This document shows, in pieces, positions 1-51,213 of a stretch of 51,213 nt of DNA. The DNA lies in the IMG/VR virus record IMGVR_UViG_3300010939_000106, positions 1-51,213 of that record; one strand, written 5' to 3'. How positions within the stretch are numbered: position 1 is the first letter of the stretch; each line of letters begins with the position of its first letter. Source of the DNA: a virus (lineage: Duplodnaviria > Caudoviricetes). Both the position numbers and the translations under genes were made by a program. The notes beneath the pieces were generated by a model that ran no database searches, was not told where the DNA came from, and was given only the letters and a program-made list of their open reading frames with translations.

Positions 1-96
1 GCCCCGGAGGGCGGGCGTCTCAAGGCTGGAGTTTCACCCCAGCAATGCAAGTGCCTTACATAAACCTCCGGCCTGGGTAAAGTACAGTCCCGCTTT

Positions 97-474
97 TTAA
101 TCCCATAGCGTCCAGCCGAAGGCCCTGACGGCACGATACATCGCCTGGCGCCTGAACCACCTTACTCCAACCGACTTCATGCCGTCGAGGAACAGCAGAT
201 CGGCCTCCTCGCGGGTGAGGTTCGTCTTAGATTCATAGCACCAGTCATGCACGATAGAGGGCTGAATGTGCCGGCCGATCTGGGGGATGATCGAGCGGAC
301 AGCGCGTGGGATCGAGGCGAGATCGGTAATGAACCCAGCTTCAACACTAAACCGCACAGGATCAGACAGATGGCCTTTCCAAACGACCTCAAAGGTCTCT
401 GTAAGTTCCCATGCGCGCGAGACGGCGTGCCAGGTAAGCCGAGGCTCGGCGCTGTAGCTAACAGTCCGGGCCAT
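97..474 (-). CDS. DUF1353-family phage protein
   Basis: Motifs GFITDLASIPR, HDWCY, ADLLFLDGM, YRAVRAFG; lies at the end of the lysis region. Confidence 0.85.
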   Translation of the reverse strand: MARTVSYSAEPRLTWHAVSRAWELTETFEVVWKGHLSDPVRFSVEAGFITDLASIPRAVRSIIPQIGRHIQPSIVHDWCYESKTNLTREEADLLFLDGMKSVGVRWFRRQAMYRAVRAFGWTLWD

Positions 475-515
475 TGTTTAAGGCCCCCCTGAAAGCGCCG
501 CCGCGAGCTTACGGT

Positions 516-1037
516 TCATTCGCACCCCGGCGCTTGAGACAGAATGCCCGCCGGATCGTCACGAGCTTGCCTAAGCACATCTACCGTCACGAGTTCCGGG
601 TAGTTCTCAGCGAGCATCTCACGTAAGGCTGATTCGTCGCCTGCCCGCTTCAAAGCTTCGATCTCCCGTACCAAGGACGCTTGACACTCCTTCCGAATGA
701 ATTGGCGGAGCCCGTGAACTTCGCGGACATAAGCGCCGGCCGCTTCGTGCAAATAGACCGCATCCGTTATTGCATATGCTAAGCCCTGGGCGCATCCGCC
801 GAGGCCGCCGATGAGCACTAACGAGAGCAAAACGACGCCGAGGAGCTGCCCCCTCCCCCTTTGCCTTGTCCTTTGGCATGTCCGGCATTGCCGCCAGCCC
901 CGATTAGGCAAGTTCGTGACGATGACGATGTATAGGTTGTCCCCGGAATAGGGATGGCCGTGCGGGCAGTGGGTCTTGGCCGCGTTCCGCCGGCCGTTGC
1001 TCAACCCGCCGAGACGGCCGGCCTCCTGCCGGCTCAT
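516..1037 (-). CDS. Putative lysis-module lipoprotein (spanin-like position) with an N-terminal Cys/His zinc-finger
   Basis: Start re-assigned to the ATG in an ATGA overlap with the holin stop; KTHCPHGHPY...RQCRTC followed by hydrophobic LLGVVLLSLVLIGG and lipobox-like LGGC. Confidence 0.6.
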   Translation of the reverse strand: MSRQEAGRLGGLSNGRRNAAKTHCPHGHPYSGDNLYIVIVTNLPNRGWRQCRTCQRTRQRGRGQLLGVVLLSLVLIGGLGGCAQGLAYAITDAVYLHEAAGAYVREVHGLRQFIRKECQASLVREIEALKRAGDESALREMLAENYPELVTVDVLRQARDDPAGILSQAPGCE

Positions 1038-1240
1038 TCGATGCCCTGCCTGGTGATGAGGCGCAGGACGATGTTCACGCCAGCCAGCACGGCTGCCACG
1101 ATCTCGGCCTGGGTCTCCGGCGTGAGCCCGAGATCGACGCCGGCGATTACGGCTACCGTTGCAGCAAAAGCCACGAGATTCGCCCAGATGGTTTTCGAGA
1201 CGTACCAGGGTTTCGATGACTGTGTAATTGTCGGGTCCAT
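1034..1240 (-). CDS. Holin (two transmembrane segments)
   Basis: 68 aa; KPWYVSKTIWAN start, two hydrophobic helices, C-terminal VNIVLRLIT; directly downstream of the endolysin. Confidence 0.75.
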   Translation of the reverse strand: MDPTITQSSKPWYVSKTIWANLVAFAATVAVIAGVDLGLTPETQAEIVAAVLAGVNIVLRLITRQGIE

Positions 1241-1243
1241 GAT

Positions 1244-1771
1244 CTACTCCTTCACATATCTGCGGTAGTTGCTGATAAAGTCCCTGATCTTTTCCGGGTC
1301 GTTCTCTGTTTGGTAAAATTGTCCCCAATAACGAGCCATTCCTTCTATGTCATCGGCTTCCGGCAATGGCTCCGGGCGGCGCCAATAGATCAGCCGGCAG
1401 ACAGCGGCCGCGTAAGGCAGGTTGCCGATAAGCTCCGTGTCAACTGGCCCATCTATCGCCAGCCACCTGATCGTGGACAAATCAGTAAGCGCGGCCCTTA
1501 ACGGCACTCGAAAGTGGAGGTAACTTCGCCACAGGTCCTCATGCGTCGATGGCTGGATCTGGAACAGCCCGCGGCCGGCCTGCTCGTGGACCAGGCGAAC
1601 GCCGTTCGCTTGTCGCTGCCAGAGGTATTTCAGCCCGCCCGATTCATGGATCCCGGTTCCGACCACCAGGGTCTCTGCCGCCGGGCTCCACAGGCGTGGC
1701 TCATCAGTCTCGCTGGCAAGGAGCTGCAACGCCGGCCGGACCACGAGCTCGCGGAAGTCGCCTACGTCCAT
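1244..1771 (-). CDS. Endolysin (lysozyme/transglycosylase-like fold)
   Basis: Candidate catalytic ES in GTGIHESG, GLFQI motif, NLPYAAAVCRLIY; located between membrane-protein genes. Confidence 0.7.
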   Translation of the reverse strand: MDVGDFRELVVRPALQLLASETDEPRLWSPAAETLVVGTGIHESGGLKYLWQRQANGVRLVHEQAGRGLFQIQPSTHEDLWRSYLHFRVPLRAALTDLSTIRWLAIDGPVDTELIGNLPYAAAVCRLIYWRRPEPLPEADDIEGMARYWGQFYQTENDPEKIRDFISNYRRYVKE

Positions 1772-1778
1772 GACCCGC

Positions 1779-2036
1779 TCATTGCCCGCTCCGCCCGGTC
1801 GCGATCGCCCAGATTGCCGCCGCCACGCCGACGACCACCATGGTTATCAGGACGAGGATGGCCTTGACCCGGATCTTGCGCTCCAGGATCCGGCGGCCGC
1901 GCACCCAGGCGAAGTCCTGCTGCACCTCGATGATCGGGTCGGGCCCGGACATATCGACCCCGAGCTTGGTGAAGGTTTCCTCGACGGCGTACCTGGCCGC
2001 CTCGCGGGCGATGAGTTTGACCTCCTGCTCGGTCAT
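1779..2036 (-). CDS. Small membrane protein (holin/antiholin-like) with a C-terminal TM helix
   Basis: ATGA overlap with the upstream stop; MTEQEVKLIAREAA...AILVLITMVVVGVAAAIW; precedes the endolysin. Confidence 0.6.
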   Translation of the reverse strand: MTEQEVKLIAREAARYAVEETFTKLGVDMSGPDPIIEVQQDFAWVRGRRILERKIRVKAILVLITMVVVGVAAAIWAIATGRSGQ

Positions 2037-2422
2037 GCCGGGGTCTCCGGTGATGGCAAGGTTATGTCCGGGTAGGCGCACCTGAATCGCTCGACCGAGA
2101 TGAGCGACCGTCCCACGTAGCAGCCTTCCTGGAATCCGTGGAACAGGACGCCCGGCTTGCCGGGCCGGAAGAACAGCACCACCTCGTCGGCCTCGAGGTC
2201 CGTCTCCGACGGGATGGCATTGTAGAAATCCATGAACGCGCGTGCTTCGTCGTCTCGGAAATAGCCAATGGTCTCGTTCGTGTCGAGCAGATCCGGCACC
2301 AGGATCTCGGCTCTAAGGCAGGGACCTACGTGATCGGGCCCATGCCACGCTTGCGCGGGCATCGGCCACAAAAACGCCGCCACAAGGGCGGCGGCCATGA
2401 GGCAACCAAGTAGTCGAGACAT
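2033..2422 (-). CDS. Secreted hypothetical protein
   Basis: RBS GAAAGGA; N-terminal signal peptide ending AQA. Confidence 0.6.
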   Translation of the reverse strand: MSRLLGCLMAAALVAAFLWPMPAQAWHGPDHVGPCLRAEILVPDLLDTNETIGYFRDDEARAFMDFYNAIPSETDLEADEVVLFFRPGKPGVLFHGFQEGCYVGRSLISVERFRCAYPDITLPSPETPA

Positions 2423-2451
2423 TGTCTCGTTCCTTTCGTCGCTCGAAGCCT

Positions 2452-2506
2452 TCAGCTATCAGTTTTCAGCCGTCAGCTTGCTGAATGCTTTTTGTGGCTG
2501 ACGGCT
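2452..2506. repeat. Degenerate heptamer (TCAGCCG/CGGCTGA) inverted-repeat hairpin
   Basis: tcagctatcagttttcagccgtcagc ... gctgacggct in an intergenic gap. Confidence 0.55.
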
Positions 2507-2510
2507 ATAA

Positions 2511-2828
2511 TCAGACCGGCCTTCCTGCGACCCGGCCGGCGCTGGTTTGGCCCAGCAGAGCCTCCCCCAGCTTCCTGACGGGACTGCCGGGCGGTTCGTC
2601 CTTGATGGCATTTGCAATGGCCGCCACCAATTCGGCGTGGGGGTCAATCGGCGGCGGCAGAACGGCGAAGTCTGCAGTCCACTGCACAATCTGCGCCGCT
2701 GTGGGCTTAGAACCAAGCTGGGCCACGGGCCAGTCGAATATCTCCATTCCGCCCTGGCCGTCCTCACGTGTGCGGATACCTGAAGCGAGATTAAATTTCC
2801 ACGCAAGAACTTCTGCTAAACTACTCAT
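2511..2828 (-). CDS. Putative tail fibre assembly/chaperone protein
   Basis: ATGA-coupled to the tail fibre; I.DW...LGSKPTAAQI pattern. Confidence 0.55.
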   Translation of the reverse strand: MSSLAEVLAWKFNLASGIRTREDGQGGMEIFDWPVAQLGSKPTAAQIVQWTADFAVLPPPIDPHAELVAAIANAIKDEPPGSPVRKLGEALLGQTSAGRVAGRPV

Positions 2829-4390
2829 GGCTCAATCTCCGTGATAACTATGCTTGACGCCGCGATGCCACCGAACCTTCGTGTCCCAGCCGATCCATTG
2901 AACGTCATCGTGCCTGCGATGTCCGAGCCGCCTCTTACCCTGAATGTCGTCGCTGACACCGTACCTGCCGCCATGATGTGCGTGAACGCGATCATTGTTG
3001 CTTCATTAGTTCCCGCCTTAGTGTCAGATACGGCGGCTAGAGCATCGGCGACAGAGTCTTGAAAGAGGGCGGCGTGAATCGGAGTAGAACCTGGCTCAGA
3101 GTTTGCGAGCCATATGGTGACCTCTATTATTAGCCTATTGCTTGCACTCGCAGGAGTAATGCTGAGGGTCATATACTCGTCGCCTTCGGTGTTCTGGGGG
3201 ATCGTGTCGTCGCTCGGTATCGTTGTCGTGCCCGTGGCGACTACCCCAGTCTCGATCGAGACAATCTGCTTAACGACGCCGGCTGCTGTTACACCCATCG
3301 CCCCAAGCGAGCGCCAACTGGTCCCCTCGGTCCAGATCAGCGTCCACTCGTTCTGGGCAAGCGTCATGGTGGCGCTGCCGTCGATGGTCTCGGCTCCCGC
3401 CGGGTCGATGGTCAGCGTGCCCGCGCCGATGTTCTTGATGAAGGCAACGAAGCCTGCGCCCAGGGTCGCCGCGGCGGTCAGGTCGAAGGTGATCGCGCTC
3501 CCCAGATTGGCGATGAGCATGGTGCCCACGTCAGCCGCGACCACGGTGTAGGGAGTGGCGGTCTTGATCGCTTGGGGCAGGCGTGAGAGCCGCGTCTGCG
3601 CCCCTAACGGCAATTCAGCATCGGCGGTGCCGATCAAGACGTATTTCGGGTTCTCGGCGTCGCTGGTATCGAGGATTGCCACCTTGTCGCCGGTGGCCCC
3701 GGCGACCGTCGGCTCGGTGCCGGCGAACACCCCATCGGCACCGGCCGGTCCAGTCGCTCCAGTCGTGCCTGTAAGGTCAGCGACCGGTGTGCCCCAGACC
3801 CCCGCTGACTTCGGTCCGTAAACCTCGTCCGTTGCCGTGTCGAGATACATATCGCCGTCGATGCCGAGGCTCGCTGCCGGCGCGCCTGAGCCGGTCAGCC
3901 ATTGCACTGCGTCGGCGTTCTCAAGGGCGTCCGCAGCGCTGTTCCAACGCAGGTGCTTGAGCGCCGAGGGATCGGGAACGGTGAGCCCTGTCTGCGCCGA
4001 GGTCGCCTTGACCGTGATCGCCCGGTCGATCTGTTCCTGAAGTTGCTGGTCGGCCATCGTGCCGCGATCCAGCGCATCCTCATGGGCCTGCGCCGGAAAC
4101 TTCCCGCCTTCGGGGTAGTCGGTCCCCTGCGTCAAGGGGACCACGCGCTTGATAACAAGCGTCTCGCCACTGGCCGGCGCCGTGGTCGCCGTCAAAGTGC
4201 CGCCAGAGGGGTCGCCGGCACCCGTCAGGGTATAATCGGTGCCCTCCACCCAGGTCGTCTCGACATCGTTCGCGTCCCGCAGGATCGCCGTGATGTCGGC
4301 GTTGGCGAGGAACAGGAACGGCACCGAGAAGGCAGTCGTCGAGCCGTCGCCGGCGTAGGAGACTTTGTTAGCCGCAGAAGGAACGGTCAT
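2825..4390 (-). CDS. Tail fibre protein with a T7 gp17-like N-terminal attachment domain
   Basis: YAGDGSTTAFSVPF...DYTLTG...LVIKRVVPLTQ...HEDALDRGTMADQQL N-terminus, Gly/Thr-rich shaft, distinct C-terminal domain. Confidence 0.88.
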   Translation of the reverse strand: MTVPSAANKVSYAGDGSTTAFSVPFLFLANADITAILRDANDVETTWVEGTDYTLTGAGDPSGGTLTATTAPASGETLVIKRVVPLTQGTDYPEGGKFPAQAHEDALDRGTMADQQLQEQIDRAITVKATSAQTGLTVPDPSALKHLRWNSAADALENADAVQWLTGSGAPAASLGIDGDMYLDTATDEVYGPKSAGVWGTPVADLTGTTGATGPAGADGVFAGTEPTVAGATGDKVAILDTSDAENPKYVLIGTADAELPLGAQTRLSRLPQAIKTATPYTVVAADVGTMLIANLGSAITFDLTAAATLGAGFVAFIKNIGAGTLTIDPAGAETIDGSATMTLAQNEWTLIWTEGTSWRSLGAMGVTAAGVVKQIVSIETGVVATGTTTIPSDDTIPQNTEGDEYMTLSITPASASNRLIIEVTIWLANSEPGSTPIHAALFQDSVADALAAVSDTKAGTNEATMIAFTHIMAAGTVSATTFRVRGGSDIAGTMTFNGSAGTRRFGGIAASSIVITEIEP

Positions 4391-4404
4391 CTGGTCACTC
4401 CATC

Positions 4405-4431
4405 AAAAAACCCGCCGAAGCGAGGTTTTTT
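4405..4431 (-). terminator. Probable intrinsic terminator (possibly bidirectional)
   Basis: AAAAAACCCGCCGAAGCGAGGTTTTTT: GC stem with TTCG loop on the minus strand and T-tracts on both strands. Confidence 0.65.
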
Positions 4432-4445
4432 CAGATTGCTTGCGA

Positions 4446-6947
4446 TCAACGCCCGAACGGGGCCGGCAGCGCCGGGGGCCGCTCCGGCGGGAAGCCCGTG
4501 CCGGGCAGGGAGTAGTATCCCTGGCCGCGCCTTGCGGCGAGGCTCCTCAAGCGCCGCGCCCGCCGCCGAGCCTGGTTCGGATCGACCATCTCGCGGAGCT
4601 GGTCGGTAACCAGCCTGTCCTTCGCCAGCCGCAGATACCAAAGCGAGGTCCCCGGCAGCAGGAAACGGTCGAAGAATTCAACGAACTCCGGCAGGACCTT
4701 CGCGCCCTGCCCCTTGACCACGCGCTGCACGCCGCCGACGGTAAGCGCCACAGTGCGGTTGGCGAAATCCCAGGCCGGGCCGGCCAACAGATTGAGGGCT
4801 CCGCGCCCGTAACCGGTCACGTCCTGGAACAGCGTGTCGCCCCAGATCCCGAGCGCGCCGCCTTTGAGCATCCCCCTGATCCATGTCTCGGGATCGTCGA
4901 GCGCCGCCGGATCGCGGCCGAAGGTCATCTGCTGCAGCTCGTACCCCAGCGTTCCCAGGACCGTGGTGTAGATCATCACCTTGGCCATGTAGGCCCCTTT
5001 CTGAAATGGCGTGCGCCGCGGCGCGAACATGGCCCGCATCATATGGGTGTGAATGATGAGCGCGGGGAACCGCTTGTACATCCCGAAGAACCGGAACAGC
5101 TCCCCCTCCGGCGTTCCCTTCTTCGTCCCGACGGTCAACAACGCCTCGACCCGGGCGTTCGTGGTCGGCACCGCGAACTGCTGCTCCTGGATCACCATGG
5201 CCTTGACCTTCTGGGCGACCCTGATCGCGCGCCCGCGATCCACGCCCTTGATGTCGAGTATCCGCGAGGGGTGGAACCAGCCCTGGCCACGCCACTGGAA
5301 CAGCTCGGCCCGGCCCATGAGCTTCCAGTCCTCGGCCGTGATCCCGTAGCGCGTCAGCAGGTCGTGGAACGCCTTGTCGGTTCGCGCCAGGTCGTCGAAC
5401 GGACGGGCGAGCTTGTCGGCGAGCTCGCCGTGGAGCATCAAGGCGAAGCCCCGGCGCCCGGCGTTGGTCATCTGGGTCAGGCCCGAGGCGCGCAGGATGA
5501 AGTCGGCGTAGCGGCCCGTGGCGTTACCGCGGTTGAAGGAGTCTACGAACCGGGCCCCGGCCGCGACGTTCCCGACCATGTCGTCGATCACGATGCCCTG
5601 GCGGGTCATGTTGACGTTGATCTCGCCCCCTTTGATGGCGTCCAGGTAAAACTTCATCGCCTTGACCCCGCTGAGCCCGTTGAATTCCGCCGTCGCCTTG
5701 GTGAAGCCAGGGTCGGAAAGGGCCGAGAGCGAGGCGCTGCCCAGTTGCTGGCCGACCAGGAGCGAACGGATATTCTGCGCCACCCCCGCGAGGGATCGGC
5801 TCTCTATCCCGTCCCCACCCGAGGCGATGCGGTACTGGGCCTGAATCTGGCTTCGCTTGAACACGCCCACCCGGCGCTTCTTCAGCACGTCGTCGATGAC
5901 CCGCATGGCGTGATCCGGGTTCGGCCCGTATATCTCCATGGTCGCGATGTCGCGCGCCTGGCGGTCGAGGTGGTGCATCAGGGTCGAGAACGGGGCCTCG
6001 CGGCCGTACTTCCGGTTGTAGGCGAGCCAGCTGTCGGCGTCCTTGAAGAACAGCACCCGGGGCAGGGTCCGCCGGTTGCCGAGCTTGAGCCCCCCCGGCG
6101 CGCCCGGCTCGATCTTGTTCAACCCGTCGGTCGCGAGCGTCTCCCACACCTCGCGCAGTATCAGCTCCTTCCTCAGCCCGACGGCGATGTCGTCGGTCTC
6201 GAAATCGACCACTTCGACCCACCTCCCCGCGTCGGCGATCCAGGCGTCGCGGTCGGCGTCGGTGCTTTTCCTGACCATGCCGAGGCTCCGCGGTTTCCGC
6301 CTGCCGCCGGCGGCGAGCGCGATGCCCACATGGTCATGGACCGGATTGGGCAGGAGCCAGGGACGGTTGGGGAAGCGCTCGCTCAGCTCCGGGACGATGG
6401 CCCCCGCCAACCGCAGCTTCGCGACTCCCGTCTCGCTCGCCGCGAACCAGCCGGCGGCGAAGCCTTCCGATTCGTCCCCGGTCTTCTCGCCGAAGATCGC
6501 CCGGATCAGGTTTTCCTCCCCTTCCAGGTCGCGCTTCAATCCGGCGGCCTTGATTCGGAATTTGAAGATGGCCTCGGCCATGACCTCCTGGGCGTCGCCG
6601 AGGTGGATGGTGCGCAGCGTCTCCAGGTTCGGCACGTCGTTCATGCTGTGGTGGATGTCGAAGCCGGTCTGGGCCTGGATGCCGTTGCCCAGGCCTTTCG
6701 GATGGCGCTCCGCGAGGTTGAGCACGGCCGCCAAGCGCTGGATCTGCAAGAGACCCTGATACTTGTGTTCGAGCGCCCGCCGCTTGAGGAGCTTCGCGGT
6801 CCTGATGTCGGCGGCCTTCACCGCCGCACCGGTCTCGGCGCCGAAGTTCAGGCGTTCCTGGCCCAGGATGAGGTCGCGCAATCTCAGCGCCTCCTCGGCC
6901 TCCGCCCCGGTGAGCCCCTTCGCTCGAAAACACTTCCTCACGCTCAT
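4446..6947 (-). CDS. Internal virion (DNA ejection) protein, 833 aa
   Basis: Largest of the Ala/Gly/Arg-rich ORFs between tail tube B and fibre; GTPEGELFRFFGMYKRFP and GGALGIWGD segments. Confidence 0.7.
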   Translation of the reverse strand: MSVRKCFRAKGLTGAEAEEALRLRDLILGQERLNFGAETGAAVKAADIRTAKLLKRRALEHKYQGLLQIQRLAAVLNLAERHPKGLGNGIQAQTGFDIHHSMNDVPNLETLRTIHLGDAQEVMAEAIFKFRIKAAGLKRDLEGEENLIRAIFGEKTGDESEGFAAGWFAASETGVAKLRLAGAIVPELSERFPNRPWLLPNPVHDHVGIALAAGGRRKPRSLGMVRKSTDADRDAWIADAGRWVEVVDFETDDIAVGLRKELILREVWETLATDGLNKIEPGAPGGLKLGNRRTLPRVLFFKDADSWLAYNRKYGREAPFSTLMHHLDRQARDIATMEIYGPNPDHAMRVIDDVLKKRRVGVFKRSQIQAQYRIASGGDGIESRSLAGVAQNIRSLLVGQQLGSASLSALSDPGFTKATAEFNGLSGVKAMKFYLDAIKGGEINVNMTRQGIVIDDMVGNVAAGARFVDSFNRGNATGRYADFILRASGLTQMTNAGRRGFALMLHGELADKLARPFDDLARTDKAFHDLLTRYGITAEDWKLMGRAELFQWRGQGWFHPSRILDIKGVDRGRAIRVAQKVKAMVIQEQQFAVPTTNARVEALLTVGTKKGTPEGELFRFFGMYKRFPALIIHTHMMRAMFAPRRTPFQKGAYMAKVMIYTTVLGTLGYELQQMTFGRDPAALDDPETWIRGMLKGGALGIWGDTLFQDVTGYGRGALNLLAGPAWDFANRTVALTVGGVQRVVKGQGAKVLPEFVEFFDRFLLPGTSLWYLRLAKDRLVTDQLREMVDPNQARRRARRLRSLAARRGQGYYSLPGTGFPPERPPALPAPFGR

Positions 6948-8914
6948 AATGCGATCCCCACACAGGCGAAAAAGGCGTCCACGATCTTATCCTTTTCCTT
7001 TTGCAGTTCGAAGAACTTCCTGGCCGTGACGATGCGGCCGTCCGGCAGCGGTATCTCCAGGGTGTCGAGATCGACCTCGATCGCCTCCCGCCCGCCGATG
7101 CCGATTTCGTCGGCCTGGGCCATCAAATCCTCCAGCTCGCGGATCCGTGCCGGGATGTTATCGGCCATTTCCCCGACCGCGCGGGCCGCCTTGAGCGGGT
7201 CGCCCTCGAGCCCGGCCAACTCGTCGATCGCCGGTGCCGCCCGCGCCGCCGCGTCCAGCCTTTGCCGGACCTCGGCGTTGCTCATCGCTTTGAGGTCGAT
7301 ACCGAGCTCATCCAGTTCCCTGCCGAACTCTTCAAGGATTTCCTCATGGACCACGAGCGGCTCGTCACGAGGACGAATGAGCGGCCGCCTGCCCGCGAAC
7401 TCATCACCCATGGCCTCGAACAGTTCCGAGATGAGCGGCCGCTCGCGGAAGAATCCGGCCTCAAATGCCTGCAGCCCCACTTCATCGGCGGGCAACCCGG
7501 CTTTCTTTTTAACCAGACCCTTCGCTGTTTTGGGGGTCATGTCCCGCGCCGCGAGTTCGCCGCTCTCGTCCCTCACGCCGCCGATCCTTTTCACAAAGGC
7601 GTTCAGCGTTTGGGGTTTCTTGGCAAATTTGCCGCCCGGTGCCCGCCCTGTCCGCAATTCGTTCAACAGCCTGTCGAGCTCGTCCTCGGGCTCGGTCTTG
7701 GCTTCCCGCGCCAATCGTCTGGCTTCATCGACGATATCGATCTGCCGGCGCGCCGCGACGTCGAACAGGCCCTCGTCCGCCGCGAGCTGCCCCTTCTTGG
7801 CCCTGAGCGGCGCCGCGATCCCGCGTTCCGCCAACTCCCGCTCGCTGATCCGCTCCGCCCCCGGGATGACGCGCTGGGCTCCGGCCTCGGTCCGCTCGAT
7901 GATCGACTCGTGCGGGAGATCGACCGGCCGCCCGGCTTTCGCGGCCTCCTCCGCCGCCGCCAGGTTCTCCAGATGCTCGCCCACGGCATCGGGGTCACGG
8001 CTCTTGAACGGCGCGGTCCTCTCCGCCTCCCGCACCTCCTTGAGCACGTCCAGGGCATCGCGCTGGTCCGGCGTCAGTTGCTCGCGCTTGGCGTCAAGCC
8101 CATCGAGCACTTGGTCGATCACCTTGGCGTCACCGCGCCGGAACTTCCTGAACGCCGCCGCGCCGAGCTTGAACACACCGAATCCAAGGCCGCCGAACAG
8201 CCCGCCGAAAACGCCGGCCGAGATGACCTTTTCCGCCGCGAGCGCCAGCGCCTCCTCGCGCGACATCCCCTGCTCCATGAGGAAGGGCACGACCTTGGTC
8301 TGAATAATCGCTTCCGAGACAAGGCCCGTCGCGCCCTCGAGGAGAATAGCCGTGCCGAGGCTTTGGAGGGCTATGGGCGCAACCGCGGTGAAAGCCAGAA
8401 CATTGATCGGGTCGGTGATGACGCCGACACCAACCGCGCCGAATTCCGCCAATGTGCTTTGGAAGCCGGGGACAACCATCGATCTGACTTCCTCGGCCCG
8501 TTCCCTGGCCTCGACAGCCTCTTCCAACACGCGGGTCTCGATTTCAAAGACCGTCAGGAAAGACTCCTCATCCGGCGTTTCGGCCAGCGTATCGTTCGCC
8601 CTCCTCACGGCCTCGTCATAGCCAAACCGCAGATCGCCGCGCTCGCTGGGTCTTTGGAGGATAAGCTCGCGGTTGCCGAGGGGATCAAATGGGTTCAGGT
8701 GGTCGCTTCGTGGCAGATCGATGCCGAGGGCCTGGGCACGGCGGAATTGGCTCGCAAGCAAATCCCCCTTGGCGCCGGCCGCCGAATCGCTCTGCTCGTT
8801 CTTGATGAACGACCCAAGGGCGGCCGTATAGAGATCGCCCGGAGTCGAGGCAAGAACGTCGCTGGTCAGCCGGTCGACGCCGCGACGGCTGTTCTCGTCG
8901 AGGAACACGGTCAT
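6944..8914 (-). CDS. Internal virion protein, 656 aa
   Basis: Synteny; ATGA overlaps; Gly-rich hydrophobic segments followed by a charged helical region. Confidence 0.62.
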   Translation of the reverse strand: MTVFLDENSRRGVDRLTSDVLASTPGDLYTAALGSFIKNEQSDSAAGAKGDLLASQFRRAQALGIDLPRSDHLNPFDPLGNRELILQRPSERGDLRFGYDEAVRRANDTLAETPDEESFLTVFEIETRVLEEAVEARERAEEVRSMVVPGFQSTLAEFGAVGVGVITDPINVLAFTAVAPIALQSLGTAILLEGATGLVSEAIIQTKVVPFLMEQGMSREEALALAAEKVISAGVFGGLFGGLGFGVFKLGAAAFRKFRRGDAKVIDQVLDGLDAKREQLTPDQRDALDVLKEVREAERTAPFKSRDPDAVGEHLENLAAAEEAAKAGRPVDLPHESIIERTEAGAQRVIPGAERISERELAERGIAAPLRAKKGQLAADEGLFDVAARRQIDIVDEARRLAREAKTEPEDELDRLLNELRTGRAPGGKFAKKPQTLNAFVKRIGGVRDESGELAARDMTPKTAKGLVKKKAGLPADEVGLQAFEAGFFRERPLISELFEAMGDEFAGRRPLIRPRDEPLVVHEEILEEFGRELDELGIDLKAMSNAEVRQRLDAAARAAPAIDELAGLEGDPLKAARAVGEMADNIPARIRELEDLMAQADEIGIGGREAIEVDLDTLEIPLPDGRIVTARKFFELQKEKDKIVDAFFACVGIAL

Positions 8915-11151
8915 TGGCCGAACTCACCGGCCGTCTCCGGGAACACAGGCGTTTTCGCACCGCTGGCGCGGCGCACCGGCGGCGTCTGACGACGGAAGCC
9001 AGCCCCCGCTTCTAAAGCAATGCCCCAGTCGAGAACGTAGCGGTCGCCGGTCTCCGAGCTTCTGAGCGGGAAGTAGTCCCCGCTCGGGCTCTGCATCCAG
9101 ATTTGGAACCGCCCAGGGGCCTCGGAAACCAGCCGAGCCTCTTCGACAATCCTCTCGATCGGAACGTCCTGAACTGCGGTCCCGCGGCCCGCCACCGGCA
9201 GGCCGCCGCTCGCATCGACGAAATTGCCGGTCTCGAATCCTTCCCATTGATCCTCGAATTCGCTTTCGCTCATGCCATAGACCGGCGTGATGAAGGCCCC
9301 GCCGTTGAGCTCCAAAACGCCTCCCGTAACAAGTGCTATCGCCTTGTCCGCCCGATCAGTGTCAAGATCAGTCTCGGTCTGAGAGAGAACGTCTGGGTCA
9401 TCACGCGCGGCCGCCAAACTCAAGCCGATATAAACATTGAGCGCCGCCTCTGTGAGTTGGCGCACGGCATTGCCCCCCTGATCGACGAAGCCCTCTTTGG
9501 TGATCGGGAACAACGGCAACAGTTTCGTTAGAACATATCTCTCAACCGCCTTCTCACTCTTGAGCGTCCCGCGAAACGCCCCGCCGCCGATAATCAAGTT
9601 TGCCGCCTCACGAGCCTCCGGCGGAGTCTCAATGAGCATCAGCTGGGAGGCGATTGCCAGGCCCGGATTCTTCGGCGCGAGGGCCTCGAATATCTCCGGC
9701 ATTTCCGGGGCGATCGTTCGCGCGATCTGATCCACGATTTCGAGCTTGCCCGCACGATCAGCCCTTTGGTACGCATCAGCAATGGCATCGACCTCTGCGG
9801 GACGCAGGAGCGAAACTGGCCGGTCGAAATGCTCCTCCGCGATATCCCGTTGCCGGATCCGTGTCTCGATCATTTCCGGATCGCTTGGTTCGAGAGGCGC
9901 TATCTCGTCTATGATGTCGATGGCCGCCGCGAGATCGAGAGCCTCGCCAGCCTCAAGCATTTTCTGTTGCCCGGCCAAGATCGCCCGTTTGGCTTCCAAC
10001 AACACCACGGCGCGCTTCGTCGGGGCCTGGCGCGCCGCTGCGTCTGTGATTTCGAGCGCCTGAACCGTCGGAGATTTCGCGGCGAAAGTGATGATCTCGT
10101 CGCGATCCTCAAGGGCCGTCAGAACTTCCGTCGCAAGGCTTGCCGCAGCTTCTGCGCTCTGGTCGTCGGCGCGCGGATCACCGGCGGCACTCTCCAAACT
10201 TACGAGCAGTTCATCCAGCCCCTCCGGATCGCGTCCATCTCCGTAGAGGACAAAAAGCGCGTCGCGAGCGTCGGCAGACAGGGTTTTGAAGTCCGCTTTG
10301 AACGCGGCCGTCGCCTTCCGAGAGATATCGTCCGCGAGGCTCTCCTGCTGCCCCGCATCGAGGTCTTCGGCAAAACGCGCCAAAATCTCCTGCGCCGCCT
10401 CGAAATGCCCCGCCCGCACGAGCCCTCCGGTAAAGGCCAATATGACATCGCGCCGCGCGCCCGTCCTCGTATCCCGTTCCACGTCCTTGCCGAAGATGTC
10501 ATCGAAGAGCGCGGCCGCGCCCTCCACCCGCTCCAGCTGTTCCTCGAGGTGCTGGATCGCCAGATCCGGAGCGCCGATCTCCGCCACCCGGGCGGAATCG
10601 GAAACGATCCCGTTGATGGATTTGGCGAGATTGTCCCGGGCGAGTTTCTCGGCCGCCGCGCCTGAGTTTGCTATGGCCAGAATCTCGGCTCTCGTCGCCA
10701 TCTCGCCGAGAACTATCTGGGTCTCGGCGATCACTTCCTGGCTGACGCCCGCCGGAGGAACGCCCAGAATCCTCTTCTCAAGCGCACCGATCTCGGCCAT
10801 GTAGGCCGCGACAGCTCCGGGCTCGGCGGGATTACCCTCGCGCGTGAACCGCTCGTTGATCTCCGCCACGCCGACACCGAACGCGTCCTTTTTCTCGGCG
10901 AGATAGTTCGCGTCATCGATGCGCTGCAGGCGCTTCCGGCGCACTTCAACGGCGGCCGCGAATTCGGCGCCGGCGGCCCCAAGACCCGCAATTGCCCGTC
11001 CTGTCTCCTGGCCGAACGCCCCCGGCGGCACCGCCACCCCAGGATCTGTCGGACGCGCCACGCGCTCGATGGATTCAAGGCCGGGCGCACGGCGCCCGCC
11101 CTCCTGGCGCGAGACCCCTATCCGGCCCGGGAGCAGCAGCTTCTCGACCAT
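8911..11151 (-). CDS. Internal virion protein, 746 aa
   Basis: Synteny; N-terminal AFGQETGRAIAGLG; predicted helical composition. Confidence 0.62.
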   Translation of the reverse strand: MVEKLLLPGRIGVSRQEGGRRAPGLESIERVARPTDPGVAVPPGAFGQETGRAIAGLGAAGAEFAAAVEVRRKRLQRIDDANYLAEKKDAFGVGVAEINERFTREGNPAEPGAVAAYMAEIGALEKRILGVPPAGVSQEVIAETQIVLGEMATRAEILAIANSGAAAEKLARDNLAKSINGIVSDSARVAEIGAPDLAIQHLEEQLERVEGAAALFDDIFGKDVERDTRTGARRDVILAFTGGLVRAGHFEAAQEILARFAEDLDAGQQESLADDISRKATAAFKADFKTLSADARDALFVLYGDGRDPEGLDELLVSLESAAGDPRADDQSAEAAASLATEVLTALEDRDEIITFAAKSPTVQALEITDAAARQAPTKRAVVLLEAKRAILAGQQKMLEAGEALDLAAAIDIIDEIAPLEPSDPEMIETRIRQRDIAEEHFDRPVSLLRPAEVDAIADAYQRADRAGKLEIVDQIARTIAPEMPEIFEALAPKNPGLAIASQLMLIETPPEAREAANLIIGGGAFRGTLKSEKAVERYVLTKLLPLFPITKEGFVDQGGNAVRQLTEAALNVYIGLSLAAARDDPDVLSQTETDLDTDRADKAIALVTGGVLELNGGAFITPVYGMSESEFEDQWEGFETGNFVDASGGLPVAGRGTAVQDVPIERIVEEARLVSEAPGRFQIWMQSPSGDYFPLRSSETGDRYVLDWGIALEAGAGFRRQTPPVRRASGAKTPVFPETAGEFGQ

Positions 11152-11156
11152 TTCGA

Positions 11157-11672
11157 CTAGGCCAGGTTCTCGGCGATGGTCGAGGCCCCGCTCAGCAACG
11201 ACGCCCCGGCGCCGATGACCCCAGCCGTCCGCGCCGAGCCCCCGGCCATGCGCTCGAGGATGGCCCGCTGGCGGAGCCGAGCCGAGGTGATGTCGCCGCC
11301 GGCCCGGATCGTGAGCGCCTCGAGCTCGGCCCGGGCCGCCGTCTCCACCTGCAAGAGAAGCGGGGAGCCCTCTTCCACCTTGACCCCGCTTTTGGCGAGA
11401 AGCGCCCGCTGGGTGCCCTTGAAGCGCCTGACATCGCGGCGGAAAACCGCCTCCCGGCGCGCCGCCCGCTGTTGCTCGAACGCGGCCTGCTGCTCGAAGA
11501 CACGGGCCTGGAACGCCGCCTGGGCCGCGGCCGCCTGTCCTTGCCGGATCGCGCCAACCGCACTGGTGAAGGCACTGATGCCGGTTAGGATGCTCCCGAC
11601 GGTGAAGGCACCTTTACCCGCCGAGCCAGCCGCGATTGCTCCCGCGGAGGCCGTGGCCCCCAATACTACCAT
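11157..11672 (-). CDS. Small internal virion protein (T7 gp14-like position)
   Basis: Ala/Gly-rich; GTQRALLAKSGV..EGSP motif. Confidence 0.72.
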   Translation of the reverse strand: MVVLGATASAGAIAAGSAGKGAFTVGSILTGISAFTSAVGAIRQGQAAAAQAAFQARVFEQQAAFEQQRAARREAVFRRDVRRFKGTQRALLAKSGVKVEEGSPLLLQVETAARAELEALTIRAGGDITSARLRQRAILERMAGGSARTAGVIGAGASLLSGASTIAENLA

Positions 11673-12196
11673 CTCATGTACCTTACAAAACCGTCTTTAA
11701 ACTGTTCTCCAAATACGATAAATCCGAGTCTTTTGACCCACTCATGCCCCCCTCTGAATCCATCAGCCACGGCAAGTTCGATTATATCGGCACCAACATC
11801 CTCGGTAATCCACTTCAATCCCCGCTTGAGGCTCCGGTGCAAAAAAACCGGATACCGCTCTCTCGCCTCGTCTGACACTAAAGCCCATGCCTTAACGACG
11901 CCATCTACCTCAGCCGCACCGCCGATCGCCAGCACCCTCCCCCCCACAACCATGCTGACCGCGCGGCCCGCGTACGCCTGAACCGCGCTGCCTCTGATCA
12001 CCCCGGCCATAGCCTGACGGTCGAACCGCCCAGGGCGGAAGCGCCGTAAGTGCTCCGATCGGAAGGGAACAAGTCGCGGCTGAGATGCCCTCTGGACCGC
12101 GTAGGAACCCCGTGGAGCCCCATGGGTGACTTTCGCGGGCACAACACCATCCCCGGCCGATGTTGCGCTCCTTGAGCACATTTCAGCGATCAGCAC
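11666..12196 (-). CDS. GNAT-fold / T7 gp13-like internal protein (start uncertain)
   Basis: LVPFRSEHL...VLAIGG...AWALVS...WVKRLGF; position after tail tube B. Confidence 0.65.
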   Translation of the reverse strand: MLIAEMCSRSATSAGDGVVPAKVTHGAPRGSYAVQRASQPRLVPFRSEHLRRFRPGRFDRQAMAGVIRGSAVQAYAGRAVSMVVGGRVLAIGGAAEVDGVVKAWALVSDEARERYPVFLHRSLKRGLKWITEDVGADIIELAVADGFRGGHEWVKRLGFIVFGEQFKDGFVRYMRW

Positions 12197-12279
12197 TCAG
12201 CACTCAGCAAAAATCTAAGCTGACGGCTGACAGGCTGACGGCTGACGGCTGACGGCTGACGGCTGACGGCTGACGGCTG
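12183..12279. repeat. Heptamer tandem array (GCTGACG)n with an inverted (TCAGCAC)n arm
   Basis: tcagcgatcagcactcagcactcagc-aaaaatctaa-gctgacggctgacaggctgacggctgacgg..., about 8 right-arm units. Confidence 0.9.
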
Positions 12280-12295
12280 TGTGGCACTAGCCCCC

Positions 12296-14974
12296 TCACC
12301 GCTCCTCGACCTTGAGATGGACCGCCGCTCCGAGCACCATGAGCGGCAGGGGCTGGGTCTGCTCGATAACGATACGCGTGTCGGTATCAACATCCCCTGG
12401 GAAGGACACGAATTTCTCGCCGGTGAACAGCGGCACCGCCGCGTCCATCGGATCGGCCGTGGATCGGAACGGCACCACGTCGAGCGTCGCCTCGTCAGGG
12501 CCGATTTTCATGCCGATGCTGTCGAGCAAGACCACGCTCACGCCGTCGATGCGTTTCAATTGTCCGACCGCCGTCCCTCTGGCGGCCCCGGCCGCCACCT
12601 TCAGGGTCTCGATGACCGAGCTGTACTTCAGGCCTGCGTGGATCTTGCCGGCCGCCGATTCCAAGGTAACGCTTCCCGCCGAGACCGTCTTGCTCGGATG
12701 CACGGCACCGTCGGCCAGGATATCGACCTCCTTGCCTTCCAGGTGATCCAGGCCGGCAACCGTGGTCACCTTATCGTCCGGGTCGAGCCAATCGCTGGTG
12801 GCGATCGCGCGAAGGCTCGCCGGCACTGCGCCTAAGAACTTCACGCCCACGTCGCTGGCCGAGGCGAAGGCCGTGATCTCGACCGCCACCTGGTCGCGCC
12901 CGCGGCCGAGCGACCATATCTGGCCTACATCACCGGAGAGAAATGGCGTGTGACCGGATGATGTCATCGATGTCGCATCGCCCGTCGCCCACGGGCCGCC
13001 GCCGGTCAATGTCAGGGTCTTGGCCGTGTCGGTGTTCCACTTGTTAAGAGATAGGCCAGAATCCACGGAAAAGGCGTCGTTCTGGTTTTCAAAATCGCGG
13101 GTCTCGAAGAACTCGATATAGCGTTTGGTCTGCCCGCCCACCACGCGCTTGACGACGACCCACACCTCATCTTCCTGGACGCCGGGAATGACGGCGACGC
13201 CCTCGAAGGCTCCGTCGTCCCTATCGTTCGGATCACCGGTGATGTGCCGGGCCCAGCCGATCACGTCCTCGGCGCGCTGGTAGGTGAGCGCGGCCAGAAC
13301 CCCGTCCGCCCGCACGCACCACAGGATCGAGTCCGGAACCTGGCTGTAGTCCATGTCGGTGAATCCGCTGGTGGCGACGGTCGCGGCGCGGCTCACATGA
13401 TCGGCCAGAATAGTGAGGTCCGGCGCGCTAAAGCTGTCGAGCTCGAAGTTAAAGGCGAATTCGCGAATCTCCCGTCGAGAGCGCTGGAGAAACAACACCG
13501 CATGGCCCACCCGCTTCGGCATTATGGAGGCGCTGCCGTGGGTGGTCTGGCGCTTGATCTGAACGTTGGACGGCGTGATCGGATCGTCGAGCGACGAAGC
13601 TTGCACGGTCCACTCGCCGCCGGCCGTGCCCACCGCGAGCTGCCGGCCCGGCGAAAGCCATTCGATCACGTTCACCCGGTCGGCCGCAATGGTGTAGTTG
13701 ACCGGATCATCGTCGGCCGTGCCCGGCGTGAAATCTTCCAGCACGGCCGACTTCGACCCCCAAAGCGTCTGTGGCTTTTCAGAACTCCCCGCCAGGTAAA
13801 GCCGCTGTTCGTAGAAGGCGACGCAGCTGGGATAGCCCGTCGTTCCCGACCACGCCCCAAGCCGCCACTTGGACTGCGCCGTGGCGCTCACAAAGTCCTT
13901 TTTCACATCGGCCGTGACCTGGGTCGCGCTGGTGAAGCCGACGATTCTGGCATAGCCGTAGTTCGCCCCCTCGTCGATCCTGACCAGCCGGCCCACGTCG
14001 GTGGAGGCAAACAGGCTCTGCCCAGCCGCGGTGATGGTGATGCCGTTGCCCATGATCGCACTGGGCGTCAGTGTCTTGGCCGTATCGGTGTTTGCTACCA
14101 GATACGGCCCGTCGATGAAGTCCGCCTCGGTCAGCGACCAGGAGGTGTGGCCCGATCGGCTGAGCTTCTGTACCGGATGGTCCGGGTTGACCAGGTACAT
14201 GATGTCCGCCGTCTGGGCGAACTGAAGCTCGGAAAGATCGGCCTCCAGATACGATCCGTCAATTTCGACCGGCGCGCCTGCGATCAGCGCCACATCGTCG
14301 ATTCCGAGCGTCTTATTGTTCTCGTTGCGGAACTGGACGAAGAACGGCGAGGCCGTCGGCGTGAAGGTGTAGCAGTGATAGCCGGCGGCGAACTCCACAT
14401 CGTTGACCAACTCGCCGCCGGTGCTGGTCGTGCCGACGCGGAGCTTGATCTTGTCCCCGGCCGCCCCGATCACCCGGAACTTCAGGACATGGGCCTGGCC
14501 GGTATTGGTGGTCGTGATGTCCTGCTCGGCCCAGCCGACATTCGCCGCGCCGGCGCCGTTCAGATTCATGTAGCCGGCCGAGTTCCAGGAAATAGAGCCC
14601 GTGCCGGTGCTGCGGTCGTCCCAGCCCAGGATGTCAGAATCGAAGGTGCCGTTGGTGATCGCCGCGTCGGTGGCGGCAACCGTGATAACCCCCTTGTCCT
14701 TGTAAAACCGGAAATTGAGGTCGCCCGCCACGATGATGTAGGCCTGGACGACCGAGAACTCGAACGGAATGGGCCGGGCCTTCTTGGCCGAGTCCTTCAC
14801 CTCGGCGACGAACCTCAGTCCCGCCCGGCGCTGGGCGCCGCCCTGGGGCAGCGCGATGAAGTTCTCCAGCCTCTTGCAGGCGTTGCGGTACTTGCTGAAA
14901 TCGACCCGCGCCTCCATGCGCGCTGAAAACTCGCCGGCATTGAAGCTGACCTGAAGCGGCGTGGCTCTAGGCAT
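12296..14974 (-). CDS. Tail tubular protein B / nozzle (T7 gp12-like)
   Basis: QVSFNAGEFS, LENFIALPQGGAQRRAG, YPSCVAFYEQRL, GLDHLEGKEVDILADG. Confidence 0.92.
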   Translation of the reverse strand: MPRATPLQVSFNAGEFSARMEARVDFSKYRNACKRLENFIALPQGGAQRRAGLRFVAEVKDSAKKARPIPFEFSVVQAYIIVAGDLNFRFYKDKGVITVAATDAAITNGTFDSDILGWDDRSTGTGSISWNSAGYMNLNGAGAANVGWAEQDITTTNTGQAHVLKFRVIGAAGDKIKLRVGTTSTGGELVNDVEFAAGYHCYTFTPTASPFFVQFRNENNKTLGIDDVALIAGAPVEIDGSYLEADLSELQFAQTADIMYLVNPDHPVQKLSRSGHTSWSLTEADFIDGPYLVANTDTAKTLTPSAIMGNGITITAAGQSLFASTDVGRLVRIDEGANYGYARIVGFTSATQVTADVKKDFVSATAQSKWRLGAWSGTTGYPSCVAFYEQRLYLAGSSEKPQTLWGSKSAVLEDFTPGTADDDPVNYTIAADRVNVIEWLSPGRQLAVGTAGGEWTVQASSLDDPITPSNVQIKRQTTHGSASIMPKRVGHAVLFLQRSRREIREFAFNFELDSFSAPDLTILADHVSRAATVATSGFTDMDYSQVPDSILWCVRADGVLAALTYQRAEDVIGWARHITGDPNDRDDGAFEGVAVIPGVQEDEVWVVVKRVVGGQTKRYIEFFETRDFENQNDAFSVDSGLSLNKWNTDTAKTLTLTGGGPWATGDATSMTSSGHTPFLSGDVGQIWSLGRGRDQVAVEITAFASASDVGVKFLGAVPASLRAIATSDWLDPDDKVTTVAGLDHLEGKEVDILADGAVHPSKTVSAGSVTLESAAGKIHAGLKYSSVIETLKVAAGAARGTAVGQLKRIDGVSVVLLDSIGMKIGPDEATLDVVPFRSTADPMDAAVPLFTGEKFVSFPGDVDTDTRIVIEQTQPLPLMVLGAAVHLKVEER

Positions 14975-14986
14975 TATCGGCCATGG

Positions 14987-15601
14987 CTATAAATTCTCCG
15001 ACCCGCCCGTTCGGTCACGCTGAAAGCCGCCGTCGCGGTCCGTGACCCAGGAGCCTTCGGGGAAGGCCTCGGCGAAGTCTTCCTGGGCATCGACGCTGCG
15101 GGCCTTGCGCATCACGGCCTCGAAGGCCTCACGCTTCAATTGCTCGAGCGTGCCTGACTGAGTGAGAGGCCGCGTCAACGCCCAGGCCAGGCGGAATATC
15201 AACGCCTCCGTGAACAGCTCGTCGAAGGTGTTCGGATCGGTGACCCGGTGGATGTAGCGCAGCCACAGCTCACCGGCGCCGGACAGCACCTTCCGGCCCT
15301 CGATCCGGTACTCGACCGAACCCACCCCGGCGTCATTGTTGTGGACCGATAGTGTCCTCAGCCAGTCCGAGGGAAGCTGGTAGGCGAAGTCGAACTCATA
15401 GGTGGGCGCGGCCAAAAGCTGGCCGAGCTTCGCCCGGGCAACCGCGAAGTTCCACGGGTGCGCCCTTAAGAGCTTGTCGCGCAACGAGGCGTAGCGTTTG
15501 TTGCACTCACGGGCGTTCTTGTCGTCCTGGTCGAGCGCCAGAATCGAGGCGCCGCCGATCTCGGAAAGCGCCTCGTTGCAAATACCGGTTTCGGAGGCCA
15601 T
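14987..15601 (-). CDS. Tail tubular protein A / adaptor (T7 gp11-like)
   Basis: MASETGICNEALSEIG, LLRAHPWNFA, YQLPSDWLR, FDELFTEAL; start re-assigned to ATG 15601. Confidence 0.9.
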   Translation of the reverse strand: MASETGICNEALSEIGGASILALDQDDKNARECNKRYASLRDKLLRAHPWNFAVARAKLGQLLAAPTYEFDFAYQLPSDWLRTLSVHNNDAGVGSVEYRIEGRKVLSGAGELWLRYIHRVTDPNTFDELFTEALIFRLAWALTRPLTQSGTLEQLKREAFEAVMRKARSVDAQEDFAEAFPEGSWVTDRDGGFQRDRTGGSENL

Positions 15602-15608
15602 CGCTCCC

Positions 15609-16142
15609 TCATGCCGCCTTGGTCTTCGGCACTGCCGATTCACCCTCCGCAGGGCTACGGGGGACGGGCGCCGGCGGCTGCGCGGCCTTGTAGAGCGACC
15701 ACGCCTTGTCCCGCTCGCCGGCGGAGATCGGCCCAACGACCTGCTGGAGAGCCCCAAGCCTTGGTCTGCCGTCGGCCTCAAAAGAGGCTTCGTCGGTCGG
15801 GTCAAGCCCCCCGATCGCCGAGATGATCCTGGTCATCTTGGCCTGGCCCTTCGTGTGGTCGCCAGCCTCGGCGCCGACCCTCTTCCGCCAGAGGGTCTTC
15901 ACCTCGACGTAGCCCGGCTCGGAGAGCGTGACAATCACCTCCCCGATCTCCGGCTCGTTGGATTTGAACTCGGCGATGATCTCGATTCTGTCCCAGAGCA
16001 GGGGGTTGGACTGTCCGCCGCGGCCGAAATAGTTGGGCGAGAGAACATCGTCGAAGGCTCTGGGAGTCACATAGATCCACTTCGCGAACCCACGCGATCC
16101 GCAATAGCTGACTTGAAGGTCAGGCGCATTGAGTTTCATCAT
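15609..16142 (-). CDS. Hypothetical protein (head-tail region)
   Basis: 177-aa ORF with RBS AAAGGGG in the operon orientation. Confidence 0.55.
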   Translation of the reverse strand: MMKLNAPDLQVSYCGSRGFAKWIYVTPRAFDDVLSPNYFGRGGQSNPLLWDRIEIIAEFKSNEPEIGEVIVTLSEPGYVEVKTLWRKRVGAEAGDHTKGQAKMTRIISAIGGLDPTDEASFEADGRPRLGALQQVVGPISAGERDKAWSLYKAAQPPAPVPRSPAEGESAVPKTKAA

Positions 16143-16179
16143 GGATTATCCCCTTTCATGGAGGTCCAGGGTTCAAGTC

Positions 16180-16218
16180 AAAGATGCCCCGCAGCGCGGA
16201 ACGCCACGGGGCACCTTT
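16180..16218 (-). terminator. Probable terminator after the capsid/decoration genes
   Basis: Inverted repeat aaagatgccccg...cggggcaccttt. Confidence 0.55.
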
Positions 16219-16249
16219 CCTTTGAGCGTTGTCAGATTGACGCTCTTTT

Positions 16250-16603
16250 CTACGTGGTGATAATGCCAACCGCCCGCAGCGCCGCCTTGACTTCGTTGAC
16301 TTCGGTTTCCAGCGCGGCCACGGCGAGCCCGGAAGTGTCAGGGTTCACCGCCTGTTTCTCGTAAGCCGCGTCCCTGGCGACCACCACGGTCGTACCGTCG
16401 TTCGAGACCACACGGATCAGGCTTGTAAGGTCCCCGCTGTCGCGAACGATGATGAGGTCGCCGACGCGCAGCTCATCGACTGCGTTGTCGAAGTAGTTGG
16501 CCGTCATGATGGTGGCCAGCGTGTCGGCGCTAGACTTGTACTGCCAAAGCTGGAAGGCGTTGGCAGTCACGAGCATGGAAAAGTTACTTGCACTAAATGC
16601 CAT
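16250..16603 (-). CDS. Putative head decoration / minor capsid protein
   Basis: Immediately after the capsid gene with strong RBS AAGGAGG; YKSSADTLATI...YF...LRVGDLIIV. Confidence 0.6.
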   Translation of the reverse strand: MAFSASNFSMLVTANAFQLWQYKSSADTLATIMTANYFDNAVDELRVGDLIIVRDSGDLTSLIRVVSNDGTTVVVARDAAYEKQAVNPDTSGLAVAALETEVNEVKAALRAVGIITT

Positions 16604-16616
16604 GATTCAGCCCTCC

Positions 16617-17432
16617 TTACTCTTGGCAGTCGATTCGGACCACCCCGTTGGAGTCGATCAGGCACGCGCCCATCGACATCGCATTGGTGATCCGGTGCAT
16701 CTGCTTCTCGCCGTTCCACCAGATGTCGGAAGTGATGTCCTCACCGATGGCATGGCCCAAAGCCGTTTTGTGGTACCACAGACACTGCCGGTCGGAACCG
16801 ACCTTGGTGAGACCGGAGTGTGGCACCCAGAGCGTACCGAGCCAGATCTTGGCCTGGACGCCCTTCCACGGCAGCTTGTCGTCGCCCACGAAATCCGCGT
16901 CCTTGAACTCCGGGATATCGAGGATCTCGGTCCACTGCTTCCAGCCGACGAAAGCAAAGCGGTTGCCGTCGTCGGGCACGTCGTTGTTGCCAAGGGTCTC
17001 CAAGGCGCTGAGCGCCTTGGCCTTGGTGAAGCCGGTGGCGGCGGCGACCACGATGGTCGTGGTCGTGACCGCTTGGTCGATGAGAAGCTGGTCGGTTTGC
17101 CGGCCCAGCGCGAACGCACCCGACTGGACGATGGCCTTGCGCTCGTCGTGCTGAAGCTTCATCTCGTCGAGCTTGTCGACGTCGTCCGCCGCGTAGTGGT
17201 CGGAAAGTGCGCAGATGATCGGCGTGTGGTCCAGGTTCATGGTCGGCACGTTGCCGTGGCGGGTTTTGGTCGTCGCCACGCCTGTCCCGATCTTCTGGAA
17301 CGTCGTCGATTCACCCTTGATGTTGTTCTTCGTACGCACGGTATTGCGAAGCTTGGAGCCCATGCGCTGGTACTCCATATGCACCTCGCTCTCATACTGG
17401 CGCTTGAAGCTTAGTGAGACGCTCGTAGACAT
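16617..17432 (-). CDS. Major capsid protein
   Basis: FKRQYESEVHMEYQRMGSKLRNTVR, DDVDKLD, GAFALGRQTD, AMSMGACLID..GVV; follows the scaffold. Confidence 0.9.
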   Translation of the reverse strand: MSTSVSLSFKRQYESEVHMEYQRMGSKLRNTVRTKNNIKGESTTFQKIGTGVATTKTRHGNVPTMNLDHTPIICALSDHYAADDVDKLDEMKLQHDERKAIVQSGAFALGRQTDQLLIDQAVTTTTIVVAAATGFTKAKALSALETLGNNDVPDDGNRFAFVGWKQWTEILDIPEFKDADFVGDDKLPWKGVQAKIWLGTLWVPHSGLTKVGSDRQCLWYHKTALGHAIGEDITSDIWWNGEKQMHRITNAMSMGACLIDSNGVVRIDCQE

Positions 17433-17469
17433 GACAATGTTCCTCTTCTGAGTTGCTGCTTGAGCGCAC

Positions 17470-17600
17470 TCAGAGCGGTTGTCCTGCCTCTTCGGCTGCC
17501 ATCGGGGTTGTCCTTGCGGGCCCGCGCTGCATGTGCCTCAGCAGGGCCTTCATCTTCTGCGCAAATGGGGGTGGGGCCCTGGCGGGTTGTCCCGGATCGG
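17470..17600 (-). promoter_or_regulatory. Structured capsid 5' leader with three GGACAACC motifs
   Basis: ggttgtcc at 17477, 17506 and 17585 on +; minus-strand GGCCCGCAAGGACAACC can fold as a hairpin with an ACAA bulge. Confidence 0.5.
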
Positions 17601-17747
17601 ATGGCGAACGGCGTTCGCCCTCCTGGTAAACTTTACAAATCCAATTTTCACCTCATGCAAATGTTCTCAATGGCTCCTCCCGCCGCGGTCAGCTTGGGTC
17701 TGGTTATGCGTTGGATGTAGCAATCCTGGGGCCAGCAATCCTGGCTC

Positions 17748-18806
17748 CTACGCCACTTCCGCAGGCCGGTCGGCCGGTGCCGTGCCGTAGAGCTGGTCGT
17801 TGATCGCCCGCACCTCCGTCTGGATTTTCGGGTCGGTCCAGTAATCGCCGCGAGCCTGCAACTCCTTCAGCCGCTCCTCCAACGTCTGGCGGCTCTCGTC
17901 GTCCGCCTCCCCGGTCAACAGCCTGGCTTCGCCGGCCAATCGGCCGATCTCCGCGAGCCCACGGGCGAAGACCGGATACGATCCTATCGCCGTCCCGTCG
18001 GCCAGCGTTATGTTTCTCGCATCTTTTCCGAAGAAAGTTTGGAGCCCGCGGTTGGCGAAATCCATGTTCGCGTCGTAATCCGGCCCCCATTCCTTCTTGA
18101 GCTCCGTCTTTGCCTTTTCCATGGCATCGGCATCACGGTTGGCCATGGCTTCGGCCATTCCAAGCGCCCAGCTGTTGTAGCCGTCAAACAATTCCTGCGC
18201 CACGATCTGGCTGACACCGGCATTGAAGAACCATGTCCTGGCTTGGGCGTCGAGTTCCTCGTTGTAGCTGAACTCCTCGCCCAGCGCCGAGAGGTCCGGC
18301 GGCTCGAGCACATAGTCCTCGGGTTTGTCCGGGCGCCCCAATTGCTTGTGGAAGGTGGCAATCTCTTCCTCGCTGGCGTCCTCGGCCGGAAGGTTGATCG
18401 CGCTACCGAGCTTCTTCTGGAGCTCGGCATAGGATTTCACGACATCGGCCGGGCCGGTGAATTTCTTCGCCACCGTCCGGTGCTCTTTCGGCAGACCCTC
18501 CCGCCAATCCGGCACCACAGTGGTCTTTCTCGCCTTGGCGAATCCTTGGCGTTCTTCGACTCGAGTCTGCGCCACGGCAAGCCCGCGCCCCGTCTCGACG
18601 GCCTTGTTCCGCGCCGCCTCGACAGCCGACGCCGCGGCATCCCTGCCGTCTTCGTCCGCACCCTCAAGGGCCGCCTCGGCGTCCTTGAGGGTCTGATCCG
18701 CCGCCGCCGCCGCCTGTTCGGATTCGGTGACCGCCGCGCCGGCCTCCTTCAACGATGCGTCTTCTGATTCCGTCGGATTGTCCGAACTTCCCGGGTCCGT
18801 CATCAC
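17748..18806 (-). CDS. Capsid scaffolding/assembly protein
   Basis: DWREGLP...KSYAELQKKLG...LGRPDKPEDY...LKKEWGPDYD; acidic. Confidence 0.85.
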   Translation of the reverse strand: MMTDPGSSDNPTESEDASLKEAGAAVTESEQAAAAADQTLKDAEAALEGADEDGRDAAASAVEAARNKAVETGRGLAVAQTRVEERQGFAKARKTTVVPDWREGLPKEHRTVAKKFTGPADVVKSYAELQKKLGSAINLPAEDASEEEIATFHKQLGRPDKPEDYVLEPPDLSALGEEFSYNEELDAQARTWFFNAGVSQIVAQELFDGYNSWALGMAEAMANRDADAMEKAKTELKKEWGPDYDANMDFANRGLQTFFGKDARNITLADGTAIGSYPVFARGLAEIGRLAGEARLLTGEADDESRQTLEERLKELQARGDYWTDPKIQTEVRAINDQLYGTAPADRPAEVA

Positions 18807-18855
18807 CTTCTACTCCTCTTCTCGTCTCTCTGTTTCGGCCGCTACGGGCCGCTTG
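18802..18855. repeat. Direct repeat copy A (partner at 19976-20028)
   Basis: atcaccttctactcctcttctcgtctctctgtttcggccgctacgggccgcttg. Confidence 0.85.
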
Positions 18856-18860
18856 CAGCC

Positions 18861-19124
18861 TCACGTTTTTGAATTTTTCCGTTTTCCCCTCCGGCGTTTG
18901 GCCAAGCCGGCACGGGCGAGAAGCATCCCGACGCCACGACTACCGCGACCGAACTTCACACCAGGGTTGTCTCTCAGGGTGCTGCGCGCCCCGACATCGG
19001 ACAACACTCGAATGGGATACGGTTTCCCACTCGGACCAACCCGGAAGCGCACCCTGTCGCCCTTGTTCGGTCCCCGAGTTATCCTTTTCGTAAAGGTCGT
19101 ACCAGGCTTGAAAGGCTCCGGCAT
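18861..19124 (-). CDS. Small, highly basic protein
   Basis: RBS AAGGAG; Lys/Arg-rich; ends LLARAGLAKRRRGKRKNSKT. Confidence 0.6.
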   Translation of the reverse strand: MPEPFKPGTTFTKRITRGPNKGDRVRFRVGPSGKPYPIRVLSDVGARSTLRDNPGVKFGRGSRGVGMLLARAGLAKRRRGKRKNSKT

Positions 19125-19173
19125 GTCTCAACTCCTTCTTTCAACAGATCGGGATTTCTCAAGAAACGGGGGG

Positions 19174-19986
19174 CTACGCAGGGCTGAAGCAGCCACAACC
19201 ACCCCAATCAAATAATTCTTCCTGCTCCCCAGCCTCAATGCGCTTACGAAAATCGCGCAGGGTCAGAGGGCGCCGTGGACCGCCCCCACTGCGGTCAACA
19301 AGTATTGCCACATCCTTGCCAAGATACTTCCGCAATTCTTGCTCACGTTGCTCGTGGTAGGCGTACCGTTCAGGCATTTTCTCTAGCAGTAGCCGGAAAT
19401 GAGTCTGCCCGGCTTTGATACAGAACCCACCACAGTTGTTGTGCGGGAATCCCATTTCGTACAACCTGGGAGGCGCGATGCCAGCCGCCTTTAACATGTG
19501 GAGAATATCGTCTTTCAGGATTAGCGGAGGGGTGCAAAGCGGAGCCTCAACGACCCACGGCATCCAATACTTCTGCGCCGCGATAAAGCGGTGTTCCTCC
19601 GTCCAATCAATGCCTAAGTAGATAACAGCAGCACTTGCTTCGCATCTCGCCTCGATCCACTTCCTCAAGAATTGCCGCTTTAGAACTTTGGAACACGGAT
19701 CAATCCGCGGGTTGCCGAGAAATTTCACATCAAAGAACACCTGCCAGGGATCACGACCCTCTTTTAGAATGAGCAACTGCGCCCCTAAATACTCCGCACC
19801 TTCTTCCATGAACCTGTAGAGGTCTTCGTCCTCGATCAACGTATTAGCAAACAATAGAAGAACGGCCGCCGCTCCGTGTTTGTCTACGATACGCTGCGCA
19901 GCGGCGAAAGATCCAAGCCCGCCAGAAAACATAACGATATGCGCTATGCCATGCTCGTCGCGGGGGATTTCAGTAATCACCTTCAC
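19174..19986 (-). CDS. PAPS reductase-like / PP-loop adenine nucleotide hydrolase family protein
   Basis: PP-loop-like VMFSGGLGS, EDEDLYRF, CSKVLK, GFPHNNCGGFCIKAG, C-terminal GCGCF; visibly lower GC than neighbours. Confidence 0.8.
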   Translation of the reverse strand: MKVITEIPRDEHGIAHIVMFSGGLGSFAAAQRIVDKHGAAAVLLLFANTLIEDEDLYRFMEEGAEYLGAQLLILKEGRDPWQVFFDVKFLGNPRIDPCSKVLKRQFLRKWIEARCEASAAVIYLGIDWTEEHRFIAAQKYWMPWVVEAPLCTPPLILKDDILHMLKAAGIAPPRLYEMGFPHNNCGGFCIKAGQTHFRLLLEKMPERYAYHEQREQELRKYLGKDVAILVDRSGGGPRRPLTLRDFRKRIEAGEQEELFDWGGCGCFSPA

Positions 19987-20028
19987 TCCTCTTCTTGTCT
20001 CTCTGTTTCGGCTATCTTAGGCCGCTTG
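19976..20028. repeat. Direct repeat copy B (partner at 18802-18855)
   Basis: atcaccttcactcctcttcttgtctctctgtttcggctatcttaggccgcttg. Confidence 0.85.
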
Positions 20029-20327
20029 ACGGGCTCCGTATTGAGCGCCGTGAAAATTTGCAGCCCCACTTTCCGCGCGCCTTCGTGGACGTGTGTCTCG
20101 TAAACGTCGCCCTCTACATAGGACAAATCTAACAGGCGGCACCATGCAAGCACCTGGTTAAGCACGCGGCGGCCTTCCGCGGTGTCTAAGAAAACTCGGC
20201 GGAAATCCCGCCAGCGATCCGTCTCCGTGTAGCGCGGGCCGAGCTCGGCGCGTCTCAAATCCTCGAGAAAGCCCTCGATGTCCGGTTGTTCGCGCAAACG
20301 TCGCGACAACCACCGTGGCAATTTCAC
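19983..20327 (-). CDS. Bbp19-like small head-module protein
   Basis: FRRVFLDTAEGRRVL...EGARKVGLQI motif between portal and scaffold. Confidence 0.72.
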   Translation of the reverse strand: MKLPRWLSRRLREQPDIEGFLEDLRRAELGPRYTETDRWRDFRRVFLDTAEGRRVLNQVLAWCRLLDLSYVEGDVYETHVHEGARKVGLQIFTALNTEPVKRPKIAETERQEEE

Positions 20328-20345
20328 TGTCCGGCCCAGTCAGCC

Positions 20346-21959
20346 CTATGGCTGTCCCAGCGGCAGCTTGGAGACTCCTTCCGCCAAGCGTTCGGCGTCG
20401 GCCTTCGCGGCCTCCGCTTCCTGCGCCTGTCGGCGCGCCTCTCTTATCTCCTGCACCTGTTCGATCGGGCGTATCCATCTTGGCCGCATGTCGCTCCCCT
20501 CGGCAACGTCGCGGGCGATCGTGTTACTGTCGAAATTGTCCATGATTGTCGGATCCGCCGCCACGAACGGCGCCAGCACATCGATCGTGGCCATCGCCGC
20601 CGCGATCTCGATCTGTTTTTGCGCTTTCTGAATTGCGGAGGCGTATTCGAATTTGACGCGCCGGCCCCGAAGCGCCTCGGGCAGCTCGGCGAAGACGCCG
20701 GCCCGGAGAAGAATGCCGAATACCCGCTCGGTGATCGGAGCGATATAGCCCGTTTCCAGTCGGGCGAATGTCGGGCCGATGACCCGCAGGAATTCCTGCC
20801 GACGCTCAAGGATCTCCGTCGCGGTCATCTGCTTGCCTGGTACCGGAAGCTGCAGAACGTTGCGGAAGAACGCCGCCCAGATCTGTTCCCGGGTCTGGTT
20901 CTGCATCTCCAGCGTCAGGGGCAGATTGGCCCCGGTTTGCAGCGGCTGGATCGGCACTCCGCCGCCGCGGCGGAACAAAGAGGCGTCGTAATAGGTAATG
21001 CCGCCCGGGAACAGCCGAGGCGCGCCGATCACGCCGTCGTCCGGGGCAAGGAGCGGCGGGTCGGCTATCTTTTGGCCGGTCCTGAGCATCGTCCTGCCCA
21101 TCACATTCAGGGTGTTCGCGTCCGGCAAGGCCAGCATCCCGGGCGAGCGGCCGTAGACTTCACCCGTGGCCGTGTCCCACCGCGGTACCGCAAATGGGAA
21201 CTCGTGAAATCCGCTCTCCTCGATCACATGCTCGGAAGCGATCTCGATCACGAACGAGGCGAAAGGCATGTTCCGGTTGTCGAGCCGCCCAGGCTCGCGT
21301 TCCCGGCGCGGGAAGACCGCGTGCAGGAAACGAAACTCCTTGTCCGGCTCATCGTCGGTCAGCGCCGCGCGCACCTTTTCTCCCAACGCTTCGCGGCCGA
21401 ACGCCTGCTCGGCTTGGCGCGCGGTGTATTTGAAGGTGCGGAAGACGGTGTCGATGTCACCTTCCGCGTTCTCCGCAATGTAGGTGTCCGCGAGCCGCAG
21501 GCTCCGGAACAACAGCTCGCCCTTGCCCAGCTTCTCGCCGATGAACAACAGCCCGGTTCCGAAGGTCACGAGATCGTTGTCGACCTCGCCGGTCCGCTCC
21601 AGAAACTTGGCCCCAGGCGAATATATCGCGGTCCGTGTCAGCCGTGTGCTGTTCTCGAGCCACGCCCTGACACCATCGTCCTCGTTCAGCTCCTCGTCTT
21701 CGGCGCGAACCTCGGCCCAGTTCGAGGTCTTGGGCTTGAGCATGGCGTCGAGGGCCGACGCCAAGCCCCTCACGGCCTGCATCGGCGTCCCGTCGAAGTT
21801 GTCTTCCGTGCGCTTGGCCCCCGCCGTCTGCTGTGCCGTGAAGTCGGCTCGCCGGGGCAGGAACCGCTCGGCCAGCTCTTGCCAGTGGCTTTCCCAGGTC
21901 GATCGCGCGGCCTTGAGCCGGTTGAACCGGCTTATCAGATCCTTCGCCTGCTCGGCCAC
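20346..21959 (-). CDS. Portal (head-tail connector) protein
   Basis: WESHWQELAERFLP, DLVTFGTG, VPRW...GEVYGRSP, MTATEILER. Confidence 0.95.
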   Translation of the reverse strand: MAEQAKDLISRFNRLKAARSTWESHWQELAERFLPRRADFTAQQTAGAKRTEDNFDGTPMQAVRGLASALDAMLKPKTSNWAEVRAEDEELNEDDGVRAWLENSTRLTRTAIYSPGAKFLERTGEVDNDLVTFGTGLLFIGEKLGKGELLFRSLRLADTYIAENAEGDIDTVFRTFKYTARQAEQAFGREALGEKVRAALTDDEPDKEFRFLHAVFPRREREPGRLDNRNMPFASFVIEIASEHVIEESGFHEFPFAVPRWDTATGEVYGRSPGMLALPDANTLNVMGRTMLRTGQKIADPPLLAPDDGVIGAPRLFPGGITYYDASLFRRGGGVPIQPLQTGANLPLTLEMQNQTREQIWAAFFRNVLQLPVPGKQMTATEILERRQEFLRVIGPTFARLETGYIAPITERVFGILLRAGVFAELPEALRGRRVKFEYASAIQKAQKQIEIAAAMATIDVLAPFVAADPTIMDNFDSNTIARDVAEGSDMRPRWIRPIEQVQEIREARRQAQEAEAAKADAERLAEGVSKLPLGQP

Positions 21960-21964
21960 GGCTT

Positions 21965-22204
21965 CTACGCTTTCCTCCGCACCAAGCCCGCGCGCTCCAG
22001 CGCGGGCTCGCTCATGTTCACGGTGATCTCTGGGTTCACGGCGGAATATGTCTTCGTTGTCTGGAAATCTGACGGCTCCCCCTTCTTGCCCTTTTTCTCA
22101 ACCGTCCTTGAAATGATCCAGCCGTTGTTGATTCGCTTAATGGAAACCGTGACATCCTCTTTGCCGTCACCGCTCAAAACCGTCTTGTGTCTGTGCTCAG
22201 CCAT
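21965..22204 (-). CDS. Small basic protein
   Basis: 79 aa; ends PALERAGLVRRKA. Confidence 0.6.
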   Translation of the reverse strand: MAEHRHKTVLSGDGKEDVTVSIKRINNGWIISRTVEKKGKKGEPSDFQTTKTYSAVNPEITVNMSEPALERAGLVRRKA

Positions 22205-22242
22205 TGACCTATCCCTTCAACTGCCGCGCCCACAGATGTTAG

Positions 22243-22482
22243 TCATCGCGGCCGATGCTTCGCGAATGTCCTGGCGAGCGCGGCCCGGCGCTTCGTCTTC
22301 GTGCTGCCGCGGCGTGCAAGCTCGTCCAGGTCGGCCGCGCTCAAGGTCTCATCGCCCTTGATCAGGCCCATGCGCTTGGCGATGGCGCGCAGCGCTCCTT
22401 TCGTGCCCCGGCGCTTGATGCCGGCCGCGATCGCGGACAATGGTTTTTTCCTCCGCCGCTCGGCCGCCGTGTGCGAAGGCAC
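22243..22482 (-). CDS. Small basic protein
   Basis: GTG start after GAGGGG; KGALRAIAK...KRRAALARTFAKHR. Confidence 0.6.
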   Translation of the reverse strand: MPSHTAAERRRKKPLSAIAAGIKRRGTKGALRAIAKRMGLIKGDETLSAADLDELARRGSTKTKRRAALARTFAKHRPR

Positions 22483-22486
22483 CCCC

Positions 22487-22708
22487 TCATCCCCTCCTGC
22501 GTTTGACCAGCCCGGCCCGGGCGAGCCGCGCCCCGACGGCATCGCTCTTCCTCGCCGGCGTGTTTATGGCGCGGGCTTGTCGTTCGGCTTTGGCCCGGCT
22601 CCTGTGGCCGCCGCCGTCGCGCGGGGCGCCCTTCGCGCCCGTCGCAATTGTCCCGTCCTCCTCGACGATGCGGAACTTATCCCCGCGCCGCGCCACCTTC
22701 ACGGGCAT
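22487..22708 (-). CDS. Small basic protein
   Basis: MPVKVARRGDKFRIVE...KAERQARAIN; ends RLARAGLVKRRRG. Confidence 0.62.
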   Translation of the reverse strand: MPVKVARRGDKFRIVEEDGTIATGAKGAPRDGGGHRSRAKAERQARAINTPARKSDAVGARLARAGLVKRRRG

Positions 22709-22762
22709 CGCGCGGTATCCCGTATGGCCGCCGGATCAACAATGATCACGCCGCACGCTTGC

Positions 22763-23065
22763 CTACGTGTTGGAGATGACGGCCACCTTGTCGCCGCCCT
22801 CGACACCAAACATCTCCGTCGCCCCAGCATCGAATCTGGCGTCCGAGGTCGTCGCCGTCGGATTAGCCCCGAATTTCACGCTGCAGATCACGTCGGTGTG
22901 CAGGCGCACGAACTTCGTCCGTGCGTTGAAGGCCGCCGACTGCACGCTCGCGCCGCCGATCGCGACGGTCTGGCTCGCCAACGCCGGCTCCTGCCCGATC
23001 TGAACCGGCTTCCCCATGTCGTCAACGGCCAGTTTGGCGTATTCCTGGATGTACAAAGTCGCCAT
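22763..23065 (-). CDS. Hypothetical beta-rich (possibly virion) protein
   Basis: QSAAFNARTKFVRL...FGANPTATT...KVAVI. Confidence 0.65.
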   Translation of the reverse strand: MATLYIQEYAKLAVDDMGKPVQIGQEPALASQTVAIGGASVQSAAFNARTKFVRLHTDVICSVKFGANPTATTSDARFDAGATEMFGVEGGDKVAVISNT

Positions 23066-23069
23066 GGCC

Positions 23070-23282
23070 TTAGGCTCCCAACAGCGTCTTGCGTACGACC
23101 GGAGCCTCGCTCACGTCGCCCAGACCGCTGGTCAAAATGGTCTTGCCGCCCCGGGCCCGCCGCTTCTGTGCCGCGAGCCGGGCCTTGCGCTTCGCCTCCT
23201 CCACCGCCGGATCGGTGATCTTGGGCAACGGCGGTATCGACGGCAAGGGCGGTGGTTTGGGTGAGCTGAACAGTGAAGTCAT
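23070..23282 (-). CDS. Small virion protein (T7 gp7.3-like position)
   Basis: Pro-rich N-terminus, RGGKTILTSGLG, C-terminal RKTLLGA. Confidence 0.7.
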   Translation of the reverse strand: MTSLFSSPKPPPLPSIPPLPKITDPAVEEAKRKARLAAQKRRARGGKTILTSGLGDVSEAPVVRKTLLGA

Positions 23283-23285
23283 GGC

Positions 23286-23552
23286 TCAGGCTCCCTTCAC
23301 GGCGGCGCCCAGCCGCTTGGCGATGGTCTCTGCAGCCGCCGATGCCTGCTCCAATGCGTCCTTGATCTCGGGCTTCTTCGCCATTCCGGCGATCCGCTTC
23401 ATCTCCTCGGCCAGACCCATGACGCCCGTCGCCTCGCGCTTCACGATCCCGACCGCCTGAGCGTACATATCAGCCGCGCTCGGGCGCTTCGTCTTCGGCT
23501 TGGCCGAGGCCTTCATCTTGATTTCAGGCGCTTTGCTCTTTCGCTTGGGCAT
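23286..23552 (-). CDS. Small Lys/Ala-rich hypothetical protein
   Basis: RBS AAAGGGA; 88 aa. Confidence 0.55.
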   Translation of the reverse strand: MPKRKSKAPEIKMKASAKPKTKRPSAADMYAQAVGIVKREATGVMGLAEEMKRIAGMAKKPEIKDALEQASAAAETIAKRLGAAVKGA

Positions 23553-23569
23553 GATTCATCCCTTTCCTG

Positions 23570-23804
23570 TCACGATCCTAAAAGCGTCTTACGGGTCACG
23601 GTGCCGTCGCCGGTCTGGGCGAGAGTGCCCCGGCTGCCGATCACCTCGCGCCGCGTCTGGCGCTTGCTTGATTTCTTTCTCAGGTCGGCTGATTCAAAGG
23701 GCAGAAGTCTCAAGAAGGCCCCCTCGTGTCCGTCCCTGAAGCTCTCTCTTCGCAGTCTCAGACAGTGGCAACTGCGGCCTCACGGTCTCAAATAGCGCGG
23801 CCAT
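23570..23804 (-). other. Split ORF resembling the RKTLLG protein: 36-codon ORF (23694-23804) plus a +1-frame ORF (23570-23713)
   Basis: Hand translation: MAALFETVRPQLPLSETAKRELQGRTRGGLLETSAL-stop, then in the +1 frame ...FESADLRKKSSKRQTRREVIGSRGTLAQTGDGTVTRKTLLGS-stop. Confidence 0.45.
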
Positions 23805-23806
23805 CG

Positions 23807-24295
23807 CTACGATCCTTTCGTCAGATGCTTGAACAGTTGGAACGGCGTGACGATCCACCACGCCCTGATCCCAAGGACCCGCTTGACCGCTTCGGCACAG
23901 GTGCAGAGGGCCGGAGGCAGGGGCCGGCGCACGGCATTGCGAACAAACGTCGGCACCACCCGATAGCCCAACTCCCGGTAGAACGCGGCGATCTCATCCC
24001 CAGAAACCTCTGCCAGGATCGAGATATCAGTGTGATGCGCCAGAGGTTCCAACAAAAGCCAACCGGAGCCTTTGTCGATGAGCACGAAGCAGTGGCGGAA
24101 ACCAGCCTTGAGGCGCCGGCCCGACCACAAGTGGCAGGCGTCGGTGAAGACAACCAATGCGTTGAGCAGTCGAGGCACGCTGACGGTCTTGTCAAGTGCC
24201 CTTAACACTTCCGCCGCGCTGACAATCTCGTTACCGGAGGCAAGCAGCGGCGGGCTGACGGCCCTCTGTGCTGCCCTCAATATGGCGTCATTCAT
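23807..24295 (-). CDS. Conserved-looking phage protein, possible permuted papain-like fold (His before Cys)
   Basis: LKAGFRHCFVL ... TCAEAVKRVLG ... TPFQLFKHL; start uncertain. Confidence 0.55.
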   Translation of the reverse strand: MNDAILRAAQRAVSPPLLASGNEIVSAAEVLRALDKTVSVPRLLNALVVFTDACHLWSGRRLKAGFRHCFVLIDKGSGWLLLEPLAHHTDISILAEVSGDEIAAFYRELGYRVVPTFVRNAVRRPLPPALCTCAEAVKRVLGIRAWWIVTPFQLFKHLTKGS

Positions 24296-24401
24296 AGCCT
24301 TGGAGGGCGGCCTGGTGGAGGCGGGTGTGATCGGACGGCGTTTGGAGTTTTCGTGCCATCGAGGGCGCACGCCCCCGAATCTTGGGGGCAAAACCTAGCG
24401 G

Positions 24402-24437
24402 TTTTTGTTCGAAATGTTCACAACTTTTTTGTTCGAA
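24402..24437. promoter_or_regulatory. Direct repeat TTTTTGTTCGAA x2 upstream of the structural operon
   Basis: Identical 12-mers at 24402-24413 and 24426-24437 in an AT-rich gap after DUF6362. Confidence 0.45.
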
Positions 24438-24455
24438 CACTTTTCCGACGCGATT

Positions 24456-24896
24456 TCAGGCACTTAGATTCAGCCTTGTCGCGATCTTCAGGAGGGCGAC
24501 GGTCCACATCTGCCACGCCTTCGTCCGGCCGAGCCCAAGCTCCGCCGTGAGGACCTTCCACCTGCACCGCCAAGCCCGCCCCCAGACCAGCTGCCGCTCG
24601 ACCGGATCGAGCCACTCGTTCGCCCAACCGATGGTCTCGTCCAGCTGGTCGATGTCCTTGGGCTCGGCGGCGGCATGGCCGAAGGCCGCCGGCCCGTAGC
24701 CATAGGCTTCTTCGTAGCTGCGGATCACCTCGGGCCACGAGCTGGTGTAGCCCTGCGGCACGTCACGGTTGGTCAGGCCCGGTAGCCGGCGCAGCGTATC
24801 GACCGCCTGGCGGAACCGCTCGTGAACGAGCGGCGGCGTCCACTGTGGCAGCTGGGACCGGGTGGTGGGTTCGACGGTGGTCATTCTCACGGCCAC
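24456..24896 (-). CDS. DUF6362-family protein (putative late transcription regulator, C-terminal HTH)
   Basis: WTPPLVHERFRQAVDTLRRLP, PQGYTSSWP, QLVWGRA...WK...LGLGRTKAW...ALLKIA.RLN. Confidence 0.75.
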   Translation of the reverse strand: MAVRMTTVEPTTRSQLPQWTPPLVHERFRQAVDTLRRLPGLTNRDVPQGYTSSWPEVIRSYEEAYGYGPAAFGHAAAEPKDIDQLDETIGWANEWLDPVERQLVWGRAWRCRWKVLTAELGLGRTKAWQMWTVALLKIATRLNLSA

Positions 24897-24920
24897 AAGA
24901 TCATCACCTCGGCTCCCGCA

Positions 24921-26432
24921 TCACCATGGCCGCCGCCCGCCGAAGGCCGCCAAGTCGTCAGCGTCGGGCTCCATGATCGCCCGCTCCGGAAGCCGCCGGC
25001 GATCCTGTTCCCGGCGCTGGTGCCCCCTCATCTCGTGATACTCGCCGCCGCCGGAGAGGGCATACTGCAGCCCATCGTGGGGATGGCTGAAGGCGTTCTT
25101 CTCCGGCTTCGGGTCGTACTCGGGCCCGCCCGAGCCGCGCCGGCGGCGGTAGCGGTAGCCCGAGTTGAAGCCCTTGCGGAGGATCCGGCAGCGCGGCGAC
25201 AGCACATAGCCCGGGATCTCGCCGTCGATCGACCGGGCGAGCGGCCCCCGGACCGCCTCGTGGCGGGCGATGATCTCCTGGGTCGGCGCCGGCTTGACCG
25301 CGAGCCCGATGCCCTTGAGCGCCTCCTCGACGATCTCCAGCCAAGTCTGCTCGCCGCCCTCGCTATCGGCGCCGTGAACAGTCTGCGGATCCGCCCATGC
25401 CGTGCCGGTGAAGCCGTCGTAGCGCTCGATCAGGAGCTGCACCAGCATCTTGGCGAACCGCCTCGGCCCGATCGACTCGTCCTCGCCGACGATGAGCTCA
25501 TCAAGGGTCCGCCACTGGCCGTTCGGCATATGCTGGTTGATGATCGCGGCGGGCGTCAGGCCGGCGTCGAGGCCGAGGACGAGCGGTATCCCGGCGACCG
25601 GCAGGAGCTCCCGGGCCGCGACGTGGCGGCTGTCGGACCACTCCGGATAGACCGGCTTGCCCTCGCGCGAATAGCCGAACTCGTTGCGGATATAGCGCCG
25701 GACATACCACTCCGGCTGCCCCTTGGCCTTCTCGCCGTAGTAGTCGTCACCAATCTTACTGTTCAGGTTCCGGAGATTCTCGGCCTGAGGCGAGAAGCCG
25801 CTCGGCTGGCGGAAGAAGGCGAAGCCCTCGGTCGGCTGGTCCAGGAACTCGCTGTAGGTCCAGTTGTCGGTGTCCGGGGCGTTCATGTCCAAGGTCACCA
25901 TCCAGTCGGTGGCCCCGCCCTCGTCCTTCGGCGGGTAGCGGTTGCACCGCCCGTAGACGTAGGTCAACACATCACGGGACAAGAGGTCCGCCTCGTTGAT
26001 GTAAGCCGAGGTGCCCTCATAGCCGCGCATGACATCCTCGATCTTGTGCTCGCCCAGGCCGATGAACTCGGCAATGATCTCGATCCTTCCCACCCCGTCG
26101 ATCTCGATCAGAACGGTGTGGGTGGCGGGCTGGCCGCCCGCGCCGCCGACCCACTGGCCCACGCTCTTCGGGAACCATCTGTTCCAGGTCGGGATCGTGG
26201 TCTTCTCAAGCTGCCGATAGGTGTCCCGGATGACCGGGAACTTGTAGCGCCGCACCCCGTCGATGGGCGAGGGGGCTTGACGGACCGCCATAAACACGTT
26301 CGCCATCAGGCAGCACGAGGTCTTGCCGCTCCCCTCCGGGCCCATGAGCAGCTTGACCCGGGCGGGGGAGTCCATGAAGGCCGCCGCCACCGGCCCCGGC
26401 GGGTCGAACCGGATGGAGAAGTCAGTCGCCAT
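24921..26432 (-). CDS. terL: Terminase large subunit
   Basis: Walker A GPEGSGKT, Walker B YINEAD, nuclease motifs GLDAGLTPAA and SHPHDGLQY. Confidence 0.93.
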   Translation of the reverse strand: MATDFSIRFDPPGPVAAAFMDSPARVKLLMGPEGSGKTSCCLMANVFMAVRQAPSPIDGVRRYKFPVIRDTYRQLEKTTIPTWNRWFPKSVGQWVGGAGGQPATHTVLIEIDGVGRIEIIAEFIGLGEHKIEDVMRGYEGTSAYINEADLLSRDVLTYVYGRCNRYPPKDEGGATDWMVTLDMNAPDTDNWTYSEFLDQPTEGFAFFRQPSGFSPQAENLRNLNSKIGDDYYGEKAKGQPEWYVRRYIRNEFGYSREGKPVYPEWSDSRHVAARELLPVAGIPLVLGLDAGLTPAAIINQHMPNGQWRTLDELIVGEDESIGPRRFAKMLVQLLIERYDGFTGTAWADPQTVHGADSEGGEQTWLEIVEEALKGIGLAVKPAPTQEIIARHEAVRGPLARSIDGEIPGYVLSPRCRILRKGFNSGYRYRRRRGSGGPEYDPKPEKNAFSHPHDGLQYALSGGGEYHEMRGHQRREQDRRRLPERAIMEPDADDLAAFGGRRPW

Positions 26433-26758
26433 CAGTCCGCCCGCCGGCGAAGCAGCCGCTGCGGCTGCGAAGACCGGACAGCCCGCTCGTCGGCCTGGCT
26501 TCGCCGAAGGCTTCGCCGGAGACACGCGAATGCCGTTCGCTCCACCCTCCGCAGTAGTGCTGCTATGGAGGCCAGACGCACCCTATCCCGCCGCCTGTGC
26601 AAATATCGCCAGCTTTCAGGCGGCCTTATCGGGACCATAGTCGGGAACTCGAGCCATACGTCTCCGTGGCGCGAGGCGAGACCCGGCGCCCCCTCAACCA
26701 CCACGGCAAGAACAGTTCCATCCTTTGGCGCGCCGGCCGGCCTACGATCCCTTGCCAT
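26432..26758 (-). CDS. Hypothetical protein with APKDGT motif between terS and terL (doubtful)
   Basis: APKDGT recalls the DUF551-type N-terminus; stop overlaps the terL start. Confidence 0.3.
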   Translation of the reverse strand: MARDRRPAGAPKDGTVLAVVVEGAPGLASRHGDVWLEFPTMVPIRPPESWRYLHRRRDRVRLASIAALLRRVERTAFACLRRSLRRSQADERAVRSSQPQRLLRRRAD

Positions 26759-27068
26759 CACCGGCTTTCGCCTCCATCGCCCGCTCGTGCCCGCTCCCGC
26801 CTTCGCCGCGCCCAGCCCGGCTGCAGCGCGATCGTTGTGCCGGCTTCGCCGCGATCGCGCCCTCGGCCGAGGATACCCAAGCTGCTTCCACCCTCCGCCC
26901 TTCGTCACCGAGCACAGCACCGGCCCGGCTTCGCCGAAGGCAAGCCCGGCTGATCTTAAATCAGCAGTTCGCACGGCTAAAAACGGCGGAAAACCAACCG
27001 CTCTCGGCAAACCGTTAGACTCCAAGCCGTTAGACTCTTGCTCGCCGCAACGCCCTAAGTTGTTGAAA

Positions 27069-27707
27069 TCATTCATTTCCGCCTTCCTCGCCGGATTCAT
27101 CGATCACTTGCCCTTCGATCACCACCACGCCGCCCGCTTCCTCCCTCACCCCTTCGCCCGCACCGCCGCCACCCGACACTCCGCCGCCACCCGGCACTCT
27201 GCCGCCACCCGGCAAGTCGCCCCCGATCACCAGCGTCACGACGCCGCGCGCATCGACCTGGACCGCCAGCGGCTGCTTCTGATGCACATACGGCGCGAGC
27301 TCCTTCGCGGCCAGAAGCTGCAGCTTGAACGCCTCCCCCTTGGTGATGGACAACTCCTTCGCCAGCTGATCGACCGGCCGCGAATAGGTCTCGGCGAGCA
27401 CCAACAGCGGCGGCCGCCGGCCGCGCAGGAGATAGTCAACCCACTCATCCGTCCGCTTGTTGCGCGACCCTTTGGGCCGGCCCGGCCCGCGAACCTGCGG
27501 TTGGCCTCCCTGCGGTTGGCCTTCCACCCCTCCCCTGTCCTCGCCTTGCTGGCCACCCTCCGGCTCGACGACAATCGGCAGCGGCATCTGCTCCGCCTGG
27601 CCCAGGTGTGGCGGCGAGATCACGTTGCCGACCGCGTCCAGCGCCGCGCTCAGCCCGACCTTGCCCTCGCCCTCGCTGCCTTTCCCGCCGCGCTTGTCAT
27701 CCGTCAT
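27069..27707 (-). CDS. terS: Terminase small subunit
   Basis: GRPKGSRNKRT and AAKELAPYVHQK motifs; upstream of terL. Confidence 0.7.
   Translation of the reverse strand: MTDDKRGGKGSEGEGKVGLSAALDAVGNVISPPHLGQAEQMPLPIVVEPEGGQQGEDRGGVEGQPQGGQPQVRGPGRPKGSRNKRTDEWVDYLLRGRRPPLLVLAETYSRPVDQLAKELSITKGEAFKLQLLAAKELAPYVHQKQPLAVQVDARGVVTLVIGGDLPGGGRVPGGGGVSGGGGAGEGVREEAGGVVVIEGQVIDESGEEGGNE
27491..27525. repeat. 15-bp unit CCTGCGGTT(G/A)GC x2 inside terS
   Basis: gaacctgcggttggcctccctgcggttggccttcc. Confidence 0.75.
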
Positions 27708-27745
27708 CGAATAAACACCTGATATTTAATTGCTTTCCGCTCTCA

Positions 27746-27861
27746 GGGAGACTAATGAGACACTCCATGCCGCTTCTAAACGTTAACCACTGTTACACGC
27801 GCACACACACGTAACAGCCCTTAACCAAAACACCCGGCGTGGAATGTCTCGCCAGTCTCCC
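27746..27861. promoter_or_regulatory. Nested inverted repeat, putative replication origin
   Basis: 27-bp arms 27746-27772 and 27835-27861 (22/27 complementary by hand); inner CTGTTAC/GTAACAG around an alternating purine-pyrimidine core; directly downstream of the helicase module. Confidence 0.6.
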
Positions 27862-27868
27862 TTATGCT

Positions 27869-28405
27869 TCACAACTGGTCTCTCCTAGCCGCTTTCAACC
27901 GCAACCCGCAATGCGCCCTCACCCCGCCGTGCCGCCGGCACCGCCGATAGCCGCGAGCGGCGAGTGCCCGGCAGAAGGCCCGCTTGCCGGCGAACTCCCC
28001 CGCTGCCTCGGCCCATGCGCTCCAACTTTCGTAGAGCTCGCCCACAGTTGCCACCACACCCCGGCCTCTCGCGCAACAATCCTTGATCCAATCGCCGACG
28101 GCCGCCCTAACCTCGGTATCGTCTACGGTCCGGAGCACCTCATCCGCTCCAATAAGCGCTAGTCCGCGATGCGCCCTCACACCGCCAAGCAGGCGGCAGC
28201 GCTCGAACCTGTGCCGGGTGAGCAGCCGACCCAACTGGCGCTTGCTGACCGGCTCATAATTCCCACCCCGCGACCAATCCATCCAGCTCGCATGAAGATC
28301 GGCGATCGCCGTCGTGGCATCGACCACGGCGACCGTGATGCACGCCCGCATCCACAGCTTGAACGCCGCCTCCGCCACCAGCATCTCAGTGCTCCCACGG
28401 CTCAT
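27869..28405 (-). CDS. Tandem winged-helix protein: two copies of the helicase C-terminal domain
   Basis: Two internal repeats W...C...L...W..W...KR...R.L...GGVRAH.GL.L matching the C-terminus of the upstream helicase. Confidence 0.65.
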   Translation of the reverse strand: MSRGSTEMLVAEAAFKLWMRACITVAVVDATTAIADLHASWMDWSRGGNYEPVSKRQLGRLLTRHRFERCRLLGGVRAHRGLALIGADEVLRTVDDTEVRAAVGDWIKDCCARGRGVVATVGELYESWSAWAEAAGEFAGKRAFCRALAARGYRRCRRHGGVRAHCGLRLKAARRDQL

Positions 28406-29948
28406 CGCTAGTGCTGTCGGCCAGGCTCAGGTTCTGCTGGCCGCCCTCCTTGAGACCGATCCCGCTGAAGCCATGCTGTCCGCCGGTGAACCGGCGCGGC
28501 TTGAAGCCGCGCGCCTTGAGCGCGTCGGCGAACTGCCGCTCCTTACCAATCCATTCCTTCGCCACCTCGGCCCACGCCCTCCAATCGCCGAACAGCTCGC
28601 GCGTCAACGCGGCCTGATCCACGCCGACCGCGCAGCGCTCCTCGATCCAGCGGCCGATCACGTCCTCGGCCTCGAAGTAATCCCCCGTCGCGGCGCGGAC
28701 CGCGTCGGGCGGAGAGAGCCCGATCTTCTGCCAGTCGAGCGCCCCCTCGACCGCCCACGCCAGGATCCCGGGCCACTCCCGCTTGAGCCTGTCCGAGAGC
28801 TTCTTGTCGGGCTTGGGCGGCACATGCTGGAACGGCACGATGTTCAGGCGCCGGCGCATCGCCGCGTCGACGCTCCTCACCGTCGGGCGATAATTCCCGG
28901 CCATGAACAGCTTGAAGGTGGGCAAGAAGCTGAAGAAGTCCTGGCGCATCTGGCGCGCGGTGATCCGGTCGCCGCCGGTGATCGCCTTCAATTTCGCCTC
29001 GTCCCAGCGCCGCCCCTCCTCGGTCTCGGTCGCGATCACCAGCCGCCGCCCGGCCAGCATCGCCAGCTCGGTCGGATGGCGCTCGCCGCGGCTCACCGTG
29101 AACACGTCCATCGGCGCCGTCGTCGCATAGTCCCCCATGATTCCCGACAACGCGTTCAAAAACACGCTCTTGCCCGCCCCGCCGGGGCCGAAGGCGAAGA
29201 ACACCGCGTGTTCCTCGATCGAGCCCGTCAGGCAATAGCCGGCGATCCGCTTGAGATACGCCTGGAGCTCCTTGTCGCCCCCGGTCGCCTCGTGCAGGTA
29301 GCGCTCCCACCTCGGCGCCGCCGCGCTGAGCATCGCGTCCTTGAGCCCGCCGCTTGAACCTGCGGTTGGCTTTCCTGCGGTTAGCCTTCCTGCGGTTAGC
29401 CTAGGCCCGACCGGCGTGATCCTGGTCATCTTGGCCGCCGGGTCGTGCGGGCTCGCCCGCCCGGTCGCGAGGTCGACGATCCCCTCGGGCGTGTTCAGGG
29501 TCATCGGGTTGACATCGAACTCCTCGAGGCTCGCGGCGTGGCGCCGGTCGGTCCCGGCGAGCGTGGCGATGGCGTAGATCGTCTTCTTCGACGACACCTG
29601 GGCCGCCGAGTGCGGGGTCGGGCAGTGCCCCGCCGCGGTGCGGCAGATCCGGCGCGCCACGTCCCACAACTTCTTGGTCTTCTCCGGGGCCCACCGCTTG
29701 CCGTCCCAGCGGAGCCAGACATCGCTCGCGCCCAGGTGCAGCCACTTGCCCTCGAGCCGGTCGGACAGCATGAGCGCCAGGGCGTCGTCGGAGAACTGGA
29801 TCGGTCGCTCTTGGCTGTCCGGCGGCTCGCCTTCAGACCCGCCGCCGGACCTGCGGTCAGCATCCAAGCCGCTGATCTCCGCCGCCCCGGCCTGGTCGAG
29901 ATGCAACCGCACCACCTTGGCGCCCTTGCCCGCCTTTTCATCCGCCAT
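28386..29948 (-). CDS. P4-family / D5-like SF3 helicase
   Basis: WLRWDGKRW, LNTPEGIVDL, Walker A GPGGAGKS, LKAITGGDRITAR, AMRRRLNIVPF. Confidence 0.93.
   Translation of the reverse strand: MADEKAGKGAKVVRLHLDQAGAAEISGLDADRRSGGGSEGEPPDSQERPIQFSDDALALMLSDRLEGKWLHLGASDVWLRWDGKRWAPEKTKKLWDVARRICRTAAGHCPTPHSAAQVSSKKTIYAIATLAGTDRRHAASLEEFDVNPMTLNTPEGIVDLATGRASPHDPAAKMTRITPVGPRLTAGRLTAGKPTAGSSGGLKDAMLSAAAPRWERYLHEATGGDKELQAYLKRIAGYCLTGSIEEHAVFFAFGPGGAGKSVFLNALSGIMGDYATTAPMDVFTVSRGERHPTELAMLAGRRLVIATETEEGRRWDEAKLKAITGGDRITARQMRQDFFSFLPTFKLFMAGNYRPTVRSVDAAMRRRLNIVPFQHVPPKPDKKLSDRLKREWPGILAWAVEGALDWQKIGLSPPDAVRAATGDYFEAEDVIGRWIEERCAVGVDQAALTRELFGDWRAWAEVAKEWIGKERQFADALKARGFKPRRFTGGQHGFSGIGLKEGGQQNLSLADSTSDEPWEH
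29356..29402. repeat. 15-bp unit CCTGCGGTT(G/A)GC x3 inside the helicase gene
   Basis: gaacctgcggttggctttcctgcggttagccttcctgcggttagcct, encoding RLTAGRLTAGKPTAG. Confidence 0.8.
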
Positions 29949-30384
29949 GATCAGCTTTCAGTGTACGGCCACGCTTTGGCTGACGGCTGACGGCTGACGG
30001 CTCGCTTTCAAGGTTCTTGCATATCCACCTCACCAGCTTGGGATTGTCGCGGAAGACCGTCGCGAAGCCGTTGCTAAAGAGGAGCGCGGCTTGTTCCTGG
30101 CCGATCATCTCATTGTCGCCGCGGCCCCATACCGACCAGATCGCGTGGCTTAGCTCGTGCAGCATGGTGCTCGCCACATTATGGGCATCGAGGCCAAGGT
30201 CGATCCAGATATAGCCGAGGCTGCTGCTGCACGACCCGAACTTCTGCTCGTTGACGGCCTGGGCATGATCGGCCAGATATACCTCGTAGTCGCGGAAGCC
30301 GATCTTGATTCGTCCGGGCGGCTTGCCGCGCGTGGCCCGGCTTGGCGGGATCGTCGGGTTGATCATGGGCTTTTCCTCACTCAT
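29938..30384 (-). CDS. Small HExxH metalloprotein
   Basis: IKIGFRDYEV...TMLHELSHAIW. Confidence 0.65.
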   Translation of the reverse strand: MSEEKPMINPTIPPSRATRGKPPGRIKIGFRDYEVYLADHAQAVNEQKFGSCSSSLGYIWIDLGLDAHNVASTMLHELSHAIWSVWGRGDNEMIGQEQAALLFSNGFATVFRDNPKLVRWICKNLESEPSAVSRQPKRGRTLKADHGG

Positions 30385-32120
30385 CCAACCTCCGCGAGTA
30401 ATGGCTCGGCGTTCGCCTCAAAATCGTCGATGCGCCGGCCGATCCAGCCCATGACCGGCACCGCCATCGCGTTCCCTATCGCGCGGTAGCGCGGCCCGTC
30501 GGGGCAGTCCTCGGCGGGCCTGCCGCGCCAGGGGATCCGGGTGAACCCACGCGGGAAACCTTGGAGGGCCTCGCACTCCTCGACCGTTAATCTGCGGACT
30601 GCGTAAGTTCCATGTGTTGGTTGACCTTGACCGCCATCGGATTGCCCCACTTCTTCCAGCGTTGATAGTGCTTGTCGCAGTAGCCGTGACCCTTCATCGG
30701 CTTTCCGCAGACAACGCACGAGGCGCGCCGCCGGTGAAGGCGCATATGGCAGGAGCGACAGAGCCGCTCCAAGTTCTCCGGCGAGTTGTTCAGATGGTCG
30801 CCATCCCTGTGGTGGACGTCCAAGGCATCCGGCGCGCCACAGCGAGAGCACGACCCCTTCGGGACAACCTTGCGCGAATGCCAGTGCATAGTCGACCAGT
30901 CCGTGCTTCGGCTCGGTCGGGCATCGAACGCCGCGGCCATGCAGGAACGATCGCAGTATTTCCGGCGCCGGAAGTGAAGCAACGACTCCAAGACCCCATT
31001 CCTGAAACGCTTGCGCTCCAACCGCTTGTCGCAATGTGCGCAGTAGCGCAACGGTGTCGGCTTCCTCGGATAGGCCATAATTGTCCTCCGTCTTGCAGGA
31101 GAATGCGATGGCCGGAACGCCGCTCGTGATCCCGCCATCACCACGTCTCAGGCTTGGCAGATGTGTACCCACGTTCCCCCCGTCGCATTGCACCGGCACC
31201 AGCGGCGGGCCGCGCAAGATCGACTGATCCATGCCGTCCTCGCTGGCGTCCGCGCCCTCGGCGGTCAAGGCATGGCACACGAACGTCTCGGACGCGAAGT
31301 CCTGGCGGCCGTGCGCCCCCGTGTGGGCGGTGCGGGCGGTGGCCACGTCTAGCGGCCCTCGCGTCCGGTTGCCGCCATAGGCGAGGACGGCGTTTCGCAT
31401 CCGGCCGTCCTTGCCGGCGGCCGCCCCGCCGTGCTTTCCAAGGCTCGCCGTAATTGGATCGGCAACTCCTTGCCCCGCCGCGCGGCGCGGCGCAGGATGC
31501 CCCGACAGGCTTTCGGGCTCAAAAAGTACCGCCGCAGATGGTCGCCAGTCTCCAAGATATCCGACAACGAAGACGCGACGGCGGCGCTGGGGGACTCCGA
31601 AATATTGAGCGTCAAGCACTCGCCAGCAGCCAAGATACCCGCTGTCCCGTAGCGTGCTGAGGAAGGCCGCGAAATCACTGTTTTCGATAAATTCCATAAA
31701 TCCCCCTGACTGTCCCGGCTGTCCCGGCGGTATTTCGTCCGCCGATGCACCGCTCCAATTGGACAGGAGGCCGGGGACGTTCTCGAATACCAGCCAGCGG
31801 GGCCGAAGCTCGCGAGCCACGCGAAGATAGACCAGCGCCAGGTTGCCGCGCGGGTCGTCCAGGCCGAGCCGTTTGCCGGCGACCGAGAACGACTGGCAGG
31901 GCGTTCCTGCGATAAGAAGGTCAACTGGCCCATGATCCCGCGCCCTTTCCGCGAAGTCCGGTGCCGCCACGTCGCCCAGGTTCGGCGCGTCCGGCCAGTG
32001 GTGCGCCAGGACGGCGGAGCAGAACCGGTCGGTCTCGGCGATCCACGCCGGCGGCCCCCACAGATCCGCCCACGCCAGCTCCGGCGCGCCGATCCCTGAA
32101 AAGCACGACGCCCATTTCAC
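30381..32120 (-). CDS. C5 DNA cytosine methyltransferase with a long insert in the variable region
   Basis: Motif I FSGIG, IV GTPCQSFS, VI ENV, VIII VPQRRRRVF, IX RRLTVEECEALQGFP, X RYRAIGNAMAVP. Confidence 0.92.
   Translation of the reverse strand: MKWASCFSGIGAPELAWADLWGPPAWIAETDRFCSAVLAHHWPDAPNLGDVAAPDFAERARDHGPVDLLIAGTPCQSFSVAGKRLGLDDPRGNLALVYLRVARELRPRWLVFENVPGLLSNWSGASADEIPPGQPGQSGGFMEFIENSDFAAFLSTLRDSGYLGCWRVLDAQYFGVPQRRRRVFVVGYLGDWRPSAAVLFEPESLSGHPAPRRAAGQGVADPITASLGKHGGAAAGKDGRMRNAVLAYGGNRTRGPLDVATARTAHTGAHGRQDFASETFVCHALTAEGADASEDGMDQSILRGPPLVPVQCDGGNVGTHLPSLRRGDGGITSGVPAIAFSCKTEDNYGLSEEADTVALLRTLRQAVGAQAFQEWGLGVVASLPAPEILRSFLHGRGVRCPTEPKHGLVDYALAFAQGCPEGVVLSLWRAGCLGRPPQGWRPSEQLAGELGAALSLLPYAPSPAARLVRCLRKADEGSRLLRQALSTLEEVGQSDGGQGQPTHGTYAVRRLTVEECEALQGFPRGFTRIPWRGRPAEDCPDGPRYRAIGNAMAVPVMGWIGRRIDDFEANAEPLLAEVG
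30587..31078 (-). CDS. HNH endonuclease nested in an alternative frame of the methyltransferase
   Basis: RBS GGAGG 6 nt before ATG; CAHC...YCDRSC; CSRCG...DVHHRDGDHLNNSPENLERLCRSCHMRLH; CVVC...GYCDKHY. Confidence 0.8.
   Translation of the reverse strand: MAYPRKPTPLRYCAHCDKRLERKRFRNGVLESLLHFRRRKYCDRSCMAAAFDARPSRSTDWSTMHWHSRKVVPKGSCSRCGAPDALDVHHRDGDHLNNSPENLERLCRSCHMRLHRRRASCVVCGKPMKGHGYCDKHYQRWKKWGNPMAVKVNQHMELTQSAD
31349..31933 (-). CDS. Alternative-frame ORF inside the methyltransferase (possible beta-subunit-type polypeptide)
   Basis: Protein-like segment GECLTLNISESP...SSLSDILETG...YFLSPKACRGILRRAARRGKELP..LRRALE. Confidence 0.55.
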   Translation of the reverse strand: MGQLTFLSQERPASRSRSPANGSAWTTRAATWRWSIFAWLASFGPAGWYSRTSPASCPIGAVHRRTKYRRDSRDSQGDLWNLSKTVISRPSSARYGTAGILAAGECLTLNISESPSAAVASSLSDILETGDHLRRYFLSPKACRGILRRAARRGKELPIQLRRALESTAGRPPARTAGCETPSSPMAATGREGR

Positions 32121-33175
32121 GCGCTCACCTCCGCCTCGACCCCGGTAAGCAGGTCGTTGAAGTCGTGGGTCCCATCGGGCGGCCGGGCGATCAAAACCTT
32201 CCGCCCCTGGCCGGTGAACGCCTCCACGGCGCGCGCGAGCCCTTTCTTGGCGCCCTTGTTCGCGCCGTCGTTGTCGGCGCAGATCAGCACCCGCTCGACC
32301 GCCCCCGGCAGCACCACGTTCTTCATGTTGCCGAGGTGGACGGCCGCCAGTACGCGCAACTCGGGCTTGGCGATGGCGACCGTAAGCCCGTCCTCGATTC
32401 CCTCGGTGAGCGCGACCGTCTCGCCCGGCCCGGCTTGCTCAAGCGGTCGTCCGCTCGCCCCCTGCCACAGCCGGATCGCGCCGCCTGCATAGCGCCCCAG
32501 CGTCATCTTCGGTTCCTCCAAAGGCGCCTTGCTGACGGCTGAGGGCTGACGGCTGTCTATCGCCAGCCACGTCCGGTGAACTGCGGCGAAACCCCCGGCC
32601 GGATCCAGGACTGCGGCCAGCAAGGCCGGCCAGAACTTGCCGCTCTCGCGGTTCCAGCAGTTGCCGTGGAAGCGCAGCGCCCGGGGCTGGCGGGAACAGC
32701 CTTGGCTGTCCTTCAAGCTCGCGAGATCGATTCCTCGGCCCGCCAGATAAGCCGCCGCTGGCGTCTCCCTGAGCCGTTCGCTCGCCCCCCGCCACAGCCG
32801 GAGCGCGCGCTCGCGATTCTGGTTTTCCTCCGCTCGAGCGGCAGCCGCCTTCGTGGCTCGGTCTTGCTTTGCTAACGGCTGACGGCTGACGGCTGACGGC
32901 TGATGGCTCTCCAACAAACGCGCCACCGCTTGCGCAAAGGACAGGTTGTCCATGTGCATGATGAAGCCGATGACATCGCCATGGGCGCCGCAACCGAAGC
33001 AGTGATAGAACCCTTTGTCCTCGTTGACCGTGAAGGACGGGGTCTTCTCGTTATGGAAGGGGCACAGGCCGAGGTACTCCCGGCCCCGCTTCTTCAACTG
33101 CACCCGACGCCCGATCGCCTCAGCCAGCGGCGCGCGGCCGCGGAGCTCATCAAGAAACTCGGGCGTGAAGGTCAT
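32117..33175 (-). CDS. DNA primase (CHC2 zinc finger + Toprim)
   Basis: GLCPFHNEKTPSF...YHCFGCG; LTEGIEDG; ICADND; DFND. Confidence 0.92.
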   Translation of the reverse strand: MTFTPEFLDELRGRAPLAEAIGRRVQLKKRGREYLGLCPFHNEKTPSFTVNEDKGFYHCFGCGAHGDVIGFIMHMDNLSFAQAVARLLESHQPSAVSRQPLAKQDRATKAAAARAEENQNRERALRLWRGASERLRETPAAAYLAGRGIDLASLKDSQGCSRQPRALRFHGNCWNRESGKFWPALLAAVLDPAGGFAAVHRTWLAIDSRQPSAVSKAPLEEPKMTLGRYAGGAIRLWQGASGRPLEQAGPGETVALTEGIEDGLTVAIAKPELRVLAAVHLGNMKNVVLPGAVERVLICADNDGANKGAKKGLARAVEAFTGQGRKVLIARPPDGTHDFNDLLTGVEAEVSA

Positions 33176-33183
33176 ATTAAACC

Positions 33184-33219
33184 TTGACTCTTACTATCGG
33201 GTGTCCTACATATAGGACA
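33184..33219 (+). promoter_or_regulatory. Promoter with an overlapping palindromic operator
   Basis: TTGACT at 33184; perfect palindrome TGTCCTA-cata-TAGGACA at 33202-33219 over the expected -10. Confidence 0.6.
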
Positions 33220-33266
33220 TAGGGCAGGGCATCAGGCCCGCCCAAGGAAGGGCAAGGAGGCCCGCC

Positions 33267-33557
33267 ATGAAAAGCAAAACCGAGACTACCTATATCCCTC
33301 TCCGCTCTCCTGATTGGCAGTCCGAGCGCGCCATTGGTATCGACGGCACTCTCGCCGAGGACGTGACCGGTCAAACCCGCCGCGTCCGGTTTTTCGTGCC
33401 GAAATCGCTGCTCAAGAACGGCGCTGCACCAGACTGGTTTATCTTCAAGAAGGCCGCCGCGCTCCGCGACGAGTGGACCGGCGGCACCTCGCGCGGCCTC
33501 GGCGGTTGCTTTGTAATCGAAGGCGTGGCCGCCGACGGCCAAGCGATCTATTGTTGA
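33267..33557 (+). CDS. Hypothetical protein (counter-oriented cassette, gene 1)
   Basis: RBS AAGGAGG; SERAIGID...FFVPKSLL pattern. Confidence 0.65.
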   Translation: MKSKTETTYIPLRSPDWQSERAIGIDGTLAEDVTGQTRRVRFFVPKSLLKNGAAPDWFIFKKAAALRDEWTGGTSRGLGGCFVIEGVAADGQAIYC

Positions 33558-33569
33558 AAGGAGGCGATC

Positions 33570-34214
33570 ATGTATTCTGTGACTCATCGAAAGCACGACG
33601 AGGCGCTCCGGCTTTGCGGGCTCGCGAAACTGGGCACCATCGCCCTCAGTGAGCAGGACATCAGCAGCCTGAATCTGCTGGCCACTTCCTATATTACCGG
33701 GGAGGGTTGTCCGGACGGCGAGTACACCCACGCAATACTTCTGATCGAACGCCATACTGAAACCCGCGCGACGCCCGAGCAGGTGCGGGCGGCGCCCGGA
33801 ACGGCGGCGCAGAAGTTCCTCCGCATGGCTGACGCCACTGGCGAGTGCCCTGACCGCGGCGCCGCCGAGGCGGCTGGTTTCACCTTCCTCGGCTCCATCG
33901 AGGACCACGATAACTTCCTCGGCCCCGACGGCTCGCGGCTGGCGATGAAGGGGGGGGAAATGTGGGCGATGCCCCCCGATGACGGCGCGTTGCTCGTACT
34001 CGCCGGCCATCTCCTGTTCGGAGAACGCTGGCAATCGGCCTTGGCCCGTGCGCTCGACATCGCCGACCGCACCGTGCGCCGCTGGGCGCGCGGCGACACG
34101 TCGCCAGCGCCGGGGGTATGGCATGAGATCGCGGCGCTCGCGGCGACCCGGCGCAAGGTGCTTCCCGGCCTTTGCGCCGTGCTCAAGCGGCGCGAATTGT
34201 CGAGCTCGAAATGA
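33570..34214 (+). CDS. Protein with a C-terminal XRE-like HTH (cassette gene 2)
   Basis: RBS AAAGGAGG; LFGERWQSALARALDIADRTVRRWARG. Confidence 0.7.
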   Translation: MYSVTHRKHDEALRLCGLAKLGTIALSEQDISSLNLLATSYITGEGCPDGEYTHAILLIERHTETRATPEQVRAAPGTAAQKFLRMADATGECPDRGAAEAAGFTFLGSIEDHDNFLGPDGSRLAMKGGEMWAMPPDDGALLVLAGHLLFGERWQSALARALDIADRTVRRWARGDTSPAPGVWHEIAALAATRRKVLPGLCAVLKRRELSSSK

Positions 34215-34338
34215 CGGAGGGCGGCGCGGCGGCGTAGCCGATGGGAGATTGGCAGGCGCAGACCCGCCAGCGATCCTCATCACCGCCGCGCCAACCTCCA
34301 TTCTAGCTCTCCCCGCCATCATTTCAAGCCTCATCCTG

Positions 34339-34656
34339 TCAGCTTTTCGTGCCATCGAGCACCTTTCGGGCCTGAGCGAGCGTCTTGGACGGCACCAGGC
34401 CGGTGACGATGAAGATGTGCTCGGCTTGGCCGGTGTCGTTATGGCGTATTTGGTTGCGCCCGCAGATGCTTTGGAGCTTGCCGAAGAGGGCGAACAACGG
34501 CGCCGCCGTGACTCGCATGGCGCCCGCGGCGCGCAAACCATTCAGACTCTTGACCGTAGAGTCCACGAAATAGACGATAACATCGCCGGGTCGGGCGACC
34601 TCGAGGATGTCACAGGCCTGGGCGACGGTCTGTACTTGCGTGACGCTGCGGTTCAC
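34339..34656 (-). CDS. Hypothetical protein
   Basis: GTGA-coupled to the upstream gene. Confidence 0.45.
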   Translation of the reverse strand: MNRSVTQVQTVAQACDILEVARPGDVIVYFVDSTVKSLNGLRAAGAMRVTAAPLFALFGKLQSICGRNQIRHNDTGQAEHIFIVTGLVPSKTLAQARKVLDGTKS

Positions 34657-35468
34657 GGTCCAGCCTCGGCGACCATTGCGGCGGCGGTTCCCATGCCCGG
34701 GCCCGACGGCGGGTCGGAGTCGGGCAAGGCGAACAGCGGCGCGCCCAGACGGCCGCGAACGGCGTTCGCCTGGGCCACGAGCTGGCGCGCGGTCAGGTTA
34801 TCGCCTCGAAACAGGTAGCCCCCGGTCGCATCGTCGCGGCCAACCGCCTCGCCATGTTCCTCGAGCCACGCCACGACGTACTCCATGACGGCGACGAAGG
34901 CCGGATCGAGATCGGTTTGTGTCGGCGCTCTCGGCGTCTTCTCTGGCCCGGCGGGCGCGACCGCATGGTCGAGCTTCGCGCCCCGGTCATGGCGCTTCCG
35001 GGCGGCCATCCGGTTTACGATGCTGCGGAACTCCGGCGAGCGCCTTAGCCTAAGGAAGCTTACCTTGGTCCGGATCGAGGCTCTTGAGCACCCTTCAAGC
35101 CGGGCTGCGATCTCCGCCATGGGCACGCCCGCCGGCCAGGCTTGTTTGAGATAGGCGATATCTTCGGCTGACCATGGCACCCGTTTACCAGTCGCGCCGG
35201 GCTTCTGTACTCGGCCCCCAGGCCTCGGCCCGGCATGGTCAAGCGGACGCGTGGCCTCGACCGCCGGCTCACCGGTCGGCGCCGACGGTGCCGGCAAAGC
35301 CGGCTGGGTTTGCAAAATCTCCTCGGGCGTGATCACGCCGGTGACGAAGGCCTCGGCTCGGGCCGCGAGCGCGAGGGCCTCCTCGATCCCCTTGCCGTCA
35401 GCGAGCGCCTGGGCCAAGAACTCCGCGCGCCGGATCTCGGCCTCTTGTAAAACCACCTGATCGGTCAT
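34653..35468 (-). CDS. Protein containing a GcrA-like N-terminal HTH domain
   Basis: WSAEDIAYLKQAWPAGVPMAEIAARLEGCSRASIRTKVSFLRL matches the GcrA pattern W..E....L...W..G....IA..L...SR.....K...L.L. Confidence 0.65.
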   Translation of the reverse strand: MTDQVVLQEAEIRRAEFLAQALADGKGIEEALALAARAEAFVTGVITPEEILQTQPALPAPSAPTGEPAVEATRPLDHAGPRPGGRVQKPGATGKRVPWSAEDIAYLKQAWPAGVPMAEIAARLEGCSRASIRTKVSFLRLRRSPEFRSIVNRMAARKRHDRGAKLDHAVAPAGPEKTPRAPTQTDLDPAFVAVMEYVVAWLEEHGEAVGRDDATGGYLFRGDNLTARQLVAQANAVRGRLGAPLFALPDSDPPSGPGMGTAAAMVAEAGP

Positions 35469-36895
35469 GTTACCCCCGCGAACAAACCGGCGTCGGCCTC
35501 GACGCGCTCCCGCGCCATTTCACAGTACTCTGCCTTGCTATCGATCAGGATCGCATCGCGGCCTAAGCGGTCGGCGACCAGCCCGACAGTCCCGGCGCCG
35601 GAGAACGGATCGAGGATCGTGCAAGAAACAGCATCGTTTATGGTGCGAATGTCATCGTTTGTGCAGCTACATGATGGTGACCAGCCGACTGTCGCCGTCT
35701 CGGCAAGAAGATTGTTCCCGCGCCACCCATGATGCCCGCCTGGCGATCCCAAGGCTTGTTTGTCCTCAGACCGTGAGCGCGGGTCGTTGCCGGCCGACGG
35801 GCGATTCTTCCGATACTCAGTTTCCGTCTCCCGTATCCAAGGGCCCCCGCACTCAGGGCAGCATCCTTTCTCCGATGTCCCGGCCTTGACCATCGGCTCG
35901 ACCAGCTTCGGCGGGAAGGTGGCGAAATGGGCCTTGGGATAGGGCGCGGTGGCGATCTCCCAGACATTGCGGAGGTTGCGGCCAATGCCACGCCCGACAT
36001 CGTCAAGACTTTCACGGGCACTACTGTCGTATTGGCTGTGACGCGGCGGTAGGCCACGCGTGCGTCCCTTTTCGCGGTTGCCTTTCTGCTGGGTTTGGCC
36101 GGGAGCGGCATAGCCTTGGCCCGTCAAGTCGTGGGCATTGCACCCGATAGCGCGCTCCCGCACCGCCTCGGCGTCGTAGAAGTACCGCTCCGCTCTTGAA
36201 AACAAGAAGACGTGCTTATATGCCTGGGTCGGGCGGTCGGTTACGGATTCCGGCATCGGATTCGGCTTGGCCCAGATGATGTCGGAGCGCAGCCACCAGC
36301 CGTCGGCTCGGAGCGCGCGTGCGACCTCGAAGGGCATGAGCATCAGATCCTTGGGCTTGAGGCCAAAAGGCACAGGCTCCCATGTTCCTTTTCCGTACCG
36401 TGCCTTTGCTCCCACCTGGGAATATCGTTCCCCTTGCGTTCCACCTCCAAATTTACCTGTGGCTGCATAGACATCGCCCATATTGAGCCACAGCGTCCCG
36501 TCCTTGCGGAGCACCCGCTTGACCGCCCGGAAGCACTCGACGATGTGGGCGAGGTAGAGCTCCGGCGTCGGCTCGAGCCCGAGCTGGCCGCGCCAAGCAC
36601 CGCAGCGGCGGCAGAGTGTGTCCTCTCGCCACCGCGTCCGCTTAAGGCGCTCGGCATTCTCGGGTCCAGGCTTGCTGAACGCCTCGTGCGAACCGACGCT
36701 CCCGCCGCCCTCGCGGTAGTATCGACGCGCAGACCACTCATGCTCGCAGTCCGCTTCCCCGCCCCACACCAGCGGCTCGAGCTTGTAATCCCTGAGCCCG
36801 AAATAGGGCGGGCTGGTGATGCAGCACTGCACCGAACTCGGCTCCATCCCGACCAGCACCTCCCGGCAATCGCCGTGTTCGATCCGGACGCTCAT
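35465..36895 (-). CDS. Beta-class amino DNA methyltransferase (N4-C/N6-A) with Cys-rich inserts
   Basis: TSPPY, IIWAKPNPMPESVTDRP, HFATFP, ILDPFSGAGT; inserts CEH..CRRC and CCPEC..CSC. Confidence 0.92.
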   Translation of the reverse strand: MSVRIEHGDCREVLVGMEPSSVQCCITSPPYFGLRDYKLEPLVWGGEADCEHEWSARRYYREGGGSVGSHEAFSKPGPENAERLKRTRWREDTLCRRCGAWRGQLGLEPTPELYLAHIVECFRAVKRVLRKDGTLWLNMGDVYAATGKFGGGTQGERYSQVGAKARYGKGTWEPVPFGLKPKDLMLMPFEVARALRADGWWLRSDIIWAKPNPMPESVTDRPTQAYKHVFLFSRAERYFYDAEAVRERAIGCNAHDLTGQGYAAPGQTQQKGNREKGRTRGLPPRHSQYDSSARESLDDVGRGIGRNLRNVWEIATAPYPKAHFATFPPKLVEPMVKAGTSEKGCCPECGGPWIRETETEYRKNRPSAGNDPRSRSEDKQALGSPGGHHGWRGNNLLAETATVGWSPSCSCTNDDIRTINDAVSCTILDPFSGAGTVGLVADRLGRDAILIDSKAEYCEMARERVEADAGLFAGVT

Positions 36896-37044
36896 ATCTC
36901 TGGCCGTTTGGGCATCGGTTGTTTTTTAGCCTCCGCCAAAAGGCGCTTCTTGATGCACTTCAGGCATAGGCCACCTTGAACGGCCCCTTTGGCGCCGCAC
37001 TCCTGGCACCGCTTGTTGAAGTCGATCTTGATCGTAACGCTCAC
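36892..37044 (-). CDS. Small zinc-finger protein
   Basis: CQECG...LCLKC; coupled to both neighbours by 4-nt overlaps. Confidence 0.55.
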   Translation of the reverse strand: MSVTIKIDFNKRCQECGAKGAVQGGLCLKCIKKRLLAEAKKQPMPKRPEI

Positions 37045-37514
37045 CTCGCCCCCTCCCCGGCCGCTTCGCACAGCAGGTCCAGGACCGCGCCGAACACCGA
37101 GGCCGGCAGCCGTGGGCCGCGGCGGCCCGGCCGGTCCAGGGCCCCGGGATCCGGTGGCTCCCCGATGACCGGTGCCGCGGCCGGCACCCGGCCTATGCTC
37201 TTGGCCAAGGCCGCCGGCGGGATCCCGTGCTGGAGCGCGACCGAAGTCTGGACGGCGAAATCGGCGAGCATCGCGGCCACGTCGAAGCCGCCGCCACCGG
37301 CAAGCAACGCCTCCAAGGGGCGTTCTCCCGGATGATCGAAATTGCGCCTGGCGCGGTCGAGAAAGACCTCGAGGGGCCGCCCGCCGGGGCGGTCGAAGCC
37401 GATATCGACGGTGACGATCCATCTCTCGAGCACCAGATCGTGAAGCTCAGCTATCCGCCGGTCGGGCAGGCGCGTCCTGATCGGTACAGCCATGGCTTGC
37501 GATTTAGGGCTCAT
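37041..37514 (-). CDS. Stand-alone TSCPD-like domain (class II ribonucleotide reductase C-terminal homologue)
   Basis: RTRLPDRR...RPLEVFL...SVALQHGIP...ASVFGAVLD. Confidence 0.65.
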   Translation of the reverse strand: MSPKSQAMAVPIRTRLPDRRIAELHDLVLERWIVTVDIGFDRPGGRPLEVFLDRARRNFDHPGERPLEALLAGGGGFDVAAMLADFAVQTSVALQHGIPPAALAKSIGRVPAAAPVIGEPPDPGALDRPGRRGPRLPASVFGAVLDLLCEAAGEGAR

Positions 37515-37950
37515 CGCAGCAAGACCGACGCGACCGGGCCTGCGCCTCTCGATCTAGCGCGCTCTCAAGCACGTGCTTCAAATCCGGCGGGCGATAGTTT
37601 GGCCCCTTGCCTATCTTGCCGGACGCATCGACAAACGGTTTGCCGGAGCGGTCGAGCTTGGTCATGTTCGATTCGTGGACCTCGGCGCAGCCGGCCTCGA
37701 AATGCTTCTTGAACCCGAACGAGAGGATCGTGCTGTCGAGGACGTATCTGAGGTCGATCACGGCGTCGAAAACCGCGATCAGGTCGTGCGCCAGCACCGC
37801 CCGCAGGAGTTCATTTGTCTCCTCGCCTAACGCGGCGATTCGGCCGACCATCTCGAAGTCGTCGCTCGGCCAGCCTGGGGCGTCGCGGATGGTCAGCCCG
37901 AACGCCCGGTGGAACTCCGCCACCCGCGCGATGTTGGAATCCTCAGGCAT
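37504..37950 (-). CDS. MazG/PRA-PH-like nucleotide pyrophosphohydrolase
   Basis: VAEFHRAFG, EETNEL, DAVIDLRYV, EVHESNMTK, GKIGKGPNYRPPDL. Confidence 0.88.
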   Translation of the reverse strand: MPEDSNIARVAEFHRAFGLTIRDAPGWPSDDFEMVGRIAALGEETNELLRAVLAHDLIAVFDAVIDLRYVLDSTILSFGFKKHFEAGCAEVHESNMTKLDRSGKPFVDASGKIGKGPNYRPPDLKHVLESALDREAQARSRRSCCDEP

Positions 37951-38404
37951 TGGCGATCTCGAGCAATGGATCTACGTGGCATGGATCACAGTCGTCGCAG
38001 TGCTCGCCTAAGGGCTTACCGCCCGCATGGTTGAAACAGAGGCGGCACCAGCATGCGAGGTTCTTGCCGCGCAGCGGTGCCAGCCACGCGGCATAGGCCT
38101 TCGGCGCGGTGTCGTAGAAGTGGGTCGCCAGGACCTGGAATAGCCGCACCGCGATGGCAGGGGCCTCGGCGGTCCACTGCGGGGCACCTGCGAGCTCGGC
38201 TCCGTGCGGCACCGCGAAGAAGGCGCGGTAAAGTCCGTCATGGGTATTGCCGGACCAATCATAGGCCTTCACGAGCGCCCGCCGGAGGGCGCCCACCGGC
38301 CACGGGTTACCCCAGCGGCTGGGCCGCGCGACGCTCACCGTGTTCGGCGGCATCCGCCAGCCCTTGGTTCGCCGGCGCTGGACGCGGATCGGGCGGTCAG
38401 CCAT
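37943..38404 (-). CDS. DUF4326-family protein
   Basis: RPSRWGNPW...LRGKNLACWC...CHVDPLLEIAN. Confidence 0.85.
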   Translation of the reverse strand: MADRPIRVQRRRTKGWRMPPNTVSVARPSRWGNPWPVGALRRALVKAYDWSGNTHDGLYRAFFAVPHGAELAGAPQWTAEAPAIAVRLFQVLATHFYDTAPKAYAAWLAPLRGKNLACWCRLCFNHAGGKPLGEHCDDCDPCHVDPLLEIANA

Positions 38405-38717
38405 CGCCCAGCACCTGGTCTGTCTGCATGAAGCGCGTGAGTTGGCGGCGCTTATTCTTTCGGCCCGTCTCGATAGCTTTGGGGAGCACTAGCCCGGCAT
38501 TGATGGCAAGGTCTATCATTTCCATGAGATCGCCGATCTCCAAACCGAGGCGAAAAGCGTTGTTGAGCAACTGACCCGGTTGTACTTCTTCCGGGCCAAA
38601 CCGCAGGAGTTTGGTGGCTCGTTGCTGGACCTCTGCGCACTCTTCAATCATAACCGTTATCACTTCGCGTTGGTGCGGCGTCGGGGGAGGAGCACGGGAT
38701 ACGAAACGCTCAGCCAT
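38397..38717 (-). CDS. Second MazG-like protein
   Basis: EECAEVQQRATKLLRFG...LEIGDL; start re-assigned to ATG 38717. Confidence 0.7.
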   Translation of the reverse strand: MAERFVSRAPPPTPHQREVITVMIEECAEVQQRATKLLRFGPEEVQPGQLLNNAFRLGLEIGDLMEMIDLAINAGLVLPKAIETGRKNKRRQLTRFMQTDQVLGDG

Positions 38718-39795
38718 CGGAGTACTCCCTGATGCGAAGATCGGATGGCCACTCGGCCATATCGCCGCCCTTGGGGTCGCGCAGCGGCCATTCGACGGTG
38801 TATCGGTGGCCGTCACGCGAGAGCACTTTGGCTTGCCGGGTTTCGGATATTCCGTCCACCCAGACACCGATCGTCTCGAGGTTTACCGGGACTTGCTTCG
38901 GCGACGTGCAGATTTCTCTCGACCGCGCCCCCAACTGCTTGATGAACACCGGCACGTTCGCTTCCCGGCACTGGTCGCGGATTGACCGCACCCACGCAAG
39001 CTCGCAAGGCCGGGCTCCGGGGCCACTTTCGCCACCGACGATGACCCACTGCACGCGTCGATGCGGGCCGCTGATCGCGGTTCGGCCATGCTCGCCTGCC
39101 GTCAGGCGCTTGCCTGGCGCGCACTGGTGCTCCCAGCCTGTCAGGGCGTCCCAATAGACCCGGCGATCGCCGTAGCCGTGCGTCCGCTTGATGCCCAGAT
39201 CAAGCCGGGTGAGATCAATCGGCCCCAGCAACGGCTCGCAGGACAGAAGCCTGACCGCTGCCAGAGTCTTGAGCACATACGGAATGCGCTCGTTGGCGCG
39301 CTTCTGATCCTCGACCGAGGGACCGACCCAAACGTTCGGAAGGGGCCATCCTTCCCGTGGTCCACGTTGCGCCCATAACTGTCCCAGCCGTTCGATCTGT
39401 TGCTGCATTCGCTCGGCCCGTTTGGTTAAGACCTGGAATTGATGCTGTGGTGCGTTCTCCATGACGCCAAATATTGATTCGATCCACTCGTCCGGTACAT
39501 CGGGGTGGAACAAGTCGGACATCGAGTTGACGAAGATACGCTTGGGCTTCCGCCAGCGGAGCGGCGCGGTCAGGGTCGCCTCGTTAGTCAGCCAGACCAC
39601 GCCGTTCCACACCACCTTGCCGTTGACGACATCGGTGAGGCCGCCGTACTTCGCGCCTGTCTTGCCGCCCACGTGTGAGAGTCGGTGGGCGAGCCGCATC
39701 GCGTAGCAGTTGGTGCAGCCGGGCGAGACCAGGGAGCAACCGGTGATCGGGTTCCAGGTCGCGTTCGTCCATTCAATTTTCGAGGTCTCACTCAT
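38710..39795 (-). CDS. Phage Gp37/Gp68 (DUF5131) radical-SAM-like protein
   Basis: IEWTNATWNPITGCSLVSPGCTNCYA, FVNSMSDLFH, QVLTKR, WVIVGGESG. Confidence 0.93.
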   Translation of the reverse strand: MSETSKIEWTNATWNPITGCSLVSPGCTNCYAMRLAHRLSHVGGKTGAKYGGLTDVVNGKVVWNGVVWLTNEATLTAPLRWRKPKRIFVNSMSDLFHPDVPDEWIESIFGVMENAPQHQFQVLTKRAERMQQQIERLGQLWAQRGPREGWPLPNVWVGPSVEDQKRANERIPYVLKTLAAVRLLSCEPLLGPIDLTRLDLGIKRTHGYGDRRVYWDALTGWEHQCAPGKRLTAGEHGRTAISGPHRRVQWVIVGGESGPGARPCELAWVRSIRDQCREANVPVFIKQLGARSREICTSPKQVPVNLETIGVWVDGISETRQAKVLSRDGHRYTVEWPLRDPKGGDMAEWPSDLRIREYSDG

Positions 39796-40103
39796 TCCGG
39801 CGGCTCCGGTGCGGCGGCGAGCACGATTTGAATATACATCCTTGCTCCGCCTTCTCCGCCGTGCGCTTTAGAGACAACGCGACTTAGCCACTCTTCCGTT
39901 GGCTTCTTCGGCACCACCCGCCAGCCATCGGGGATGCTTGGCCTCTCCCGTGCCTCCGCCAACGCCTCTTGCCGCACCTTCTGCAATTCAGGAAGGATCA
40001 AGTCGCGGATTGCCTGCCACGTCCGGATCCGGCCCCTGAGGACGTGGTTCACGGTGTTGGCAATATCCTGAGCGCGGTCAGAAAGCGAAGATTGATCAGC
40101 CAT
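39792..40103 (-). CDS. Hypothetical phage protein
   Basis: IPDGWRVVPKKPTEE...LAAAP pattern; coupled overlaps. Confidence 0.6.
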   Translation of the reverse strand: MADQSSLSDRAQDIANTVNHVLRGRIRTWQAIRDLILPELQKVRQEALAEARERPSIPDGWRVVPKKPTEEWLSRVVSKAHGGEGGARMYIQIVLAAAPEPPE

Positions 40104-40413
40104 CGGGCTCCTCGTATCTATCCCACATGGCTTGCCAAGCGTGAAATGCCTGAGCCGCGCTTATTTCCATGCTCACATCGGAGCCCGATTGAACCATCTC
40201 CTTTGTCGGCTCCTTCGGTCTAATCCCAAGGGCCTTTATGGCGAGAGCATCTTTGTGGGCTTTGATGGCGGCGGTCGCTTCCGGCTTAAATTCTGGCCAA
40301 ATGCGATCAATTTCAATCGCAACACCAATATTCTTCAGCTTTCCGACATACTGCCTTGTCAATTGAGCATAAGCTATTGCCCGCGCCACAGCCTCAATCA
40401 TCTCATCGGTCAT
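40096..40413 (-). CDS. Hypothetical phage protein
   Basis: MIEAVARAI...A.AAI...EPTKEM...WQAM pattern. Confidence 0.6.
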   Translation of the reverse strand: MTDEMIEAVARAIAYAQLTRQYVGKLKNIGVAIEIDRIWPEFKPEATAAIKAHKDALAIKALGIRPKEPTKEMVQSGSDVSMEISAAQAFHAWQAMWDRYEEPDG

Positions 40414-41155
40414 CGCTTGTCTCCGGCGAGTCAGGTATCAGCATCTTCCCGCCTCCATGCTGCTGCAGCCATAAATCTCTAAATGCCGGGGCCAGCCGCC
40501 TCTGCTTGCGTCGGGTACAGGGTTTAAGCACCAGCAGTAATGCGGCCTGCTCCCATATCCGAACCCCGGCTCGGAGGAGTGGTCCCTGGCCAGGTGTCAC
40601 CCCTCCTTTCCCATGCATTTCGTCACCCTCTACCGCGCAAAAAGAGCGCCGCCGGGTGGCTCGGCAGCGCCCTTGACCGGCCACGTCAGACCATGTCTTT
40701 CCTTGCCTGATTAGGCTGATGGTTGTCCGGTGCACTCCGTACTCGGCAGCCACCACCCGCGCGATGCGCGGATCAGCCCGGATCGTGCGAACATCGGCGA
40801 CCGTGAGCTTCGCATTATTGTTTGCTTGGCCGACCTGGTAGCTTGTCGTCGCCCGACCCTTGACGCGCCGGTCGGCCATGTTTTCGTCATTCGTGCCCAG
40901 CCCCAGATGGGCCGGATTACAGCACGCGGGATTGTCGCAGCTGTGGCAGACGCATTGATTTCCTGGGATCGGGCCCTTGCACATCGCCCAGGCGCGGCGA
41001 TGCGCATAAATCACCTTTCCGCCGCGTTTGAGCTTTCCGTAGCCCCACCGATCTCGGTAGCCCATCCACGGCCAGCATTGATCCACTGACCCTATATCGA
41101 TCTTTGCCGCAAATCGCGGATCGGCGGGGAATTGACGTTGAGCAAAAGGAAGCAT
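40403..41155 (-). CDS. Free-standing HNH endonuclease with a C-terminal HTH (last ~70 aa may be a separate ORF)
   Basis: CWPW.G...GYG...AHRRAW...VCHSCDNPACCNPAHL..GT...NMAD; NAKLT...VAAEYGV...ISLIRQGKTW. Confidence 0.88.
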   Translation of the reverse strand: MLPFAQRQFPADPRFAAKIDIGSVDQCWPWMGYRDRWGYGKLKRGGKVIYAHRRAWAMCKGPIPGNQCVCHSCDNPACCNPAHLGLGTNDENMADRRVKGRATTSYQVGQANNNAKLTVADVRTIRADPRIARVVAAEYGVHRTTISLIRQGKTWSDVAGQGRCRATRRRSFCAVEGDEMHGKGGVTPGQGPLLRAGVRIWEQAALLLVLKPCTRRKQRRLAPAFRDLWLQQHGGGKMLIPDSPETSDDR

Positions 41156-41518
41156 GCGACCCCTCGATCCGTCGAGTGTCTGGCAGCTTCCTCCCTGGGT
41201 CCTGGCGCGACCGGTTGACCCGGCCGTCTTGTGCGCCTTGTCAGGCGCGCGGTGCCACGCCTGTCGTCAATATTTCGTATCTATTTCAGATTTAAACACA
41301 ATCTCTTGTGGTTATTTATCCTTGAATCTGTTTGTACTTGAGCCATGGGCTAGAAATACATTAAGCTCGCCGGGCTTCTGTTCATGATTTAAAGGCCTGA
41401 TGGCAGTCAGGCCCTAATACTTGTCTCCTAGCCAGGACGCCTGATTAGGCTCAAACCCCGGCCTCCTTGAACCTCCATGTTTCATGCGGCCCGCACGCCC
41501 GCCGACAGGCGGGGTGCG

Positions 41519-41731
41519 TCATGCCGCCTGAGCGGACTGCCGGTCGGCGAAGAAGTCGTTCGCGGTGACCCGCCCCTGGGTCGCCTTGACGATGCGCGCC
41601 ATGATCTCGCAGGACGGGATCCTCCGCCCGTTCGCGTACCTCGTCACGGTCGAGCGACTTTTCACTCCGATCCGACGGCCGAATTCGGCGTAGGTCGTTT
41701 CCGTTTGTTCGAGATAGTCCGACAAGCGCAT
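41519..41731 (-). CDS. Cro-like HTH regulator
   Basis: 70 aa XRE HTH ending TQGRVTANDF; divergent from the repressor. Confidence 0.85.
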   Translation of the reverse strand: MRLSDYLEQTETTYAEFGRRIGVKSRSTVTRYANGRRIPSCEIMARIVKATQGRVTANDFFADRQSAQAA

Positions 41732-41739
41732 GGTGCCTT

Positions 41740-41787
41740 GTAGTCAAAACGGCAACGCGTTGTCAAGAACGTTTCCGCTTTGGGTGC
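41740..41787. promoter_or_regulatory. Immunity region: two 17-bp operators around a minus-strand TTGACA
   Basis: GTTGCC-GTTTT-GACTAC (reverse of 41740-41756), GTTTCC-GCTTT-GGGTGC (41771-41787), TGTCAA at 41761-41766. Confidence 0.6.
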
Positions 41788-41837
41788 TATGCGCCCCGCG
41801 AGGACACAATTAAAAAGCAGGCTTGAGCCAGGGGCCC

Positions 41838-42275
41838 ATGACGAACCGCATCCGTGAGATTCGGCAGTCGCGCAACATGTCGCTGCAACAGGTTGCCGAT
41901 CGGGTTGGCACGACCCGCGCCCAGGTCATGCGCCTGGAAACCGGCGAACGGCGCCTCACCGACACCTGGATGTATCGCCTCGGCCGCGCTCTTGACTGCC
42001 ATCCCGCCGAGTTTCTGGTAAACTCCGTCCCCGGATGTTCGCCCAAGGACCCGCTCGCCGAAGAGCTCGTGATCCGCGCCGTCGAGGAGATCCTGACCTA
42101 CGTGAAAGAGGAACGACTCGACCTCGACCCAGCGGAGGTTGCCGCCGGCGTGATCGAGCTTTATCGCCAGTACGACGAGATCGCCCGCCGCCCCCCGGCT
42201 GTTACCCTCGGCGGAAACGTCGTGAAGTTCCCCGCCGAACGGCGAAGTAGACGGGCGGTCAAGGATATCCTATGA
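41838..42275 (+). CDS. CI-like repressor (XRE HTH; no peptidase S24 domain seen)
   Basis: NRIREIRQSRNMSLQQVADRVGTTRAQVMRLETGERRL. Confidence 0.85.
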   Translation: MTNRIREIRQSRNMSLQQVADRVGTTRAQVMRLETGERRLTDTWMYRLGRALDCHPAEFLVNSVPGCSPKDPLAEELVIRAVEEILTYVKEERLDLDPAEVAAGVIELYRQYDEIARRPPAVTLGGNVVKFPAERRSRRAVKDIL

Positions 42276-42296
42276 TCTCGGCTAGCATAGGAGCAT

Positions 42297-42560
42297 ATGA
42301 TGAGAAACGTTCTGCTTGCGGCGCTCCTGTTGCTTGCCCCTGCGCCCGCAGCGGCCTACCATAACCTCACCCCCCATGACGATCCTCTTGCGGTCCATGA
42401 CGCAGGTAACGCCGCCTCAGACTGGTTCCGTGACTACATGCTCCGCGGCGAGATGGATCAGCTGCGCCGGGAGCAGGAGCGGCTGCGCCGGGAGCAGGAG
42501 CGGCTGCGCCGGGAACAAGAGCGGCTGGACGCCGAAAATCGCGGCTCTTTGCTGTATTGA
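42297..42560 (+). CDS. Small secreted protein with a (LRREQER)x3 coiled coil
   Basis: Signal peptide; 21-bp tandem repeat; RBS AGGAG. Confidence 0.65.
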   Translation: MMRNVLLAALLLLAPAPAAAYHNLTPHDDPLAVHDAGNAASDWFRDYMLRGEMDQLRREQERLRREQERLRREQERLDAENRGSLLY

Positions 42561-42621
42561 GCCGCGCCTGCCAGACGCGGCTACGGCACCAGCCTGGCTT
42601 GGTATAGGGGACGGGGAGTAA

Positions 42622-42858
42622 ATGGTGAAGGCGTGGCGCGACATGGATCTGGACCGCCGGGTCGCCGCCCTCTCGCTTGTATTGTGGGGGGCAGGCATAT
42701 ATCCGGTCTATGCGTTCATATTGTGGGTTCACGCGGCGGCTGACTGGTGGTTCCTAGATTATCTTACCTATATCCTGGCGTTCTGTTGGTTCTATCTTCT
42801 GATCCCCTTGCATAAATACATCGGCTGGTTTTTCGAGAAACGCGACTTGGGATCCTGA
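42622..42858 (+). CDS. Small two-TM membrane protein
   Basis: Aromatic-rich hydrophobic helices; RBS GGAG; downstream of the repressor. Confidence 0.6.
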   Translation: MVKAWRDMDLDRRVAALSLVLWGAGIYPVYAFILWVHAAADWWFLDYLTYILAFCWFYLLIPLHKYIGWFFEKRDLGS

Positions 42859-42923
42859 CCACCCCTGCGCAAAGCTGACCACATCTGCGCAAAGCTGACC
42901 ATCCCTACGCAAAGCTGATCACC
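42855..42923. repeat. 20-bp tandem repeat, about 3.5 copies
   Basis: ctgaccacccctgcgcaaag / ctgaccacatctgcgcaaag / ctgaccatccctacgcaaag / ctgatcacc. Confidence 0.85.
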
Positions 42924-42987
42924 TGAGCGCTCCCCACGTCAATCGCGGCCGGACTGAGCGGCCCTGCCACGGTTTTTTGCCGTTGAA

Positions 42988-43038
42988 GTTGCCGGTCTGG
43001 AACGACTGGTTGACAGTTGTTCCCAAATCGGATACAGG
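42988..43038 (+). promoter_or_regulatory. Early rightward promoter with two repressor-type operators
   Basis: TTGACA at 43010; GTTGCC-GGTCT-GGAACG (42988-43004) and GTTCCC-AAATC-GGATAC (43019-43035) resemble the CI/Cro operators. Confidence 0.6.
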
Positions 43039-43076
43039 TATCGTTCCAACGTGCCCGACAACCAGCTGGCGGAGCC

Positions 43077-43484
43077 ATGCCAACCCAACCCGCCCTGTTC
43101 GCGGCCGATCTTGAGCCGTTGCCTGTGTCGGACGATCTGCCCGCGCTCATCCGAAGATTCGCCCGGAAACTGGCCACCCTCCATGGCGGCGATCCGGACG
43201 CACCGCTCATCGACGACGGTGATACGCCAGCCTGGCACTATCACATCGATGATGCCCACGAACTCCTCGAGGGCCTGATCGGCCTCCTCGCACGAGACAC
43301 CCTTCCGAGCGATGTTGTCAGCCGAAGGCGCCAGCGCGCCGCGGCGAAGACGCTCAGGGCGCTGATGAAAAGCGATCAGCCGTTGCCGCCGGGCAATGAC
43401 CTCGGCCAGCGTCTGCGACACGGAGGACTAGAGCCATGCACATTTCCATCCTACTCGAGCCGAAGAAGCTGGCGCTCAACTTGA
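43077..43484 (+). CDS. Early hypothetical protein
   Basis: First ATG with GGAG after the promoter. Confidence 0.45.
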   Translation: MPTQPALFAADLEPLPVSDDLPALIRRFARKLATLHGGDPDAPLIDDGDTPAWHYHIDDAHELLEGLIGLLARDTLPSDVVSRRRQRAAAKTLRALMKSDQPLPPGNDLGQRLRHGGLEPCTFPSYSSRRSWRST

Positions 43485-43756
43485 AAGCCGTCGATGCGGT
43501 CGACCAACGGCTCCTTACGGCGCTCCGTCGAGCGGTGCAAGACATGAGGAACGGACGCTTCTCCTTCACCAATAACCTTCCGGGAGTGGCCGAGCGCTCG
43601 CTCAACAGCGCCGACGTAACCCTGACCCTAGAGCCCGAACCGTCTTCTGAAATCCTCGAGGGGCCCTGCTCTCAAACCGCAACCGAAGCCGGCGAAGGAT
43701 CCGCCACCCATAGCAGGGCTATTGCGGAGGACGGGCATGACGAAAGCAATGGCTGA
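43436..43756 (+). CDS. Early hypothetical protein
   Basis: RBS GGAGG. Confidence 0.45.
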   Translation: MHISILLEPKKLALNLKAVDAVDQRLLTALRRAVQDMRNGRFSFTNNLPGVAERSLNSADVTLTLEPEPSSEILEGPCSQTATEAGEGSATHSRAIAEDGHDESNG

Positions 43757-43837
43757 GGCCGAGGCCGCCGTCGCGGGGATCGGCAAGGCCCTCGAGCCAA
43801 CCCCATTCCAGGCCAAGCTCTGCCGCGAGGACAAGGA

Positions 43838-44125
43838 TTGACCATGGCCAAGTTCAACCGCCGTCAGGCTCTCAAGCTGTTCACCGAAGTCCTGGTCGCG
43901 GGCTATGCTGCGTTACAGCTTCCCTTCTCTGACCCGGTGCTGGCACCAAAGGCAACCGATGTCATGCGATTCGAGTTCTCGACCGCACATGCTCATATAA
44001 TCGCGCTCGGCACCGAGTTTTATGCAGCCGATTATATCGGGCGTTACCATCGCGTTTACCCCGTCGTCGCCCACGCCGCCGCTAACGTGCGCGAGATCGT
44101 CGACGCCCTCCGGGACCGATCATGA
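43838..44125 (+). CDS. Hypothetical protein with a twin-arginine-like N-terminus
   Basis: FNRRQALK followed by a hydrophobic stretch. Confidence 0.45.
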   Translation: MTMAKFNRRQALKLFTEVLVAGYAALQLPFSDPVLAPKATDVMRFEFSTAHAHIIALGTEFYAADYIGRYHRVYPVVAHAAANVREIVDALRDRS

Positions 44126-45006
44126 CCTGCATTGCCTACATCGAAAAGAATTTCTCCAACACCAGTCTTTCGATCATCGCCCACGCCAGCGGGATCATCG
44201 AGGAGTACAAACAGCAGGGATTCATCCTGACGCTTCGGCAGCTCTACTACCAGTTCGTCGCCCGCGATCTAATCGCCAACGACCAGCGCCAGTACAAGCG
44301 GCTCGGCTCCATCATCAACGATGCGCGTCTCACCGGTCTCATCAGTTGGACCGCCGTTGAAGACTTTACCCGGAACGTCCAGCGCAACGCCCATTGGTCG
44401 TCGCCGCGCGAACTCCTGCGCGCGGCGCGAGACAGCTACGCCACGGAGAAATGGAAGTCCCAGCCATACCGTGTTGAGGTCTGGATCGAGAAAGACGCCT
44501 TGACCGGGGTGATCGCGCCAGTCTGCGAGGAACTGGACGTGCCGTACACGTCCTGCCGCGGCTACTACAGCCAGTCCGAGCAGTGGCGCGCCGGACAACG
44601 GTTCAAGGGCTACATCGCCGCTGGGCAAACGCCTGTCGTCCTCCACCTCGGCGACCACGACCCCAGCGGGATCGACATGACCAGGGACAACCGGGAACGG
44701 CTGTCCCTGTTCGCCCGCACGCCGGTCGAAGTGCGCCGGCTTGCCCTCAATTACGACCAAATCGAGGAATTCCACCCGCCGCCAAACCCGGCGAAGGTCA
44801 CCGACAGCCGCATTGCCGGGTATGTGGCCCAATACGGCACGGAGACTTGGGAGCTCGACGCCCTCGAGCCGACCATCATTGCCCGATTGATCCGCGAAGC
44901 CGTCGCCGAGATCCGCGACGACAGCCTATGGGTGCAAGCGCTCGGTATCCAAGAGAAAGACCGAGCGCATCTCTCCGAATTCTGTGAGCAGCTTGGCGAT
45001 GAGTAA
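44122..45006 (+). CDS. Topoisomerase VI-A/JetD-like protein (winged helix + Toprim)
   Basis: LTLRQLYYQFV, VEVWIEKDAL, LHLGDHDPSG, WELDAL. Confidence 0.8.
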   Translation: MTCIAYIEKNFSNTSLSIIAHASGIIEEYKQQGFILTLRQLYYQFVARDLIANDQRQYKRLGSIINDARLTGLISWTAVEDFTRNVQRNAHWSSPRELLRAARDSYATEKWKSQPYRVEVWIEKDALTGVIAPVCEELDVPYTSCRGYYSQSEQWRAGQRFKGYIAAGQTPVVLHLGDHDPSGIDMTRDNRERLSLFARTPVEVRRLALNYDQIEEFHPPPNPAKVTDSRIAGYVAQYGTETWELDALEPTIIARLIREAVAEIRDDSLWVQALGIQEKDRAHLSEFCEQLGDE

Positions 45007-45205
45007 GGAACCCGACCATGCGTGAGCCGATCCCTGAATTTCTGACCCGCCCGCCGGTCACCCTGCCCCAGTTCGGCCGGCATCCTTGGTGGCGGCACCG
45101 CTGGCGAAGATCCCGCCGCCGAATCCGCGCAGACTTCCGCTGGCTGTTCTTCCGGCATCACACTTCCGTGACGCTCATCATCAACGTCCGCTGGCCCATC
45201 TCAGA

Positions 45206-45571
45206 ATGACCTTTCACCTCGCCCTCACCCCGACGGATCCAGGCATGCTGCTCGTCAACACCGACGACTGGCACGAGGCCGAGGATATGGCCTGGTACTA
45301 TTTTCGCTATGGCGGCAAAAACAGCGCCGGCGACAACATGTCGCTCCGCAAGGCCGACCTCCGGATCATCGTCGTCGCCGGCGCCGATCCGCCGCGCCCC
45401 GCCGCCATGCCCTTCGTCTATTGGTTCATTCCCGCCGAACGCTCGGACGCCTATTGGCTCGAGCGCCTGGGCCTCGGCCTCGACGATCCCCGCCTCCTCC
45501 ATATCGGCGCGCCGCCGCCGATCCAGGAGATCATCGCCGCGGCGCAGACAGCTGACAATCCCCATGGCTGA
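45206..45571 (+). CDS. Hypothetical protein
   Basis: ATGA-coupled start; protein-like composition. Confidence 0.5.
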   Translation: MTFHLALTPTDPGMLLVNTDDWHEAEDMAWYYFRYGGKNSAGDNMSLRKADLRIIVVAGADPPRPAAMPFVYWFIPAERSDAYWLERLGLGLDDPRLLHIGAPPPIQEIIAAAQTADNPHG

Positions 45572-45781
45572 GATCATCGATCTCGGGCGCGCCCGTTCCA
45601 GACAGCCGAGCGTTGCCCGGGGGTCGCGTGCGCCGGCGCTTGACGCTTCCACCCCTGTCGCCAGCGCCGGCCACGTTACCCCGATACATCGCGCGACCTG
45701 TGATTCCGACCGGCCATCCGACACCGAGCCGCCGACGCACCAAAGCCGCTTTGGCGACGGCGCACCGCCGGCGGGCGCAGT

Positions 45782-46036
45782 ATGAAGCAGCACCCCTCCA
45801 CCAACTCCCGCCCCGGTACCTGGAGCGGCAGCTTGCGGGTCTCTGTCAACCAAACCGGAGACGAGGTCACCTTGACGTTTCACTGCCGCAATAAAGCCGA
45901 CGCCAATGCCATCTTCGAGCGGGTTGACCGGCATCTGCGCTGCGGCGCCCTCCGGTTCACCATGTTCGACGCGTCGAGCGACAACGAAACATCAGAGGAG
46001 GCGAACGCCGTTCGCCTCTCGCCAGCTGAGAGCTAA
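45782..46036 (+). CDS. Hypothetical protein
   Basis: ATGA-coupled, 84 aa. Confidence 0.45.
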   Translation: MKQHPSTNSRPGTWSGSLRVSVNQTGDEVTLTFHCRNKADANAIFERVDRHLRCGALRFTMFDASSDNETSEEANAVRLSPAES

Positions 46037-46041
46037 CAGCT

Positions 46042-48144
46042 ATGTCGGAAAATAAAGCCATGGCCGCCGCCGAGGCGGATATCGCCAAGCAGAAGGCCGC
46101 GCCGCACGGAACCGCACTTACCCGAAATCTGCGCCAGAGGGTGAAACAGCGAGGCCTGTCCATCCGCGCGATCGCCGCCGGGGCCGGCGTCGACCACTCC
46201 GATCTCTCGCGTCTCCTCAATAACCAAAAGAAGCGGGTGAGCCTGGATTTGATCACCCGCTTGGCGGCCTACTTCGGCTGCACCGTCTCCGAGCTCCTGG
46301 ACGAGGCCGCGCCAGCCGCCGAGCCGGTCGAAGGCGTCGGCGTGATCGTCACCCTCGGCCAGATCAAGCCGCCGTCCTTCAATGCCCGCAAGCTGTTCGC
46401 CGAGGCACCCCTCGCCGAGCTCGCCGAGTCCATCGCCGAGCATGGGCTCTTGCAGGACCTGATCGTCCGATCGCTCGGCGGCGCCGGCCGCTATGAGCTC
46501 GTCGCCGGCGAACGCCGCTGGCGCGCGCTGCAGCGCCTCGCCAAGGACGGCCGCTGGAAGCCTCACCAGCCGGTGCCATGTCGCGTCGTCGAGGGTGATG
46601 ATGCCTCCATGCGCGCCGTGGCGTTGGTCGAGAACCTTCAACGCGAGGACCTGGCCCCGCTCGAGGAAGCCGAGGCCTACGCGGCGCTCTGCAAGCTCGA
46701 CCCCAAGACATGGACGTCGGCCACGATCGCCAAGAAAGTCGGCAAGACCCGGCGCCACGTGCAACTCCGCCTCTGGCTCCTGGCCAGGCTCGCGCCGCCG
46801 CTCAAGACGGCCCTCGCCGAGAACAGGATCACCCTGGCCCAGGCCCGCGCCGCCAGCGTCGCGACGCCGAAGCGCCAAAAGGAGCTTCTGCCCGACATGG
46901 TCGAGGATGGCGAGCTTGCCACCGCCGAGGACGTGCGGTACGCCGCGACGAGAGACTGGATCCCGCTTGAGCTTGCCATCTTCGACCTCGAGGGTCTCGA
47001 GTCCTCGATCGCCGAGGATTCTGAAACCGGCGAACGCTATTTCATCAATCACAAGCTGTTCCTCGAGCGCCAGAGCAAGGCCGCCGAGGCCAGGGTGGCC
47101 GAACTCAAGACGGTGTGGGCCTGGGCCGAGCTTCGCGACTACTATTCTGAATGGGAGTTTGGGCACAGTAGCGACAAGGCCAAGGCCGGAGCCATCGTCA
47201 CTTTCACTTCCTACAACGGCAAGGTCGGGGTCCACACTGGCCTGGTCAAGCGCGCGCCGGCGAAAGCTAAAGCCAAGGCCGACGCCCCACGGCCGGAGTT
47301 CACTAAGGCCCACTTGATCCATGCCCACAACGTCAAGACGTCCGCCCTACAGGCGGCGATCGCCGGCGATCACCGTAGCGCCTTGATCCTGGTGATCCTG
47401 GGCCTCATGGGCGCGACGCGTTGCGTCCACATCAGCGCCGACGGTCATGGCGCGAACGATTTGATCCTGGCGCCGGAAGTCGAAGCTATCCTCGACCGTC
47501 ACCGGCCATGGTTCAAGGATCTCCTGGCCCCCAAGGCCGAGGTCCACATGACGGCCGGGGTGCAGATCACCCCCGCCCGATACGAAATCGGCGCCGGGGC
47601 CGAGGACGAGGTGGCGCTCTATCAGGCCCTTAAAAGTATGGCCGATAGCGACCTTGACGAGCTGTTCGCCGCCCTTGTCGCCGCTCGCGCCGGCACGTTC
47701 AACGAATGGGGCCCTGAGCTCGGCGAGCGGCGGCTGGCCGTCGCCCTGGCCGACGATCTGAATATCGACATGGCCGACCATTGGCGGATCGACGAGGGCT
47801 ACCTCAAGCTCTGCCGCAAGGCCAGGCTCGCCGAGATCGCCGACGCGATCAAGGTCGGCTTACAGAAAACGCGGACAAGTCGGGGCTTAGGACCGCTCTT
47901 TCTCACTGCGGCCGAGCTCGAAAAACTTCCCGGCCCGAAACTACGCGCCGCCATCCTGGCCCGCCTCGAGGAATTGCGCGCCGCCGGCGCAGCCCCCTAC
48001 ATTCCCCGCGAGATGCGGTTCGGATCCAAGTCTGCCCTCGAGGCGCGCAAGCCTAAACCTCGGCCCACCCAAACCGCCGCCGCCGACAACGATCTTACCG
48101 CGAGCATCCCGCCTCATATGCAGCGCAAGAAACCCGATGGCTGA
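46042..48144 (+). CDS. ParB/Spo0J-family protein with an additional N-terminal XRE HTH
   Basis: GLSIRAIAAGAGVDHSDLSRLLN; LAESIAEHGLLQDLIVR; YELVAGERRWRA; ENLQREDL. Confidence 0.88.
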   Translation: MSENKAMAAAEADIAKQKAAPHGTALTRNLRQRVKQRGLSIRAIAAGAGVDHSDLSRLLNNQKKRVSLDLITRLAAYFGCTVSELLDEAAPAAEPVEGVGVIVTLGQIKPPSFNARKLFAEAPLAELAESIAEHGLLQDLIVRSLGGAGRYELVAGERRWRALQRLAKDGRWKPHQPVPCRVVEGDDASMRAVALVENLQREDLAPLEEAEAYAALCKLDPKTWTSATIAKKVGKTRRHVQLRLWLLARLAPPLKTALAENRITLAQARAASVATPKRQKELLPDMVEDGELATAEDVRYAATRDWIPLELAIFDLEGLESSIAEDSETGERYFINHKLFLERQSKAAEARVAELKTVWAWAELRDYYSEWEFGHSSDKAKAGAIVTFTSYNGKVGVHTGLVKRAPAKAKAKADAPRPEFTKAHLIHAHNVKTSALQAAIAGDHRSALILVILGLMGATRCVHISADGHGANDLILAPEVEAILDRHRPWFKDLLAPKAEVHMTAGVQITPARYEIGAGAEDEVALYQALKSMADSDLDELFAALVAARAGTFNEWGPELGERRLAVALADDLNIDMADHWRIDEGYLKLCRKARLAEIADAIKVGLQKTRTSRGLGPLFLTAAELEKLPGPKLRAAILARLEELRAAGAAPYIPREMRFGSKSALEARKPKPRPTQTAAADNDLTASIPPHMQRKKPDG

Positions 48145-48424
48145 CCGCGTCCTTATTTCCGCCGCCGAAGTGGCAACGAAACTCGGCCACGCCACCGACT
48201 GGTTCTACCGCCGCCGCGACCGTCTCGAGCGCGACCTGGGCTTTCCTCCCTGCGTCGCCGGCTGCGGCAAGCGCTGGGATCCCGAGGCCATCGACCGTTG
48301 GCTCGACGCTCAGATGCCGGCCCCCTTGCGGCCCACGGGCAAGCAGATCGACGACTCCTGGGCGCGCCGCCTCGACGCCCGGGCCGCCGCCCTGGCCGTG
48401 CGCATGGGCGAAGAAGCCGGTTGA
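48137..48424 (+). CDS. Putative excisionase (AlpA/MerR-like HTH)
   Basis: ISAAEVATKLG...GFPP...RWDPEAIDRWL; directly upstream of the integrase. Confidence 0.75.
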   Translation: MADRVLISAAEVATKLGHATDWFYRRRDRLERDLGFPPCVAGCGKRWDPEAIDRWLDAQMPAPLRPTGKQIDDSWARRLDARAAALAVRMGEEAG

Positions 48425-48484
48425 CAACCACCCGCCGTCAGCGAAGATGCCGGCGGCGCCGATTGCACAGGGAGGCACGAAGAA

Positions 48485-49633
48485 ATGGCCCGAATCAAAA
48501 TCCGCTATCTGACCGAGCGGTCCGCGCGCCGCGGCGGCGTCCGGCGTTTCTGGCAGCCCTCGGCCGCGCTCCGGACCGATGGCTGGCGCATGGTTCGCCT
48601 GCCCGACGATCCTGCGGCAGCCATCGCCGAGGCCGAGCGCCTGAACGCCCTCCTCGACGCCTGGCGCCGGGGTGAGGATATGCGTGATGTAATCCCGCCG
48701 GCAGTCAAGGCCCCGCACCGCATCCGCCCGGCGATCCGCACCGTCGACGCCCTGATCGCCGACTACCGCGCGGCCGAGGACTTCACCCGCCTCCGGGCCT
48801 CGACCCGGCGCGGCTACGAGCAGAACCTGGCCATCATCTCGGATTGGGCCGGCGATGCCCCGGTCCGGGCCCTGACCCCGAAGCGCTGCAGGGCGCTCCA
48901 TGCCCAGTTCAAGATCGAGACCCCGGCCAAGGCCAATGCGGTCCTCCGGGTCCTTCGCCTTCTCCTGGAGTACGGCCGCCGCGACGATTGGATCGAGATC
49001 AACCCAGCACGCAAACTGAAGCTCGCCGGGCTCCCGCCCTCAGGCCGGCTGTGGCCGCGCGAGGCGGTGCAGCTGTTCGCCCGGACCGCCGACCGGATGG
49101 GCCGACCGTCGATCGGCACCGCCGTTATCCTGAACGAGTGGCTCGGCCAGCGCGAGGGTGACCTGATCCGCCTATCGCGGTCGATCTACCGTGAAGGCAA
49201 CCTGTGGATCACCCAGGCGAAAACCGGGGCGCAGGTCACGTTGCCGGTAGACATGGTGCCGCACTTGCGCGCACGGCTCGAGGAGGAGCTCGCCCGCCAA
49301 ACCGTCGCCGAGGTCACCGCGACGACGCTCATCGTCTCGGAGGTCACCCGCCGCCCCTACGAGGCCGACAACTTTCGCCACGTCTTCGCCGCCGTCCGCG
49401 CCGAGGCCGCCAAGGAGATGCCGGAGATCGCGCAGCTTTGGTTCATGCATCTGCGTCACACCGCTATCACCCGCCTCGCCGAGGCCGGCTGCGAGCTGCC
49501 CGAGATCGCCGCCATCACCGGTCATTCCCTGCCGACCTGTCAGGCGATCATCGACCGCTACCTTATCCGCACCGGCGAGCTCGCCCGCGCCGCCTTCCAG
49601 AAACGCCTTGATGCGGAACGGAACGGCGCGTAG
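48485..49633 (+). CDS. int: Tyrosine integrase
   Basis: GQREGDL (R), QAKTG (K), HLRHT (HxxR), ITGH, DRY (Y). Confidence 0.95.
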   Translation: MARIKIRYLTERSARRGGVRRFWQPSAALRTDGWRMVRLPDDPAAAIAEAERLNALLDAWRRGEDMRDVIPPAVKAPHRIRPAIRTVDALIADYRAAEDFTRLRASTRRGYEQNLAIISDWAGDAPVRALTPKRCRALHAQFKIETPAKANAVLRVLRLLLEYGRRDDWIEINPARKLKLAGLPPSGRLWPREAVQLFARTADRMGRPSIGTAVILNEWLGQREGDLIRLSRSIYREGNLWITQAKTGAQVTLPVDMVPHLRARLEEELARQTVAEVTATTLIVSEVTRRPYEADNFRHVFAAVRAEAAKEMPEIAQLWFMHLRHTAITRLAEAGCELPEIAAITGHSLPTCQAIIDRYLIRTGELARAAFQKRLDAERNGA

Positions 49634-50194
49634 ATGGCAACAATCAAGGTCCGTTATTTCACGAAACGTGTCGGCAAACGCGGCAACGTCCGTTACTTTT
49701 GGGAGCCGGGCGGCGCTCTCCGCCAGAAAGGATGGCGCACAAGGAGACTGCCGGACAATGAATTGGATGCGATCACTGAGGCCGAGATAATCAATGCTGG
49801 TCTGGATATGAGCCGTCGTTCACACCAGCCGACCGAAGGCATCTCTATTAATTCCCAGCAACAGAAGTACACACCGGGTGGAATATATATCATCGCGTCA
49901 CCCAATGGCCCGGTGAAAATCGGAGTCACCACTAATCCGATGCGGCGACTAGCTCACCTCCAGCAGTCTACACCAAACAAACTGGATCTTCTATTCTACA
50001 TGAAGTGTCGTGAGATACACGCGACTACAGCCGAGCGGGTTGTCCATTATCTGTTGAGCGCCAAGCGATTAAAAGGCGAGTGGTTCGCCGTGACACCTGA
50101 GCATGCTATCGCCGCGATCTTCCGCGTACTGGGTTGGCATCCGCCTAAAGTCAAAATGTTCCGGGAGGCCATGCACGTAGACCGGCCCGATTAG
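49634..50194 (+). CDS. Fusion of an integrase N-terminal domain and a GIY-YIG (T5orf172/MUG113-like) nuclease
   Basis: First 58 aa align without gaps to the integrase N-terminus; GIYII...VKIGVTTNPMRRLAHLQ...ERVVH...RLKGEWF. Confidence 0.8.
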   Translation: MATIKVRYFTKRVGKRGNVRYFWEPGGALRQKGWRTRRLPDNELDAITEAEIINAGLDMSRRSHQPTEGISINSQQQKYTPGGIYIIASPNGPVKIGVTTNPMRRLAHLQQSTPNKLDLLFYMKCREIHATTAERVVHYLLSAKRLKGEWFAVTPEHAIAAIFRVLGWHPPKVKMFREAMHVDRPD

Positions 50195-50284
50195 TATTAG
50201 AGTGCTTTAATTTTCGTCGGTGAAGGCCCATAGTATAACAGCCTCTGACGGCCAACGGTTTCGTTTTCAACACAAAGCACCAAT

Positions 50285-50329
50285 CTCTTAATCAGCGGGT
50301 CCCGGGTTCGAGTCCCGGATCGCCCCCCA
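50285..50329 (+). tRNA. 3' half of tRNA-Lys(CTT): att core, not an intact tRNA
   Basis: ctCTTaatcagcgggtcccgggttcgagtcccggatcgcccccca: anticodon loop, T-arm with TTCGA, acceptor 3' strand and CCA; upstream sequence lacks a D-arm and 5' acceptor strand. Confidence 0.85.
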
Positions 50330-50372
50330 TATTTATCAAATAGTCACCACGCACTTCATCGTGCCTGGAGCT

Positions 50373-51213
50373 ATGCTGCCGATCTTCTCAAAGCCCGTGG
50401 ACCAAATCACCGCCGAGGACGTTAGCGCACTTGTGGCGAACAAGTGGCCCGAAGGCGACACGGTTGAGTTCAAAGAGGCGCTTCCCAGCAAGAAAGCCGG
50501 CGGTGATCCTTGGATCACTGGGGCCAACAGCATTTCGGATTACGCCCGCAATGAGATTTTGGCCGGGGTCGTGGCGTTCGCAAATGCTCATGGGGGCATG
50601 GTCATCCTCGGCATCGCGGAGACTACGGACAAGCTGCCCCGAGCTGCCGCTATCAACCCGCTTCCCCGTTGCGCGGAGCTGGCCGAGCGGCTTCTCGACC
50701 AGGCTCGGGAGTGTATTGAGCCCAAGCTGCCCGTGCTTTCCGTGCGAGGCGTTGAAATGGACAAAAAGGGCAACGGAGTTGTTGTCTTTCGCGTGCCCCA
50801 GTCACGTCTGGCTCCTCACCGGCTGGAGCCCACTCGTCACTGCTATTACCGAAGGGCGGCTAGCAGCGAGAAGATGACCATGCGGGAGATACAGGACCTC
50901 ACCTTGCGCCTTGAACGAGGTCTTGAGGCTATCGAACGGCGGTTTATAAAACAGCGAGAGGCGTTTGAGAAATGGGTCACGGCGGGGGGAATAGGTTCGG
51001 ATGGCGTTCCCGCTTTCGGCATAAAGAGCACGGCAATACCCATGTCTGCGGACCTAAACGTGGAGCGCGTTTACCAAAGGCCAGAATACCTCCCGGCTGT
51101 TCGCCCATTCGCCGCAAAGGTGGAGAAAAGCGGAGTCGAACTGCTAGTACCGAATATACCGGTCAGGGAAAGGCCGATACTCCGCGGGACGCTCAGAGAG
51201 TACGATGATAGGC
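50373..51213 (+). CDS. Schlafen/AlbA_2-domain protein (runs off the window; absent from the ORF track)
   Basis: RBS GGAG; MLPIFSKPVDQITAEDV...EGDTVEFKE...VVAFANAHGGMVILGIAE...VPQSRLAPH...YYRR. Confidence 0.8.
   Translation, partial: MLPIFSKPVDQITAEDVSALVANKWPEGDTVEFKEALPSKKAGGDPWITGANSISDYARNEILAGVVAFANAHGGMVILGIAETTDKLPRAAAINPLPRCAELAERLLDQARECIEPKLPVLSVRGVEMDKKGNGVVVFRVPQSRLAPHRLEPTRHCYYRRAASSEKMTMREIQDLTLRLERGLEAIERRFIKQREAFEKWVTAGGIGSDGVPAFGIKSTAIPMSADLNVERVYQRPEYLPAVRPFAAKVEKSGVELLVPNIPVRERPILRGTLREYDDR

Follow-up and report, generated by a model that had tools for sequence, protein, structure and literature searches.

How can a nuclease gene sit inside the gene of a conserved phage enzyme and leave the reading frame of that enzyme uninterrupted? 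The question is raised by a 51,213-nucleotide stretch of viral DNA (Caudoviricetes; IMG/VR record IMGVR_UViG_3300010939_000106), called the window below, in which an HNH endonuclease ORF and a C5 cytosine DNA methyltransferase ORF overlap on the same strand. Known phage homing endonucleases include free-standing ones and those borne by introns or inteins (T4 Seg/Mob, I-HmuI), and HNH ORFs are commonly carried by phage group I introns. For this locus, the original prediction (made from the letters alone) favored a homing endonuclease that relies on dual coding rather than splicing and named a one-locus methylase/nuclease pair as the alternative. The reading that we consider probable is that of a selfish homing-type HNH gene inside the phage C5 methyltransferase gene, carried there with neither an intron nor an intein.

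Arrangement of the two reading frames

The methyltransferase ORF (30381..32120, minus strand) starts with GTG, encodes 579 aa, and matches PF00145 with an E-value of 1.8e-44. Motifs IV (PCQ, 31893-31901, minus), VI (ENV, 31776-31784, minus), VIII (QxRxR), IX (the invaded-type variant VRRLTVEECEALQGFP, 30552-30599, minus), and X (GN, 30471-30476, minus) are all found in this one ORF, which points to a C5 methyltransferase that is presumably active. The HNH ORF (30587..31078, minus strand; 163 aa) follows the target-recognition region and lies just 5' of motif IX. Its ATG begins at the second position of a methyltransferase codon, that is, in the +1 frame, and a Shine-Dalgarno-like GGAGG (31085..31089, minus) is located 6 nt 5' of the ATG within the methyltransferase codons T-E-D. 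The TAA stop of the HNH ORF (30587-30589) takes its first two letters from the RRLT Leu codon (bases 2-3) and its last letter from the adjoining Thr codon (base 1). Across the whole HNH ORF the methyltransferase frame of the window is free of stops and runs on into motifs IX and X, VRRLTVEECEALQGFP being followed by GN. The ORF map and the Pfam matches thus bear out both the same-strand HNH ORF with its GGAGG ribosome-binding site in another frame and the open methyltransferase frame that reaches motifs IX and X right after it.

The inserted tract (30540..31091, minus strand) measures 552 nt, equivalent to 184 methyltransferase-frame codons (TEDNYG...PRGFT), and comprises the Shine-Dalgarno sequence, the HNH ORF, and a motif IX copy of the element type, which in the window allele has the version RRLTVEECEALQGFPRG. 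The host-frame peptide of the tract includes LRTLRQAVGAQAFQEWGLG. Only about 13 nt on the 5' side and 47 nt on the 3' side fall outside the HNH ORF, and the GC content of the tract is 61.1% compared with 67.8% for the remainder of the methyltransferase gene.

The HNH ORF is a real gene, as judged by its homologues, its invariant residues, Pfam and PHROG matches, and AlphaFold2. It exceeds the gathering cut-offs of the Pfam HNH models (PF01844 / PF13392; HNH_3 26.9 bits with a cut-off of 24.8, HNH 25.1 bits with a cut-off of 21.4), contains the His-Asn-His core and the zinc-binding Cys pairs, and matches PHROG HNH families. The homologue search delivered 218 proteins of about 163 aa (51-73% identity among the 120 listed), with the window's own HNH protein missing among the database proteins. 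When 70 family members were aligned, 24 columns did not vary, including all zinc Cys residues and the HNH His residues (H89, H90, N102, H111, H115, and the Cys residues); all three Cys clusters and the HNH motif noticed in the original prediction are among them, in an architecture of an HNH core with three zinc clusters of the Cys4 type. The HNH frame was modeled by AlphaFold2 with a pLDDT of 91.6; a Foldseek search of this model against the PDB gave no match at E<=0.001 and only weak HNH-core rows, and a scan of genome contigs with the single HNH protein gave four HNH-core relatives and no family member. A Shine-Dalgarno core precedes the HNH ORF in 48 of 89 alleles, compared with 13.8% of control windows, and a clear core is absent in the other 41/89.

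Stop codons and the read-through peptide

The original prediction cautioned that a high GC content at third codon positions makes this particular frame easier to keep open and proposed comparing its openness across diverged HNH alleles with synonymous shuffling. For this comparison, relatives were gathered by HNH peptides only; 80 of the 307 metagenome relatives were taken into the open-frame census. A match was found at 162 loci, of which 151 were near full-length, yielding 118 distinct alleles including that of the window. In these 118 alleles, which are 41-72% identical to the window's and are related, not independent, the methyltransferase frame across the HNH ORF contains no stop at all (118/118 open). 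Synonymous shuffling of the HNH ORF (2000 shuffles per allele) predicts 848 stops in the same frame, or 7.2 per allele in this C5 lineage, and 0.23 open alleles. The third same-strand frame of the 118 alleles, used as the control, contains 632 stops (median 4 per allele) where shuffling predicts 599. For the window allele alone 5.4 stops are expected and none of the 2000 shuffles was open. Moreover, of the 5,686 HNH codons in which a third-base T would produce a stop in the methyltransferase frame, 0 have one, compared with 25.9% of the other 14,445 codons. GC bias at third positions does not explain the open frame because shuffling predicts stops and the control frame behaves as expected; together with the count of at-risk codons this removes the caveat. 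Dual coding is maintained by selection.

The same design is found at a very different base composition in gp45 of the cultured Staphylococcus phage CUB-EPI_14 (35% GC), where no stop is present and 11.1 are expected. Its HNH ORF has AGGAGG before the ATG, and the annotation lists only gp45.

An HNH-encoding self-splicing intron, or another form of excision at the RNA level with an incidentally open host frame, could be suspected here, as HNH ORFs are common in phage group I introns (PMC11855218) and a site within a highly conserved motif is usual for introns. The full set of open alleles would be unexplained if the tract were excised before translation, the roughly 13 and 47 nt beside the ORF are too short for a ribozyme core, and covariance models of Rfam, including those of group I and group II introns, gave no match at E<=1 when both strands of 30000-32300 were searched. 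We consider excision from the RNA highly improbable. The preference for dual coding over splicing, which the original prediction derived in part from the lack of intron and intein features, is therefore supported by the open frame, by the Rfam result, and by a Pfam search of the 579-aa protein that found no Hint or intein domain.

How both proteins could be made can be pictured as follows. Ribosomes starting at the methyltransferase GTG would cross the insert in frame 0 and reach motifs IX and X, giving one continuous methyltransferase to which the insert adds about 165 poorly structured passenger residues. Ribosomes starting at the internal Shine-Dalgarno sequence and ATG would read the +1 frame and produce the HNH enzyme, stopping within the invariant RRLT codons. 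Selection purges all synonymous HNH codons that put TAA, TAG, or TGA in the methyltransferase frame. Translation of both frames is what we infer here; among sequencing runs, none of RNA was found to contain the sequence, and the single run that does may come from the source sample.

The read-through peptide itself looks like a passenger. At four-fold sites the identity of the HNH ORF is 0.456 compared with 0.503 for the single-coding N-terminal domain of the methyltransferase (51 loci), that is, the HNH four-fold sites are no more conserved, and selection on the host-frame peptide itself was rejected as an explanation on these grounds. The lack of extra conservation means that whatever conservation the host-frame peptide has comes from the HNH protein alone. 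When the insert segment was modeled within the methyltransferase, AlphaFold2 predicted a poor fold with a mean pLDDT of about 57; since confidence is also low for methyltransferase residues 211-350, the model says little on whether the insert is tolerated. The locus offers an unusually clean natural case in which selection only keeps a second frame open without constraining its product.

These data also bear on an intein-like insertion with removal at the protein level, or on a true methyltransferase domain in which an HNH-like frame arose secondarily. The insertion is in-frame at a conserved site, and homologues are 36-58% identical to one another along its host-frame segment, as either version would have it. 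Apart from the missing Hint or intein domain, the tract begins with Thr and ends with ..GFT before Arg, which are not intein junction residues, the four-fold sites show no added constraint, and the predicted confidence is far lower for the host-frame segment than for the HNH frame. Both versions are so improbable that we give them next to no weight.

Distribution, mobility, and known systems

The closest methyltransferases (P0002 and P0003) are 83-84% identical to that of the window and carry no insert. Alignment with such insert-free homologues, which had been suggested for defining the junctions, places them at the protein level (..AFSCK | .. | RIPWRGRP..), the flanks of the tract matching P0002/P0003; the placement relies on protein alignment with these two only, as their DNA was sought in viral contigs and not found (best match 52% identical). 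In the place of the insert, these closest alleles have about 37 residues of the last target-recognition module, and the motif IX that comes with the insert is a variant of its own. The window allele is without the last conserved target-recognition module (..APTLRA..NAGGQ.AVA) found in insert-free relatives, and its methyltransferase may therefore have changed or lost its specificity.

In a broader sample, the insert is absent in 20 of the 120 best methyltransferase matches, and the HNH ORF is absent from all 80 loci fetched with an insert-free query. Wherever the flank of an HNH ORF is long enough, a flanking ORF with C5 motifs is present, and in most alleles the HNH stop falls within RRLT. 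HNH identity and N-terminal methyltransferase identity are uncorrelated (rho 0.09 over 1,275 pairs): one pair of loci (L158/L131) is 94% identical in HNH and 55% in the N-terminal part of the methyltransferase, and another (L119/L091) is 70% and 97% identical. The element, disjunct among closely related methylases, appears to be mobile, judging from the insert-free nearest methyltransferases and the uncorrelated identities.

In a cooperative one-locus methylase/nuclease pair, the HNH protein would be a functional partner (e.g., a restriction-like or packaging nuclease) encoded on one mRNA, co-inherited, and not mobile. Speaking for such a pair, host gene and site are the same in every case; a single transcript would couple both products, and HNH as a DNA-binding module for methylases was raised in the Discussion of the ShiLan paper (PMC11855218). 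It fits poorly with the patchy distribution, from the insert-free nearest methyltransferases to the loci of both samples that lack the insert, as well as with the uncorrelated identities and the GC content of the tract, which is below that of the host gene; we regard it as improbable.

For the selfish HNH gene that we favor, spread by homing would proceed as follows. During co-infection, methyltransferase alleles without the insert would presumably be cut by the nuclease near motif IX, and repair of the break would then copy in the element of about 550 nt (Shine-Dalgarno sequence, HNH ORF, and motif IX codons of its own); the element-type motif IX would make the carrier immune. The observations related to homing are the patchiness and the co-varying flanks, both taken from sequence. 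By analogy, T4 Seg/Mob and I-HmuI likewise seem to share a site-specific nuclease gene tied to a conserved host-gene site, a patchy occurrence, and flanks that are co-converted. Unlike these, the element described here has no splicing element and is not intergenic, and the host gene is spared by the overlap of reading frames.

The design as such has been published before: the ShiLan domain and the insertion in Pacc40 gp60 are HNH endonucleases concealed out of frame within DNA methylases of actinobacteriophages (Arsenault, Gosselin, Gogarten, Genes 2025;16:178, PMC11855218). As in ShiLan, a same-strand out-of-frame HNH ORF with flanking zinc fingers lies inside a stop-free phage methylase ORF, there is no intron or intein signature, the distribution is disjunct among related methylases, the host-frame peptide is predicted to fold poorly, and the HNH stop is at the extreme 3' end of the insertion (TAAC in ShiLan, TTA ACG here). 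Host family, frame, and HNH lineage differ. ShiLan resides in an N6_N4 amino-methyltransferase (PF01555) and here the host is a C5 enzyme (PF00145); the ShiLan HNH protein has 195 aa, a GTG start at host codon position 3, and no reported ribosome-binding site (PMC11855218), whereas here it has 163 aa and an ATG start at host codon position 2 with GGAGG on the 5' side. Aligned over 114 residues, the HNH proteins of the two are only 26% identical (E 1e-4), and ShiLan was not among the tblastn matches at E<=1e-3. The locus therefore lies outside the ShiLan family proper (same host family, same frame, homologous HNH) and belongs with the hidden out-of-frame HNH insertions in phage methylases, as in ShiLan/Pacc40, by its complete same-strand ORF, stop-free host frame, and disjunct distribution.

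The ShiLan paper covers ten phages plus Pacc40, contains no selection test, and uses the word 'selection' 0 times (PMC11855218). When the same shuffle test was applied to ShiLan, 2.34 stops were expected (P = 0.017), compared with the 7.2 per allele of the C5 lineage, in which all 118 alleles are open. The C5 lineage is described neither in that paper nor in the accessible part of the genome announcement PMC12613952, the two among the articles listed that bear on the design, and a literature search for homing endonuclease overprinting or for HNH in alternative overlapping methyltransferase frames found none. Splicing-free carriage via overlapping frames is a widespread selected strategy in an unrelated methyltransferase superfamily and not a curiosity of a few mycobacteriophages, spanning from 35% to about 70% GC and including a cultured Staphylococcus phage that makes it accessible to experiment. 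As gene callers report the methyltransferase only, such nucleases are invisible in annotation.

Another relevant arrangement is the T4 mobA / gene 60 cassette, reportedly treated by Bonocora et al. in 2011. According to the accessible part of a preprint on the mobA HNH gene and the gene 60 bypass cassette (Manning and Atkins, bioRxiv 10.1101/2022.08.31.505936), a mobile HNH gene inserts there, as here, again and again at a single site in the gene of a conserved phage enzyme; the element brings sequence that the ribosome must handle so that the host protein is made. As described in that part, ribosomes of T4 bypass an untranslated gap of 50 nt next to the HNH gene, whereas the whole HNH gene is proposed here to be translated through in another frame.

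Motif IX variants and Leu-stop-Leu alleles

Uninvaded sites were taken from the 80 loci of the insert-free query, of which 68 had a motif IX match, 57 of them distinct. The pattern E-R-LQGFP-D is present in 56 of the 57 distinct sites, and RRLTPRECERLQGFPDD is the sequence encoded at the uninvaded sites (loci L195-L274). Among the invaded class I alleles, x...R variants of motif IX are found in 68/107 and the canonical form in 27/107. As the latter kept the canonical motif, immunity via motif IX substitutions cannot be general.

A second class (class II) comprises 11 distinct alleles, the window's excluded, or about one in ten of the element family. All 11 have Leu-stop-Leu in the methyltransferase frame inside the element-borne motif IX (RRLTP-Leu-STOP-Leu-EC(E/C)RLQGFP), the stop being TGA, TAG, or TAA flanked by CTT/CTC and CTN. 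The motif IX-X codons are intact 3' of the stop, and a hop over it would yield the canonical RRLTPLEC; two of the alleles have other frames broken as well. It is conceivable, and on balance unlikely, that this 6-nt interruption makes the carrier resistant to the nuclease it encodes and that a Leu-to-Leu stop-hop restores the canonical RRLTPLECERLQ. Leu-stop-Leu is, from its sequence, a candidate natural stop-hop or readthrough site that is new here and can be tested; the accessible part of a 2016 recoding review (PMC5009743) knows of no natural in-frame stop-hop. The matched codons flanking the stop resemble the take-off/landing pair of T4 gene 60 as far as the available text on that system describes it, with a putative gap of 3-4 nt compared with 50 nt in T4. 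If true, class II would represent a natural equivalent of the T4 mobA/gene 60 cassette that acts over a short range.

On a quick HNH tree with weak support, class II alleles are scattered in a manner compatible with a single origin. Behind the stop, two of the alleles (L169 and L175) differ at 51/165 nt, compared with 80-97% identity in the element region, a pattern that fits different host genes; dN/dS in this stretch was discarded as a selection readout, being uninformative about selection after insertion. Pattern scans for the TAG form gave 17 stretches, including four known loci (L279, L287, L290, and one more) with the rest unrelated, and those for the TGA form gave four, of which two are unrelated, one was already known, and one (L276) is new and real.

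Two genes in one stretch of DNA

The C5 cytosine methyltransferase ORF (30381..32120, minus strand, GTG start) encodes 579 aa, matches PF00145 in two stretches (E 1.8e-44) and contains the PCQ, ENV, motif IX, and GN elements. A complete HNH ORF with a GGAGG, three Cys clusters, and an HNH motif had been predicted inside it, on the same strand but in a different frame. This ORF (30587..31078, minus strand, ATG start, 163 aa) indeed matches Pfam HNH_3 (26.9 bits) and HNH (25.1 bits), both above the cut-offs, as well as nine PHROG HNH families, and GGAGG is located 6 nt upstream of its ATG. Its codons start at position 2 of the methyltransferase codons, and its TAA stop is composed of bases 2-3 of the Leu codon and base 1 of the Thr codon in the invariant RRLT of motif IX.

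The HNH ORF is a genuine gene and is conserved: 218 homologues were obtained by protein search, and the 120 listed are 116-237 aa long (mostly ~163) and 51-73% identical to it. In an alignment of 70 homologues, 24 columns are invariant, among them the catalytic His/Asn positions and each Cys in the three zinc clusters. The AlphaFold2 model built on this alignment has a mean pLDDT of 91.6; a Foldseek search of the PDB yielded just weak HNH-core rows and nothing at E<=0.001. The window's own HNH is absent from the searched protein database, as would be expected if gene callers annotate the longer methyltransferase alone. Among the 89 HNH alleles matched from residue 1 onward, 87 start with ATG, and 48 have a Shine-Dalgarno (SD) core (GGAG, GAGG, or AGGA) 4-17 nt before the start, compared with 13.8% of 4,750 control windows. 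The original prediction of no intron features is also upheld, as an Rfam search gave 0 matches at E<=1. Among sequencing runs, none from RNA was found to contain the sequence.

The window is the entire virus record (51,213 bases), with an estimated completeness of 91%, and replication genes (a DnaG-type primase and a D5_N/DUF5906 protein) adjoin the methyltransferase. A 148-aa ORF (29938-30384, minus strand) begins directly after the methyltransferase stop; it contains an HExxH-like MLHELSH motif and has no Pfam match at E<=0.01. Arrays of the 7-base unit GCTGACG are found on the plus strand at 12219-12276, 29979-30000, 32531-32552, and 32871-32906 (two-unit probe: 14 matches, 0.33 expected). 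Two of these arrays lie within the primase ORF (32117-33175), where they are read as SAVSRQP repeats, and one is located at the end of the ORF that follows the methyltransferase.

The methyltransferase frame across diverged HNH alleles

Loci were fetched exclusively through HNH peptide patterns, so the sample is independent of the state of the methyltransferase frame. A single-protein query gave 30 viral and 4 genome loci, and an alignment query contributed the 80 highest-ranking metagenome relatives (of 307) and the 80 highest-ranking viral ones (of 125), together 160 of ~430. With tblastn, 162 of the fetched loci showed a match, 151 of them near full-length, corresponding to 118 distinct HNH DNA alleles (the window's included) with 41-72% identity to that of the window.

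The methyltransferase frame, which is shifted one base upstream relative to the HNH frame, is stop-free across the HNH in 118/118 alleles, which confirms the uninterrupted frame originally described. When synonymous codons were shuffled within each allele 2000 times, preserving protein and codon usage, 848 stops were expected in this frame (7.2 per allele; 5.4 for the window allele), and 0.23 open alleles were expected versus the 118 seen. The remaining same-strand frame, used as control, contains 632 stops over the 118 alleles (median 4) where 599 were expected. A stop in the methyltransferase frame arises when an HNH codon ending in T is followed by a codon beginning with AA, AG, or GA. At such positions third-base T occurs in 0 of 5,686 codons, versus 25.9% of the 14,445 codons elsewhere; for the window allele, the figures are 0 of 38 at-risk codons and 20% of 125. 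Because of the shuffle result and this absence of T, the caveat that high GC at third codon positions makes the frame easy to keep open does not hold. The 118 alleles are related, and their number is therefore not one of independent events; identity at four-fold sites is nonetheless just 46% between HNH alleles, leaving ample chance for stops to arise despite this kinship.

The dual-frame design of an HNH within a methylase is already in print. The ShiLan domain is an insertion in the mycobacteriophage methylase gp65 that leaves the host frame stop-free and encodes an out-of-frame HNH of 195 aa (Arsenault, Gosselin, Gogarten, Genes 2025;16:178; PMC11855218), and Pacc40 is a second published case (PMC11855218). 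The ShiLan sequence was taken for comparison (accession from PMC10453261). Its HNH (Mycobacterium phage ShiLan, 8516-9103), a single allele, passes the synonymous-shuffle test only modestly (0 stops versus 2.34 expected, P = 0.017). ShiLan gp65 is an N6_N4 methylase (PF01555), whereas the window host is a C5 enzyme; the ShiLan HNH begins with GTG at host codon position 3 rather than with ATG at position 2; the two HNH proteins are 26% identical across 114 residues; and ShiLan is missing among the tblastn matches of the window HNH to 50,697 phage records. The window's C5 case is thus a separate lineage working the same way. The only near full-length match among those GenBank phage records is Staphylococcus phage CUB-EPI_14, whose HNH (49% identical to that of the window) is likewise in the +1 frame, within gp45, and has AGGAGG upstream of its ATG. 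Here, gp45 is annotated solely as DNA-cytosine methyltransferase, and its frame contains 0 stops versus 11.1 expected, at 35% GC.

Junctions, probable mobility, and the predicted read-through peptide

The closest methyltransferases to that of the window (homologues P0002 and P0003, 83-84% identical) both do not have the tract, whereas insert-bearing relatives are merely 36-58% identical. The segment is found in 100 of the 120 best methyltransferase matches and missing in 20, a proportion biased by the insert in the query, and 0 of 80 loci fetched with the insert-free P0003 contain an HNH relative. Over 1,275 pairs, HNH and methyltransferase N-terminal identities are practically uncorrelated (Spearman 0.09): one pair of loci shares 94% identity in the HNH and 55% in the methyltransferase N-terminus (L158/L131), another 70% and 97%, respectively (L119/L091). 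The GC content of the tract is 61.1% versus 67.8% in the remainder of the methyltransferase gene.

By protein alignment, the window agrees with P0002/P0003 up to ..AFSCK (31092) and resumes at RIPWRGRP (30539). The 184 codons in between take the place of ~37 residues in the final target-recognition module. In the methyltransferase alignment, the window protein is without the conserved ..D.G.D...APTLRA..SH.NAGGQ.AVA of P0002/P0003, so its specificity may be altered or lost; other insert-bearing homologues (e.g., P0005) retain this module. Motif IX in the window reads RRLTVEECEALQGFPRGFT in place of the canonical RRLTPRECERLQGLPDDHT of P0002/P0003. Uninvaded sites have E-R-LQGFP-D in 56 of 57 distinct sites, while the insert-bearing sites of class I (motif IX without an internal stop) have R-after-GFP variants in 68 of 107 and the canonical form in 27 of 107. 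The element-type motif IX is possibly a co-converted, cleavage-immune copy of the target.

The predicted read-through peptide appears to be a passenger. The host-frame segment has no Pfam domain and is 36-58% identical between homologues, and the aligned HNH proteins are 51-72% identical to that of the window; these values fit a segment that is conserved solely by way of the first and second HNH codon positions. Across the 51 loci whose N-terminal domain is complete, four-fold synonymous sites have an identity of 0.456 in the HNH and 0.503 in the single-coding methyltransferase N-terminus, so the HNH sites are not the better conserved ones. In the AlphaFold2 model of the full-length (579-aa) protein, pLDDT mostly exceeds 90 in the catalytic parts (1-210, 510-579) and averages ~57 over residues 351-507, with several helices at 70-81; as residues 211-350 are below 50, the model is weak across the whole variable region.

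A Leu-stop-Leu variant of motif IX

In 11 distinct alleles other than the window's (class II: L036, L104, L105, L114, L115, L146, L169, L175, L177, L179, and L276), motif IX reads RRLTPL-stop-LEC(E/C)RLQGFP, with the HNH ending ~13 codons earlier. Ten belong to the 118 alleles, all stop-free in the methyltransferase frame across the HNH; for L276, ~2.4 kb upstream of the site were examined and contained no HNH. The stop codon is TGA in 8 alleles, TAG in 2, and TAA in 1, flanked by CTT/CTC and CTN; in L115 and L177 the C-terminus is in the +1 frame via one extra base. L169 and L175 share 95-97% identity through the stop to ~+44, after which it falls to 58-73%, so the interruption travels with the element. 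The site is a candidate for stop-hopping or readthrough: with a Leu-to-Leu hop, all 11 alleles would yield the canonical RRLTPLEC, and with readthrough a product longer by two residues. The motif IX-X codons after the stop are intact in 11/11, and three further alleles (L004, L071, L152) show an insertion of 2-3 sense codons at this position. Alternatively, the methyltransferase may simply be truncated at the stop. Against a stop-hop, other frame breaks or a damaged HNH occur in L115, L169, L177, and L179, and the HNH tree is supported too weakly to count origins of the form. A 2016 recoding review (PMC5009743) describes synthetic stop-hops and states that no natural in-frame case is known; the T4 mobA/gene 60 cassette (bioRxiv 10.1101/2022.08.31.505936) is the obvious analogy to the candidate hop site.

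In the low-GC relatives L179, L177, and L276, the methyltransferase region contains another member of the HNH family farther upstream, the methyltransferase segments are in different frames, and the C-terminus continues into the beginning of another methyltransferase (..GSLFDGIGGFPL..). Either these genes have decayed or the arrangements are more complex.

Follow-up and report, generated by a model that had tools for sequence, protein, structure and literature searches.

A gene joining an integrase-type N-terminal domain to a T5orf172 nuclease-type domain beside a phage tRNA-Lys attachment site

The window analyzed here (the whole 51,213-nucleotide stretch of IMG/VR virus record IMGVR_UViG_3300010939_000106) carries, between its integrase gene and its att core, a gene whose product joins a head resembling the N-terminus of the neighboring integrase to a C-terminal domain of the GIY-YIG superfamily (Table 1). 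Judged from its sequence, this fusion has about an even chance of being an att-arm-directed nuclease that is mobile or used in phage-phage competition. Modular T5orf172 nucleases are already known to borrow DNA-binding domains against other mobile elements. New here is an integrase arm-binding head as the putative targeting module; in the literature searched, we found no published fusion of such a head to a GIY-YIG or T5orf172 domain.

Table 1. Features around the fusion gene, in window coordinates
Feature	Position	Strand	Basis or remark
Excisionase-like gene, 95 aa	48137..48424	+	phrog_66 'excisionase and transcriptional regulator', E 1.6e-5
Lambda-type tyrosine integrase gene (int), 382 aa	48485..49633	+	PF00589, E 1.6e-10
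Fusion gene (integrase-type head + T5orf172/MUG113 nuclease-type domain)	49634..50194	+	186 aa
Head domain, fusion residues 1-62	49634..49819	+	55% identity to Int residues 1-65
Flexible linker, fusion residues 63-81	49820..49876	+	pLDDT 54-63; residues 70-76 under 50
T5orf172/MUG113 (GIY-YIG superfamily) domain, residues 82-170	49877..50143	+	Pfam, invariant residues, VIA-align
CTCTGACGG, tentative candidate for a single arm-type site 5' of the core	50243..50251	+	Placed like the L014/L020 element
att core, 3' half of tRNA-Lys(CTT)	50285..50329	+	One copy in window
Flank after the core	50330..51213	.	Open Schlafen/AlbA_2 ORF 50361-51212, PF04326, E 1.9e-13

Layout and domains of the fusion gene

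The fusion ORF starts right after the integrase stop, as a first-pass annotation of this DNA had stated: its ATG abuts the integrase TAG and begins on the very next base. The abutting start codon and the lack of any promoter-like site in 48000-51213 fit co-expression with int, and the two genes are probably expressed together. The earlier impression that GC is lower than in int was also correct (0.537 for the fusion ORF versus 0.695). At third codon positions the values are 0.60 versus 0.87, with the foreign composition covering the whole gene, including the head. A fusion-bearing relative, locus L055, again has a foreign composition (GC3 0.71 versus 0.95).

That the neighboring integrase is of the lambda type was a premise of the first-pass annotation, and two comparisons agree with it. 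Searches with phmmer matched the integrase to lambda Int chains (E ~1e-3, query residues 114-306 on lambda residues 103-294), and the AF2 model of the integrase (pLDDT 84) had full-length lambda Int, 1z1b/1z1g, as its best Foldseek match (E ~1e-11). The protein comprises an arm-binding-type head (residues 1-62), core-binding helices (~87-166), and a catalytic domain (192-381). Upstream of it lies the excisionase-like gene, whose product had no Pfam or NCBIfam match. We also considered the fusion itself as an Xis/AlpA-type small winged-helix/HTH excisionase and rejected this, as it has no such domain match and the excisionase-like gene is a separate one.

The N-termini of the fusion and the integrase aligned by BLASTP without gaps at 36/65 identities (E 1e-20), and the 34/58 identities previously counted by hand over residues 1-58 were recovered on this alignment. 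At the DNA level, only 118 of 216 columns are invariant between the 5' ends of the two genes, which excludes a recent duplication. The structure model of the fusion protein (overall pLDDT 87.3) places strands at residues 9-13 and 19-23, a short bridge at 37-38, and a helix at 43-63, and the integrase model has the same secondary-structure pattern in its head. A structural comparison of the N-terminal ~60 residues of both proteins had been suggested earlier, and in both the predicted sheet and helix are arranged like those of the lambda Int arm-binding domain. VIA-align superposed the fusion head on lambda Int (1z1b residues 8-60; Z 5.0, rmsd 3.4, 53 aligned, 21% identity) and on 2wcc, which is IntDBD1-64 with P'2 DNA (Z 5.0), though two unrelated ribosomal chains reached equal Z, making the fold match weak taken alone. 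As modeled, then, the fusion head has the lambda Int arm-binding fold. Neither Pfam nor NCBIfam has a model for this domain, and at E<=1 neither head had a match to any of the Pfam arm-binding models. Across an invariant-residue set of 36 sequences, 23-43% identical to the window's protein, the head is invariant at W23, G33, L39, and A46, and it retains residues conserved among integrase heads.

The first-pass annotation had described a linker followed by a GIY-YIG/T5orf172-type domain, and both are borne out by the low pLDDT of the linker and by Pfam. The linker differs widely in length among relatives in the family alignment. The domain after it matched PF13455 (MUG113) at 63.6 bits over residues 94-162 (cut-off 22.3) and PF10544 (T5orf172) at 49.6 bits over residues 82-164 (cut-off 20). 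Residues Y85, K95, G97, R105, E134, E149, and W150 are invariant in the same 36 sequences. Where the canonical GIY-YIG motif has its second Tyr, the fusion has Lys (K95), and R105 and E149 (or E134) may be the catalytic Arg and Glu. In the model, the pLDDT of this domain is mostly above 90. VIA-align matched it to At-HIGLE (Z 7.3, 82 aligned, rmsd 3.5), Slx1 (Z 6.5 and 6.0), I-TevI (4.6), PD-T4-3 (4.5), and T4 EndoII (3.8), where Z values of 5-7.3 are middling by the tool's own warning. Foldseek alone returned nothing for the fusion at E<=0.001, with GIY-YIG-fold matches only at E 0.25-0.8, and a search of PDB sequences with the family profile yielded, amid chance rows, nothing beyond weak ones for UvrC and Hpy188I (E 0.5-2). 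PADLOC weakly matched the nuclease domain only, to PDC-S57 (E 2.6e-7). Taken as predicted, the C-terminal domain has a GIY-YIG-type fold.

The att region and its cargo slot

The 45-nt att core spans the anticodon loop to the CCA of a tRNA and matches the tRNA-Lys(CTT) of L054 and five other loci; it aligns with the L054 tRNA-Lys and with the cores of L055, L087, L089, and L090. ARAGORN called no whole tRNA at the core, making it a tRNA fragment. The previously noted spacing of about 90 bp between gene and core is exact, with 90 bp separating the fusion stop from the core.

Arm-type sites had been assumed for this integrase family, and repeats were indeed found in all 14 related loci. Beside the core, 12 of the 14 have at least three copies of a locus-specific 7-9-mer and the other two have two copies, the motif having been chosen by eye per locus and one mismatch allowed in the counts. 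The repeats lie ~11-12 bp apart and at a nearly constant distance from the tRNA-Lys core across loci; L094 has three repeats in another strand arrangement. In the window, we found no three-site arm cluster, either near the core or elsewhere. The candidate site CTCTGACGG resembles the L020 arm repeat and has one exact copy in the window; at one mismatch it occurs 14 times versus 17 expected, which is not above chance. A triple of near-matches to it at 4189-4230 lies inside the conserved N-terminal part of the tail-fibre gene and was treated as chance. Among 11 aligned heads, no link between head residues and arm motif was visible.

The sequence to the right of the core, 50330-51213, is probably host DNA or another element and not phage DNA. 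Contig depth on this flank versus the phage side was 13.7 versus 43.3 in run X1 and 50.3 versus 3-27 (where covered) in X2. In X1 the phage contig stops exactly at 50329, beyond which a different continuation has a depth of 70.6. The contig graph thus branches at the att core, and the window's right flank is an uncertain join. To the left, the X1 phage contig covers 47500-50329, including int and the whole fusion ORF, without a difference, and an X3 contig covers 49613-50314.

In each of the four loci whose context is known, no further gene separates the fusion from the tRNA-Lys att site or from the end of the record. At L054 and L055, the arm cluster begins 0-35 bp past the end of the fusion's conserved part or is overlapped by the ORF, and at L013 the fusion lies 2.2 kb from int, yet is still the last gene at the record's end. 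The window's fusion flanks the core on one side, those of L054 and L055 on the other. Two relatives (P0004 and P0052) have ORF tails that resemble translated tRNA, as recognized by eye, and in a third (P0003) an integrase reads on into a fusion. Five loci are 'empty': no more than ~8-38 bp separate the int stop from the first arm repeat. L054 and L055 have a fusion in this slot between int and the arms, and several more loci carry other cargo of 0.7-1.5 kb there, including a T5orf172 protein whose N-terminal part differs (L089) and an ORF with a weak HNH match below the cut-off (L081, E 0.025). Among these loci, whose integrases share no more than 49% identity with that of the window, we found no occupied and empty alleles that were close relatives of each other.

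Distribution and origin of the fusion

With HMMER, we scanned 1.84 billion representatives and obtained 6074 matches at E<=1e-3. The best 150 of these comprised 46 two-domain proteins, 94 with the nuclease domain only, and 10 with the head only, a count of fusions that is partly circular, as 36 of those 46 had gone into the domain profiles. The two-domain proteins are 130-248 aa long, plus one read-through of 616 aa, and the head-only proteins are integrase-length or partial. With at least 46 two-domain representatives among the best 150, the fusion is conserved and not the one-off chimera that the first-pass annotation had named as a way for its idea to fail. Fusions also cluster in a tree of the C-terminal domain (9 label changes versus 38.8 in shuffles, with 0/500 as low), a tree of only 98 columns that cannot tell one origin from several.

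Other searches returned few relatives. A word-index search for close relatives recovered the window's own protein alone, scanning genome and viral contigs with patterns from single proteins gave none, and a search with P0002 had no match in viral contigs; a search with P0007 gave 11 loci there, every one an integrase. The full-length fusion was absent from 401 sampled alphaproteobacterial genomes (8 candidates scored per genome), 25 of which had head-only or nuclease-only matches. Among 50,697 deposited phage records, no match covered >=80% of the fusion, and all 14 matches were to the nuclease domain only. The fusion is therefore rare and known solely from uncultured sequences.

We then compared fusion heads with integrase heads. 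The head alone occurred in 63 locus ORFs, which gave 57 distinct integrase heads after merging of duplicates. Ranked among these 57 by likeness to each fusion head, its own integrase came 1st, 1st, 15th, and 40th, a ranking that is biased, as the set was partly picked by likeness to the query, and in which the margins of the first places are small (0.58 versus 0.57 for the next head, and 0.69 versus 0.64). The first-pass annotation had proposed looking for pairs of int and fusion at tRNA-Lys loci and for their co-evolution; co-evolution found no support, with the own integrase ranking first in just two of four pairs, and a specificity shared with the neighboring integrase is unsupported. The annotation's headline, that the N-terminus of this very integrase had been re-used locally, was not supported either: heads miss their own integrase in two of four pairs, and the foreign GC3 extends across the whole gene, head included, which indicates that it did not arise in place from the neighboring integrase.

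Known systems and possible function

Phage T4 I-TevI has a GIY-YIG catalytic domain, a flexible linker, and a separate DNA-binding domain, and cuts away from its bound site. The fusion resembles it in tethering putative catalytic and binding domains by a linker and in the catalytic-domain fold match noted above, but its putative binding domain is N-terminal (the reverse order), its second motif Tyr is Lys, and the DNA-binding domains are unrelated. With lambda Int, the fusion shares the N-terminal three-stranded sheet and helix, and arm-type repeats flank the core in relatives; unlike in lambda Int, the head has been separated from the core-binding and catalytic domains and precedes a nuclease-type domain.

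The first-pass annotation knew of no described system with this architecture. This proved too strong, as Odn (Gp88) of vibriophage ICP1 carries an N-terminal domain 42% identical to PLE RepA_N, followed by T5orf172 (PMC8263062). Purified Odn cuts PLE origins, iterons are required, the E180A substitution abolishes cutting, and the borrowed domain directs the nuclease to the donor protein's own binding sites (PMC8263062). Compared by architecture, both proteins place a borrowed domain of DNA-binding type before a C-terminal T5orf172 domain. The donor in Odn is a replication initiator encoded by the enemy element, whereas the donor type of the fusion is an integrase arm-binding head whose gene lies next door in the same phage; the target of Odn is an origin, with demonstrated activity, whereas the presumed target of the fusion would be the att arms.

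Phage T5orf172 homing endonuclease genes form a further comparison. They carry CapR-type zinc fingers (bioRxiv 10.1101/2023.03.23.533998) and share with the fusion a terminal T5orf172 domain, exchangeable DNA-binding modules, positions at variable-region boundaries, and a patchy distribution. They occur mostly in lytic phages, with CapR-like zinc fingers, Bro-N, KilA-N, or similar domains, whereas the fusion, with its Int-type head, belongs to the lysogeny module of alphaproteobacterial temperate phages. T5orf172 partners in Atlas clusters were Bro-N, KilA-N, ORF6N, pRha, Rep_O, and Mrr_N, and the domain tables of the 2023 preprint may hold more.

In the reading we prefer, the N-terminal 60 residues would be a copy of the arm-binding head of this phage group's lambda-type integrases and would let the protein dock at arm-type sites in att regions, and a flexible linker of ~20 residues would join this head to a T5orf172 (GIY-YIG-type) domain that cuts nearby DNA. 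The gene would be cargo moving between phages, in the variable slot between int and the att arms, with a likely use in conflict or spread among related phages with a common tRNA-Lys site. Rivals might be cut in their att region, much as satellite origins are by Odn, or the gene might home into 'empty' int-att junctions, like I-TevI-type genes. Binding its own arms and cutting beside them would harm the phage's own genome, so an immunity mechanism must be assumed. More tentatively, and with some doubt, temperate phages at tRNA-Lys may aim T5orf172 by means of the detached head at the att arms of rivals or satellites, or at empty int-att junctions. Were this true, competitors would be excluded, or the nuclease gene would be copied into them with the flanking int-att module, and conflict and gene drive would act on the site-specific recombination module itself. 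If the head binds arm sites, att arms would be a battleground of phages competing for one integration site, homing-type nucleases would be directly linked to the exchange of integration modules, and the head would offer a small natural protein reading arm-type sites.

The fusion could instead be a generic mobile T5orf172 gene of homing or cargo type, with the head an interchangeable module for some non-arm sequence and the slot merely permissive. The varied cargo in this slot elsewhere (such as that of L089 and L081), the many DNA-binding domains joined to T5orf172, zinc fingers included, and the heads that fail to track the neighboring integrase all agree with this. We nevertheless consider it rather unlikely, because the fusion head keeps the residues conserved in integrase heads and the gene is att-adjacent in every context seen, even at L013, where it is far from int.

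A non-cutting regulator of recombination is improbable in our judgment. Such a protein would occupy arm sites and compete or cooperate with Int, as a directionality or dominant-negative factor, with the T5orf172 domain serving only for DNA contact or oligomerization; a head the same as Int's, probable co-expression with int, and a location in the xis-int-att module would suit it. However, Y85, R105, E134, and E149 do not vary among the 36 diverged members, an excisionase-like gene is already present in the window, and most phages with this integrase type do without the fusion gene. Least probable by far is a non-functional one-off chimera from a decayed second integrase, or an assembly artifact. 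The branching contig graph at the att core, with its uncertain right-flank join, would allow for it, but the two-domain frame is kept in 46 diverged representatives, and the X1 and X3 contigs reproduce the fusion region.

Apart from the fusion, arm repeats and a cargo slot are defined here for a widespread alphaproteobacterial integrase group. In one such slot, the N-terminal part of the L089 cargo protein is identical to the window's excisionase-like protein at 9/22 positions (E 0.014), a hint only.

An integrase head joined to a T5orf172 domain beside the att core

The tail and virion genes of the 51,213-base virus record occupy its left part, and a lysogeny module occupies its right end. 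At that end we examined a predicted gene, the fusion, that the first-pass annotation had described as an integrase N-terminal domain (the head) joined to a nuclease domain next to the att core. This description was confirmed. BLASTP of the two proteins aligned the fusion with the N-terminus of the integrase (Int) over 65 ungapped positions, 36 of them identical (E 1e-20), and on this alignment the earlier hand count of 34 identities in 58 was correct. The rest of the ORF matches PF13455 and PF10544, far over their cut-offs. The reported distance of about 90 bp to the core and the lower GC of the fusion also held (GC 0.537 vs 0.695 for int; GC3 0.60 vs 0.87). The reading frames of int and the fusion abut, and no promoter-like site was seen around them. 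ARAGORN found no whole tRNA at the core.

Features of the window, with minor observations included
Feature	Position	Strand	Remark
HNH endonuclease gene	516-1325	-	among tail genes near left end; phrog_1492 and phrog_826, E ~2e-11
Heptamer GGCTGAC, tandem runs at three places	12219-12279; 29978-30000; 32875-32903
tRNA-His, 95 nt (ARAGORN call)	32005-32099	-	doubtful from its length and place; overlaps long minus-strand ORFs 30381-32120 and 32117-33175
Direct repeats, two sets of three, 20-21 bp period	42461-42530; 42855-42915		upstream of replication/partition genes; may be iterons or operator arrays
ParB/HTH protein, 700 aa	46042-48144	+	directly upstream of xis-int; N-terminal Cro/C1-type HTH, then ParB N-terminal, then ParB HTH domains
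Excisionase-like gene	48137-48424	+	phrog_66
Tyrosine integrase	48485-49633	+	lysogeny module
Fusion ORF, 186 aa	49634-50194	+	ATG abuts integrase TAG
Tentative arm site CTCTGACGG	50243-50251		single site on the fusion-side arm
att core, 45-nt copy of tRNA-Lys(CTT) 3' half	50285-50329		90 bases past fusion ORF
Right flank, last 880 bases	50329-51213		contains a Schlafen/AlbA_2 ORF

Predicted structures agreed with the domain assignment. In the AlphaFold2 model of the fusion (pLDDT 87.3), the head consists of two strands (residues 9-13 and 19-23), a short bridge (37-38) and a long helix (43-63); a low-confidence linker and a compact alpha/beta domain follow. The integrase model shows the same head pattern. 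With VIA-align, the fusion head scored Z 5.0 both against lambda Int (1z1b residues 8-60; 53 aligned positions, 21% identity) and against the lambda Int 1-64 domain bound to P'2 arm DNA; two apicomplexan mitoribosomal chains scored about equally. Foldseek returned weak GIY-YIG rows for the fusion model, and exhaustive VIA-align placed the second domain near At-HIGLE (Z 7.3), Slx1 (Z 6.5 and 6.0), I-TevI (Z 4.6), PD-T4-3 (Z 4.5) and T4 EndoII (Z 3.8). The tool's guidance rates Z values of this size as middling; they are in line with the sequence evidence. The integrase itself resembles lambda Int by sequence (E ~1e-3), and full-length lambda Int provided the top Foldseek matches to its model (E ~1e-11).

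Distribution and origin of the fusion family

Word-index searches and single-sequence pattern scans recovered no close relatives of the fusion. Scanning 1.84 billion representatives with HMMER yielded 6074 matches at E<=1e-3, of which the best 150 comprised 46 proteins with both domains, 94 with the nuclease domain only and 10 with the head only, the last being integrases or integrase fragments. The count of 46 is partly circular, as the domain profiles were built from 36 of them, with 10 further proteins still recognized. With at least 46 two-domain representatives in the best 150 of 6074, the fusion is not the one-off chimera that the first-pass annotation had considered. The 36 aligned members share 23-43% identity with the window's protein; all keep W23, G33, L39 and A46 in the head and Y85, K95, G97, R105, E134, E149 and W150 in the second domain, while the linker between the two domains is highly variable in length. 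The family is rare: 401 sampled alphaproteobacterial genomes held no full-length match, and among 50,697 deposited phage genomes none reached >=80% query coverage, all 14 matches being to the nuclease domain only.

The proposal that the head had been re-used locally from the neighboring integrase was not borne out. The 5'-end DNA of the two genes has diverged, so their likeness reflects no recent local duplication. In the window the fusion gene is compositionally foreign over its whole length, with GC3 0.60 (head) and 0.59 (nuclease domain) vs 0.87 in int. It is likewise foreign at locus L055 (0.71 vs 0.95), with no foreign composition seen at L013 or L054. Ranked among 57 integrase heads, the integrase of the same locus came 1st, 1st, 15th and 40th for the fusion heads, the two first places by margins of 0.01 and 0.05, so the integrase nearest to a fusion head is not consistently the resident one. 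When 140 nuclease domains were placed on a tree, those of the fusions grouped together strongly (9 label changes vs 38.8 in shuffles, with 0 of 500 shuffles as low), which is compatible with one or several origins. Taken together, composition, head ranks and tree mark the fusion as an old gene family that travels between phages as a unit and did not arise on the spot from the adjacent int.

att arms and the slot between int and att

Gene context was available for four fusion loci. In the window the order is int, fusion, 90 bp, core. In L054 an integrase gene with an in-frame stop is followed after 2 nt by the fusion, then by arm repeats (putative arm-type sites) about 35 bp past the conserved domain and an intact tRNA-Lys. 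That stop lies within the integrase head domain (L054:2153-2560), at the Q of a WQP motif, and may mark a pseudogene or a sequencing error. In L055 a small ORF separates int from the fusion, the last codons of which run into the arm repeats; the core and a tail-fibre gene come next, so the att site here is the attP of a phage genome in its free form. In L013 the order is xis, int, parB (ParB-like), two ORFs and the fusion, the last gene at the record's end. Among family representatives, P0003 is an integrase reading into a fusion, and the tails of P0004 and P0052, judged by eye, resemble translated tRNA. The constant feature is thus nearness to att, not to int.

Seventeen other loci, some of them duplicate records, have the same tRNA-Lys core downstream of int. 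We inspected 14 of these for arm repeats, picking a motif by eye at each locus with <=1 mismatch. Locus-specific 7-9-mers, such as AGTTGGAC, AGTTTGAAC, ACTTGAACG and CGTTAGAC, occurred in 2-4 copies (L003, L006, L010, L012, L014, L020, L032, L054, L055, L061, L087, L090, L091, L092), with at least three copies in 12 of the 14 and two copies in 2, spaced about 11-12 bp apart at a nearly constant offset from the core. Similar repeats occur in L094:2380-2410. By their properties these repeats resemble arm-type sites, and this alphaproteobacterial integrase group is accordingly heterobivalent, as lambda Int is. In five loci the int stop lies about 8-38 bp ahead of the first repeat, and in others 0.7-1.5 kb of varied cargo intervenes, so the int-arm junction is a cargo slot. 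Other nuclease-like cargo occurs within this slot: L089:4325-5095 encodes a T5orf172 protein with a different, weakly excisionase-like N-terminal part (9/22 identical, E 0.014), and the ORF at L081:4856-5305 matches HNH weakly, below the cut-off (E 0.025).

In the window and L094, core and int share a strand, whereas in the 17 other loci they lie on opposite strands. Some phages of the group thus carry the att segment inverted with respect to the int module, and the window's fusion sits on the other arm. The window has no three-repeat arm cluster, either beside its fusion or elsewhere. In sequencing run X1, a phage contig of depth 43.3 stops precisely where the core ends; depth in the window's right flank is 13.7, and an alternative continuation of depth 70.6 resembles the arm-side flank of the relatives. 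For these reasons the window's final 880 bases probably come from the host or another source and were joined on via the shared tRNA core.

Candidate function and rival readings

The proposed att-arm-targeted nuclease is partly supported. It agrees with the homologies, the conservation, the flexible tether, the proximity to att and the repeats of the relatives; against it, the window's own fusion has no arm cluster beside it, any specificity shared with the neighboring Int would be conjectural, and an arm-directed nuclease might target its own phage. We give a putative arm-directed nuclease about an even chance. The head would bind arm-type sites and the T5orf172 domain would then nick or cut nearby. 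The abutting frames, with no promoter-like site seen, fit co-expression with int. Rather unlikely is a generic mobile nuclease directed at some other target, and a regulator of recombination that does not cut is more doubtful still. A dead chimera is highly improbable, given the 46 two-domain representatives (best 150 of 6074) and the residues invariant in 36 members.

If the fusion is an arm-directed nuclease, it may benefit its carrier by excluding rival phages or satellites at the same site, or by homing into empty int-arm junctions, and att arms would stand at the center of conflict between phages. In occupied alleles the 3' end of the fusion replaces that of int beside the arm repeats, which could confer self-immunity.

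T5orf172, a GIY-YIG subfamily, is fused to many DNA-binding modules, both in Atlas protein clusters and according to the excerpted text of bioRxiv 10.1101/2023.03.23.533998. The first-pass annotation knew of no system with this architecture. For the exact combination of integrase head and T5orf172 this stood, as no description was found in the literature searched, but a close published case exists. In the excerpted account of PMC8263062, Odn (Gp88) of ICP1 has an N-terminal domain that shares 42% identity with the domain by which RepA of the satellite PLE binds the origin, and a C-terminal T5orf172 domain that cuts PLE origins in vitro, with iterons required and the E180A mutant inactive. Within the literature searched, Odn is the closest published case. 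The fusion family appears to follow the same logic, an aiming module plus T5orf172, and by its domain content would join the modular, targeted T5orf172 nucleases already known, though its aiming module is new; unlike in Odn, that module is an integrase arm-binding head, sited in the lysogeny module.
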